This document shows, piece after piece, positions 1 through 34,113 of a DNA stretch of 34,113 nt (position 1 is the first letter of the stretch; each line of letters starts with the position of its first letter). Made by a program: the position numbers and the translations under genes. The notes beneath the pieces are model-generated. The model did not search any database and was not told where the DNA came from. It saw only the letters and a list, made by a program, of their open reading frames with translations. This stretch comes from a virus (lineage: Duplodnaviria > Heunggongvirae > Uroviricota > Caudoviricetes), in IMG/VR virus record IMGVR_UViG_2778261575_000003. The stretch is one strand, 5' to 3'.

Positions 1-19
1 CTATTTGATAAATATTAAA

Positions 20-1315
20 TTAATTTTTCATTAATTCGTTATGGGGCATGGTTGGGGCAAACTCGCTTAACTGTGTATTTAACAAAGCTACCTGTGCATT
101 ATTGTTTTCAGACATCCATTTTCCGTATACCTGAAATACCATTTGCGCATCTGCATGGCCCATCTGGTTTGCTATAAATGCCGGGTTAGCACCAGCTGTC
201 AGCGACCAGCAGGCATAAGTATGTCTCGACTGATATGATTTTCGATGGCGGAGTCCGGCACGTTTTATCGCTGCGTCCCACATCTGCCTTATTGAGTCAA
301 CGGTAAAATGGTCACCATAATTTTTTACTCTCGCTGACACTTCAGGTTGAAAAACAAAGGTGCATTTTTGTTTTTCTGTTCTGCCATACTCTCTGAGGTG
401 AACATCAATGATATGCTCTTTGCTCAGTCTCGTTAATGTCATCTGACTCCGGAGAGCGTCGATTGCTGGCTTAATAAGATGAATGACCCGATTGGTTCCC
501 GCCTGTGTTTTTGGTACCGTGAAACGGTCTTTTGCTAAATTTCTCCTGATCATCATTGTTCCATTTTTCAGATCTATGTCCTCCCATCCAAGTGCACACA
601 GCTCACCAGGGCGAACGCCAGTATAAACAGAAACACACCATAAATTTTTTGCTTGCTGATTTCTGCACGCATCGATAAGACGGATAAATTCCTCCCGCGA
701 AAGAGGATCCGGAATGGTTCTTGATTCCTTTAATGGCGAGATCCCCTTAAACGGATTATCTGCCAGGTAACCGTTATCAACACCAAACTGGAACACGGCG
801 TTAAGATTTGTCATGTAATTATTTACAGTTACAGCCGATCTCCCTGGTTGTGTAACAATATAGTTACTTTTGGGGATCTGGTATCCAGTCAGTAGCTCTT
901 TACGAACCTCCAGTAATTTTTCTTTATTAATCGATGAGGCAAGATTTTTTTCACCGATTATGCTCAGGATATTTTTGATGACGGCACGGTATGTGTTGAG
1001 TGATGTTTTGGCGACTTCAGTTTCTTTCAGTGCCAGAAATTTTTCAGCCAGTTCTTTTATGGTTAAATCTTGTCGGGCCTCACCAAATTTTTCCAGATTG
1101 CGTGAGGAGGGAAACTGTTTTGCATAGTCGAAAACACCAGTTTTTATTGCGTAACAAACAGAGGCGCGTAGTTCACCTGCAACGCGCCTGTTTTTTGCTG
1201 TGTCAGGAACCCCCAGATTTTCCCTGACTCTTACGCCTTTATAAACAAACCAGATACGTAATTTCCCTCCATGGTTTTCCACGCCTGTCGGATATTTCAT
1301 TTCAACTTCTCTCAT
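20..1315 (-). CDS. Phage integrase (tyrosine site-specific recombinase)
   Basis: 431-aa ORF. C-terminal catalytic region with HRKSYQSRHTYACW...ANQMGHAD...VYGKWM resembles the tyrosine recombinase R-H-R-Y box. Sits at the prophage end next to an excisionase-like gene. Alternative in-frame ATG at 1300. Confidence 0.9.
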   Translation of the reverse strand: MREVEMKYPTGVENHGGKLRIWFVYKGVRVRENLGVPDTAKNRRVAGELRASVCYAIKTGVFDYAKQFPSSRNLEKFGEARQDLTIKELAEKFLALKETEVAKTSLNTYRAVIKNILSIIGEKNLASSINKEKLLEVRKELLTGYQIPKSNYIVTQPGRSAVTVNNYMTNLNAVFQFGVDNGYLADNPFKGISPLKESRTIPDPLSREEFIRLIDACRNQQAKNLWCVSVYTGVRPGELCALGWEDIDLKNGTMMIRRNLAKDRFTVPKTQAGTNRVIHLIKPAIDALRSQMTLTRLSKEHIIDVHLREYGRTEKQKCTFVFQPEVSARVKNYGDHFTVDSIRQMWDAAIKRAGLRHRKSYQSRHTYACWSLTAGANPAFIANQMGHADAQMVFQVYGKWMSENNNAQVALLNTQLSEFAPTMPHNELMKN

Positions 1316-1334
1316 TAGTTAGTGTGGCTTTTAG

Positions 1335-1586
1335 TCAAGTAAGATGACGTCTTGGTCTCGCTGATGCCTGGCGCTCAATCCAGCGATCAATTTCTTCCAG
1401 GTTGTAAAAGCATGGACTGTTATCCCATGGCATACCGTCATGAGCGACATGCTTATATTCCCTTCCTTCCATAAACGATTTTTCCCGGGCCTTTTTTAAC
1501 GTACCTTTTTTTATTCCTTTCAGCGCAATTAACTGCTCTTCGGATACCCATTTGCCGGGAGAGACAATCATGATTACTTCGCTCAT
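1335..1586 (-). CDS. Excisionase-like protein (Xis)
   Basis: 83-aa basic ORF immediately upstream of int on the same strand, the typical xis position and size. Confidence 0.65.
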   Translation of the reverse strand: MSEVIMIVSPGKWVSEEQLIALKGIKKGTLKKAREKSFMEGREYKHVAHDGMPWDNSPCFYNLEEIDRWIERQASARPRRHLT

Positions 1587-1658
1587 CGATTTCTTTATCT
1601 CTTACATCAGACGAGCGCCGGTTGCAGAATACCAGTCACAACCGGCGACAGTTGAACA

Positions 1659-4130
1659 TTAAGAATCAGCCTGACTCGGGATCAGTTTTTGCCAGATAAC
1701 TGAAACGTATTTTGCCTGGTAACGGGCGTCATCAAGTGCATTATGGCGCTCACCTTCGAATGGAATAGCCGTTCTGGCATCGAAGTCTATGGCTTTCCCC
1801 AGCTCAACGATTGTGCGTACATCGCGATCGTTGCAGTAACGCCACGGGCAGGGGATCCCCTGCCGTTCGTATGAACGGCGCAAAATCGTGTTGTCGAAGT
1901 TGGCTCCATTTCCCCAAACCTGAACAAAAAATTCACCGGAGTTTTCGTCGATAAATTCCCGCAATTGTAACAGTGCATCATCTAACGGGATTTCATCGGT
2001 CATAATGGCAGATTGCGCTTCGCGTGATTGCTTAAGCCACCATTTAATGGTGTCCCGATCAATGACTCCGCCAGCAGTTTCCAGATCGATAGTCTTACTA
2101 AATTCCGGTCCCATATCTCCGGTTTGCGGATCGAAAAATATTGCACCTATTGAGATGATCGGGGCATCAGGATTTTTTCCCATGGTTTCAAGGTCGATCA
2201 TTAGATGGTCACACGTCCTGCTGGTGGATGTGATTTCGTGATGACCGTTCACCTTAATTGGGTGATCTGCCGTCTCGCCAGTTTCATTATCGCTATTGTG
2301 ATGCTGATTGCCGCCAGTGTTCTCCTTGTGTGGATGTTCAGCGCCTTCCATTTCCTCCGGATCATCTTCCTGAACTTCAACCTGATACTCTTCATCGAAT
2401 GTTTCTTGGTATGTTGCGTCGCCCATCACCGCGCCACAATCAGGGCAGTTGCCGCCGCCGGTCTGACCGCAGGCGGTGCAGACTTTTTCCACTTCCTGTT
2501 GCGCCACTGGTTCAGGCTGTTTCGTTTCTGGCTCGTTTTGTAACGCATTTGGACTGTTTTGTTCCGCTTTTTGGTAGTTCCGTTCCGATTCATGCTGGTT
2601 CTGGTTCACAGAATCGCGGGTCTGGATCCCCTTAACCCATTTCGGATCATTCGGGTCACTAATCCCTTCAACAAATTCACCACGTGATGCAGCAAGCAAC
2701 TTATCGGCGTCAGGCTGGCTGATATTGGCTGCCTGCATAATTTTGTTTACTTCGTCAGCGGTAACTTTTATCGGCTCTGGTTGTTCTGAATCTTCAGCGG
2801 TATCTACATTTTGCGGTAAGCCCGTGTATGTGCCATTTTTTCGGGCAAAATATTCTTCTTTTGTGATTTCAGTGGCGCCAGCAGCCAGTGCCTTATCCAG
2901 ACCAGAAAGTTTGTTTGCGCGACCGTATTTTTCTCCGTCCTTATCTGCGAAGAGGAAATAGAACGGCCCCTCACGCTCTACAGATGGTTCAGCTTCCGGC
3001 GCGGTTTCATTTTTTGGGATATCAGATACCTCAGTTTCCACTGCATCAGTTTGTGTTTCTGATGACTGGAGAACATCAACAGTGCCCAGGTCTGTTTCTT
3101 CATTCTCAAACACGCCCTTTGTCGTCAGGTATTCGCAGATATATTTGTTCAGTGCTACGGGATCTTTGTGAATGTCGATCGGACGCTCACGGACAAGGCC
3201 AAAAATAGTTTGGCGGTCGTAGCGAAGGGCATCAGGCTGTTTGCGCATTGATGCCGAGATACGCTTCCAGTCTTCGCGGTCGTTGTCGATAACTTCTTTT
3301 TTTGCCCAGCGATGGATGCTGCCGTCAATGTTTCCGGCATCCACATCACCAGGCCAGAGAGCGTAGGCCAGTTCGTCATCCAGTGTTTTCCATGTCTGCT
3401 TGTATTCGCGATGAATGGCAGCAATGACCGGGCTGATTTTTCCTGTTGAATTTTCAGTGTACTGTTGATTGGCTCTGGCGCGGGCGAGATCAACAACAGA
3501 CGTGTATTTTCCGGTTTCCTTGCGTTCACCTTCGCGACGTTTTTTCCAGATGCGCATCTCTGCCTGAATTTCGGGCCATTTAGCACCAGGAATACATTTA
3601 TGCTTAACCCACCCAATGGCGTGCAACTTAAGCTCCGGATACATGGCGTTAACTTCTGGCATTTTCATCAACGCTTCAACGATATGTCCGTCGAATGTTG
3701 CCATGTCTTCCTGCAACAATTCCTGTGCGCTAATAACCATATCAACGGTGATGTTTTCACATGTGTCGAACTTAACCATGACAGCGTTCTGTACTTCAGG
3801 GGCCAGCTTGTCAAAAGTGACGTTCATCGGATCGGATTCAGTCTCAACCGGGACAAAAGAAGCAGACTCCTCATCCCAGCGGTTTTCCTGCATATATTCA
3901 GCATCCCATGAATCGAGGGCAGGGCGGGGTATGCCAGGTTTATCCTCGCAGACAATAAATTTATAAGCGCAGTCCTGAGCAGCCGGATAATGTTCCAGGA
4001 ATTGCCAGTGAAATTTTGCTCGAGCACGGCGTTCGTCGCCAGCTTCAATGGCTGTGGCTACAGCCACAGCGCCTTCTTCCCTTGTTGCCAGTTCGTCAGG
4101 AATAGCGGCGCAAATAAAGACTTTACTCAT
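1659..4130 (-). CDS. RecE-like exonuclease (exodeoxyribonuclease VIII family) with C-terminal DEDDh 3'-5' exonuclease domain
   Basis: 823-aa ORF. Central segment LLAASRGEFVEGISDPNDPKWVKGIQTRD matches my recollection of RecE. C-terminus carries DnaQ-like motifs (MIDLETMG ... HNALDDARYQ). ATG at 4130 with a GAGG upstream. Confidence 0.75.
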   Translation of the reverse strand: MSKVFICAAIPDELATREEGAVAVATAIEAGDERRARAKFHWQFLEHYPAAQDCAYKFIVCEDKPGIPRPALDSWDAEYMQENRWDEESASFVPVETESDPMNVTFDKLAPEVQNAVMVKFDTCENITVDMVISAQELLQEDMATFDGHIVEALMKMPEVNAMYPELKLHAIGWVKHKCIPGAKWPEIQAEMRIWKKRREGERKETGKYTSVVDLARARANQQYTENSTGKISPVIAAIHREYKQTWKTLDDELAYALWPGDVDAGNIDGSIHRWAKKEVIDNDREDWKRISASMRKQPDALRYDRQTIFGLVRERPIDIHKDPVALNKYICEYLTTKGVFENEETDLGTVDVLQSSETQTDAVETEVSDIPKNETAPEAEPSVEREGPFYFLFADKDGEKYGRANKLSGLDKALAAGATEITKEEYFARKNGTYTGLPQNVDTAEDSEQPEPIKVTADEVNKIMQAANISQPDADKLLAASRGEFVEGISDPNDPKWVKGIQTRDSVNQNQHESERNYQKAEQNSPNALQNEPETKQPEPVAQQEVEKVCTACGQTGGGNCPDCGAVMGDATYQETFDEEYQVEVQEDDPEEMEGAEHPHKENTGGNQHHNSDNETGETADHPIKVNGHHEITSTSRTCDHLMIDLETMGKNPDAPIISIGAIFFDPQTGDMGPEFSKTIDLETAGGVIDRDTIKWWLKQSREAQSAIMTDEIPLDDALLQLREFIDENSGEFFVQVWGNGANFDNTILRRSYERQGIPCPWRYCNDRDVRTIVELGKAIDFDARTAIPFEGERHNALDDARYQAKYVSVIWQKLIPSQADS

Positions 4131-4223
4131 TTTGTTTTAACCTCATGACAGATTTAAGGATGAACAAATCCCTGCCATTGCTGGCATATAAGAATGAAAC
4201 CGGATATTTATTACGGAACTGTT

Positions 4224-4415
4224 TTAAAGACCTGCCGGGATTTCGATATTATCTTGGTGAATAACTTTATCGACCGGGTAACAGTTACCGGGAATTTTCT
4301 GTTCGGTTGCTGCAGTCATACACTCCTGCATTGTCCTGTGAACACTGACTGCAATATCAACTGGCACTCCGGAAACAAGAAAAACTGTCAGAACAAGCGC
4401 AAATGCTGAATTCAT
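4224..4415 (-). CDS. ydfD: YdfD-like small protein with N-terminal hydrophobic segment
   Basis: 63 aa from the internal ATG (MNSAFALVLTVFLVSG...). Its ATG overlaps the dicB stop (ATGA), as expected for the gene after dicB in the Qin dicB operon; sequence matches my recollection of YdfD. Confidence 0.65.
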   Translation of the reverse strand: MNSAFALVLTVFLVSGVPVDIAVSVHRTMQECMTAATEQKIPGNCYPVDKVIHQDNIEIPAGL

Positions 4416-4600
4416 TGTGCACATCCTTTTGGCATCAGACGTAAACGAGCCAGCATTGAAACAATGCATATTTTATTTAATAGCTCCCGTTCTTGTTTTC
4501 TCTTGTTAATGGCATCTTCAGTAAATACAGGGTTACTGATAGTGACACCAATTTCAAAACAACCTTCAGACGTATTAACGTTTGGTAATAACGTTTTCAT
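4412..4600 (-). CDS. dicB: Cell division inhibitor DicB
   Basis: 62-aa product MKTLLPNVNTSEGCFEIGVTISNPVFTEDAINKRKQERELLNKICIVSMLARLRLMPKGCAQ from the internal ATG at 4600, matching recollected DicB. GAGGA RBS upstream; lies about 170 nt downstream of DicF as in Qin. Confidence 0.85.
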   Translation of the reverse strand: MKTLLPNVNTSEGCFEIGVTISNPVFTEDAINKRKQERELLNKICIVSMLARLRLMPKGCAQ

Positions 4601-4772
4601 TATCGCGTCCTCAACAATGAATTTTGTGATGCAGTGCCTGGTGCCTCCAGGTGACGTTAACCAGTTAACAATTAACGTCGGATACAGAGAATCCACCCAT
4701 AACACTGTTTTTGGTTTTAACTGTTCCGCGTGCGCTTAGCCGCATTCACCGCATCACAAAATTCACTTTAAA

Positions 4773-4827
4773 AACGGCGGCAGAGCAGTCACGGAGTAAA
4801 ACTGATACCGCCAAACGTCACCAGAAA
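4773..4827 (-). ncRNA. dicF: DicF small regulatory RNA (ftsZ-targeting sRNA)
   Basis: Reverse complement of 4776-4827 reads TTTCTGGTGACGTTTGGCGGTATCAGTTTTACTCCGTGACTGCTCTGCCGCC followed by a U-run, matching the recollected 53-nt DicF; correct position upstream of dicB. Confidence 0.85.
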
Positions 4828-5086
4828 ATTGATAACAGAGGGCGTTGCAGCGGGGTTGTCACTTAAGCGTATGGTCAACCTGACAACTCGGTGTCCTCAA
4901 CGGGGAAGGAATAACCCCGCCATACTTACCGCCGCGCCATTTTGCGGGGTGCCACAACCGGAAGCGCACGGTCGAATTAAATTTAACGACACCGTACAGT
5001 GAGACGAACTTCGCCGTGCGCTTTCGTGTTGTGTGCCTGCTTTTAACCACGTCAGGCGAGGTGGTATCCTTAAAATCACCACAGTT

Positions 5087-5662
5087 TTAAGGATTCATTA
5101 AGCAATGTCGCAACCACCAATAAATCCGCTTAAGAACATGAAAATTGATTACTGGTATAAAGCGCTTACAGTTGTTGGCGCTGCGTTGTTTGTCTTTAAT
5201 GGAACGTCTTTTTTTGACAGATATCCCGTTGTTCCATTGGGTTTTTTGTCCTCCGGCATCTTTTTTATTGGTTTGGGGGAGTGGATTAATCACCCTCTCA
5301 AAGTGAGATTTATTGGTCCTGGAGTTTGGACTCGTGGATATAATCGTTCTTCGTGCGCACTCGGTATCATCTTCGACATACTTGGTTGTTTCCTGATTGT
5401 TACAGGAGTCGTCAAGTTCTTCTGATGTAAAACCGCAAATGGGGCACGTAACGGGAATTTTGAAAAGCGTTTCTCCGGGTTCCAGAACAAAATTTTCTGC
5501 GGTCTGATTTTGCTTCTCATATTTGTGCTCCGCGTCATTGTGAGAGCACATTCTTATTCTGAGTGCCTGTTTAAACTCACTGAAGCTGAGAGCTTCTTCG
5601 CCTTCGGCAAGGCCTTCGAAGTATTCTTCGTAAGCCTTTTCCATGATTGTGTCGAAATCCAT
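5087..5662 (-). CDS. Hypothetical protein of the dicB operon (YdfB/YdfC-like, acidic N-terminus, CPICG motif)
   Basis: 191-aa ORF whose ATG (5662) lies 1 nt after the ydfA stop with a GGTGAG RBS, i.e. translationally coupled. C-terminal third is low-complexity and basic. Fully overlapped by a plus-strand ORF (5105..5425), so extent is uncertain. Confidence 0.45.
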   Translation of the reverse strand: MDFDTIMEKAYEEYFEGLAEGEEALSFSEFKQALRIRMCSHNDAEHKYEKQNQTAENFVLEPGETLFKIPVTCPICGFTSEELDDSCNNQETTKYVEDDTECARRTIISTSPNSRTNKSHFERVINPLPQTNKKDAGGQKTQWNNGISVKKRRSIKDKQRSANNCKRFIPVINFHVLKRIYWWLRHCLMNP

Positions 5663-5663
5663 A

Positions 5664-5819
5664 TCACTCACCTGAGTTTCTTTCCAGCCAGCGACGGGCA
5701 CCATTTTCGGTTTTAAACGTTTTGCTTTTGGTATACGTCATCGCGGTGAACGTGCCGTCCTGGTTGGGAAACACGCCATATACCAGAGATTCGTTGTTGC
5801 CAAGATCGATAGTATCCAT
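5664..5819 (-). CDS. ydfA: YdfA-like small protein (DUF1391)
   Basis: 51 aa from the internal ATG: MDTIDLGNNESLVYGVFPNQDGTFTAMTYTKSKTFKTENGARRWLERNSGE, matching recollected Qin YdfA; first gene downstream of dicA-like repressor. Confidence 0.75.
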   Translation of the reverse strand: MDTIDLGNNESLVYGVFPNQDGTFTAMTYTKSKTFKTENGARRWLERNSGE

Positions 5820-6011
5820 GCTGACCTCATTTCCCCTTAACGCCGGGGTAGCGGAACTGTTTGCTGAGAACACCGTGCGGTGTGTTGATGGAGGTAATTT
5901 AGTTTTCTCATTATTTTTCGTCAAGGTTTTTTGATGAGAAAACTCAAGTATTGGCGCAAGATAAAGCCAATACATTGAAATGTAAGGCTTTAAAATTTTG
6001 TGAAGGGATGA

Positions 6012-6419
6012 TTATTGATGCTTGTTGCGTTTGCGAGCCTCTAATAGCTCGGTGAACAGGCGATTAAAATTCTCAACGCGGGCGCGGAGTTCGCTGAGTT
6101 GTGCTTGTTGCTCTGATTTAGGAAGTGCGCGATACAAACGCAGCATCTCTAACTCATCTTCCGATAAGTCTAAGGCACTATCGAGTGAAACAGGGGGAGC
6201 TGGTGTTTTGTCCTCGTCGCCAAACAGTATCCAGGTTGGTGAACATTGCAATACCTCGGCGAGGCGATGCAAATTTTGCCCGCGCGGGGCTGTATGGTCA
6301 CTTTCCCATAATGAAATTGATGAGCCAGATACGCCAGCAGCTTTGCTTAAACCGTTTTGACTTAAGCCTACCTGCTTACGTCTTTCTCTAATGCGTTGAC
6401 CTAAAGTTTTCTCGTTCAT
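6012..6419 (-). CDS. dicA: DicA-like HTH (XRE-family) repressor, cI analog
   Basis: 135 aa from MNEKTLGQRIRERRKQVGLSQ... (HTH), with C-terminal VLQCSPTWILFGDEDK... matching recollected DicA. Divergent from a Cro-like gene. Confidence 0.85.
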   Translation of the reverse strand: MNEKTLGQRIRERRKQVGLSQNGLSKAAGVSGSSISLWESDHTAPRGQNLHRLAEVLQCSPTWILFGDEDKTPAPPVSLDSALDLSEDELEMLRLYRALPKSEQQAQLSELRARVENFNRLFTELLEARKRNKHQ

Positions 6420-6496
6420 ATTTAGATATCTTAATAACCCTTGACTTGAGATTCCTTGAGTGATTAGCATTGAGAAAACTCAATATTGGAGGTGCG
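6420..6496. promoter_or_regulatory. Divergent promoter/operator region between dicA-like and dicC-like genes
   Basis: 77-bp intergenic region with TTGACT (6441-6446) and a TAGCAT -10-like hexamer 18 bp downstream reading toward dicC; repeated TTGAG/CTCAA elements that could be operator half-sites. Confidence 0.45.
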
Positions 6497-6724
6497 ATGT
6501 TTAAATCAGACGTAATTAATTTTTACGGTACGAAAGCCAAAGTAGCGAAAGCTGCTGGCGTTGACCCATCTGCTGTTTCTCAATGGCAAGAGCTGGTTCC
6601 TGAAGGTCGCGCGATGCGTCTACAGGAGGCATCTGGCGGCGAGCTTCTGTATGATCCCAAGGTTTATGACGAATATCGTAAGACGAAGCGGGCGGGGCGG
6701 TTGAACAATGAAAATCACTCCTGA
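6497..6724 (+). CDS. dicC: DicC-like Cro-type regulator
   Basis: 75 aa from ATG 6497 (GGAGG 4 nt upstream); the ORF track start at 6470 is a TTG. Small basic protein divergent from the repressor; C-terminal half ...VPEGRAMRLQEASGGEL...YDEYRKTKRAGRLNNENHS is consistent with DicC. Confidence 0.8.
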   Translation: MFKSDVINFYGTKAKVAKAAGVDPSAVSQWQELVPEGRAMRLQEASGGELLYDPKVYDEYRKTKRAGRLNNENHS

Positions 6725-7229
6725 ACAGGCTCGTGAGGCTCTGGATGCCTGGATATGTCGACCAGGAATGACACAGGAGCAGGCGACGATATTAATCACT
6801 GAAGCATTCTGGGCTTTGAAAGAGCGCCCGAACATCGATGTTCAGCGTGTCACAGATGAAGGTGGCGCGGTTGATCAGCGAGCGCTTGGCGTTAATCGAG
6901 TGAAGATATTCGAACGCTGGAAGGCTATCGACACCAGGGATAAGCGTGAAAAGTTCACGGCGCTAGTGCCTGCAATTATGGAGGCTATCCGGATTAATGA
7001 TTTCAGGTTGTATCGTGAAATTAGTGACGGAAAAAGCATCACGTACATGATCGCCGGGTTAAACAAAGAATATGGCGATGTGGTGGAGTCCGGACTGCTT
7101 TTTGCTGATCCTGCCGTAGTGGATCGTGAAACTGACGAACTTATAGAAAAAGCAATTGCTTTCAAACTTGCGTATCGACAGCAATACCAACAAAAAGCTG
7201 GATGGAATTATGAGCCTTCTTTTTGCTGA
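6708..7229 (+). CDS. Hypothetical protein (position of cII / YdaT-like regulator downstream of cro)
   Basis: 173-aa ORF overlapping the dicC-like stop; no motif recognised with confidence. Confidence 0.5.
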   Translation: MKITPEQAREALDAWICRPGMTQEQATILITEAFWALKERPNIDVQRVTDEGGAVDQRALGVNRVKIFERWKAIDTRDKREKFTALVPAIMEAIRINDFRLYREISDGKSITYMIAGLNKEYGDVVESGLLFADPAVVDRETDELIEKAIAFKLAYRQQYQQKAGWNYEPSFC

Positions 7230-8175
7230 ACGCCCACTGGTTATAAACACACAGCTTGCGATGAAGATTGGCTTAAATGAAGCCATTGTGTTGCAGCAGT
7301 TGCATTACTGGTTGAGAGATACCAATTCCGGCATGGAATGTGATGGTGTTCGCTGGATTTACAACACAACGGAACAATGGCTGGAACAGTTCCCATTCTG
7401 GTCAGAGTCAACGTTAAAGCGCGCGTTTGCAAGTCTGAAAACGCTGGGGCTTTTGCGTTGTGAAAAGCTCAATAAATCAAAGCGCGATATGACCAATTTC
7501 TACACGATTAACTATGGGAGCGAGCTTTTAGATGATGGCAAATTGAGCGAATCCATCAGTTCAAAATGCGCCGCTCCATCAGGTCAAAATGACACGATGG
7601 AAGAGGTCAAAATGAAACGCTCCATTGGTTCAAAACGACCCAATGTCATCGGGTCAAAATGGCCTGATGATCTTACAGAGAATACAACAGAGATTACTAC
7701 AGAGAATAAAAACACTTTTCGTCCGGAAGCTTCGCAACCGGACCCGCAGACGACTGAACAGGATTTTTTAACCCGGAACCCCGACGCGGTTGTGTTTAGT
7801 GTGAAAAAACGCCAGTGGGGTAGCAGGGAGGATTTGGCGTGTGCGCAGTGGATTTGGGGGCGGATCGTGAACCTTTACGAACAGGCTGCCAGCGACGATG
7901 GAGAGATCATGCGACCAAAAGAGCCTAACTGGACAGCCTGGGCCAATGACGTGCGCACAATGCGGATGCTGGATGGCAGAAGCCACAGACAAATTTGCGA
8001 AATGTTTGGTCGGGTACAGCGGGATCCATTCTGGGTAAAAAACATCATGAGCCCGTCAAAACTCCGCGAAAAATGGGACGAACTGGTCATCCGCCTGGGA
8101 CGTTCACCTGTACAGCGTTGTGTGAATCATATTTCTGAACCGGATACAGAAATTCCGCCTGGTTTCAGAGGATAA
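7210..8175 (+). CDS. Replication organizer protein (phage O-like N-terminal HTH, DnaT-like C-terminal domain)
   Basis: 321 aa from ATG 7210 (ORF track start 7156 is TTG). N-terminus LVINTQLAMKIGLNEAIVLQQLHYWL and C-terminus NWTAWANDVRTMRMLDGRSHRQICEMFGRV... are typical of lambdoid replication initiation proteins. Confidence 0.65.
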   Translation: MSLLFAERPLVINTQLAMKIGLNEAIVLQQLHYWLRDTNSGMECDGVRWIYNTTEQWLEQFPFWSESTLKRAFASLKTLGLLRCEKLNKSKRDMTNFYTINYGSELLDDGKLSESISSKCAAPSGQNDTMEEVKMKRSIGSKRPNVIGSKWPDDLTENTTEITTENKNTFRPEASQPDPQTTEQDFLTRNPDAVVFSVKKRQWGSREDLACAQWIWGRIVNLYEQAASDDGEIMRPKEPNWTAWANDVRTMRMLDGRSHRQICEMFGRVQRDPFWVKNIMSPSKLREKWDELVIRLGRSPVQRCVNHISEPDTEIPPGFRG

Positions 8176-8215
8176 GTTTTGATTTCAGGTCATGAGGTAA
8201 TTTTAAGGGGGACTT

Positions 8216-8644
8216 GTGGCAAAAGTTTTTACACAAGAAGAGCGGGAAAAAATTAAAGGGCAGGTGGTGGAACTCGTGCGCCAGAGCGGTCGTGAGACGT
8301 TACGGCAACTGGAAGCTAAAACAGGTGCGACAAGATATCTGATGAGCGTTCTTGCCAGAGAGCTGGTTGCCAGTGGCGATGTATACAACTCTGGTTACGG
8401 GTTATTCCCGTCTGAACAGGCCCGTAAGGACTGGCAAAACGCCCGCAAAAAACTCTCGAGGGCAAAGGTGAAGAAACCCGCTGCGGTTGATCCAGACCTT
8501 ATCTGGTCATTAGCTGACGGAGAAATACGTCGTTACGACAGACATCATAATATAATTTGTAGTGAGTGCCGTAAAAGCGAAGTTATGCAGCGTATATTGT
8601 TTTTTTATCAGGGAAATGTTCGATATTTATTGAAGTATCAATAA
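8216..8644 (+). CDS. Hypothetical protein, possible winged-helix regulator; 3' end AT-rich
   Basis: 142 aa, GTG start 4 nt after an AAGGGGG RBS. Last ~35 codons switch to AT-rich codons (…NIICSECRKSEVMQRILFFYQGNVRYLLKYQ), suggesting the native 3' end was replaced at an insertion junction. Confidence 0.5.
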   Translation: MAKVFTQEEREKIKGQVVELVRQSGRETLRQLEAKTGATRYLMSVLARELVASGDVYNSGYGLFPSEQARKDWQNARKKLSRAKVKKPAAVDPDLIWSLADGEIRRYDRHHNIICSECRKSEVMQRILFFYQGNVRYLLKYQ

Positions 8645-11300
8645 CCTATTTAAACATTCCTTAAACTCAGAGTAGACTGGGTTAACAATCTGTTTCAATT
8701 GCAAATTGACAATCTATAGCCAGCGCGACGGGAGTGTTCATGTTTAGTCAGGTTGACATCGGTAGTTTCGGTAGTTTTACGGACCTCAGTTGGAAAAATA
8801 GCCTTAAGGATGCAGGTAACAATGTCCAGAATTTCAAGAGGCTTAACATCCTCTACGGACGGAACTACTCTGGTAAAACTACACTCTCACGAATTTTCCG
8901 CGCTTTGGAAACGGGGCGCATTCCACATAACTACGTGGACCCAAATTTTACTATTCGTGGTGACAAAGGTGATGTGACACAGGTAGGTCTTGCTGGTCAT
9001 GGCTACGATGTTCGCGTCTACAACCGGGATTTTGTGAGCGATAACCTAAACTTCTTGGTCAATCAGACCGACGGCGAGATCAAGACGTTTGCTATCGTTG
9101 GTGAAAAGAATAAAGAAATCGAAGATGCCATTACCGCAATTCAAACTAGGTTAGGCAGTGTTGAATCGAAGGCGGGTCTCCGACATGAGCTTGAAGCTAA
9201 AAAGAAAGAGCGAGATCGAACCAAAGACAATCATAAAACTGCGTCTGATGCTCTAGAGGGCAAACTTCGTTCTCATGCTAACAATAAGATTAAACAGAAT
9301 CGCATCTACGGCCCTGCTGTCTACAACATAGAAAGCATCAAAAAAGACATTGGTTTAGTCAAAAAACCTGGCTTCAGGGCTCTGACAACCGAAGAACAAG
9401 CAGCCAAGGTCAATCTCTTGAAGCAAGAGGCCTTGCCTGATATTAACGATACCGTATCGATAAACCTCAACATCGAATCAATAAGCAAAGAAGCTGAAGA
9501 ACTCCTTTTAAGATTGATTGAGCCTACCCTGCCAATTCAGGAGTTGTTGAATGAGACGGCTCTCCAGATGTGGGTGAAGGAAGGTATACCGCTGCACAAA
9601 GATAAGCGGGACACTTGCGCATTCTGTCGTCAGAATCTTCCTCATGATATCTGGCAGGTATTAGGCTCTCACTTCAGTAAGGAATCCTCGGCTCTGGAGT
9701 CAAGTATCGATTCATGTCTGACTTCTATCACCACCGAAATCCAAGCCATTCCTAACTTCTTGACTTTGACTGGCGATAAATTCTACGCAGAAGAGAAAAT
9801 ATTATTTGAAAACAGCAAGATAGAACTTTCTGAACATCTGAAAGACTACATGCAGGACCTCAAAGCTCTGCAGGCGGCGTTGGATAAGAGAAAGAACGCT
9901 ATTTTTCAGCAGGTTCTCATGCCTGTCTATATTCATAATCCGACAGCAATTCAGCAATGTGTGGGCGACATCAATGCTCTGATCGTCAAAAATAATGACC
10001 GCACAATTTCGCTGGAGAACGATAAAAGCACTGCACGAGAATCTCTCCGGCTTACCGATGTGGCGTCTTTTATCGCAGACATCACCTACGATAATGAATT
10101 CGCCCGTATTGCCAGTCTTAAGTCAGATGCTAACACAGCCAACACTGCCTTTACCGAAACTGAAGCTGAAATTTTTGAACAAGAAACCGAAGTGACCCGT
10201 TTACAGGGGCAGCAGAAGGATGAACGCAAGGGCGCGGAGCGAGTCAATGAGTTGCTCAGCCACTTTTTTGGTCATGACGGCATCGAACTTGAAGCAAAAG
10301 ACAATGTTGAGAATACTTCGGTTAAGTTTGAAGTCACCAGAGATGGCAAATCAGCCTACAACTTGAGCGAAGGAGAATGCAGCCTGATTGCTTTCTGCTA
10401 CTTCATGGCCAAGTTGGAAGAGCCTGAAAGCAAAGGTAAGGATCTGATCATTTATATAGATGACCCGATTTCCAGTCTTGACGGAAATCACATTTTCTTC
10501 ATGTTCAGCTTGATTGAAAGCCTGATTGCGAAACCCATTAAGAATTTAGATGGAACAAACAGCTATCGCTATAAGCAGCTTTTTATATCCACCCACAACC
10601 TAGATTTCTTGAAATATCTGAAGAAAATATCACTTCCTAATGAAAGGAATCATGGTGGATGCCAACATTTAATCGTTGAGAGAAATGGAGGGGCAAGTCA
10701 GATTTCCCTGATGCCTTCATATTTGCGAGACTACATCACTGAATTCAACTACCTGTTTCATCAGATTTACAAGTGCCGTAATCAAGTTGGAGCGAATGAA
10801 TCTCATGAACCATACTATGGATTCGGTAACAACCTCCGCAAGTTCCTTGAGGCATTTCTGTTCTTTAAGTTCCCGCACCATGATGACAAGAACGATGCCT
10901 TTGAACGGATCAAGAAATTCTTTGGCGAAGAGGATTCAACAGCGATAGCTCTTGTGAATAGACTTAACAACGAGTTTTCACATCTCGAATCAATTCCTGA
11001 TCGCGGATTCAAACCTGTGGAGATTCCAGAAATTTCCAAGGTAGCCAACTACGTGTTAGACAAGATTTATGCGTCAGATCCGCATCAATACAATTCCTTG
11101 TTAAAAAGCATTGGCGAACCACCAAGGTTATCTTAGGAAAAAGAGTATTAAGAGTTTTTTACGGTAAGCGAGGTGCTATTCGGATCTGGAATGCACCTCT
11201 CAAACACACCGGATGAGCACTCAATGATGTACGGACAATCGGAACACTCAAAAGAGAGTGGAGCTAAACAGGTATGAATAGTAAATGTCCGCTTCTCGCT
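8530..11300. other. AT-rich accessory insertion (defence moron) within the prophage early region
   Basis: Visibly lower GC and AT-rich codon choice compared with flanking phage genes; contains a single large gene (8740..11136). Confidence 0.6.
8740..11136 (+). CDS. AAA_13-family ATPase with coiled-coil/CxxC insert and C-terminal nuclease-like domain (RloC/PrrC-like anticodon nuclease candidate)
   Basis: 798 aa from ATG 8740 (GGAG 5 nt upstream). Walker A LYGRNYSGKTTLSRI, long charged coiled-coil insert with CAFCRQ, Walker B DLIIYIDDPISSLD, FISTHN, then a ~200-aa C-terminal domain with NNLRKFLEAF...PHH (R-x3-E...H). Confidence 0.75.
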   Translation: MFSQVDIGSFGSFTDLSWKNSLKDAGNNVQNFKRLNILYGRNYSGKTTLSRIFRALETGRIPHNYVDPNFTIRGDKGDVTQVGLAGHGYDVRVYNRDFVSDNLNFLVNQTDGEIKTFAIVGEKNKEIEDAITAIQTRLGSVESKAGLRHELEAKKKERDRTKDNHKTASDALEGKLRSHANNKIKQNRIYGPAVYNIESIKKDIGLVKKPGFRALTTEEQAAKVNLLKQEALPDINDTVSINLNIESISKEAEELLLRLIEPTLPIQELLNETALQMWVKEGIPLHKDKRDTCAFCRQNLPHDIWQVLGSHFSKESSALESSIDSCLTSITTEIQAIPNFLTLTGDKFYAEEKILFENSKIELSEHLKDYMQDLKALQAALDKRKNAIFQQVLMPVYIHNPTAIQQCVGDINALIVKNNDRTISLENDKSTARESLRLTDVASFIADITYDNEFARIASLKSDANTANTAFTETEAEIFEQETEVTRLQGQQKDERKGAERVNELLSHFFGHDGIELEAKDNVENTSVKFEVTRDGKSAYNLSEGECSLIAFCYFMAKLEEPESKGKDLIIYIDDPISSLDGNHIFFMFSLIESLIAKPIKNLDGTNSYRYKQLFISTHNLDFLKYLKKISLPNERNHGGCQHLIVERNGGASQISLMPSYLRDYITEFNYLFHQIYKCRNQVGANESHEPYYGFGNNLRKFLEAFLFFKFPHHDDKNDAFERIKKFFGEEDSTAIALVNRLNNEFSHLESIPDRGFKPVEIPEISKVANYVLDKIYASDPHQYNSLLKSIGEPPRLS

Positions 11301-11493
11301 AAATAAAAGCGGACTAGAAGGTTAGCTTGCATCGGACTTTGCATATTTAAAGAAGTGCTGGTGGTGACTGGTTGCTGTTTTTCATTTCCACAGAACAAAA
11401 TCAGAGAAACTATATCTAATAGTTGCATTGAATCACTGACGAGACAGCCTCATATTTATCAGGACTGGTGTACGTCCAATACAGGAGGTTGTG

Positions 11494-11583
11494 GTGCTGG
11501 TTCTCAAATGTGCGCTGGCTATTGCGGCTGTAATGGCGATTTATTTTCTTGCCATTGTTCTTATGGATCGCCTTTCTGACTGA
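11494..11583 (+). CDS. Candidate small hydrophobic membrane peptide (type I toxin-like)
   Basis: 29-codon ORF (V)LVLKCALAIAAVMAIYFLAIVLMDRLSD starting at GTG 11494 (in-frame GTG also at 11491), 5 nt after a consensus AGGAGG (11483-11488). Below the ORF-track size cutoff. Confidence 0.35.
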   Translation: MLVLKCALAIAAVMAIYFLAIVLMDRLSD

Positions 11584-11794
11584 TTGCATATTGGCGAGGT
11601 AACGGGAGTTAAGTAGAATGCCTGCGGGTGCTTGAGGCTATCTGCCTCGGGCATGAACACCAAAGGCAGATAGAGAAAAGCCCCAGTTAACATTACGCGT
11701 CCTGCAAGACGCTTAACATTAATCTGAGGCTCAATCTATGCTGAACACATGTAGGTTAGCCTCTTACGTGCCGAAAGGCAAGGAGAAGCAGGCT

Positions 11795-11950
11795 ATGAAG
11801 CAGCAAAAGGCGATGTTAATCGCCCTGATCGTCATCTGTTTAACCGTCATAGTGACGGCACTGGTAACGAGGAAAGACCTCTGCGAGGTACGAATCCGAA
11901 CCGGCCAGACGGAGGTCGCTGTCTTCACAGCTTACGAACCTGAGGAGTAA
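11795..11950 (+). CDS. hokD: Hok-family type I toxin (HokD/RelF-like)
   Basis: 51 aa MKQQKAMLIALIVICLTVIVTALVTRKDLCEVRIRTGQTEVAVFTAYEPEE from ATG 11795 with AAGGAGAAG RBS. An in-frame upstream ATG at 11738 gives a 70-aa mok-like extension. Leader hairpins follow, then a terminator. Confidence 0.9.
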   Translation: MKQQKAMLIALIVICLTVIVTALVTRKDLCEVRIRTGQTEVAVFTAYEPEE

Positions 11951-12020
11951 GAGACCCGGCGAGGGAGAAATCCCTCGCCACCTCTGATGTGGCAGGCATC
12001 CTCAACGCACCCGCACTTAA

Positions 12021-12046
12021 CCCGCTTCGGCGGGTTTTTGTTTTTA
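12021..12046 (+). terminator. Rho-independent terminator after hok
   Basis: CCCGC-TTCG-GCGGG hairpin followed by a T-run. Confidence 0.75.
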
Positions 12047-12166
12047 TTTTCAACGCGTTTGAAGTTCTGGACGGTGCCGGAATAGAATCAAAAATACTTA
12101 AGTAGCGCGCAGGGATAAGAGGGATGGTCCCTTAAAGGGGAGAGCTAATTATCCGGAAGGATTCTG

Positions 12167-12418
12167 ATGATGAACATCGAAGAACTGCGTAAAATTTTTT
12201 GTGAAGATGGCCTCTATGCTGTGTGCGTTGAAAATGGAAATCTTGTTAGTCATTACCGCATTATGTGTTTGCGAAAGAATGGGGCTGCGTTAATTAATTT
12301 TGTGGATGGTCGAGTGACAGACGGATTTATCTTGCGCGAAGGTGAGTTTGTCACTTCATTACAGGCACTGAAAGAGATCGGAATAAAAGCAGGCTTTTCA
12401 GCTTTTGCAGAAGAATAA
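12167..12418 (+). CDS. Rem-like small protein (hypothetical)
   Basis: 83-aa ORF with GGAAGGA RBS; same size and position (after hok) as Qin rem. Function unknown. Confidence 0.55.
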   Translation: MMNIEELRKIFCEDGLYAVCVENGNLVSHYRIMCLRKNGAALINFVDGRVTDGFILREGEFVTSLQALKEIGIKAGFSAFAEE

Positions 12419-12484
12419 ACTCATCTACAATCTTGCGCGGGGCTGAACTCCCGCTGAGTAACACCGTGCCACCGGAGAAAACCG

Positions 12485-12763
12485 ATGGCACGCAACGTAA
12501 AATATTACAATTCTGATAATTCGCCCGTTCTTGCCTGCACGCACGAGCGGTATTCTCACGCATTCAAGTCTGAATGGTTCCAACACCCTCCATGCACTGA
12601 AGAGCAGGCTGAATGGATAATTCAGTGTTACCGCAGGCGCGGATACGAGGTTAAGAAAGCCCTTAGTCTCGACTACCGTCACTGGATAATCTCAGTCAGA
12701 TTGCCTTACTCCGAACGCCCACCACGTGCGTCCCGCACTTTCCAGCAACGGATCTGGAGGTAA
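12485..12763 (+). CDS. Hypothetical protein
   Basis: 92-aa ORF, ATG with GGAGAAA RBS; its stop (12761-12763) abuts the GTG start of the next gene, suggesting translational coupling. Confidence 0.5.
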   Translation: MARNVKYYNSDNSPVLACTHERYSHAFKSEWFQHPPCTEEQAEWIIQCYRRRGYEVKKALSLDYRHWIISVRLPYSERPPRASRTFQQRIWR

Positions 12764-12764
12764 C

Positions 12765-13814
12765 GTGCGGGTATTACTTAGACCTGTTCTGGTGCCTGAG
12801 CTTGGGCTGGTGGTCCTTAAGCCGGGCCGTGAATCCATACAGATATTTCATAATCCTCGAGTGCTGGTGGAACCGGAACCAAAAAGCATGCGTAATCTGC
12901 CATCCGGAGTCGTTCCTGCCGTTGGCCAGCCGCTGGCGGAAGACAAAACATTGCTGCCGTTTTTTAGTAACGAACGGGTGATTCGTGCTGCTGGCGGCGT
13001 TGGCGCATTGTCTGACTGGCTATTACGTCATGTTACATCCTGCCAGTGGCCTAATGGAGATTACCATCACACTGAAACAGTCATTCACCGTTATGGTACC
13101 GGCGCAATGGTGTTGTGTTGGCACTGCGACAACCAACTGCGTGACCAGACATCGGAATCACTGGAGCTGCTTGCTCAACAAAATCTGACAGCATGGGTGA
13201 TTGACGTCATCCGTCACGCAATAAGCGGTACGCAGGAGCGGGAATTATCTTTGGCTGAATTATCCTGGTGGGCGGTCTGCAATCAGGTGGTGGATGCACT
13301 ACCTGAGGCTGTATCGCGTCGTTCGCTGGGATTACCAGCGGAAAAAATCTGCTCGGTGTACCGCGAAAGCGACATCGTACCGGGAGAGCAGACCGCCACC
13401 AGCATATTGAAACAACGCACAAAAAATCTTGCACCGTTGCCTTACGCCCACCAGCAACAAAAACTACCACAGGAAAAGACGGTGGTAAGCATCACCGTTG
13501 ATCCAGAGTCTCCGGAATCTTTCATGAAGCTGCCTAAACGTCGCCGCTGGGTTAAGGAGAAATACACACGTTGGGTTAAGACACAGCCGTGTGCTTGCTG
13601 CGGTATGCCAGCCGACGATCCGCATCATCTGATTGGTCACGGGCAGGGCGGAATGGGAACAAAAGCACATGATCTCTTTGTGTTGCCTTTGTGCAGAAAG
13701 CATCACAACGAGCTGCATACGGATACAGTGGCATTTGAAGAGAAGTATGGCTCCCAACTGGAGCTGATATTTCGTTTTATCGATCGCGCGCTGGCAATTG
13801 GCGTACTGGCGTAA
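12765..13814 (+). CDS. YdfU-like DUF968 protein with C-terminal HNH-like zinc-finger motif
   Basis: 349 aa from GTG 12765 (GGAGG 4 nt upstream), the length I recall for Qin YdfU. C-terminus has CACCG...DPHHL...KAHD...LPLCRKHHNELH, an HNH-like motif. Confidence 0.75.
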   Translation: MRVLLRPVLVPELGLVVLKPGRESIQIFHNPRVLVEPEPKSMRNLPSGVVPAVGQPLAEDKTLLPFFSNERVIRAAGGVGALSDWLLRHVTSCQWPNGDYHHTETVIHRYGTGAMVLCWHCDNQLRDQTSESLELLAQQNLTAWVIDVIRHAISGTQERELSLAELSWWAVCNQVVDALPEAVSRRSLGLPAEKICSVYRESDIVPGEQTATSILKQRTKNLAPLPYAHQQQKLPQEKTVVSITVDPESPESFMKLPKRRRWVKEKYTRWVKTQPCACCGMPADDPHHLIGHGQGGMGTKAHDLFVLPLCRKHHNELHTDTVAFEEKYGSQLELIFRFIDRALAIGVLA

Positions 13815-13827
13815 GTGGAGAACGAGC

Positions 13828-14580
13828 ATGAACCTTGAAGCCTTACCAAAATATTACTCCCCAAAATCTCCAAAATTGAGCGATGACGCTCCAGCGACAG
13901 GCACCGGTTGTTTAACAATTACGGATGTAATGGCAGCGCAGGGGATGGTGCAGTCGAAAGCACCACTTGGGTTGGCCTTATTTCTGGCAAAAGTTGGTGT
14001 TCAGGACCCTCAGTTTGCGATTGAAGGCCTGCTAAATTACGCGATGGCACTGGATAACCCGACATTGAACAAATTGAGTGAAGAAATCCGGTTACAGATT
14101 ATTCCTTACCTCGTGAGTTTTGCCTTTGCTGATTACTCCAGGTCTGCGGCAAGTAAGGCTCGCTGTGAGCATTGTTCTGGTACGGGATTTTATAATGTAT
14201 TGCGCGAAGTGGTGAAACACTACAGACGCGGGGAATCTGTAATCAAGGAAGAATGGGTGAAGGAACTATGTCAGCATTGCCATGGTAAGGGCGAAGTCAG
14301 CACAGCGTGCAGAGGGTGTAAGGGTAAAGGGATTGTTCTGGATGAAAAAAGAACCCGGTTTCATGGCGTACCGGTATATAAGATTTGTGGGCGTTGTAAT
14401 GGAAACCGGTTTAGTCGTTTACCGACCACGCTGGCACGACGTCATGTCCAGAAGCTGGTACCAGACCTGACCGATTATCAGTGGTATAAGGGGTATGCGG
14501 ACGTCATTGATAAACTGGTAACAAAGTGCTGGCAGGAAGAAGCATACGCGGAAGCGCAATTGAGGAAGGTGACGAGATAA
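13828..14580 (+). CDS. Late-gene antiterminator Q (phage 21 / Qin QuuQ-like)
   Basis: 250 aa from ATG 13828 (GGAG 7 nt upstream). Cys-rich zinc-binding motifs ([30 protein letters not shown]); directly upstream of a promoter/terminator pair and the lysis cassette. Confidence 0.85.
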
Positions 14581-14611
14581 ATGATTTTTGCTGAAGATGG
14601 CGACATGATGT

Positions 14612-14640
14612 TTGCATTTTTCAAAAAACATGGATAAGAT
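14612..14640 (+). promoter_or_regulatory. Candidate late promoter pR'
   Basis: TTGCAT, 17-bp spacer, TAAGAT, immediately downstream of Q and upstream of a strong terminator; position matches the lambdoid pR'-qut-tR' arrangement. Confidence 0.5.
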
Positions 14641-14686
14641 TTTCTCAACGATGGGCTTTGTGTATCCGACGTTTAGAAAAAAGTAG

Positions 14687-14712
14687 AAAACCCGCTGATA
14701 AGCGGGTTTTTG
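14687..14712 (+). terminator. Rho-independent terminator (candidate tR')
   Basis: AAAACCCGC-TGATAA-GCGGGTTTT hairpin with A-run before and T-run after (potentially bidirectional). Confidence 0.8.
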
Positions 14713-15255
14713 TGCTTTAAATGGGGCAATAGAGATATTGAATCTCATCCCGGGATAAACATTGGGAGTTGAAGGTCCACGCGAACCATTTATCCGGCAA
14801 AATTCCACGCGTAATCCTGTGGTAATTTCTTCTGCATCTCGAAGATTGAGAGCTGAAACGTGAAGCTGGGCATCGATACGCCATCGGATGGGAATATAAG
14901 ACCTTTGCTGCTTTTGTAGTCAAAGTTTTTGACAATTCCTGTCATTTTAGGGGACAGAAAAACTCCTTAATACTGATAACCTGGTGCACCATACACACGT
15001 TCCTGGAGAAAACTACTTTGTTGATAGGGTTTAAGGTGGCTGGATGTCTAAAATAAACATTGCTTCATATGTTCAACTATGAGTTAATGACTGCGTCGGT
15101 TTGAAGAACAGACGATATACGAAGTAGTTTACTAAAGCAGTTCTCATTTCAGGTGTTATTCACTTATTCCTTCTTTGAGTCTCTCCAATTAAGTACGAAG
15201 TCGTTTCTGTTATGCAAACCATTTATGCCGAAAGGCTCAAGTTAAGGAATGTAGA

Positions 15256-15471
15256 ATGTCAAATAAAATGACTGGTTTAGTAAAATGGTTTAACGCTGAT
15301 AAAGGTTTCGGCTTTATTTCTCCTGTTGATGGTAGTAAAGATGTGTTTGTGCATTTTTCTGCGATTCAGAATGATAATTATCGAACCTTATTTGAAGGTC
15401 AAAAGGTTACCTTCTCTATAGAGAGTGGTGCTAAAGGTCCTGCAGCAGCAAATGTCATCATTACTGATTAA
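15256..15471 (+). CDS. cspB: Cold-shock protein, CspA family (CspB-like)
   Basis: 71 aa [38 protein letters not shown]... with RNP1/RNP2 motifs; long 5' UTR typical of csp genes. Confidence 0.9.
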
Positions 15472-15752
15472 AATTCATCGCTCGTCTGTATACGATAACG
15501 AAGAAGGCTGATGCCTGAGTAGAGATACGGACAGAGTAGTGAATATTGGATCTCTTTAATAAAAAGTAAGGAGGTCCAATACATGAAACAATGGCCAGCA
15601 TATTTGGCAAAATCTTAATCAGGAAAAGTATGCTAACCATTGTGGTGAAGTGCAGGTTTGCTGCATGAATAGTTTCACAGCAGAAGCTAACTGCTGGCAT
15701 CGCAAAACAAAGTGCGTAAGTGGATGACTCCCACAAAAAGCACCACAATCTC

Positions 15753-15776
15753 AAACCCGCTCAGGCGGGTTTTTTA
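15753..15776. terminator. Rho-independent terminator, possibly bidirectional
   Basis: AAACCCGC-TCAG-GCGGGTTT hairpin with flanking A- and T-runs, between the cspB-like gene and a convergent minus-strand ORF. Confidence 0.75.
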
Positions 15777-15834
15777 TTATCTGCTTTAAATATATTATTA
15801 AAATATAAAAAATACTTGTTACTAATAAAATCAA

Positions 15835-16056
15835 TCAGGCTACAGCTTTAAGATTTGTCTGGAATACTTTGTTGCAATGAGGGCAGATCAAAAGGGCACC
15901 TTTTTGTACTCTTGAAAAACTGTGTTCTGACTCTTGGGTGCAGTTTGGGCAGGAACATTTAACGAGATAATTACGGCGTGATTTTGAGTCTTTACGTTCT
16001 GACATAGGCTTTTCCTGTATAAATGGCCGTATACAGTACACTAAATATGAAAACAT
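15835..16056 (-). CDS. Hypothetical small zinc-ribbon protein
   Basis: 73-aa ORF (or 56 aa from the internal ATG at 16005) with CxCPNC...CPHC motifs; convergent with cspB. Confidence 0.4.
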   Translation of the reverse strand: MFSYLVYCIRPFIQEKPMSERKDSKSRRNYLVKCSCPNCTQESEHSFSRVQKGALLICPHCNKVFQTNLKAVA

Positions 16057-16224
16057 TTCTCGTATTATTATTTTATATATGACTTTCTTTCAAAATAATT
16101 ACCCACATTTTTAATGTGTATGTTTTTTTAGCGCCGTTGAGAACAACGTGTGCTGTCAAAACTACCCCGTAGACTCCGATCTTTTCAAACATATTGCACC
16201 ATCCGTGTACATCGGGGTGAGGAT

Positions 16225-16440
16225 ATGAAATCAATGGATAAGTTAACTACAGGTGTTGCCTATGGCACATCGGCGGGTAATGCTGGTTTCTGGGCATTGC
16301 AGTTACTCGATAAAGTAACTCCGTCACAGTGGGCTGCAATCGGTGTGCTGGGTAGCCTGGTTTTTGGCCTGCTGACGTATCTGACAAATCTTTATTTCAA
16401 GATTAAAGAAGACAGGCGTAAGGCTGCGAGAGGAGAGTAA
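16225..16440 (+). CDS. Class II holin (phage 21 S21-like pinholin) with dual-start motif
   Basis: 71 aa [71 protein letters not shown], close to recollected S21. Met-Lys-Ser-Met dual start; GGTGAGGA RBS. Confidence 0.9.
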
Positions 16441-16444
16441 TCCA

Positions 16445-16752
16445 ATGACTCAAGACTATGAACTGGTTGTGAAAGGAGTCCGTAATTTTGAGAATAAAGT
16501 TACGGTAACTGTAGCCTTACAGGACAAAGAACGCTTTGACGGTGAAATTTTTGGCCTGGATGTCGCCATGGACCGTGTTGAAGGAGCTGCGCTGGAGTTT
16601 TATGAGGCAGCAGCCAGAATGAGCGTCCGGCAAGTCTTCCTGGAAGTAGCAGAAAAATTGTCAGAAAAAGTTGAGTCTTATCTGCAGCATCAGTACTCCT
16701 TTAAGATTGAAAATCCTGCCAATAAGCACGAGCGTCCTCATCATAAATATCT

Positions 16753-16756
<4 letters not shown>
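16445..16756 (+). CDS. Hypothetical protein between holin and endolysin (YdfR-like)
   Basis: 103-aa ORF; its stop overlaps the endolysin start (ATGA). Confidence 0.6.
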
Positions 16757-17780
<1,024 letters not shown>

Positions 17781-18142
17781 GGTAATATTAAATCGGAACA
17801 TTTACATCGCGGAATGTAAAATTTAAATAAAAAGGACTCTTCCATGAGCCAAAATTCCTGAAATCTTAAGGGTAAGATAAAAGGTCTTAATCAGAATGAC
17901 ACGTTTTATTAATAAATAAAGCTATTCTTTCATTGCTGTGTTTTTCTTTACAAAAGTAATCCTTGCTATGGGTGGTTAATCATGCGTTAATGGTGTTCTG
18001 GTTTGTTACAAATTTATCTGAAGCAGTCATTGTTATAATTTTATTATTTGTACCTCTTGAGATTTCCTTGTTGGTTTTTCTCTCTGATATTTTTTTTCGG
18101 ACCATTCTGCCCAAGGGCTAATTTCTTCAAAAGGTAATAATT

Positions 18143-18355
18143 ATGTCTAACAAAATGACTGGTTTAGTGAAATGGTTTAACCCTGAAAAAGGTTTTGGTT
18201 TCATCACGCCGAAAGATGGCAGCAAAGATGTGTTTGTCCATTTCTCAGCAATTCAGAGCAACGATTTCAAAACATTAACTGAGAATCAGGAAGTTGAATT
18301 TGGTATTGAGAACGGACCTAAAGGTCCTGCCGCTGTTCATGTAGTGGCGCTTTGA
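18143..18355 (+). CDS. cspI: Cold-shock protein, CspA family (CspI-like)
   Basis: 70 aa [45 protein letters not shown]...; long AT-rich 5' UTR (17790-18142). Confidence 0.9.
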
Positions 18356-18559
18356 GGTAGACAATATTACAAACCATATTCACTTTAGATGCCCGTGTTG
18401 TCATGGTTCCCAGTATAGAACATCATCTTTTGATGTTTCTGACATGAATCCTTTCGGGGCAAAATGTATCTTTTGTAAATCAATGATGATTACATTTGAT
18501 AATATTTCACAATACTTAAATGCCAGCCGTCTGTCGTTGGATTTAAAAAAGTGAAAATG

Positions 18560-18583
18560 AAGGCTCCTTCGGGAGCTTTTTTG
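18560..18583 (+). terminator. Rho-independent terminator
   Basis: GCTCC-TTCG-GGAGC hairpin followed by TTTTTT. Confidence 0.7.
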
Positions 18584-18626
18584 CTTGGTGTCTATTCGAT
18601 GGATACTCACATACTACGGTAACATC

Positions 18627-18857
18627 ATGAAAAAAATCATAGTTTTTTTTAACTCTGAACCAGCAGTGGTAGTGCCAGCGATGACTGGAGTTAACACCAT
18701 CATGCGTGAATATCCAAATGGCGAAAAAACACACCTTACTGTAATGGCCGCAGGGTTTCCATCTCTGACCGGAGATCATAAAGTCATTTATGTAGCCGCG
18801 GATCGACATGTTACTTCAGAAGAAATTCTGGAAGCAGCAATAAGGCTCTTGAGTTGA
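18627..18857 (+). CDS. Hypothetical protein
   Basis: 76 aa from ATG 18627 (ORF track start 18585 is TTG); weak RBS. Confidence 0.4.
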   Translation: MKKIIVFFNSEPAVVVPAMTGVNTIMREYPNGEKTHLTVMAAGFPSLTGDHKVIYVAADRHVTSEEILEAAIRLLS

Positions 18858-19028
18858 TTTGATGCTATTGCATTGATAATTCAGAAAAATTCTCTTTGTC
18901 TGTTTGTGTAAAATTTAGACTATCGTATGTTGATTATTGCGATGTTTCATCTTATCTTTTACACGTTTGCACCATATAATCGACTTACTGTGTAACTGGA
19001 AAGTCATAACAGACTAAAAGAGGAAATG

Positions 19029-19202
19029 ATGAATATTGAAGACTTAAAAACAAAAGCAGAAGCAGATATTTCTGAATATATAACAAAAAAAATTATTGAA
19101 CTTAAGAAAAAGACCGGGAAAGAAGTTACCAGTATTCAGTTTACCGCACGGGAAAAAATGACGGGTCTTGAAAGCTATGATGTCAAGATTAATTTAATCT
19201 GA
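19029..19202 (+). CDS. gnsB: GnsA/GnsB-family protein
   Basis: 57-aa ORF below the track cutoff: MNIEDLKTKAEADISEYITKKIIELKKKTGKEVTSIQFTAREKMTGLESYDVKINLI; AGAGG RBS 5 nt upstream. Confidence 0.75.
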   Translation: MNIEDLKTKAEADISEYITKKIIELKKKTGKEVTSIQFTAREKMTGLESYDVKINLI

Positions 19203-19353
19203 TGTATTCAATAATAAAATTTATCCATAAACCTCGTTTTTACGGGGTTTTGTTATATTTGAATGGTTCCGAATATCTAAATCACAATTGTTGATGGTTT
19301 TTATTAAACCAATGCAGTCCGGCTCAGGAGTGAGAGAAGCCGGACGTTATGGT

Positions 19354-19764
19354 TTAGCGTGGTAAGATCTGTGTAGTTTTCTGGATGCTTTCAGTAAATA
19401 GTAATGAGTTATCAAAGGCATAGTAATATCTTTGGTGTTCCTGGATATTTGTAACCCATCGGAAAACTCCTGCTTTAGCAAGATTTTCCCTGTATTGTTG
19501 AAATGTGATTTCTTTTGATTTCAACTTATTATAGGAGGTCTCTATAAGATGTTTGTTTCTGGAGAATTTAACATTTACAACCTTTTTGAGTCCTTTTACT
19601 AACACTATGTTGTCGTTTTCTAACACAATGTGAATATTATCTGTGGCTAAATAGTAAATATAAAGTGAGACATTGTGACGTTTTAGCTCAGAATAAAATA
19701 ATTCACAGTTTAAATCTTTACGCACTTGATCGAATATTTCTTTAAAAATGGCAGCCTGAGCCAT
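19354..19764 (-). CDS. YdfO-like protein (DUF1398)
   Basis: 136 aa from the internal ATG 19764 (GGAAGG RBS). Confidence 0.65.
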
Positions 19765-20064
19765 TGGTAAACCTTCCATGTGATACGATGGCGCGTAGTT
19801 TGCATTATCGTGTTTATTGTTTCAATCTGGTCTGACCTCTTTGTGTTTTGTTGATGATTTATGTCAAATATTAAGCCTGTTTTTAATGAATAGTGTTGAT
19901 TGCGTAACAAAGTTGAGCCTTGCTGGCATCCAGGAGGGATATGCAACCGACAGATGTATGTAAGGTCGATGTACTCAAACTTTCATACTTTTCCTCTTTT
20001 ATGCAGAAAGATTTGAAGTAATATTTTAACCGCTAGATGACGAGCAAACGCATGGAGCGACAAA

Positions 20065-20271
20065 ATGAATAAAGAACAATCTGCTGATGAACTCTCGTTG
20101 GATCTGATTCGTGTAAAAAATATGCTTAATAGCACCATTTCTATGAGTTACCCGGATGTTGTAATCGCATGTATAGAACATCAGGTGTCTCTGGAAGCAT
20201 TCAGGGCAATTGAGGCAGCGTTGGTGAAGCACGATAAGAATTCGAAGGATTATTCCCTGGTGGTTGACTGA
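20065..20271 (+). CDS. Hypothetical protein (YnfO-like position)
   Basis: 68-aa ORF with ATG start in AT-rich cargo region. Confidence 0.45.
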
Positions 20272-20824
20272 GCACCATAACTGCTAATCATTCAAACTAT
20301 TTAACCTGTGACAGAGTCAATGTCGCATTCTGTCACTGTCAGGCTAATACAGAGCTGCAATTCAACTACTGCAATGTCCTCGTAATTAGGTGAATTTACA
20401 TATCGTCCTGTTCGGATGCCGGCTGCATTGCTGAAGATGAGGCATTTATGGTTCGCATATTTTCCCCTCATGCTCGTCAGTCCTGTGCGTAGGAAGAAAC
20501 AGGACACTCACACTAATTTGTGTGGGCATGCTGTGATGTCCTTCTGAATTATTCCTATGCCATTATGTAAAGCGCTGTATCAGATGCTCGTCACGGCTGT
20601 CAGGCTGTCGGGTCCTCCCGGTGGGGGCCCCTGCCACGGGGCGGGAGCGTCGCGGAAAAAGGCTAGTTTTTGAAATTTTATTCGTCATCACCACTACTGT
20701 AATTGATTGATATTACAGTTGTTTTATTTTTATGGTGTCGATTCTGATTGTTTTTTGTTCATCACTAACACCGTTTGCCTAAAGTTGTTCGCAAGATGCA
20801 TGTTTAAAACATTCTGGAGCGGGT

Positions 20825-21319
20825 ATGGATCGAGAGTTAAAAAATCTGACGCTGAATATCAGTCAACTGGCGGCATTGTCAGGTGTACATCGCCAGACTG
20901 CTGCGGCAAGGCTGCAAAATCTACCCGTTGCAGGGGGGCATGAAAGCAACCTCAAGCTTTATCGGGTGGTTGATATTGTGTCGGCATTTCTGGCATTACC
21001 ACCGCCGGTTGCAGAAGGCGAAATGGACGCGCATGAGCGCAAAGCCTGGTATCAGTCTGAACGTGAGCGTCTTAAGTTCGAACAGGAAACGGCACAACTC
21101 ATTCCGGCCAGTGATGTCAGACGGGAGTTTGCCATCTGGGCAAAAGCGGTCGTGCAGGTGCTGGAGACATTACCGGATATTCTTGAACGTGACTGCGGTC
21201 TGCAGCCTGCCGCTGTGAGCCGTGTTCAGTCCATTATTGATGATCTGCGCGATCAGATAGCCCTGCGGGTGACTGAAGCAGGTGCGGATGATGAGGAGGA
21301 ATTACAGCAGGAGGAGTAA
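20825..21319 (+). CDS. Terminase small subunit (Nu1/NohA-like, N-terminal HTH)
   Basis: 164 aa; N-terminal HTH-like LNISQLAALSGVHRQTAAARL, acidic C-terminus; stop overlaps the large terminase ATG. Confidence 0.7.
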   Translation: MDRELKNLTLNISQLAALSGVHRQTAAARLQNLPVAGGHESNLKLYRVVDIVSAFLALPPPVAEGEMDAHERKAWYQSERERLKFEQETAQLIPASDVRREFAIWAKAVVQVLETLPDILERDCGLQPAAVSRVQSIIDDLRDQIALRVTEAGADDEEELQQEE

Positions 21320-23421
21320 TGCTGAATCAGGAAACCGCAAAGGCAGCACGAACCGATTCAGGTTATATCCTTCGCGCACCGAGACGAATGCGGGTTGCTG
21401 ATGCCGTTGCTCAGTATATGCGGGTGCCCATGGGGGCAGGGAACTCAGTCCCGTGGGATCCGCTGGTGGCACCGTATGTTATTGAGCCTATGAACTGCCT
21501 GGCCTCGCGTGAATACGACGCAGTGATATTTGTTGGCCCGGCACGAACCGGCAAGACTATCGGCCTGATTGACGGCTGGGTGATTTACAACGTGATTTGC
21601 GATCCTGCTGATATGCTGATCATTCAGATGACGGAGGAAAAAGCCCGCGAACACTCCAAAAAACGACTCGCCAGAACGTTTCGCGTCAGCCCGGAAGTGG
21701 TCAGTCGCCTGAGTCCGAACAAAAATGACAACAACGTTTATGACAGAACATTCCTTGCTGGCAACTACCTGAAAATCGGCTGGCCGTCAGTCAATATCAT
21801 GTCTTCATCAGATTATAAATGCGTGGCGCTGACGGATTATGACCGTTTTCCGGAAGATATTGATGGTGAGGGGGATGCCTTCTCTCTTGCCTCAAAACGT
21901 ACCACCACATTTATGTCCAGTGGTATGACGCTGGTGGAGAGTTCCCCCGGCAGGGATGTGAAGGATGTGAAATGGCGACGGGCTTCACCGCATGAGGCTC
22001 CACCAACCACGGGGATTCTGTCGCTCTATAACCGTGGCGATCGCCGTCGCTGGTACTGGCCCTGTCCACACTGTGGTGAGTATTTTCAGCCCTGCGGCGA
22101 TGTGGTTGCTGGTTTCCGTGATATTGCCGATCCTGTGCTGGCAAGTGAGGCGGCTTATATTCAGTGTCCTTCCTGTTCAGGACGGATTTTGCCTGAACAA
22201 AAACGCGAGCTGAACGGACGTGGGGTCTGGTTACGGGATGGTGAATCCATCAATGCAGATGGCAGTCGTTATGGTGATCCCCGGCGTTCACGTATTGCGT
22301 CATTCTGGATGGAGGGGCCGGCAGCTGCTTATCAGACACTCTCGCAACTCGTTTACAAACTGCTTACTGCAGAACAGGAATACGAGACAACCGGAAGTGA
22401 AGAGACACTCAAGACGGTTATCAATACCGACTGGGGATTACCTTATCTTCCCCGCGCCAGCATGGAGCAACGAAAAAGTGAATTGCTTGAGCAGCGGGCA
22501 GAGCCAGTTCCTTCCCGCAGTGTGCCGGATGGCGTTAATTTCCTTGTGGCGACAGTGGATGTGCAGGCGGGACGTCATCGCCGTTTTGTGGTTCAGGTAA
22601 CGGGCTATGGCAGCCGTGGCGAACGCTGGATTATTGATCGTTACAACATCACGCAGTCATTGCGCGGTGACAGCGACGGGGAGAGCCAGCGAATTGATCC
22701 GGCCAGCTATCCGGAAGACTGGGATGTCCTGCTGACGGATGTTTTTCATAAAAGCTGGCCGCTGGCCTCCGATCCTTCTCAACAAATGCGACTGATGGCA
22801 ATGGCGGTGGACTCCGGCGGTGAAGACGGGGTCACTGATAATGCCTATAAATTCTGGCGTCGTTGCCGTCGTGATGGCCTTGGTAAACGTATTTACCTGT
22901 TTAAGGGCGACAGCATCCGGCGCGCAAAACTGATCACCCGTACATTCCCTGATAACACCGGACGAACGGGCCGACGGGCGCAGGCCGCAGGTGATGTACC
23001 GCTCTGGCTTCTTCAGACGGATGCCCTGAAAGACCGGGTGAATAACGCGTTATGGCGTGACTCGCCAGGTCCCGGCTATGTGCATTTCCCTGACTGGCTG
23101 GGGAGCTGGTTTTACGACGAACTGACGTATGAAGAGCGGAGCAGTGACGGGAAATGGAGTAAGCCGGGTCGCGGTGCCAACGAAGCTTTTGACCTGATGG
23201 TGTATGCCGAGGCTCTGGTCATTCTGCATGGATACGAAAAGATCCGCTGGCCGGATGCACCGGAGTGGGCGAGCCGGGAAACCTGGCTGGAGTGTGTCCC
23301 GGACAGTACCGAACCGTCACCCACACCGGAACCGGTATCCACGCCTGTTAAAAAACAAAAACGGAAGAAAACAGTAACTGACGATGTTAACCCCTGGCTG
23401 ACTTCCGGAGGATGGTTATGA
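21319..23421 (+). CDS. Terminase large subunit (lambda gpA family)
   Basis: 700 aa; Walker A FVGPARTGKT, zinc-finger-like CPHCGE...CPSCSG; followed by W and portal genes. Confidence 0.95.
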   Translation: MLNQETAKAARTDSGYILRAPRRMRVADAVAQYMRVPMGAGNSVPWDPLVAPYVIEPMNCLASREYDAVIFVGPARTGKTIGLIDGWVIYNVICDPADMLIIQMTEEKAREHSKKRLARTFRVSPEVVSRLSPNKNDNNVYDRTFLAGNYLKIGWPSVNIMSSSDYKCVALTDYDRFPEDIDGEGDAFSLASKRTTTFMSSGMTLVESSPGRDVKDVKWRRASPHEAPPTTGILSLYNRGDRRRWYWPCPHCGEYFQPCGDVVAGFRDIADPVLASEAAYIQCPSCSGRILPEQKRELNGRGVWLRDGESINADGSRYGDPRRSRIASFWMEGPAAAYQTLSQLVYKLLTAEQEYETTGSEETLKTVINTDWGLPYLPRASMEQRKSELLEQRAEPVPSRSVPDGVNFLVATVDVQAGRHRRFVVQVTGYGSRGERWIIDRYNITQSLRGDSDGESQRIDPASYPEDWDVLLTDVFHKSWPLASDPSQQMRLMAMAVDSGGEDGVTDNAYKFWRRCRRDGLGKRIYLFKGDSIRRAKLITRTFPDNTGRTGRRAQAAGDVPLWLLQTDALKDRVNNALWRDSPGPGYVHFPDWLGSWFYDELTYEERSSDGKWSKPGRGANEAFDLMVYAEALVILHGYEKIRWPDAPEWASRETWLECVPDSTEPSPTPEPVSTPVKKQKRKKTVTDDVNPWLTSGGWL

Positions 23422-23630
23422 ATCAGAATGATATTGAAGCCATGATTCAGCGTTATACGGAAGCTGAAATGGCGGTGCTGGACGGAAAATCCGTCACTTT
23501 TAATGGTCAGCAGATGACCATGGAAAACTTATCTGAGATCCGGCAGGGGCGGCAGGAGTGGGAGCGCCGCCTTGCGGCTCTGATTACACGACGACGGGGG
23601 CATCCCGGGTACCGGCTGGCGAGGTTCTGA
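23418..23630 (+). CDS. Head-tail joining protein W (gpW-like)
   Basis: 70 aa from ATG 23418 (GGAGG 6 nt upstream); position between terminase and portal. Confidence 0.8.
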   Translation: MNQNDIEAMIQRYTEAEMAVLDGKSVTFNGQQMTMENLSEIRQGRQEWERRLAALITRRRGHPGYRLARF

Positions 23631-25138
23631 TGGCAATTCTTGATGATGTGATTGGCGTTTTTTCACCAGGATGGAAAGCGGCAAGGCTGCGTTCCCGAGC
23701 GGTGATCCAAGCTTATGAGGCCGTAAAAACGACGCGGACACACAAAGCCCGACGGGAGAACCGAACTGCCGACCAGTTAAGCCAGTACGGGGCCGTGTCG
23801 TTACGTGAGCAGGCCCGTTACCTTGATAACAACCACGATCTGGTCATTGGTGTATTTGACAAGCTGGAAGAACGGGTGGTGGGGAAAAACGGGATTATTG
23901 TCGAGCCACATCCGGTATTACGCAATGGTGCCATTGCCCGTGACCTGGCAGCGGAGATACGTACCCGATGGAGTGAATGGTCTGTCAGTCCGGAAGTCAC
24001 CGGGCAGTTTACCCGTCCGATGCTGGAACGTCTGATGCTGCGTACCTGGCTGCGCGATGGTGAGGTGTTTGCCCAGATGGTTTCCGGGCGCATAAACAGC
24101 CTGACGCCTTCTGCCGGTGTTCATTTCTGGCTGGAGGCGCTCGAGCCGGACTTTATTCCCATGACCAGTGATGAGAGCAACAGGCTGAATCAGGGCGTGT
24201 TTGTTGATGACTGGGGGCGTCCCGAAAAATATCTGGTGTATAAAAGTCGTCCTGTATCCGGACGGCAGATGGAAACCAAAGAAGTGGATGCAGAGCGAAT
24301 GCTGCATCTTAAATTTGTTCGCCGTCTGCACCAGATGCGCGGGACGTCTTTATTGTCCGGTGTGCTGATCCGCCTCAGCGCCCTGAAAGAGTATGAAGAT
24401 TCTGAGCTGACTGCAGCAAGGATCGCCGCTGCTCTGGGGATGTACATCCGGAAAGGCGACGGACAGAGCTATGAAACGGATGGTAATGACAGCAAGGAGA
24501 ATGAACGCGAGCTTACCATTCAGCCAGGCATTATTTACGACGATCTGAAACCCGGCGAAGAAATCGGAATGGTGAAGTCGGATCGTCCCAATCCTAACCT
24601 TGAAACTTTTCGTAATGGTCAGTTGCGTGCCGTGGCGGCGGGCAGTCGTCTGAGTTTTTCCAGTACGGCACGCAACTATAACGGCACTTACAGCGCCCAG
24701 CGTCAGGAACTGGTTGAGTCTACTGATGGCTACCTGATCCTGCAGGACTGGTTTATTGGTGCCGTCACCCGCCCGATATATCGTGCCTGGCTGAAACAGG
24801 CTGTGGCATCCGGTGTTATCAGGCTACCCCGCGATCTTGACCGTTCTTCACTGTATACCGCGGTGTATTCCGGACCAGTGATGCCGTGGATTGACCCTGT
24901 TAAGGAGGCTGAGGCCTGGAAAATCCAGATTCGTGGTGGAGCGGCGACAGAATCAGACTGGGTACGTGCTGGTGGTCGTAATCCGGATGATGTCAAACGT
25001 CGGCGCAAGGCCGAAATTGATGAAAACCGCAAGCTGGATCTGGTATTTGATACCGATCCGGCCAGTGATAAAGGAGGCAGCAGTGCCGCAACGAAACGAC
25101 AGGAGCCGCAGCACACCGACGACCAGTCCGAAGAATAA
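23630..25138 (+). CDS. Portal protein (lambda gpB family)
   Basis: 502 aa from ATG 23630, which overlaps the W stop (TGATG); size and position are those of lambda B. Confidence 0.9.
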   Translation: MAILDDVIGVFSPGWKAARLRSRAVIQAYEAVKTTRTHKARRENRTADQLSQYGAVSLREQARYLDNNHDLVIGVFDKLEERVVGKNGIIVEPHPVLRNGAIARDLAAEIRTRWSEWSVSPEVTGQFTRPMLERLMLRTWLRDGEVFAQMVSGRINSLTPSAGVHFWLEALEPDFIPMTSDESNRLNQGVFVDDWGRPEKYLVYKSRPVSGRQMETKEVDAERMLHLKFVRRLHQMRGTSLLSGVLIRLSALKEYEDSELTAARIAAALGMYIRKGDGQSYETDGNDSKENERELTIQPGIIYDDLKPGEEIGMVKSDRPNPNLETFRNGQLRAVAAGSRLSFSSTARNYNGTYSAQRQELVESTDGYLILQDWFIGAVTRPIYRAWLKQAVASGVIRLPRDLDRSSLYTAVYSGPVMPWIDPVKEAEAWKIQIRGGAATESDWVRAGGRNPDDVKRRRKAEIDENRKLDLVFDTDPASDKGGSSAATKRQEPQHTDDQSEE

Positions 25139-25151
25139 TTCCTGGTTCAGG

Positions 25152-27110
25152 ATGCAGGCTGGTCACCAGAGTGACGCGGATATTTATATTTATGACGAGA
25201 TTGGTTTCTGGGGTGTTACAGCGAAGCAGTTTATCAGTGATCTGAATGCACTGGGCGATATCACCCACATTAATCTCCATATTAATTCACCGGGTGGCGA
25301 TGTCTTTGAAGGCATCGCCATTTTTAATGCGCTGAAAACACATGGTGCGTCCATTACCGTTTATGTCGACGGTGTGGCGGCGTCAATGGCGTCGGTCATT
25401 GCGATGGTGGGAAACCCGGTCATTATGCCGGAAAACACTTTCATGATGATTCATAAACCATTTGGCTTTACGGGCGGTGATGCGGAGGACATGCGCACCT
25501 ATGCCGACCTACTCGATAAAGTTGAGGCGGTTCTGTTACCCGCTTATGCACAGAAAACCGGGAAAACCACCGATGAAATTGCTGCCATGCTGGCGGATGA
25601 GACCTGGATGTCCGGTGCCGAATGTCTGGCACATGGATTTGCTGATCAGGTAACGCCAGCCGTTAAGGCAATGGCATGTATTCAGTCAAAACGTACAGAG
25701 GAATTTAAAAAGATGCCGGAATCCATTCGAAACATGATTACTCCGCCACGCAACAGTGCTCCACGCGTACAGGATGATGAACCTGCAGCCTCCCGGACGC
25801 CAGTGCAGGCAGCAGCACCCGTGGTGGATGAAAACAGTATCCGTGCGCAGGTACTGGCAGAGCAAAAAGCGCGTGTAAACGGTATTAATGATCTGTTTGC
25901 CATGTTTGGCGGGCGTTATCAGACTCTGCAGGCTCAGTGTCTTGCCGATCCTGAATGTTCGCTGGAGCAGGCCCGCGAAAAGCTGTTGAACGAGATGGGG
26001 CGCGAGTCCACGCCATCCAATAAAAATACCCCGGCTCATATTTATGCCGGTAACGGTAATTTTGTGGGGGACGGGATCCGCCAGGCGCTGATGGCGCGTG
26101 CCGGATTTGAAAAAACCGAACGTGATAATGTCTACAACGGGATGACCCTGCGTGAATATGCCCGTATGTCACTGACTGAACGGGGTATTGGGGTTTCCAG
26201 TTATAACCCGATGCAGATGGTCGGTGCGGCGTTCACACACAGTACGTCTGACTTCGGTAATATTCTGCTGGATGTTGCGAACAAAGCCATTCTGCAGGGC
26301 TGGGAAGATGCTCCTGAAACCTATGAACAGTGGACGCGGAAAGGTCAGTTGTCTGATTTTAAAATTGCCCATCGTGTGGGTATGGGGGGCTTCAGTGCTC
26401 TGCGTCAGGTGCGTGAAGGGGCGGAATATAAATACGTCACCACCGGAGATAAACAGGCCACTATTGCACTGGCGACCTATGGCGAGCTGTTCAGTATCAC
26501 CCGTCAGGCCATTATCAATGATGATCTGAATATGCTGACCGATGTCCCGATGAAGCTGGGCCGTGCGGCGAAATCCACCATTGCCGATCTGGTTTATGCC
26601 ATTCTGACGTCTAACCCGAAAATCTCCACAGATAATGTAAGTCTGTTCGATAAAGCGAAACATGCAAACGTACTGGAGAGCGCTGCAATGGACGTGGCAT
26701 CGCTGGATAAAGCCCGCCAGTTGATGCGCGTTCAGAAAGAGGGGGAGCGTCATCTGAATATTCGTCCTGCGTTCGTACTGGTACCGACGGCGATGGAGTC
26801 TGTTGCTAACCAGGTCATTCGCTCCTCAAGTGTCAAGGGGGCTGACATTAACGCCGGTATTATTAACCCGGTGAAAGATTTTGCGACCGTTATTGCAGAG
26901 CCTCGTCTTGATGATAACAGCCAGACCACCTTCTACCTGGCTGCGTCCAAAGGCTCCGATACGATTGAAGTGGCTTATCTCAACGGTGTGGATACGCCAT
27001 ATATTGATCAGATGGAGGGCTTCAGTGTGGATGGCGTGACAACGAAAGTGCGTATTGACGCCGGTGTCGCGCCAGTTGATCACCGCGGTCTGGTGAAATG
27101 TACGGCGTAA
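25152..27110 (+). CDS. Head maturation protease (ClpP/S49-like) fused to major capsid protein
   Basis: N-terminal domain ...HINSPGGDVFEGIAIFNAL...VDGVAASMASVIAMVG... is ClpP-like; C-terminal ~350 aa is capsid-like. Start placed at the first ATG after the portal stop (25152, weak RBS); the frame is open back to 24891, so the true start is uncertain. Confidence 0.8.
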   Translation: MQAGHQSDADIYIYDEIGFWGVTAKQFISDLNALGDITHINLHINSPGGDVFEGIAIFNALKTHGASITVYVDGVAASMASVIAMVGNPVIMPENTFMMIHKPFGFTGGDAEDMRTYADLLDKVEAVLLPAYAQKTGKTTDEIAAMLADETWMSGAECLAHGFADQVTPAVKAMACIQSKRTEEFKKMPESIRNMITPPRNSAPRVQDDEPAASRTPVQAAAPVVDENSIRAQVLAEQKARVNGINDLFAMFGGRYQTLQAQCLADPECSLEQAREKLLNEMGRESTPSNKNTPAHIYAGNGNFVGDGIRQALMARAGFEKTERDNVYNGMTLREYARMSLTERGIGVSSYNPMQMVGAAFTHSTSDFGNILLDVANKAILQGWEDAPETYEQWTRKGQLSDFKIAHRVGMGGFSALRQVREGAEYKYVTTGDKQATIALATYGELFSITRQAIINDDLNMLTDVPMKLGRAAKSTIADLVYAILTSNPKISTDNVSLFDKAKHANVLESAAMDVASLDKARQLMRVQKEGERHLNIRPAFVLVPTAMESVANQVIRSSSVKGADINAGIINPVKDFATVIAEPRLDDNSQTTFYLAASKGSDTIEVAYLNGVDTPYIDQMEGFSVDGVTTKVRIDAGVAPVDHRGLVKCTA

Positions 27111-27133
27111 ACGTCGCAGACAACAACTCTGAT

Positions 27134-27153
27134 GGCCCGTAAGGGCTTTTTTT
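27134..27153 (+). terminator. Rho-independent terminator after capsid gene
   Basis: GGCCC-GTAA-GGGC hairpin followed by TTTTTTT. Confidence 0.7.
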
Positions 27154-27196
27154 GTACCTGAAATCAGCCTCTGAACGGGGCTGTGCGGAGACAGTT

Positions 27197-27520
27197 ATGG
27201 CAAAGAATTTTGTAGAAGAAGGAAAAACGGTGGCGATTGTTGCCAGTGCAGCCATCAGCAGCGGAGATCTGGTGCAGGTGGGTGATGTTTTTGCGGTGGC
27301 GCTGACCGATATTCCACAGGGTGAAACAGGCGACGGCATGACCGAAGGTGTGTTTATCCTGCCTAAACTGAAAACGGATGACATGAAAACGGGTAAGAAG
27401 GTTTATCTGAAGTCCGGAAAAGTTCAGCTGACTAACAGCGGCTCTGATCCGCTGGTCGGGGTTGTCTGGGCAGATGCCGGAACCAGTGCAGAAGAAGTGC
27501 CGGTAAAACTCAATGTCTGA
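27197..27520 (+). CDS. Small head-associated protein (DUF2190-like; possible decoration/stabilisation protein)
   Basis: 107 aa from ATG 27197 (GGAGA RBS); position right after the capsid gene. Confidence 0.55.
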   Translation: MAKNFVEEGKTVAIVASAAISSGDLVQVGDVFAVALTDIPQGETGDGMTEGVFILPKLKTDDMKTGKKVYLKSGKVQLTNSGSDPLVGVVWADAGTSAEEVPVKLNV

Positions 27521-27788
27521 TCCTTTTTCCCGGCTGGCAGCGCGTATGGATGCGATCACGGTCAGAAAGATGGGAAAGACAGCCTCGATTAATGATGTCG
27601 ATATGGCTGTGATCCCGGGCGAAACACTGGCAGAGCTGAATGCTCTGTCCGGACCTGCGGTCTCTCTGGTGGTGTTTTCTTCGGGATACCGCCCACGGCG
27701 CGGGGATCTCGTTGTTTATGACGGACAACAATGGACGGTCACACGGCATGAACGTTTTAACGGTAAGCCAATGATCTTTATTGAGTAA
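27513..27788 (+). CDS. Head-tail attachment / head completion protein (gpFII-like)
   Basis: 91-aa ORF in the head-tail joining position, overlapping the previous stop. Confidence 0.65.
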   Translation: MSDPFSRLAARMDAITVRKMGKTASINDVDMAVIPGETLAELNALSGPAVSLVVFSSGYRPRRGDLVVYDGQQWTVTRHERFNGKPMIFIE

Positions 27789-27799
27789 AGAGGTGTGGG

Positions 27800-28378
27800 A
27801 TGAAGGGGCTTGAGAATGCCATCCGCAATCTGAACAGCCTTGATACCCGTATGGTGCCACAGGCCAGCGCATGGGCGATAAACCGTGTGGCACAGAAAGC
27901 GGTCTCGGTTGCCACCCGGCAGGTTGCCGGGAATACCGTTGCGGGAGATAACCAGGTGAAAGGGATCCCCCTGAAACTGGTACGTCAGCGTGTCCGGGTG
28001 TTTAAAGCCAGTCCGTCAGGAAAAATGACGGCCAGGATCCGCGTTAACCGGGGCAATCTGCCCGCCATTAAGCTGGGGACAGCCCGGGTCAGACTGGCCC
28101 GGCGTGGTGGAAAACTGCAGTACCGTGGCAGTGTGCTGAAGGTGGGTAAATATCTTTTCCGGGATGCGTTTATTCAGCAACTGGCGAATGGTCGCTGGCA
28201 TGTGATGCGGCGTATTGATGGCAAAAATCGTTACCCCATTGATGTGGTGAAAATCCCGCTGTCCGGACCGCTGACACAGGCATTTGAAGATGCCCGCGAC
28301 CACATCATTGCTGCGGAAATGCCGAAACAGCTGGGGTATGCACTGAAACAACAACTGAGGTTATGGCTGACCCGATGA
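27800..28378 (+). CDS. Minor tail protein Z (gpZ-like)
   Basis: 192 aa, same length and position as lambda Z; basic. Confidence 0.8.
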   Translation: MKGLENAIRNLNSLDTRMVPQASAWAINRVAQKAVSVATRQVAGNTVAGDNQVKGIPLKLVRQRVRVFKASPSGKMTARIRVNRGNLPAIKLGTARVRLARRGGKLQYRGSVLKVGKYLFRDAFIQQLANGRWHVMRRIDGKNRYPIDVVKIPLSGPLTQAFEDARDHIIAAEMPKQLGYALKQQLRLWLTR

Positions 28379-28776
28379 ACCGGCATACACAAATCCGCCA
28401 GGCCGTACTGGCACGCCTTCGGGAACAGTGTGGAGACAGCGCCACGTTTTTTGACGGGCTTCCGGCATTTATTGATGCGCAGGAACTGCCTGCCGTGGCG
28501 GTGTGGCTGAGTGATGCTCAGTACACCGGAAAAATGACGGATGAAGATGACTGGCAGGCTGTTCTGCATATTGCCGTCTTCATCCGGGCACAGGCACCGG
28601 ATTCAGAGCTGGATATGTGGATGGAGAGCACCATTTTCCCTGCCCTGAATGATATACCGGCACTTTCCGGACTCATCGACACCCTGATCCCACTCGGTTT
28701 TAACTATCAACGTGATAATGAGATGGCCACCTGGGCGATGGCGGAAATCACGTACCAGATCACGTACACGAATTAA
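28363..28776 (+). CDS. Tail terminator protein U (gpU-like)
   Basis: 137-aa ORF between Z-like and major tail protein genes. Confidence 0.8.
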   Translation: MADPMNRHTQIRQAVLARLREQCGDSATFFDGLPAFIDAQELPAVAVWLSDAQYTGKMTDEDDWQAVLHIAVFIRAQAPDSELDMWMESTIFPALNDIPALSGLIDTLIPLGFNYQRDNEMATWAMAEITYQITYTN

Positions 28777-28786
28777 GGAGGTGGTA

Positions 28787-29530
28787 ATGACCACACCAAA
28801 TCCACTGGCAAAGACGAAAGGTGCGGGGACGACGTTCTGGATGTATACCGGCAACGGCGATGCGTTTGCGAACCCTTTGTCGGACACTGACTGGCTGCGT
28901 CTTGCGATGGTGAAGGATCTGCAACCTGGCGAAATGACCGCTGATGCAGAAGATGACACTTATCTCGATGATGAAGATGCAGACTGGAAAACGACAACCC
29001 AGGGGCAGAAATCCGTTGGTGATACTTCGGCGACGCTGGCCTGGCGTCCGGGTGACAGCGGGCAGAAAAAACTGGTTCAGTTGTTCGACTCCGGTGAAGT
29101 CTGCGCGTTTCGTATCAAATATCCCAACGGCACTGTTGATGTTTTCCGTGGCTGGCTGAGCTCACTGGGTAAAACCATTGCCTCAAAAGACGTGATGACC
29201 CGCACTGTGAAAATCAGCGGTGTGGGGCGTCCGTATCTGGCAGAGGAAGGCACTGAAACCGTGAGCGTTACCGGGCTGACAGTATCACCGGCGTCTGCCA
29301 GTGTAAAAGTGGGAGCAACCACCACGCTGACCTTTACAGTAAAACCTGACGGAGCCAGTGACAAAGCGATCAGTGTGCATTCGTCAGATCCACAGACTGC
29401 CACGGTTACCCTGAACGGACTTGTGGCCACGGTAAAAGGCGTGAAGCAGGGCAGTGTCAGCATTGTGGGCATGACCGCTGACGGGAATTTTGTGGCTGTG
29501 ACTGCGGTGACTGTCAGCGCAGCAGGTTAA
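28787..29530 (+). CDS. Major tail protein V with C-terminal Ig-like (Big_2) domain
   Basis: 247 aa from ATG 28787 (AAGGAGGTGG RBS). C-terminal TVSVTGLTVSPASASVKVGATTTLTFTVKP... is Ig-like as in lambda gpV. Confidence 0.9.
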   Translation: MTTPNPLAKTKGAGTTFWMYTGNGDAFANPLSDTDWLRLAMVKDLQPGEMTADAEDDTYLDDEDADWKTTTQGQKSVGDTSATLAWRPGDSGQKKLVQLFDSGEVCAFRIKYPNGTVDVFRGWLSSLGKTIASKDVMTRTVKISGVGRPYLAEEGTETVSVTGLTVSPASASVKVGATTTLTFTVKPDGASDKAISVHSSDPQTATVTLNGLVATVKGVKQGSVSIVGMTADGNFVAVTAVTVSAAG

Positions 29531-29550
29531 CAGGACGATACTCATCATTT

Positions 29551-29575
29551 GCCCCGGTTATGCGGGGCTTTTTTG
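29551..29575 (+). terminator. Rho-independent terminator / attenuator after major tail gene
   Basis: GCCCCG-GTTAT-GCGGGGC hairpin followed by TTTTTT. Confidence 0.7.
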
Positions 29576-29587
29576 CAGGTGGAGAAC

Positions 29588-29977
29588 ATGATGTTTCTGA
29601 AACAGGACACGTTTAATTATGAAAAACAGTCCGTGGTGCTCAGTGAGCTGTCCGGGCTGCAGAGAATTGAATATCTGACGTTTGTTCAGCAGCGAACGGC
29701 AAAGTTTGATGCCGGGGAGGGAGAACTGCCGGAGGCTGAACGACAGATTGCTTTTCTGCGGATGGGGATGGATATCAATGCCTGGCTGGTTTCCCGCTCA
29801 CTGTGGAATGCGGATCAGTCTAAGGATGTAGAGACGCTTTGCGCATCCGTTATTACAACATGGTCGTATGATGCCCTGGGTGCGGGGGCGGAGATGGTTC
29901 TGTCGCTGAGCGGTATGGGGGCCATTGATAATGCCGTGGATGATGAGCATGAGGCGCTGACGCCGGAAAAGTCCTGA
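29588..29977 (+). CDS. Tail assembly chaperone G
   Basis: 129 aa from ATG 29588; stop at 29975-29977; followed by a -1-frame ORF, as for lambda G/T. Confidence 0.8.
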   Translation: MMFLKQDTFNYEKQSVVLSELSGLQRIEYLTFVQQRTAKFDAGEGELPEAERQIAFLRMGMDINAWLVSRSLWNADQSKDVETLCASVITTWSYDALGAGAEMVLSLSGMGAIDNAVDDEHEALTPEKS

Positions 29978-30315
29978 CGCGGGAAATGCAGTTTGTCATG
30001 CGGCTTGCCCGGGAGTTCCGGCGGGCAGACTGGCGGCGGATGCTGTCGGAAATGTCGGCCACTGAGCTTGGTGAGTGGGGCGATTATTTCCGGATGCAGA
30101 GCTTCAGTGATGTGTGGATGGATGCGCAGTTTGCCTCGCTGAAGGCATTGATCGTGAGAATGGTGTCCGGCAGCAGTGATGCTGCGGTGGCTGATTTCAG
30201 CCTTTTACCGGAAGAGAACGGGATACCGGAGCGAACGGACGAAGAACTGATGCATCTTGGGGAAGGTATTTCCGGAGGTGTGCGTTATGGACCAGATAGC
30301 CAACCTGGTCATTGA
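29588..30315 (+). CDS. Tail assembly chaperone G-T fusion via programmed -1 ribosomal frameshift
   Basis: The -1 frame is open from 29953 to 30315 and overlaps the last 8 codons of G. Candidate slip site G-GAA-AAG (29965-29971), where the AAG Lys codon can re-pair as AAA; exact shift position not resolved. Confidence 0.65.
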
Positions 30316-33300
30316 TTTGGGGATTGATGCGGCAGAGTTTAAAAATGAAATTCCCCGTATCAAAAACCTTCTGAATGGTGCAGCCAGCGATGCAGAACGG
30401 TCTTCTGCCCGTATGCAGCGTTTTATGGAGCGTCAGACTCAGGCCGCCCGGCAGACAACGCAGGCAGCTTCTTCGGCTGCAACAGCCGCATCCGTCCATG
30501 CGCAGACGGTGGAGAAGAACGCACAGGCTCATGAACGCATGGCCCGCGAGGTGGAGAAAACCCGCCAGCGCATGGAGGCACTGAGCCAGAAAATGCGCGA
30601 GGAACAGGCGCAGGCCATGGCTCTGGCGGAGGCTCAGGATAAAGCGGCTGCTGCGTTTTATCGTCAGATTGACAGTGTGAAACAGGCCAGTGCGGGGCTG
30701 CAGGAATTACAGCGTATTCAGCAGCAGATCCGACAGGCCAGAAACAGTGGCGGGATTGGTCAGCAGGATTATCTGGCGCTGATTTCTGAGGTTACTGCGA
30801 AAACCCGTGTTCTTACACAGGCTGAGGAAGAGGCTACCCGACAGAAAGTGGCGTTTATCCGTCAGCTTAAAGAGCAGGCAACCCGCCTGAATCTTTCATC
30901 TTCTGAGTTGCTTCGTGCTAAGGCAGCCCAGCTGGGGGTAAACAGTGCTGCAGAAGTGTATATCCGCAAAATGGAGCAGGCAGGAAAAGCCACGCATTCG
31001 CTGGGTCTGAAAAGTGCAGCAGCCCGCCAGGAGATAGGCGTTCTGATAGGTGAACTGGCCCGCGGCAATTTAGGGGCGCTGAGGGGATCCGGGATAACGC
31101 TGGCTAACCGTGCCGGATGGATAGACACACTGATGTCACCGAAAGGCATGATGCTTGGCGGGGTTATTGGCGGTATTGCCGCGGCCGTCTATGGTCTGGG
31201 TAAAGCCTGGTATGACGGTCAGAAGGAGGGGGAAGAATTTAACCGCCAGTTGTCGCTGACGGGGCATTATGCCGGAGTCACTGCCGGGCAGCTGTGGACG
31301 CTCAGTCGTGCTATTTCCGGGAATGGTATCACGCAACATGCTGCAGCCGGTGCGCTGGCTCAGGTGGTGGGGAGTGGTGCATTTCGTGGAAACGATATCG
31401 GTATGGTGGCGAGAGCTGCCGCACAGATGGAGCGATCGGTTGGCCAGTCGGTCAGCGATACCATAAATCAGTTTAAGCGGCTGAAGGATGATCCTGTAAA
31501 TGCCGCGAAGGCTCTGGACAATGAGCTGCATTTTCTTACTGCCACTCAGCTTGAGCAGATACGCGTCCTTGGGGAGCAGGGGCGGTCCAGTGATGCTGCA
31601 CGGATAGCCATGTCTGCACTGGCAGAGGAAACCGGTCGGCGTACTGCGGATATTGATAATAACCTCAATGCGCTTGGCAGTACGCTGAAGTATCTGTCTG
31701 ATTTGTGGAGTCGTTTCTGGGATGCGGCCATGAATATTGGTCGTGAAGACTCGCTGGATGAACAGATTGCCGCTTTACAGGAGAAAGTGTCGCGGGCGAA
31801 AAGACTCCCCTGGACGGCATCATCTTCTCAGGTTGAATACGATCAGCAGCGTCTTAACGATCTTCAGGAGAAAAAACGCCAGAAGGATTTGCAGGATGCA
31901 AAAGAGCAGGCAGAGCGGAATTATCAGGAGCAACAGAAACGCCGTAATGCTGAAAATGCTGCACTGAACCGGATGAATGAAACGGAAGCAGCACGACATC
32001 AGCGTGAAATTGCGCGTATTAATGCCATGCAGTACGCCGATCAGGCTGTCAGGGATGCGGCGATACAACGTGAAAATGAACGTTACGAGAAAGCCCTGGC
32101 ATCCGGTAAGAAAAAAACACGCGAAACCCGTAATGATGAGGCCACCCGGTTATTGCTGCAGTACAGTCAGCAACAGGCACAGGTGGAAGGACAGATTGCT
32201 GCTGCCAGACAGTCAGCAGGCATTGCCACGGAAAGGATGACAGAAGCGCATAAACAGCTTCTGGCTCTGCAGCAGCGCATCAGCGACCTGGACGGGAAAA
32301 AACTTACGGCAGATGAAAAGAGTGTGCTGGCCCGTAAAGATGAACTGATTCAGGCACTGACGCTGCTGGATGTAAAACAGCAGGAGCTTCAGAAACAGAC
32401 GGCACTCAACGAGCTGAAGAAAAAAACAATTCAGCTGACCAGTCAACTGGCTGAAGAAGAGCGCGCTCAGCGTCAGCAACATGACCTGGATATCGCCACG
32501 GTGGGTATGGGTGATCAGCAGCGACAGCGATATCAGGTACAACTGAGTCTTCGCCAGAAATACCAGCAACAGCTGGAGCAGTTGAGGCGGGATAGTGAGC
32601 AGAAAGGGACATATAACACGGATGACTACAGAAAGGCCGAGCAGGCGCTGACGGAGAGCCTGAACCGACAACTGAATGAGAATCGCCGTTACTGGCAACA
32701 GCTTGAAGTTGTGCAGGGTAACTGGAAAAACGGAGTCCTGCGTGCATTTCAGGATTTTACCGTGGATGCAGATAATACGGCAGAAACAGCAGAACAGGTG
32801 TTCTCGTCAGCCTTCAGCAACATGGGAAATGGCCTGGCAACTTTTGTCACTACCGGCAAACTCAATTTCAAATCCTTCACCTCTTCTGTGCTGTCAGATA
32901 TGGCGAAAATCCTGGCGCAGGCAACCATGATGAAATCGATAAAAGGGATTGGCAGTGTACTGGGATTTGATCTCAGCAGCCTTTCCCTGAATGCCAATGG
33001 GGGGATTTATCAGTCTGCTGATTTGAGTCGTTACAGTGGCACGGTGGTTAACCGTCCGACGTTTTTTGCTTTTGCAAAAGGCGCGGGTGTGATGGGGGAA
33101 GCGGGACCTGAAGCCATTCTGCCATTGCGTCGTGGTGCTGACGGTAAGCTGGGGGTTGTGGCGGATATTGGGGGTTCAGGTATGGCGATGTTTTCCCCGC
33201 AGTACAACATCGAGATCAATAACGATGGCACGAACGGGCAGATAGGTCCGGCTGCCCTGAAGGCGGTTTATGACCTCGGGAAAAAAGCGGCAGCGGACTT

Positions 33301-33352
33301 TATGCAACAGCAGGCCCGTGATGGTGGTCGGTTAAGTGGAGCATATCGGTAA
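30287..33352 (+). CDS. Tail tape measure protein (gpH-like)
   Basis: 1021 aa from ATG 30287 (GGAGG 8 nt upstream); long Ala/Gln/Arg/Glu-rich coiled-coil sequence and Gly-rich C-terminus. Confidence 0.95.
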   Translation: MDQIANLVIDLGIDAAEFKNEIPRIKNLLNGAASDAERSSARMQRFMERQTQAARQTTQAASSAATAASVHAQTVEKNAQAHERMAREVEKTRQRMEALSQKMREEQAQAMALAEAQDKAAAAFYRQIDSVKQASAGLQELQRIQQQIRQARNSGGIGQQDYLALISEVTAKTRVLTQAEEEATRQKVAFIRQLKEQATRLNLSSSELLRAKAAQLGVNSAAEVYIRKMEQAGKATHSLGLKSAAARQEIGVLIGELARGNLGALRGSGITLANRAGWIDTLMSPKGMMLGGVIGGIAAAVYGLGKAWYDGQKEGEEFNRQLSLTGHYAGVTAGQLWTLSRAISGNGITQHAAAGALAQVVGSGAFRGNDIGMVARAAAQMERSVGQSVSDTINQFKRLKDDPVNAAKALDNELHFLTATQLEQIRVLGEQGRSSDAARIAMSALAEETGRRTADIDNNLNALGSTLKYLSDLWSRFWDAAMNIGREDSLDEQIAALQEKVSRAKRLPWTASSSQVEYDQQRLNDLQEKKRQKDLQDAKEQAERNYQEQQKRRNAENAALNRMNETEAARHQREIARINAMQYADQAVRDAAIQRENERYEKALASGKKKTRETRNDEATRLLLQYSQQQAQVEGQIAAARQSAGIATERMTEAHKQLLALQQRISDLDGKKLTADEKSVLARKDELIQALTLLDVKQQELQKQTALNELKKKTIQLTSQLAEEERAQRQQHDLDIATVGMGDQQRQRYQVQLSLRQKYQQQLEQLRRDSEQKGTYNTDDYRKAEQALTESLNRQLNENRRYWQQLEVVQGNWKNGVLRAFQDFTVDADNTAETAEQVFSSAFSNMGNGLATFVTTGKLNFKSFTSSVLSDMAKILAQATMMKSIKGIGSVLGFDLSSLSLNANGGIYQSADLSRYSGTVVNRPTFFAFAKGAGVMGEAGPEAILPLRRGADGKLGVVADIGGSGMAMFSPQYNIEINNDGTNGQIGPAALKAVYDLGKKAAADFMQQQARDGGRLSGAYR

Positions 33353-33681
33353 TGGAGACGTTTCACTGGAAAGTGCGCCCGGATATGAATGTGGTATCAG
33401 AGCCGAAAGTGGTGACAGTGAAGCTGGGCGATGGTTATGAACAGCGTCGTGCGGCGGGACTGAATAACCAGTTGTCGACTTACAGCGTGACGATACGTGT
33501 TCGTAAATGTGAACACCCATCTTTAAAAGCCTTTCTGGAACGGCACGGTGGCGTCCGTGCATTTCAGTGGACGCCACCTTATGACTGGAAACCGATCAGG
33601 GTGGTTTGTCGTAAATGGTCGGCAAGCGTGGGGGCGCTGTGGGTAACCATAACGGCAGATTTTGAACAGGTCGTGGCATAG
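33352..33681 (+). CDS. Minor tail protein M (gpM-like)
   Basis: 109 aa, same length and position as lambda M. Confidence 0.85.
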   Translation: METFHWKVRPDMNVVSEPKVVTVKLGDGYEQRRAAGLNNQLSTYSVTIRVRKCEHPSLKAFLERHGGVRAFQWTPPYDWKPIRVVCRKWSASVGALWVTITADFEQVVA

Positions 33682-33690
33682 GAGGCTCTG

Positions 33691-34113
33691 ATGCAGGATA
33701 TTCCACAGGAAACACATCATGAGACGACACGCCTCACTCAGTCAGCCCAGGTGGTGCTATGGGAAATCGATCTGACAGAGGTCGGTGGTGAACGTTATTT
33801 TTTCTGTAATGAGCAGAACGAAAAAGGTGAGCCGGTTATCTGGCAGGGGCGGCAGTATCAGGTATACCCCATTCAGGGGACGGGATTTGAACTGAACGGC
33901 AAGGGCAGTGCTGCCCGTCCGACACTGACGGTTTCTAACCTGCACGGCATGGTCACCGGGATGGCGGAAGACCTGCAGAGTCTGGTCGGAGGAACGGTGG
34001 TCCGGCGTAAGGTTTACGCCCGTTTTCTGGATGCGGTGAACTTCGTCAACGGAAACAGTGACGCCGATCCGGAGCAGGAGGTGATCAGCCGCTGGCGCAT
34101 CGAGCAGTGCAGC
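33691..34113 (+). CDS. Minor tail protein L (gpL-like), 3'-truncated by window end
   Basis: ATG 33691 with GGAGG 5 nt upstream; the reading frame stays open through the last base of the window (no stop found). Confidence 0.85.
   Translation, partial: MQDIPQETHHETTRLTQSAQVVLWEIDLTEVGGERYFFCNEQNEKGEPVIWQGRQYQVYPIQGTGFELNGKGSAARPTLTVSNLHGMVTGMAEDLQSLVGGTVVRRKVYARFLDAVNFVNGNSDADPEQEVISRWRIEQCS

Follow-up and report, generated by a model that had tools for sequence, protein, structure and literature searches.

A prophage-borne, single-gene cassette encoding an RloC-like protein in Escherichia coli

Results

Organization of the locus

The window analyzed here is the whole stretch of viral DNA of 34,113 nucleotides (IMG/VR record IMGVR_UViG_2778261575_000003), and the element that it represents is a Qin/Rac-like lambdoid prophage of E. 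coli. In its early-right region, past cro-like, CII/YdaT-like, O-like and Ren-like/DUF977 genes, lies an rloC-like gene; an earlier note made from the sequence alone had placed it in the prophage early region. Coordinates of all features are collected in Table 1. The gene is an intact ORF of 798 codons, in agreement with the earlier description, and RefSeq starts it at the same ATG. An alternative GTG start is present at position 8734, and the Shine-Dalgarno sequence stands 5 nt ahead of the ATG. Comparison with homologues gave a dN/dS of 0.08 to 0.16, which shows that the coding sequence is under purifying selection.

The gene preceding it is labelled 'DUF977 family protein' in RefSeq. On the other side is a hok/sok locus, of which the sok RNA matches Rfam RF01794 (115.6 bits); RefSeq uses the label hokD, and MokW/HokW are annotated in related phages. 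The slot between the Ren-like gene and hok/sok is variable, and it is this slot that the rloC-like cassette occupies. No restriction-modification (hsd) genes are present in the window, the neighbours being prophage genes.

Table 1. Position of the rloC-like cassette, its flanks and the motifs of the encoded protein
Feature	Position in window	Strand	Evidence or remark
Left flank: Ren-like exclusion/DUF977 (LygF) backbone gene	8216..8644	+	phrog_142 'Ren-like exclusion protein', 156 bits
Mobile cassette with a single gene (rloC-like CDS between leader and trailer), ~2.64 kb	8636..~11275	+	Shared left end
Conserved 5' leader with GGGAG Shine-Dalgarno at 8730-8734	8645..8739	+	Travels with the gene
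rloC-like CDS, 798 aa	8740..11136	+	RefSeq WP_172825200.1 'AAA family ATPase'
Walker A/P-loop, G40-RNYSGK46-T47	8857..8880	+	G40 and K46 invariant in 141 relatives
Coiled-coil insert splitting the ABC-ATPase head, residues ~123-510	9106..10269	+	AlphaFold long helices; Rad50/SMC fold matches
CxxC zinc-hook motif C293-A-F-C296, coiled-coil apex	9616..9627	+	Both Cys in 141/141 relatives
ABC signature LSEGE, L542 to E546	10363..10377	+	S543, G545 and E546 invariant
Walker B and D-loop, DLIIYIDD575-PISSLD581 (DLIIYIDDPISSLD, residues 568-581)	10441..10482	+	D574, D575 and D581 invariant
H-loop/switch histidine S-T-H619-N (617-620)	10588..10599	+	H619 invariant
C-terminal all-helical domain, predicted HEPN-type nuclease, residues ~660-798	10717..11133	+	
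R700-x3-E704 (in LRKFLE, 699-704), first two residues of the triad	10837..10851	+	R700 141/141, E704 140/141
R741-x6-(S747)H748, HEPN Rx4-6H motif with the predicted catalytic His	10960..10983	+	R741 134/141, S747 141/141, H748 140/141
Hairpin GAGGTGC...GCACCTC in the cassette trailer, without U-tract	11170..11199	+	Read from the sequence
Right flank: backbone hok/sok type I toxin-antitoxin locus	11626..11950	+	sok 11626-11800; mok/hok ORF 11738-11950

Boundaries of the cassette

In Klebsiella lambdoid prophages (three loci), homology to the window begins at 8635/8636 and reaches 11303 at 94% identity; in an E. coli tRNA-Phe island it begins at the same position and reaches 11268, at 87.5% identity. 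In a related E. coli prophage devoid of the gene, the match to the backbone breaks off at 8636 and resumes at 11284. The insertion of the cassette is therefore real, its left end being identical in three contexts. The last three codons of the Ren-like/DUF977 gene fall inside it. At the cassette ends only short chance repeats were found and no terminal repeats, which rules out transposon-like ends.

The locus had previously been described as an AT-rich insertion with a codon usage contrasting with that of the flanks. It is comparative evidence, not composition, that demonstrates the insertion. The AT-richness is modest: the gene has 43.2% GC, compared to 47.9% for the window and 46.6% and 49.7% for the two flanks, which places it at the 19th percentile among all 2.4-kb windows, and far more AT-rich parts (34-40% GC) occur in the window at 15-20 kb. 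Its GC3 of 47% is within the range of the neighbouring genes (43 to 51%). The claimed contrast is weak, and composition was downgraded as a sign of insertion.

Besides the window, the E. coli island, the Klebsiella prophage and Tolumonas all have the conserved leader. A consensus scan revealed no sigma-70 promoter in it, and for the cassette as a whole neither a sigma-70 promoter of its own nor an intrinsic terminator is supported, scan counts being at or below shuffle expectation. In the trailer, the stem of the hairpin is kept in the island copy through a T-A to C-G change. Transcription of the gene may come solely from the early-right operon, once the prophage has been induced; DNA damage induces lambdoid prophages.

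Distribution and neighbours of the relatives

Among 5426 E. coli genomes, 18 carry the rloC-like gene and 1113 carry the flank; the gene is missing from almost all related prophages, and a search of 50,697 deposited phage genomes yielded only 8 distant relatives. We conclude that it is a rare accessory cassette and does not belong to the core of related prophages. The scan of IMG/VR gave only 5 loci and left this picture unchanged. Over the five contexts compared, the neighbours differ in each case and no partner gene is conserved, which bears out the earlier view of a single-gene module; an Mre11/SbcD-like neighbour is likewise found in none of the five. The Tolumonas copy stands directly behind a type III restriction-modification pair. 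Together with its leader, the cassette also occurs outside phages in the tRNA-Phe island, as well as in chromosomal islands beside restriction-modification or other defence-like genes.

Within the subfamily, protein identity is 76 to 82% from E. coli to Ralstonia, Burkholderia and Geomesophilobacter, an unusually high conservation. Close homologues bear the JGI label 'wobble nucleotide-excising tRNase'. A tblastn search of plasmids for annotated PrrC returned only 'AAA family ATPase' labels.

Architecture of the 798-residue protein

Both profile searches that the earlier note had called for gave full-length matches. Pfam AAA_13 (PF13166) spans the protein end to end with 509 bits (cut-off 36; profile positions 6-712 of 713), and the PADLOC candidate PDC-S06, model PDLC04887, matches residues 1-794 with 1066.8 bits. 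All motifs quoted in that note are present (Walker A, CAFC at 293-296, Walker B, STHN at 617-620, LRKFLE at 699-704 and PHH at 712-714). Conservation was evaluated on 141 full-length representative relatives with 33 to 72% identity: K46, C293, C296, S543, D574/D575, H619, R700, E704, S747 and H748 are kept in 140 to 141 of them.

An AlphaFold model (pLDDT 84.8) displays a split head, a coiled coil and a helical C-terminal domain. The insert, of ~390 residues, consists of long antiparallel helices (147-184, 314-339, 350-386, 401-447 and 450-492) with the CxxC at the turn. Rad50 and SMC heads with their coiled coils, together with RecN heads, give the best PDB fold matches for the model as a whole. 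When the PDB was searched by sequence and by profile, nothing came up except coiled-coil compositional matches (apolipoproteins, for example), and no solved relative of the protein is found there, by sequence or by fold. For the C-terminal domain, the model supports a HEPN RNase fold, in line with the comparison to PrrC/RloC suggested earlier; HEPN is the fold assigned to the nuclease of these proteins, with an Rx4-6H motif (PMC3710099).

An R-x3-E...H triad had been proposed in this domain, with its histidine in 'PHH'. The Arg-Glu pair stands, as R700 and E704, while the histidine has to be moved. H713 and H714 are variable among the 141 relatives (D/N/S/F and T/S/N/K, respectively), which rules them out, whereas H748, within 'NEFSH', is nearly invariant. 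The triad then reads R700-x3-E704-x43-S747-H748. As S747-H748 is invariant or nearly so, and the spacing of 43 residues fits R-x3-E-x36-52-(S)H, H748 is the predicted catalytic histidine.

Assignment to the RloC family

Every feature by which Davidov and Kaufmann (2008) define RloC at the sequence level is present in the protein, among them the ABC-ATPase motifs that RloC has in common with PrrC and an insert in the ATPase that forms a coiled coil with a central CxxC. The published motif is a C-terminal Arg-x3-Glu-x36-52-His, often with a Ser ahead of the His (PMC2610378), and the published sizes of 658 to 897 aa encompass that of our protein. RloC has been characterised from Geobacillus kaustophilus and Acinetobacter baylyi (Kaufmann's laboratory). 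The G. kaustophilus protein is of similar size (804 aa), shares the ABC-ATPase motifs, and has its CxxC at C288/C291 in the coiled-coil insert, compared to C293/C296 here; its triad is R692/E696/H737, compared to R700/E704/H748, the first two of which correspond to R320/E324 of PrrC. RloC is also a stand-alone gene on mobile DNA, as here, often the sole cargo of integrated phages (PMC3458546), and ABC-HEPN proteins in general are carried by prophages (PMC3710099). The differences are an E. coli lambdoid prophage slot and a low identity. A noisy, OCR-derived fragment of the G. kaustophilus sequence, covering only the coiled-coil region (~121-480), is colinear with our protein (27% over 258 aa, 59.7 bits). 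The best PADLOC model for this fragment is again PDLC04887 (162 bits); being rich in lysine and glutamate as well as noisy, it returned nothing at E<=1e-10 in a database search.

The earlier note had hesitated between RloC proper and a distinct AAA_13 effector. At the sequence level the question resolves towards RloC, because all the defining features are present and because PDLC04887 is the top PADLOC model for the G. kaustophilus fragment as well. For the same reason, PDC-S06, a single-gene system listed by PADLOC as an uncharacterised candidate, includes the already described RloC family, and it may largely correspond to it. A bioRxiv paper implies that one PDC-S06 protein of E. coli is assigned to no known system by DefenseFinder.

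Other known systems fit less well. PrrC, the tRNA-Lys anticodon nuclease of the E. coli prr locus, likewise joins an ABC-type NTPase to a C-terminal HEPN domain with an Arg-Glu-His triad. However, it has 341 to 416 aa, without coiled-coil or zinc-hook insert, and it is always part of a type Ic restriction-modification locus and kept silent by it (PMC2610378). The PADLOC PrrC model covers only the C-lobe of the ATPase (498-629, 53 bits) and, weakly, the P-loop, and does not match the isolated C-terminal domain. A PrrC identity thus fails on size, insert, hsd context and full-length profile match. Rad50, SbcC and SMC proteins have in common with our protein the split ABC head, the antiparallel coiled coil and the CxxC zinc hook, but they are devoid of a C-terminal HEPN nuclease and work with an Mre11/SbcD partner. 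Finally, P2 Old, PARIS (AriA/AriB) and Gabija combine an ABC ATPase sensor with a nuclease and reside on prophages or satellites, some of them cutting tRNA; their effector is of the Toprim type, and they are not known to have a zinc-hook coiled coil. Such readings were ruled out, since the corresponding PADLOC matches are weak and limited to the P-loop, and the effector here is predicted to be HEPN and not Toprim.

Discussion

The 798-aa ORF probably belongs to the RloC family, a single polypeptide joining a C-terminal HEPN anticodon nuclease to a Rad50-like ABC ATPase that acts as sensor and switch. The gene is a well-supported but ordinary case of a defence gene already known, in a prophage cargo slot of a known kind. 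Cleavage of tRNA and activity against phages would follow by analogy with the characterised RloC proteins.

The mechanism can be drawn from the biochemistry of the G. kaustophilus and A. baylyi enzymes (PMC2610378, PMC3458546, PMC3874168). [quoted passage not shown] By analogy, the zinc hook would keep the nuclease off in the resting cell, and binding of DNA ends or breaks, with ATP hydrolysis, would turn it on. Anticodon loops would then be cut 3' and next 5' of the wobble base, and the tRNA, deprived of its wobble nucleotide, would be beyond rescue by phage tRNA repair enzymes. Translation would halt and the infection abort, so that sister lysogens would be shielded from superinfecting phages. 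Against such a scheme, the resident phage would have to escape, during its own induction, a nuclease triggered by DNA ends. The gene can move alone because its silencer is internal, and a lone cassette is what is seen here.

A protein of the same architecture might act on another RNA substrate (mRNA, rRNA, or another tRNA site without wobble excision), or respond to a trigger other than DNA ends. The identity of only ~27% to G. kaustophilus RloC, in the sole region compared, leaves room for this, and even between the two characterised enzymes the tRNA preference is not the same (PMC2610378, PMC3874168). Yet the full triad is there with a spacing exactly as in RloC, the residues of the zinc hook and of the ATPase switch are invariant, and the two proteins share their best PADLOC sub-model, all of which makes this reading unlikely. 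The gene may instead serve the phage: the early-right operon would drive it at induction, and it would shut off host translation or competing elements, or else it would act as an addiction module that stabilizes the prophage. Its orientation is that of the replication and Ren-like genes directly ahead of it, with no terminator or recognisable promoter between; the adjoining hok/sok is itself a post-segregational killer, and the DNA damage that induces such prophages also activates RloC (PMC3874168). Against this, the same cassette is present in the non-phage island and in chromosomal islands by defence-like genes, it is lacking from nearly all related prophages and from phage genomes apart from the few distant relatives, and a nuclease destroying host tRNAs would stop phage translation as well. 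We regard such a role as very improbable.

The Rad50, SMC and RecN fold matches, and the proximity of the replication genes, could also suggest a Rad50/SbcC-like ATPase that serves DNA repair or recombination when the phage replicates, with the C-terminal domain as a non-catalytic nucleic-acid-binding module. However, this domain keeps the HEPN catalytic residues R700, E704, R741, S747 and H748, an Mre11/SbcD-like partner is seen in no context, and the gene is accessory, not core; a repair function is thus hardly credible.

Coming back to the RloC assignment, this instance of a known defence gene is, apart from its use in annotation, what one would expect. For annotation, the overlap between PDC-S06 and RloC is useful because the RefSeq label is merely 'AAA family ATPase'. 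To our knowledge, the literature on RloC, described in 2008, reports no solved structure, no clear natural trigger and no phage defence in a native host. On such points, the copy in an E. coli lambdoid prophage is a convenient genetic system, with empty-site relatives as natural controls. There is also a small chance that this conserved subfamily, always found as the same cassette with the same leader, differs from the characterised RloCs in trigger or target. One possibility is that it senses superinfecting lambdoid phages through their DNA ends or replication intermediates, the resident prophage escaping; offensive use of the protein by the phage after induction is an alternative possibility. 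If the trigger or target did prove different, then for a family whose native anti-phage role lacks direct demonstration, this cassette would offer a tractable model in E. coli.

An intact gene in a lambdoid prophage

The window is a lambdoid prophage resembling Qin and Rac. It carries, in order, an integrase, a RecE-like exonuclease, dicB and DicF, a repressor and a cro-like gene; these are followed by a CII/YdaT-like gene, an O-like replication gene, a Ren-like/DUF977 (LygF) gene, the RloC gene and hok/sok, and then by rem, DUF968/HNH, a Q-like antiterminator, cold-shock genes, lysis genes and terminase. The prophage is called Qin-like because the DicF antisense sRNA stands beside dicB/ydfD.

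The ORF that the earlier note had proposed to encode an RloC/PrrC-like ATPase-nuclease is intact, and all the motifs quoted from it were found where they had been placed (see table). A GGGAG Shine-Dalgarno sequence lies 5 nt ahead of the ATG, and a GTG alternative start two codons upstream of it. The same ATG start is used in RefSeq WP_172825200.1 ('AAA family ATPase'), from a 100%-identical E. coli chromosome. The contrast expected of an AT-rich insertion proved weak: the gene has 43.2% GC, compared to 47.9% for the window and 46.6% and 49.7% for the flanks, which places it at the 19th percentile among all 2.4-kb windows, and its GC3 is within the range of neighbouring genes. Far AT-richer DNA is found at 15-20 kb. 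The AT-richest part of the window (34-40% GC, well beyond the rloC-like gene) is the region of two cspA-type thermoregulator leaders.

Features of the window and of its 798-aa RloC-like protein
Feature	Position	Remark
DicF antisense sRNA	4775-4826 (-)	Rfam 72.5 bits
Region of the variable cargo site	8216-11750	Ren-like/DUF977 (LygF) to hok
Cassette	8636..~11275	left end 8635/8636
End of Ren-like gene within cassette	8636-8644	last three codons and stop
RloC-like ORF	8740..11136 (+)	798 aa
Trailer hairpin	11170-11199	no U-tract
hok/sok type I toxin-antitoxin locus	11626-11950	Rfam sok 115.6 bits; mokW/hokD ORF
cspA-type thermoregulator leader	15095-15487	159 bits; ahead of cspB
cspA-type thermoregulator leader	17997-18382	113 bits; ahead of cspI
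Walker A	G40-T47	protein residues
CAFC	293-296	protein residues
LSEGE signature	542-546	protein residues
Walker B/D-loop	568-581	protein residues
STHN switch	617-620	protein residues
LRKFLE	699-704	protein residues
PHH	712-714	protein residues

Family assignment and the nuclease motif

The AAA_13 similarity that had been suggested by eye is present from end to end (Pfam, 509 bits, profile positions 6-712 of 713). With PADLOC, the protein matched PDC-S06, a candidate single-gene system, over its full length (model PDLC04887, 1067 bits), while the match to the PrrC model was limited to the ATPase C-lobe (residues 498-629). A search of NCBIfam profiles gave no specific model. The family is large: 3899 representatives of a library clustered at 50% identity matched at E<=0.001, and the best 150 of these were mostly full length, at about 780-810 aa.

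To examine conservation, 141 full-length representatives with 33-72% identity were aligned. Invariant, or with a single exception, were G40, K46, C293, C296, S543, G545, E546, D574, D575, D581, H619, R700, E704, S747 and H748; R741 was kept in 134. The conserved C-terminal pattern is thus R700-x3-E704-x43-S747-H748, and the catalytic histidine is H748, not one of the 'PHH' pair favoured earlier (H713 and H714), neither of which is conserved. This pattern agrees with the defining RloC motif of Davidov and Kaufmann, Arg-x3-Glu-x36-52-His, in which the His is often preceded by Ser (R692/E696/H737 in Geobacillus kaustophilus RloC, R320/E324/H356 in PrrC; PMC2610378). In addition, R741-x6-H748 corresponds to the HEPN Rx4-6H motif, assigned to the PrrC/RloC nuclease by Anantharaman et al. 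(PMC3710099).

Other traits also resemble RloC. The CxxC pair (C293/C296) is nearly where G. kaustophilus RloC has C288/C291, and the length falls inside the published range of 658-897 aa. As a reference we used a noisy OCR copy of the G. kaustophilus RloC alignment (residues 121-540, from the supplement of the 2008 paper), which was colinear with the window protein (27% over 258 residues, 59.7 bits) and whose best PADLOC model was again PDLC04887 (162 bits, profile positions 125-485). The corresponding OCR fragment of the Burkholderia pseudomallei K96243 protein, an RloC orthologue according to Table S1 of PMC2610378, behaved similarly; its nearest relative was a B. gladioli representative of equal length, which shares 45% identity with the window protein from end to end. 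Close homologues carry the JGI label 'wobble nucleotide-excising tRNase'. On the strength of the fragment alignment, the shared best model and these labels, the protein is filed, from its sequence, as an RloC family member. PDC-S06 therefore includes RloC, and may largely correspond to it. An identity with PrrC was rejected: the insert is present, the protein is twice the size of PrrC, and the gene lies outside an hsd locus.

Predicted structure

An AlphaFold model built with an 82-sequence alignment was confident (mean pLDDT 84.8). In it, the N-terminal ABC lobe is followed by a long arm of antiparallel helices (approximately residues 123 to 510), at whose turn the CxxC lies; then come the C-terminal ABC lobe and, from about residue 660, a domain made up entirely of helices. 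The C-terminal region does not adopt the unrelated fold that would have spoken against the earlier proposal. The top Foldseek matches in the PDB were Rad50 (from Mre11-Rad50 complexes), SMC, cohesin and condensin heads, Lamassu LmuB and RecN. Sequence searches of the PDB, profiles included, returned no related solved structure.

A mobile cassette in a variable cargo slot

Among 5426 complete E. coli genomes, the flank was found in 1113 and the gene in only 18. In a related prophage devoid of the gene, the match to the backbone stops at 8636 and resumes at 11284. Klebsiella lambdoid prophages carry gene, leader and trailer at an equivalent position (94% identity), and an E. coli tRNA-Phe island carries all three beside a DEAD-box helicase (87.5% identity); the left end is identical in both. 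The common left end and the empty-site relative together define a discrete cassette, in which no terminal repeats were found. Its left boundary is 9 nt inside the Ren-like gene, which ends differently in the empty-site relative. The stem of the trailer hairpin is kept in the 87%-identical island copy by a compensatory change of T-A to C-G.

The slot is a site of variable cargo. Related sequenced phages sharing the LygF and hok flanks hold an acetyltransferase, DNA methyltransferases or several hypothetical genes between them, and the rloC-like gene was found in none. The hok/sok locus directly right of the cassette is a conserved backbone element of the prophage, also present in Stx phages such as 933W. 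In the K-12 Qin prophage, relBE lies just upstream of hokD. In the Klebsiella prophages, an opposite-strand gene with HEPN_Toprim_N and HEPN_RiboL-PSP domains follows the cassette; it is another candidate defence gene of HEPN type in this slot.

More distant copies have 43-48% GC despite hosts of very different composition, and copies are under purifying selection (dN/dS 0.08-0.16). The E. coli protein shares 76-82% identity with its counterparts in Tolumonas, Ralstonia, Burkholderia, Xanthomonas, Achromobacter and Geomesophilobacter, unusually high for a defence gene, which points to a recent wide horizontal spread of this subfamily under strong constraint. The Ralstonia copy (78%) is in a low-GC island. 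That of Tolumonas auensis (81%) lies directly downstream of two gene pairs, one for type III restriction-modification (N6_N4 methylase and ResIII helicase) and one of AAA_15/AAA_21 and DUF4276; this is a defence-island context, which brings to mind how the name rlo arose ('restriction-linked'). No neighbour was conserved across the contexts compared, and the single-gene, partnerless reading of the earlier note therefore holds. About 4 of 19 E. coli carriers have a copy damaged by IS3 insertion, internal deletion or 5' truncation (ECCHD184, STEC1589/1590 and A23), possibly a sign that the nuclease carries a fitness cost.

Prophage carriage has precedents: rloC is often the sole cargo of integrated phages, which has been ascribed to its internal silencer (PMC3458546), a prophage-linked RloC of E. 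coli APEC O1 is in the published list (PMC2610378), and some RloC-family HEPN proteins reside in prophages (PMC3710099).

Possible mode of action

Anatomy, conservation, folds and mobility could be read from the protein and its cassette; the mode of action is proposed by analogy with the G. kaustophilus and Acinetobacter baylyi enzymes. The zinc hook would hold the nuclease silent until it is turned on by DNA ends and ATP hydrolysis. The anticodon loop would then be cut on the 3' side of the wobble base and next on its 5' side; phage repair enzymes could not undo this damage, and translation would halt. In a lysogen, this would amount to abortive defence against superinfecting phages. A consensus promoter scan of the conserved leader found none.

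The protein might instead respond to a different trigger or cut a different RNA, it might serve the phage or act in addiction, or, with its Rad50-like fold, it might function in DNA repair. All three readings are less likely, given that the triad is conserved, that the gene also occurs in contexts outside phages and that it has no Mre11-like partner.

The proposal of an RloC-type gene was thus right in substance and is now well documented, apart from its catalytic histidine and the composition contrast, which is modest; both the family and this kind of prophage cargo slot were already known. In the literature, the RloC family is still without a structure or a demonstration of defence in a native host. 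The E. coli prophage copy comes with natural empty-site controls, which gives it practical value, and the link of PDC-S06 to RloC is useful for annotation.

Follow-up and report, generated by a model that had tools for sequence, protein, structure and literature searches.

A conserved 29-codon hydrophobic open reading frame next to hok in Escherichia prophages, a probable membrane microprotein gene

The reading frame and its surroundings

The window (the whole stretch of viral DNA analysed here, 34,113 nucleotides) carries a PDC-S06-like gene with a Pfam AAA_13 match at 8734-11136 and the mok/hok genes at 11738-11950. Between them, on the plus strand, the Shine-Dalgarno (SD) sequence AGGAGG (11483-11488) is followed, after the 5-nt spacer TTGTG, by a GTG at 11494 that opens 29 sense codons running to 11580, with a TGA stop at 11581-11583 (ORF 11494-11583). 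A sequence-only reading of the window had given this arrangement, the same two flanking genes and a Cys-rich 74-aa ORF overlapping in another frame, and we confirmed all of them, the last at 11355-11579. The product of the 29-codon ORF is MLVLKCALAIAAVMAIYFLAIVLMDRLSD. An ORF lister placed the start one codon upstream, at GTG 11491, giving 30 aa; that codon is missing in about half of the copies we collected (which have TTGTC or TTATC before the start), and we therefore take 11494 to be the conserved start.

The 29-aa peptide is predicted to form one transmembrane helix at about residues 6-23, preceded by a short N-terminus with K5 and followed by an acidic, charged tail, MDRLSD. Its GRAVY value is 1.83, its best 19-residue hydropathy window reaches 2.73, and just one of the window's 338 ORFs of 20-50 aa is more hydrophobic. 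AGGAGG occurs 14 times on the plus strand of the window and never on the minus strand, and just four of the 14 have a start codon 4-9 nt downstream. The combination of SD and hydrophobicity is rare in the window and exceeds what chance would produce. Across prophages, every one of the 149 scorable copies has CAGGAG(G/A) at a fixed spacing, and one separately found copy (L006) has AGGGGG instead of AGGAGG.

Upstream of the SD we identified a predicted sigma-70 promoter at 11428-11456 on the plus strand, consisting of TTGAAT (11428-11433), a 17-nt spacer and CATATT (11451-11456). Its position weight matrix (PWM) score of 11.7 is second on the plus strand between 11250 and 11700, behind the hok promoter, and lies at about the 98th-99th percentile of shuffled 50-mers; in a simple scan it falls short of the 9-of-12 rule. 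Transcription would start near 11463, leaving a leader of about 30 nt. Of 149 copies, 148 retain the -10 box and 130 have a -35 box reading TTGAAT, TTGAAG or TTGATT, among them HannyBb-type copies with a diverged spacer.

The promoter is preceded by a highly conserved non-coding block (11384-11427) that contains the palindrome AACTAT-N5-ATAGTT (11408-11424) and is overlapped by a divergent, minus-strand promoter-like site, GTGATT-16-TATAGT (11436 to 11409, PWM score 8.8). This block may be a regulator site. It is missing from HannyBb-, E. albertii- and BL21-type copies, which still keep the ORF. We rejected the palindrome as a prophage-repressor operator because the window holds no second copy of it.

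On the other side of the ORF, the -35 box of the hok promoter (TTGGCG-17-TAGAAT, 11591-11619, plus strand) begins 8 nt after the stop codon. The hok mRNA has its 5' end at 11626, where an Rfam hok-leader/sok match (11626-11800) begins, and the promoter belongs to this neighbouring hok/sok module, not to the ORF. The sequence-only reading had placed the ORF in a region with no other explained feature, which is not quite so, given the hok promoter just past the stop and an apparent promoter of the ORF's own. Two further, weak Rfam matches, a minus-strand 'sok' of 19 bits and an isrK-like match at 11959-12040 (25.7 bits, below gathering), were put down to noise or to a likeness to terminators.

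Module borders, distribution and existing records

The ORF lies in a module of about 320 bp. Of 5426 complete E. coli genomes, 1647 match at least 80% of it; UTI89 is one strain that has it in full. The module usually ends on the left at a GC-rich hairpin (11287-11314), where conserved sequence gives way to variable cargo: 104 of 123 copies lose homology at about 11280-11309, 63 of them near 11280 and 41 near 11300, inside the hairpin. The hairpin resembles a terminator on the minus strand only, and in this copy only; we rejected it as a terminator, as the tail lies in the variable flank and the junction falls inside the hairpin in those 41 copies. In other prophages the junctions reduce the conserved unit to the -10 box, leader, SD and ORF. 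The left junctions fall upstream of the -10 box or of the SD, and the right junction no more than about 15 nt past the stop. This unit is found behind 41 different upstream genes, with or without hok. In Qin-like prophages, the module marks where a hypervariable cargo/defence slot ends on its right.

The close linkage to hok raises the question of whether the ORF serves hok/sok in cis, with transcription or translation continuing from its own promoter through the hok promoter and leader and so tuning hok by promoter occlusion, by a 5'-extended hok mRNA or by titration of Sok. A hok leader lies downstream in 140/149 copies, at a stop-to-leader distance of 42 nt in 139 of these 140, and no terminator was seen between the ORF stop and the hok promoter in hok-linked copies, all of which would suit such a role. 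Against it, hok is absent from the other nine of the 149 copies, in which the homology ends about 15 nt past the stop and a convergent DUF1971/TehB-like gene lies downstream. Conversely, 933W, Sakai and other Stx phages carry the hok module without the ORF, the homology there beginning only at about 11606. A purely cis-acting role would also leave the conservative amino-acid replacements described below unexplained, and we consider it highly improbable.

The ORF had been described as unannotated, and this is nearly always the case: annotation is absent in the identical copy of ECCHD184 and in 39 of 40 sampled RefSeq genomes. Entries do exist occasionally. RefSeq holds a 29-aa record (WP_000960667.1), OSK39484.1 is identical to the window's 29-aa peptide, ACT39199.1 is a further GenBank hypothetical protein of the same family, and in REL606/BL21 the GenBank labels are 'membrane protein' or 'conserved hypothetical protein'. 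The BL21(DE3) entry, VLVLKCTLAIVAVMAIYCLVIVLMDHLSD, shares 82% identity with the peptide of the window and has its start at the corresponding GTG. This BL21(DE3) copy is listed in 'The Cryptic Bacterial Microproteome' (Fesenko et al., PMC11188072) as cluster 'Escherichia_98807' of the Entero67K predicted-coding set, with coordinates that agree with the BL21 genome when checked. Public databases and one microprotein catalogue thus already contain the ORF, without a characterisation. The peptide string was not found in the main text of papers by a full-text literature search, nor in the supplements of the Sakai small-gene paper.

Searches for relatives gave a narrow distribution. The 29-aa peptide matched nothing in Pfam (E up to 1), NCBIfam or PHROG (E up to 10) or PADLOC (E up to 0.01), and HMMER, run exhaustively with the 30-aa form against 1.84 billion representatives, returned only seven proteins, all at least 83% identical. 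No homologue outside Escherichia/Shigella was found by exact look-up, by tblastn on phages, by a degenerate codon pattern applied to one genome per species or by the HMMER search. Three matches in metagenome-assembled genomes labelled Collinsella, Scatousia and Haemophilus are near-identical and on short contigs, and are most likely E. coli contamination. As far as these searches reach, the family is an orphan, and its members occur only in the lambdoid (Qin-like) prophages that Escherichia and Shigella carry.

One of three overlapping frames stays open

We compared the coding potential of the ORF with that of the frames that overlap it. The ORF is open in all 155 collected copies, which represent 26 haplotypes. 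When copies were instead located by an anchor outside the ORF, 128 of 128 were open and 127 had exactly 29 codons; one copy lacks the original stop and is two codons longer. The 74-aa frame on the plus strand and a 57-aa frame on the minus strand, the latter annotated in phage HannyBb, have stops or lost starts in many copies. We rejected the 57-aa ORF for its start loss and in-frame stops, and dismissed the weak PHROG matches of both frames (E = 0.003-0.03) since the frames are broken in homologues. The sequence-only reading had named frameshifts or stops in homologues as evidence that would tell against the ORF, and none was seen. The single hydrophobic helix with a charged C-terminus that it described is very probably the product of a real gene.

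The comparison of synonymous and nonsynonymous changes that it had proposed pointed the same way. We counted 12 synonymous changes, 16 replacements and no stop within the ORF, giving a pN/pS of 0.47. The replacements are conservative, with a mean BLOSUM62 score of +0.44 versus -0.35 at random and a mean hydropathy change of 1.55 versus 2.89 at random (P = 0.0007; joint P = 0.00025). The copies differ little from one another (about 7% in the ORF). Taken alone, the synonymous excess falls short of significance (P = 0.086), and the lack of stops by itself is uninformative (P = 0.78, random placement). The substitution pattern thus indicates purifying selection on the protein, in a test with power limited by the low divergence. 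In the alignments, one frame alone of the three overlapping ones stays open, and the replacements retain its predicted hydrophobic helix.

Published ribosome reads come from the BL21(DE3) copy. The catalogue reports for it a dN/dS of 0.46 and, from a re-analysis of retapamulin Ribo-seq data, a translation initiation site (TIS) count of 13 and a ribosome-protected fragment (RPF) count of 38 with 90% coverage (PMC11188072, Table S4), a weak signal that comes from a promoter-less variant copy. In BL21 the SD and ORF are kept and everything upstream, including the promoter, is lost, and the pair sits behind a truncated DUF977 gene.

These data bear on the possibility that the frame is open by chance within a conserved, non-coding regulatory spacer. 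The real function of 11384-11600 would then be one of DNA or RNA, through its promoters, an operator or an anchor for recombination where the cargo slot ends. The ORF is just slightly better conserved than the non-coding stretch 11384-11490, so that recent spread may explain part of the conservation, and this stretch holds a palindrome and two promoter-like sites. With so little divergence overall, a dN/dS test cannot be strong, BL21 gives a weak start-site signal, and hydrophobic ORFs arise easily from intergenic DNA (PMC11188072). A chance frame would not account for the fact that this frame alone of the three is open in every copy, or for replacements that are significantly conservative in hydropathy. 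Nor does it fit with a perfect AGGAGG at optimal spacing that is kept in virtually all copies, with recombination junctions that respect the SD-ORF unit, or with the retention of just this unit in BL21. We regard a chance frame as unlikely.

Antisense RNA candidates, proposed role and known systems

The sequence-only reading saw in the ORF the signature of small membrane toxins and type I toxins. As a type I toxin, the peptide would damage membranes, and an antisense or divergent small RNA would limit its synthesis. The small hydrophobic build is the part of this reading that stood: the peptide is shorter than 60 aa and combines one hydrophobic helix with a charged tail, a generic build for type I toxins, and it lies in a prophage adjoining another type I system, hok/sok. 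No toxin model matched it in NCBIfam, Pfam or PADLOC, and no Rfam family was found in 11137-11625.

A search of the opposite strand for an antisense promoter and terminator, which had been suggested, turned up a single promoter-like site in a position to give a cis-antisense RNA. Just 3' of the ORF, 64 of 154 copies have it in good form, as the minus-strand TTAACT-18-TAAAAT, and an RNA starting there would cross the whole ORF in antisense. Position 2 of this -10 box, a critical one, is A in those 64 copies only; the window and 84 further copies carry G there, and the window's version is poor (TGCAAT, score 4.8). The site is missing from hok-less copies. On the minus strand no terminator-like hairpin precedes the left-border hairpin, about 270 nt off, which is itself lacking in many copies. 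An antisense promoter or terminator is thus not conserved with the ORF.

The divergent promoter-like site upstream of the ORF offers a second candidate, a small RNA from about 11402 to 11283. We rejected it as an antitoxin: its folding is unremarkable (z = -1.06), shuffled sequences pair with the mRNA just as well (439 of 500 shuffles were equal or better in complementarity), and HannyBb-, E. albertii- and BL21-type copies, whose ORF is intact, have lost it. Two direct repeats (D1 and D2) are 11-mers, a size expected by chance. The mRNA itself (11463-11625) also folds unremarkably (z = +0.98), with the SD touched by a 3-bp stem only and the short predicted leader in front of it. Characterised E. 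coli type I toxin mRNAs have long leaders that sequester the SD.

The type I toxin reading is not supported in silico, although transcript data could overturn this, and we think it improbable. The same doubt applies to a more speculative version, in which the ORF would encode the toxin of a new, Escherichia-restricted type I-like family under the polymorphic antisense promoter (about 40% of copies), or else a membrane peptide that assists or opposes either Hok or the variable defence cargo alongside, perhaps as an effector in the membrane or an immunity factor at the slot border.

Most likely, the ORF is a genuine, weakly translated gene for a single-helix membrane microprotein of Escherichia prophages. 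In the full form of this reading, to which we give a probability of roughly 0.72, it is a small prophage 'moron' gene with its own sigma-70 promoter, a consensus SD and a GTG start, encoding a 29-residue single-pass inner-membrane microprotein. The gene would be transcribed from the predicted promoter, with low constitutive expression from the repressed prophage. By the positive-inside rule, the peptide would insert with its N-terminus in and its acidic tail out. The Ala-rich face A7-A11-A15 could then make helix-helix contacts, either in self-association or with a host or phage membrane protein. Such a product would probably act at the membrane rather than as an RNA-controlled lethal toxin, and candidate roles are superinfection exclusion, modulation of a membrane protein and mild toxicity.

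If the ORF is translated, some 30% of complete E. coli genomes (1647/5426) hold an overlooked membrane microprotein gene, one that PGAP passes over almost everywhere. The module should in addition be a useful anchor for mining the hypervariable cargo/defence slot. If the product acts in membrane physiology, in phage exclusion or as a toxin, this would be of moderate interest to researchers working on small proteins and prophages; without a phenotype, the ORF is one more catalogued orphan microprotein.

The nearest known relatives are the database records: 'Escherichia_98807', WP_000960667.1, ACT39199.1 and OSK39484.1 belong to the same gene family as the window's ORF. The catalogue and the RefSeq/GenBank records give counts and rates only, whereas promoter, module boundaries, context, relation to hok and function are not part of them. 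With the type I toxins (Hok/Gef, Ldr, TisB, ShoB, Ibs, ZorO and DinQ) the ORF shares a small single helix with a polar or charged end and a place on a mobile element, here beside hok/sok. It differs from them in having no sequence relationship to them and no conserved antitoxin RNA, and in its short, weakly structured leader with a consensus SD.

AcrZ, KdpF, CydX, MgrB and others are non-toxic small E. coli inner-membrane proteins that bind larger membrane proteins. The peptide is presumably like them in its length of about 30 aa, its single transmembrane helix and the small-residue spacing A7-A11-A15, which we take to be of the kind seen in helix packing. It presumably differs in having no sequence similarity to these proteins and no operon partner gene, and it is prophage-borne and limited to one genus. 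Finally, although the ORF is much smaller than the classical morons (lambda bor/lom, HK97 gp15-type) and has no terminator of its own in hok-linked copies, it appears to resemble them in its own predicted promoter, its compact unit bounded by junctions, its presence independent of the neighbouring genes and its predicted membrane product.

Coding evidence for the small hydrophobic frame

The sequence-only reading had described the start signals of the 29-codon hydrophobic ORF correctly: AGGAGG (11483-11488) is followed after 5 bases by GTG 11494 on the plus strand, which opens 29 sense codons (MLVLKCALAIAAVMAIYFLAIVLMDRLSD) ending at TGA 11581-11583. A second GTG lies one codon upstream in the window (11491); because it is substituted in roughly half of the homologues, 11494 is the conserved start, as originally assigned. 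The flanks were also placed correctly, with the AAA_13 gene (8734-11136, plus strand, 800 aa, Pfam) on one side and mok/hok (11738-11950) on the other. The combination of Shine-Dalgarno sequence (SD) and hydrophobicity is unusual in the window, where only 4 of 14 AGGAGG sites have a start codon 4-9 nt further on and, of the 338 ORFs with 20-50 aa, this one has the second-highest hydropathy. The sole small ORF exceeding it in hydrophobicity, a 24-aa frame at 19780-19854 (plus strand), has no consensus SD.

We gathered viral-contig copies in two ways, with a 17-mer at the ORF start and with a 19-mer in the leader, the latter avoiding ascertainment on the ORF itself. The frame was open in all 128 leader-anchored copies; 127 had exactly 29 codons, and one, without the stop, was two codons longer. 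Across all sources 155/155 copies (26 nucleotide haplotypes) were open, and the search of homologous regions for frameshifts or stops found none that closes the frame. Neither of the window's two overlapping ORFs persists among the copies: the 57-aa minus-strand frame, an annotated CDS in phage HannyBb, has lost its ATG or gained in-frame stops in many copies, and the Cys-rich 74-aa plus-strand frame carries stops or indels in many.

Substitutions were counted with each minor allele taken once, against a null in which the same transitions and transversions were placed randomly. Changes in the ORF frame comprised 12 synonymous, 16 replacement, and no stop changes; the synonymous count compares with a random mean of 8.5 (P = 0.086, weak alone). 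The replacements were strikingly conservative (A/T/V, I/V, M/I/V/T, F/C/Y, D/E, R/H, L/F, and S/T), with a mean hydropathy change of 1.55 vs 2.89 at random (P = 0.0007), and the joint probability of the pattern was 0.00025. With a pN/pS of 0.47 from these counts, the comparison of synonymous with nonsynonymous changes spoke for the frame, at small divergence between copies.

The BL21(DE3) copy is included in Table S4 of the catalogue of Fesenko et al. (PMC11188072) at NC_012971.2 1591437-1591524, minus strand (VLVLKCTLAIVAVMAIYCLVIVLMDHLSD), within cluster Escherichia_98807 of the 'Entero67K' predicted-coding set, for which dN is 0.074, dS 0.161, and dN/dS 0.46. We verified that these coordinates correspond to the equivalent GTG and frame in BL21. 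Retapamulin Ribo-seq of BL21(DE3) yielded counts of 13 at the start site and 38 for footprints, the latter covering 90% of the ORF (PMC11188072); these low values are comparable to those that the table gives for known small proteins with weak expression (ecnA 8, ynhH 10, and yaiA 17). Together these data make it very probable that the ORF is a genuine gene with weak translation, with the caveats that divergence is small and that the adjoining non-coding stretch is conserved about as much as the ORF.

Module borders, predicted promoter and cargo slot

The usual left border of the module that holds the ORF is a hairpin at 11287-11314 (104/123 copies); in HannyBb-type and E. albertii copies the retained part starts approximately at the -10 box of the predicted ORF promoter. 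On the right, the module is followed by a hok promoter-like site found by a simple promoter scan (TTGGCG-17-TAGAAT, 11591-11619), so that the -35 of this promoter starts 8 nt past the ORF stop, and by the hok-leader/sok (11626-11800; Rfam model, 115.6 bits), with a fixed spacing of 42 nt between the ORF unit and hok. The hok gene is absent from 9 of 149 copies. Where hok-less copies were retrieved from genomes of E. coli and Shigella, the next gene is a convergent DUF1971/TehB-like one, and homology stops within ~15 nt past the ORF stop. The same hok module is present in Stx phages, 933W and Sakai among them, that lack the ORF; homology there starts only at ~11606. Because both arrangements occur, the ORF unit and hok are separable modules, usually travelling together. 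The hok 3' end and its terminator (AACCCGCTTCGGCGGGTTTTT; 11959-12040, plus strand) resembled isrK, a Salmonella prophage sRNA that binds Hfq, at a score below the Rfam threshold (25.7 bits; gathering score 50).

A position-weight scan of the plus strand from 11250 to 11700 returned two sites far above the rest, the hok promoter (11.8) and TTGAAT-17-CATATT (11.7; -35 at 11428-11433, -10 at 11451-11456), the predicted promoter of the ORF. The latter scores at about the 98-99th percentile of shuffled 50-mers and went unlisted by the simple scan because it matches only 8/12 consensus positions. Its -10 is retained in 148/149 copies, and its -35 reads TTGAAT, TTGAAG, or TTGATT in 130/149, HannyBb-type copies with a diverged spacer included. 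A transcript start near 11463 would leave a leader of ~30 nt. BL21 keeps only ~20 nt, with the SD, ahead of the GTG, behind a truncated DUF977 gene, and the ORF promoter is gone; the Ribo-RET reads are reported despite this loss. The fusion of DUF977 to the ORF SD in BL21(DE3) arose by deletion, and in our extracted locus (L174) the annotated DUF977 CDS (3486-3845, minus strand) overlaps the first ~13 codons of the ORF (3439-3525).

Upstream of the predicted promoter, 11384-11428 is very highly conserved, and the wider non-coding block 11384-11436 equals or exceeds the ORF in conservation. Within it are a perfect 6-N5-6 palindrome, AACTAT-N5-ATAGTT (11408-11424), unique in the window, with invariant arms and a variable centre, and also a divergent minus-strand promoter-like site, GTGATT-16-TATAGT. 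This block may be a regulator site.

Immediately to the left of the module, the 101 loci whose upstream sequence was long enough have genes of 41 unrelated clusters, encoded on either strand; among them are QueH, a HAD hydrolase, DUF5677, an FRG-domain protein, a SIR2-like protein, DUF4145, and an ABC-three-component system. The AAA_13 protein that occupies this place in the window has a PrrC-like segment (residues 500-631) and is matched along its entire length (1067 bits) by PDC-S06, a candidate single-gene defence system in PADLOC. Because of the diversity of upstream genes, we conclude that a hypervariable cargo/defence slot lies after the replication/DUF977 genes, with the module as its conserved right border, and that the small ORF is tied to no single cargo. 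The slot (~8650-11300 in the window, equivalent position in loci L001-L172) has the appearance of a hot spot for prophage cargo and defence genes, fixed at its right border. The whole window is a Qin-like lambdoid prophage containing DicF (4775-4826, minus strand), two cspA-type leaders, and homologues of Rem and DUF968. The cspA-type thermoregulator leaders lie at 15095-15487 and 17997-18382 (both plus strand), and with the DicF sRNA they mark a Qin-like prophage with cold-shock-protein paralogues.

Distribution and database record

A 346-nt query (11280-11625) matched 1761 of 5426 complete E. coli genomes, with ≥80% query coverage in 1647 and mostly 90-95% identity. Matched genomes had a median of 1 copy and a maximum of 4, chromosomal nearly throughout. 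Annotation under the match was absent in 39/40 sampled records, with an occasional PGAP call (WP_000960667.1, 29 aa, 'hypothetical protein'). The 29-aa GenBank entries that are identical or near-identical include OSK39484.1 (exactly the window peptide) and those from REL606 and BL21 named 'membrane protein' or 'conserved hypothetical protein'. The phage collection contained the family in four phages, all of E. coli (Tritos, Evi, mEp460_ev081, and HannyBb).

Beyond E. coli, a wobble-degenerate pattern searched against one genome per prokaryotic species found the family in E. albertii, E. ruysiae, and Shigella flexneri only. Three further pattern matches, on short MAG contigs labelled Collinsella, Scatousia, and Haemophilus (L130, L131, and L133), carry a near-unchanged E. 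coli-type module, the likeliest explanation being that E. coli prophage sequence contaminated the bins. When 1.84 billion representative proteins were searched exhaustively with HMMER, only seven matched, each at least 83% identical, and the peptide had no match in Pfam, NCBIfam, PHROGs, or PADLOC. Given this scarcity outside E. coli and the lack of family-library matches, the family is an orphan restricted to one genus.

The ORF already has public entries: GenBank and RefSeq list it as hypothetical proteins, and a microprotein catalogue includes it as a prediction weakly supported by Ribo-RET. Its product would be an uncharacterised small prophage membrane protein. To this record we add a predicted promoter, the borders of the module and its independence from hok, the observation that the overlapping frames decay, a connection with a variable defence slot, and negative evidence on an antitoxin RNA.

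Nature of the encoded peptide

The ORF is most likely a moron-type unit encoding a 29-residue single-pass inner-membrane peptide. Such a unit would combine its own predicted promoter, a strong SD, and a GTG start, and its expression from the prophage would probably be low. The peptide would probably be oriented with the N-terminus in and the acidic tail out, and its Ala-rich face (A7, A11, and A15) would suit helix packing. It might self-associate and perturb the membrane, or bind a host or phage membrane protein; transcription from the ORF promoter could also read through into the hok promoter and leader.

The sequence-only reading had proposed a small membrane or type I toxin. The small, hydrophobic, toxin-like shape stands, although this generic shape of type I toxins is common to many harmless small membrane proteins; a type I system is not supported, since searches around the ORF gave no antitoxin RNA, the component that defines such systems. 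No Rfam family was detected within 11137-11625, even at E up to 1. The opposite strand offered a sole cis-antisense promoter candidate, TTAACT-18-TGCAAT (11612 to 11583, minus strand), back-to-back with the hok promoter and scoring 4.8 in the window. Its -10 is TAAAAT in 64/154 copies (score 12.1; the simple scan flags the Tritos site) and TGAAAT in 80, and hok-less copies have unrelated sequence there. An equivalent promoter-like site lies at 2800-2829 (minus strand) of locus L002, another copy of the module. In the simple scan no minus-strand terminator-like hairpin precedes the left-border hairpin ~270 nt downstream, and past the Tritos antisense site there is none at all.

The divergent site in the upstream block (11436 to 11409, minus strand) could give a ~120-nt RNA ending at the border hairpin. 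Its folding is unremarkable, it is no more complementary to the mRNA than shuffled sequences are (439/500 at least equal), and it is missing from HannyBb-, E. albertii- and BL21-type copies, in which the ORF is intact. The ORF mRNA itself folds no better than shuffles (z = +0.98), and the SD is touched by a 3-bp stem only. Because no antitoxin RNA was found and the predicted leader is short, with weak SD pairing at most, we consider it improbable that the peptide is a type I toxin with an RNA antitoxin. The characterised type I toxin mRNAs of E. coli have tightly locked leaders; the predicted leader of the ORF, short and with a consensus SD that is weakly paired at most, is the opposite.

Follow-up and report, generated by a model that had tools for sequence, protein, structure and literature searches.

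The question raised by this locus is whether the hok gene downstream of an AAA_13 cargo gene in the window (the whole 34,113-nucleotide stretch analysed here) belongs to a complete, antisense-controlled system or corresponds to the rearranged hokD gene of Escherichia coli K-12. Very probably, positions 11591-12045 constitute a type I toxin-antitoxin module, a hok/mok/sok set of the hokD/hokW lineage with no part missing, among the early-right genes of a Qin-like lambdoid prophage. Nothing about the hok locus is new: it is an ordinary module whose nearest relative has been dissected experimentally. Annotators give only "hokD" here, and mok, Sok, and the mRNA ends now have coordinates.

The hok locus in its prophage setting

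The sequence of the window is that of an E. coli prophage of the Qin-like lambdoid kind, and it starts with the integrase-side region. The AAA_13 gene reported upstream of hok by the first-pass annotation is present and intact, and the landmarks around the locus are:

4775-4826, minus strand: DicF
7156-8175, early-right, after cro and a ydaT-like gene: O-like gene
8216-8644, early-right: DUF977 (Ren-like) gene
8734..11136, plus strand: AAA_13 ATPase cargo gene, intact, 800 aa (PF13166, E 4e-152; PADLOC PDC-S06)
11306..11590, plus strand: conserved unannotated block 5' of hok (genome matches)
11494-11583, within that block: ORF for a 29-aa membrane peptide
12167-12418, downstream of the hok locus: rem

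The gene order after rem was ydfU (DUF968), the Q antiterminator, csp genes, lysis genes, and morphogenesis genes, and the hok module shares its orientation with the cro-O-DUF977-cargo-Q series of the early-right operon. Strain Z1323PEC0014 was 100% identical to the window over 8602-11650.

Two side observations concern the region upstream of hok, namely the 11306-11590 block with its 29-aa membrane-peptide ORF and the variable cargo slot adjoining it. 2,940 of 5,426 genomes matched at 80-93% identity, with matches that cover the block in most of them, and the 29-aa ORF, named "membrane protein" in some records, remained open in diverged copies. Two other reading frames were set aside: a 74-aa ORF (11355-11579) that has a 1-nt indel inside it in relatives, and a 54-aa minus-strand ORF (11264-11428) that extends beyond the conserved block. 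YdfW, a K-12 cargo protein, was unrelated to the 29-aa peptide.

Hok toxin, mok frame, and sense transcript

The coding frames and the signals of the sense transcript are:

11795..11950, plus strand: hok toxin gene, 51 aa (PF01848 match; annotated hokD in near-identical genomes)
11738..11950, plus strand: mok-type ORF, 70 aa, in frame with hok (ORF list; start alignment)
11726..11729, plus strand: mok Shine-Dalgarno (SD) sequence GAGG, 8 nt 5' of ATG 11738
11591..11619, plus strand: predicted hok mRNA promoter, -35 TTGGCG, 17-nt spacer, -10 TAGAAT (consensus scan, 9 of 12 matches)
11626..12045, plus strand: predicted full-length hok mRNA of about 415-420 nt, beginning with tac and ending in the terminator U-tract (promoter, terminator, and fold)
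11958..11979, plus strand: 3' stem-loop with a 9-bp stem, predicted protector of the processed (truncated) hok mRNA (full-length and truncated folds)
12019..12045, plus strand: intrinsic terminator of the hok mRNA, a 7-bp GC-rich stem (stem part 12019-12036) followed by TTTGTTTTT

The Hok-family toxin proposed by the first-pass annotation was recovered by Pfam (PF01848, E 1.2e-23; residues 6-47, all 42 model positions), which places the product in the Hok/Gef family of small single-pass membrane toxins. The protein is identical to K-12 HokD, and hokD of K-12 and of the near-identical strain ECCHD184 have the RefSeq accession WP_000813254.1 in common. Overexpression of the HokD peptide leads to toxicity (bioRxiv 10.1101/2025.08.07.668861). 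The hok SD is AGGAG, at 11781-11785.

The upstream in-frame start at 11738, earlier read as mok-type, shared an alignment column with the annotated mokC start when the locus was aligned with K-12 hokC and hokB, and the hok starts and stops of all three coincided. At 213 nt, the mok-type ORF also equals the annotated MokW-like CDS of phage VT2-Sakai in length. This overlapping frame has an SD of its own, and translational coupling of hok to it is predicted.

The promoter is of the sigma-70 type, and the start it implies, about 7 nt downstream, is the first base of the Rfam leader match described below. Its -10 was kept in four of five aligned hokD-type loci and read TAGGAT in the other, an O157 prophage copy. 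The hairpins that had been noted 3' of hok correspond to the 9-bp stem at 11958-11979, which showed one compensatory and two wobble changes among the five loci, and to the intrinsic terminator. At the sequence and in silico level, the module at 11591-12045 has its own promoter, predicted to give an mRNA of about 415 nt.

Leader structure and alternative folds

The leader and its regulatory boxes, as placed by Rfam and by folding, are:

11626..11800, plus strand: hok leader, Rfam RF01794 ("sok"), 115.6 bits, full model
11626..11637, plus strand: tac (translational activator element), GGGUGCUUGAGG (pairings in three folds)
11678..11684, plus strand: ucb or anti-SD, AAGCCCC (folds; partners are the mok SD or tac)
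11758-11763, plus strand: dcb, pairing with the mok SD in the truncated fold
12000..12012, plus strand: fbi (fold-back inhibition element), CCUCAACGCACCC, the complement of tac apart from one bulged C

The inverted repeats seen earlier in the leader proved to be part of a full-length match to the RF01794 covariance model (115.6 bits against a gathering score of 59, E 4e-27, model positions 1-157 of 157), and 11626-11800 thereby qualifies as a structured hok leader. The RF01794 model was built for the strand that carries hok, and what it marks here is therefore the leader and not the antisense RNA; we rejected its reading as a Sok on the plus strand, as sokC and sokB are annotated on the strand opposite to hok. 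A minus-strand "sok" match at 11571-11684 (19 bits), an isrK match (25.7 bits against a gathering score of 50), and matches to rsmX and ceN48 were all sub-threshold and were regarded as chance or terminator-like. The toxin, mok, leader, promoter, and terminator features are real, and chance falls far short of accounting for them.

Minimum free energy (MFE) folds were computed for three versions of the transcript. In the fold of the nascent leader (11626-11800), tac GGGUGCUUGAGGC was held in a local metastable hairpin with 11644-11654. In the full-length fold (11626-12040; MFE -176.4 kcal/mol, z -7.3 versus shuffles), the 5' 12 nt paired with CCUCAA(C)GCACCC at 12000-12012, that is, tac with fbi, and the anti-SD box around 11678-11684 sequestered the mok SD GAGG at 11726-11729. 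When the RNA was trimmed to 11985, just past the 11958-11979 hairpin (11626-11985), tac paired instead with ucb, AAGCCCC at 11678-11684, and the mok SD entered a GAGGCU/AGCCUC stem with 11758-11763, the SDmok/dcb pairing (z -7.0). The window folds reproduced in silico, as predicted structures, the three states published for hok mRNA, the folding pathway of plasmid R1 being summarised in PMC9841398.

Conservation was consistent with these helices. When five hokD-type loci were aligned, 93% of the cells in these helices were paired, versus 34-47% when the partners were slid, and four pairs were altered on both sides in a compensatory manner; the loci are few and closely related, and the structure was taken partly from the window's own fold, so that these figures serve as supporting evidence only. 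The tac/ucb helix was invariant across the five loci, and the BL21 fbi variant GCACUC preserved its pairing with tac as G-U.

The predicted Sok antisense RNA

A Sok-like antisense RNA over the leader and start region had been expected by the first-pass annotation, which could not place its ends; these can now be predicted:

11676..11746, minus strand: predicted Sok antisense RNA, about 71-77 nt (sokC/sokB mapping, fold, and sokW length)
11753..11781, minus strand: predicted sok promoter, -35 TTGCCT (11781..11776), 17-nt spacer, -10 TAACCT (11758..11753) (read off the minus strand; homology)

The annotated K-12 sokC and sokB mapped onto 11670-11746 of the window, opposite their hok genes. The predicted Sok folded with an unpaired 5' tail that spans the mok start, followed by a long hairpin and the U-run UUUUCU (z -5.9). 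sokW is reported to comprise 71 nt complementary to its leader (PMC8621323), and 71 nt counted from 11746 end at 11676 in the U-run; Sok is therefore predicted to extend from about 11746 to 11676 on the minus strand, with a few bases' leeway at each end.

The sok promoter was placed by homology and by a published mutagenesis primer. A promoter scanner called no promoter on the minus strand, because the -10 matches only three of six consensus positions. The promoter stretch is nevertheless identical in VT2-Sakai, and primer YO-421, which swaps TAGGTTA for CCGGCTC (plus strand) in the sokW promoter-less construct (PMC8621323), targets exactly the bases of the window's -10 TAACCT. That construct unmasked HokW toxicity (PMC8621323, Takada et al. 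2021). Judged from the nucleotides, a cis-antisense Sok with its own promoter and terminator hairpin is thus predicted opposite the mok start.

K-12 hokD as a truncated form

In the K-12 record, the Qin order is relB-relE-hokD-rem, as the first-pass annotation had stated, and hokD (relF) is the third gene of relBEF. K-12 and the window were 99.75% identical in DNA from 11781 through rem and have the downstream rem-ydfU-quuQ order in common. Everything 5' of 11781 is missing from K-12 hokD, including the promoter, tac, ucb, the mok start, Sok, and the sok promoter, whereas the hok SD, the ORF, fbi, and the terminator are kept; 71 nt separate the hok ATG from the relE stop upstream. K-12 hokD has been described as inactivated by rearrangement (PMC12214031), and the loss of the leader fits that description.

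No RelB- or RelE-like ORFs had been noticed in the window, and searches agreed: tblastn of the K-12 proteins against the whole window gave best E values of 0.38 (RelB) and 0.74 (RelE), with nothing significant in 11137-11790, and blastn with K-12 relBE DNA showed no similarity upstream of 11781. The window thus departs from a K-12-type relBEF arrangement on two counts, having no relBE upstream and a complete hok leader.

At least 80% of the intact module was found in 3,928 of 5,426 complete E. coli genomes, at a median of two and up to ten places per genome, and in 74 phage records; the relE-hokD junction occurred in 1,164 of the 5,426. Given these counts and homology that begins only at 11781, the window represents the common intact form, and K-12 a derived truncation in which another cargo block has replaced the whole hok leader, with its breakpoint at 11781. 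The first-pass annotation had called the hok locus "retained". This holds in that the intact module is present, but the wording understates the case, as the intact form is common and the K-12 junction derived. K-12, the usual reference, is a truncated minority form, and K-12-based expectations for hokD (no Sok, co-transcription with relBE) therefore fail for most E. coli.

A variable cargo slot between DUF977 and hok

The interval that runs from DUF977 rightwards to the 11306-12045 block was compared in 17 genomes or phages, a sample and not a census. About a dozen different contents were found between the conserved flanks:

This window: AAA_13 gene (PDC-S06)
ECCHD184: the same AAA_13 gene, split by IS3
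BL21(DE3): deletion fusing DUF977 to position 11471
DAX4: IS3
CFT073: four small ORFs
O157 prophage: DUF1627, fimbrial pseudogene, paa
EC16: DUF4209 protein, opposite strand
RM11911: 195-aa hypothetical protein
Phage HannyBb: methyltransferase and hypothetical protein
N1420: SIR2 protein
E700025: ABC-three-component system
GN06489: two hypothetical proteins
EC444: QueH
BroCaecum-55: NACHT protein
E2865 and MEI4O1-23: ISEsa1 fragment-ydfW-flxA-ydfV-relB-relE, from DUF977 to hokD

BL21(DE3) was rejected as an empty site, its deletion fusing DUF977 to the small-ORF region. E2865 and MEI4O1-23 carry a Qin less decayed than that of K-12, which additionally lacks the replication genes. In both, the relBE block lies in the DUF977-hokD interval, and relBE and AAA_13 are therefore alternative occupants of one slot, although their right-hand boundaries differ: the AAA_13 island ends at about 11306, and the relBE block at 11781, cutting into the hok leader. 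The interval is thus a variable cargo slot, which upholds the earlier suggestion of an exchange hotspot, and the AAA_13 (PDC-S06) gene is independent cargo within it.

Several occupants resembled defence genes. Against PADLOC, the AAA_13 gene matched candidate PDC-S06 over its full length (1066.9 bits), its arrangement being rare (18 of 5,426 genomes), and the DUF4209 protein and a DUF2326 protein gave strong matches to PDC-S39 and PDC-M68B, all three being candidates and not validated systems. The SIR2 match was weak, the NACHT protein had no PADLOC family, and five cargo proteins had no match. In a recent survey, hok showed no enrichment in the 20 kb around DefenseFinder systems (12% versus 9.4% at random). 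A defence hotspot is plausible but not established.

A search for literature on this specific DUF977-hokD slot found none, only the general concept of phage-borne hotspots. We tentatively suggest, as one possibility among others, that the stretch from DUF977 to the anchor (the 29-aa gene plus hok/sok) is an uncatalogued, highly variable slot in lambdoid prophages of the Qin/Rac type, that it abounds in candidate defence genes (PDC-S06, PDC-S39, PDC-M68B, SIR2, NACHT, and relBE), and that the anchor may be more than a marker of the site. If so, the cargo could be stabilised or insulated by the anchor, or a toxin or immunity factor could have gone unrecognised in the small peptide. The DUF977-hokD interval also offers a handy conserved-flank slot for collecting candidate prophage-borne defence genes.

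Proposed mechanism, role, and alternatives

The folds suggest the following course of events. During transcription, the 5' tac would be kept in its local hairpin; in the full-length mRNA, closure of tac on fbi, together with ucb over the mok ribosome-binding site, would leave an inert RNA. Trimming of the 3' end back to the 11958-11979 hairpin would let tac switch partner to ucb, the mok SD moving into the SDmok/dcb stem, and translation of mok from 11738, in frame with hok, could then drive hok translation. By near-identity to hokW-sokW and homology to R1, an unstable Sok of about 71 nt would be made from TTGCCT-17-TAACCT on the minus strand and would anneal to the trimmed mRNA around the mok start, leading to RNase III decay, so that Hok would be made only when the Sok supply fails. 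That Sok is unstable, that RNase III cleaves the duplex, that the mRNA undergoes 3' exonucleolytic processing, and that loss of Sok kills was shown for the 95%-identical hokW-sokW (PMC8621323).

The role of the module is most likely that in Sp5, with no activity in the lysogen and activation once the prophage is induced, a role we extrapolate from an element whose module sits elsewhere in the phage genome. Upon induction, Sok synthesis would fall and sense transcription would read through or rise, and the Hok then made could speed membrane damage, help lysis, and increase phage release. Prophage stabilisation and abortive infection are possible secondary roles.

Two other readings of the locus were weighed. 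The module could be a relic, structurally complete yet, like the K-12 chromosomal hok loci, devoid of killing-level expression or current function. Chromosomal hok/sok loci gave no post-segregational killing in past tests, as cited in bioRxiv 10.1101/2025.08.07.668861, and K-12 hokA, C, D, and E are inactivated (bioRxiv 10.1101/2025.08.07.668861; PMC12214031); the sok -10 is weak, and up to ten copies per genome are what would be expected of passively carried prophage DNA. The lesions of the K-12 loci are, however, absent from this one, which has no IS element, leader truncation, or frameshift. Every regulatory box is kept, changes between variants are compensatory, a 95%-identical locus is functional in Sp5, and the module is found in free phages too. 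We consider a relic improbable, and a purely vestigial state unlikely given the intact elements.

It is less probable still, indeed hardly credible, that hok is the distal gene of an upstream operon, comparable to relF in K-12 relBEF, and forms a two-gene defence unit with AAA_13 instead of an autonomous antisense-controlled module. In favour of this reading, the two genes share their orientation, no plus-strand terminator was called in 11136-11590 except a weak hairpin at 11518-11537, and co-transcription of hok with the genes before it has a precedent in K-12. Against it, hok comes with a promoter and an entire leader of its own, and the module occurs in 3,928 genomes as opposed to 18 for the AAA_13 arrangement. 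Between the AAA_13 gene and hok lies a conserved block of 285 bp in which there is a separate small ORF, PDC-S06 is a single-gene PADLOC candidate, and the published survey found no enrichment of hok near known defence systems.

Comparison with known hok/sok systems

The closest known system to the complete module proposed here is hokW-sokW of the Stx2 prophage Sp5 (phage VT2-Sakai), with 94.7% DNA identity over 11606-12022. The VT2-Sakai locus has the same 70-codon Mok-type ORF in frame, the same tac and fbi, and a sok promoter region and -10 identical to those of the window, and its host element is likewise a lambdoid prophage. hokW-sokW is a functional type I toxin-antitoxin system dependent on RNase III and Hfq; its activation after mitomycin C is RecA-dependent, and it raises Sp5 release about twofold (PMC8621323). 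HokW differs from the window Hok at 4 of 51 residues, in the C-terminal tail, and three substitutions distinguish VT2-Sakai from the window in the Sok/target region, which corresponds to the functional sokW fragment that was cloned. The GC hairpin terminator at the end of the window's module is absent from Sp5, whose own module lies among early-left accessory genes, and that of the window between the replication genes and Q.

The mechanistic prototype, hok/sok (parB) of plasmid R1, has the same elements (tac, metastable hairpin, ucb, SDmok, dcb, fbi, 3' processing hairpin, and cis-antisense Sok), the same predicted folding pathway, and the same Pfam and Rfam families. R1 Hok is distant in sequence, with HokW reported to be 44% identical to it (PMC8621323), and the window differs from R1 in that its mok is in frame with hok. 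The R1 element is a plasmid and that of the window a prophage, and plasmid-type post-segregational killing is therefore not an obvious role here.

With the hokC/mokC/sokC and hokB/mokB/sokB loci of K-12, the leader, the mok start, and the Sok positions aligned column for column, at a mean column identity of about 67% over the alignment, and K-12 mokC is likewise in frame with hokC. The Sok hairpin of the window is about 20 nt longer than those of hokC and hokB. These K-12 loci occupy fixed chromosomal sites, with IS186 adjoining hokC, whereas the module of the window resides in a prophage.

A conserved block and small ORF between the AAA_13 island and hok

The AAA_13 island, the cargo lying between the DUF977 gene and hok, had a hairpin at its right edge, where similarity to other prophages restarts, and a conserved, unannotated block was observed between this edge and the hok/mok/sok module.

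Features between the AAA_13 gene and the hok module
11287-11314: 10-bp hairpin, GTCCGCTTCTCGCTAAATAAAAGCGGAC, scored as a minus-strand terminator
11306-11590: conserved unannotated block, directly upstream of the hok promoter
11494-11583, plus strand: 29-aa hydrophobic ORF, MLVLKCALAIAAVMAIYFLAIVLMDRLSD, with a GGAGG Shine-Dalgarno sequence and a GTG start

Other genomes had a related hairpin at this island boundary, in which the left arm varied. The upstream query matched 2,940 of the 5,426 complete E. coli genomes, mostly through the block, at 80-93% identity. The 29-aa ORF, which is named 'membrane protein' in a few records, has a possible promoter (TTGAAT-17-CATATT) near 11429-11457, and its reading frame was kept open in diverged copies, one of which had an ATG start and an in-frame 3-nt deletion, while another, at ~80% identity, differed in its C-terminus. 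Phages Tritos, Evi, mEp460, and HannyBb also carried the small ORF, which can occur without hok, as in comparison locus L020. A deletion in the BL21(DE3) prophage (L003, 4704-5063) fuses DUF977 at codon ~100 to the equivalent of window position 11471, so that the C-terminus of DUF977 becomes chimeric and runs over the small ORF's start.

Within the island, the AAA_13 ATPase (8734-11136) was matched over its full length by the PADLOC candidate PDC-S06 (1066.9 bits). Residues 500-631 showed weaker similarity to PrrC, and the middle region contained a CAFC motif. This arrangement was rare (18/5,426 genomes), and in strain ECCHD184 the gene was interrupted by an IS3 element.

The mok, hok, and 3' UTR sequences

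The mok frame differed between close variants, as seen by comparing the window (11738-11797) with CFT073 (L007, 5133-5192). The window, Sp5, and an O157 copy all had mok and hok in a single frame, whereas the mok ORF of CFT073 had 19 codons and a TGA stop that overlaps the hok ATG (ATGA). These differences suggest that translation across the mok region counts for more than the sequence of the Mok protein.

Within hok, the Tyr47 codon was UAC in a UACG context (11933-11936), which is the site where low-level (6%) A-to-I editing by TadA, changing Tyr to Cys, has been reported for K-12 hokD mRNA (PMC12214031). The hok 3' UTR (11959-12040) resembled Salmonella isrK, but its score of 25.7 bits (E 0.006) fell below the threshold of 50, and the match was probably driven by the two hairpins plus the terminator.

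Additional RNA elements identified in the window were part of the same prophage as the hok locus.

Other RNA elements of the prophage
4775-4826, minus strand: DicF sRNA (72.5 bits)
15095-15487, plus strand: cspA-type thermoregulator 5' UTR (158.8 bits)
17997-18382, plus strand: cspA-type thermoregulator 5' UTR (112.8 bits)

Comparison with Sp5/VT2-Sakai

Sp5/VT2-Sakai carried a near-identical hok/sok module (L011, 3098-3514), but this copy lacked the terminal hairpin terminator and was located among early-left accessory genes (ead/Ea22-like, DUF551) rather than between the replication genes and Q. This differing location indicates that the module itself moves between positions in lambdoid genomes.
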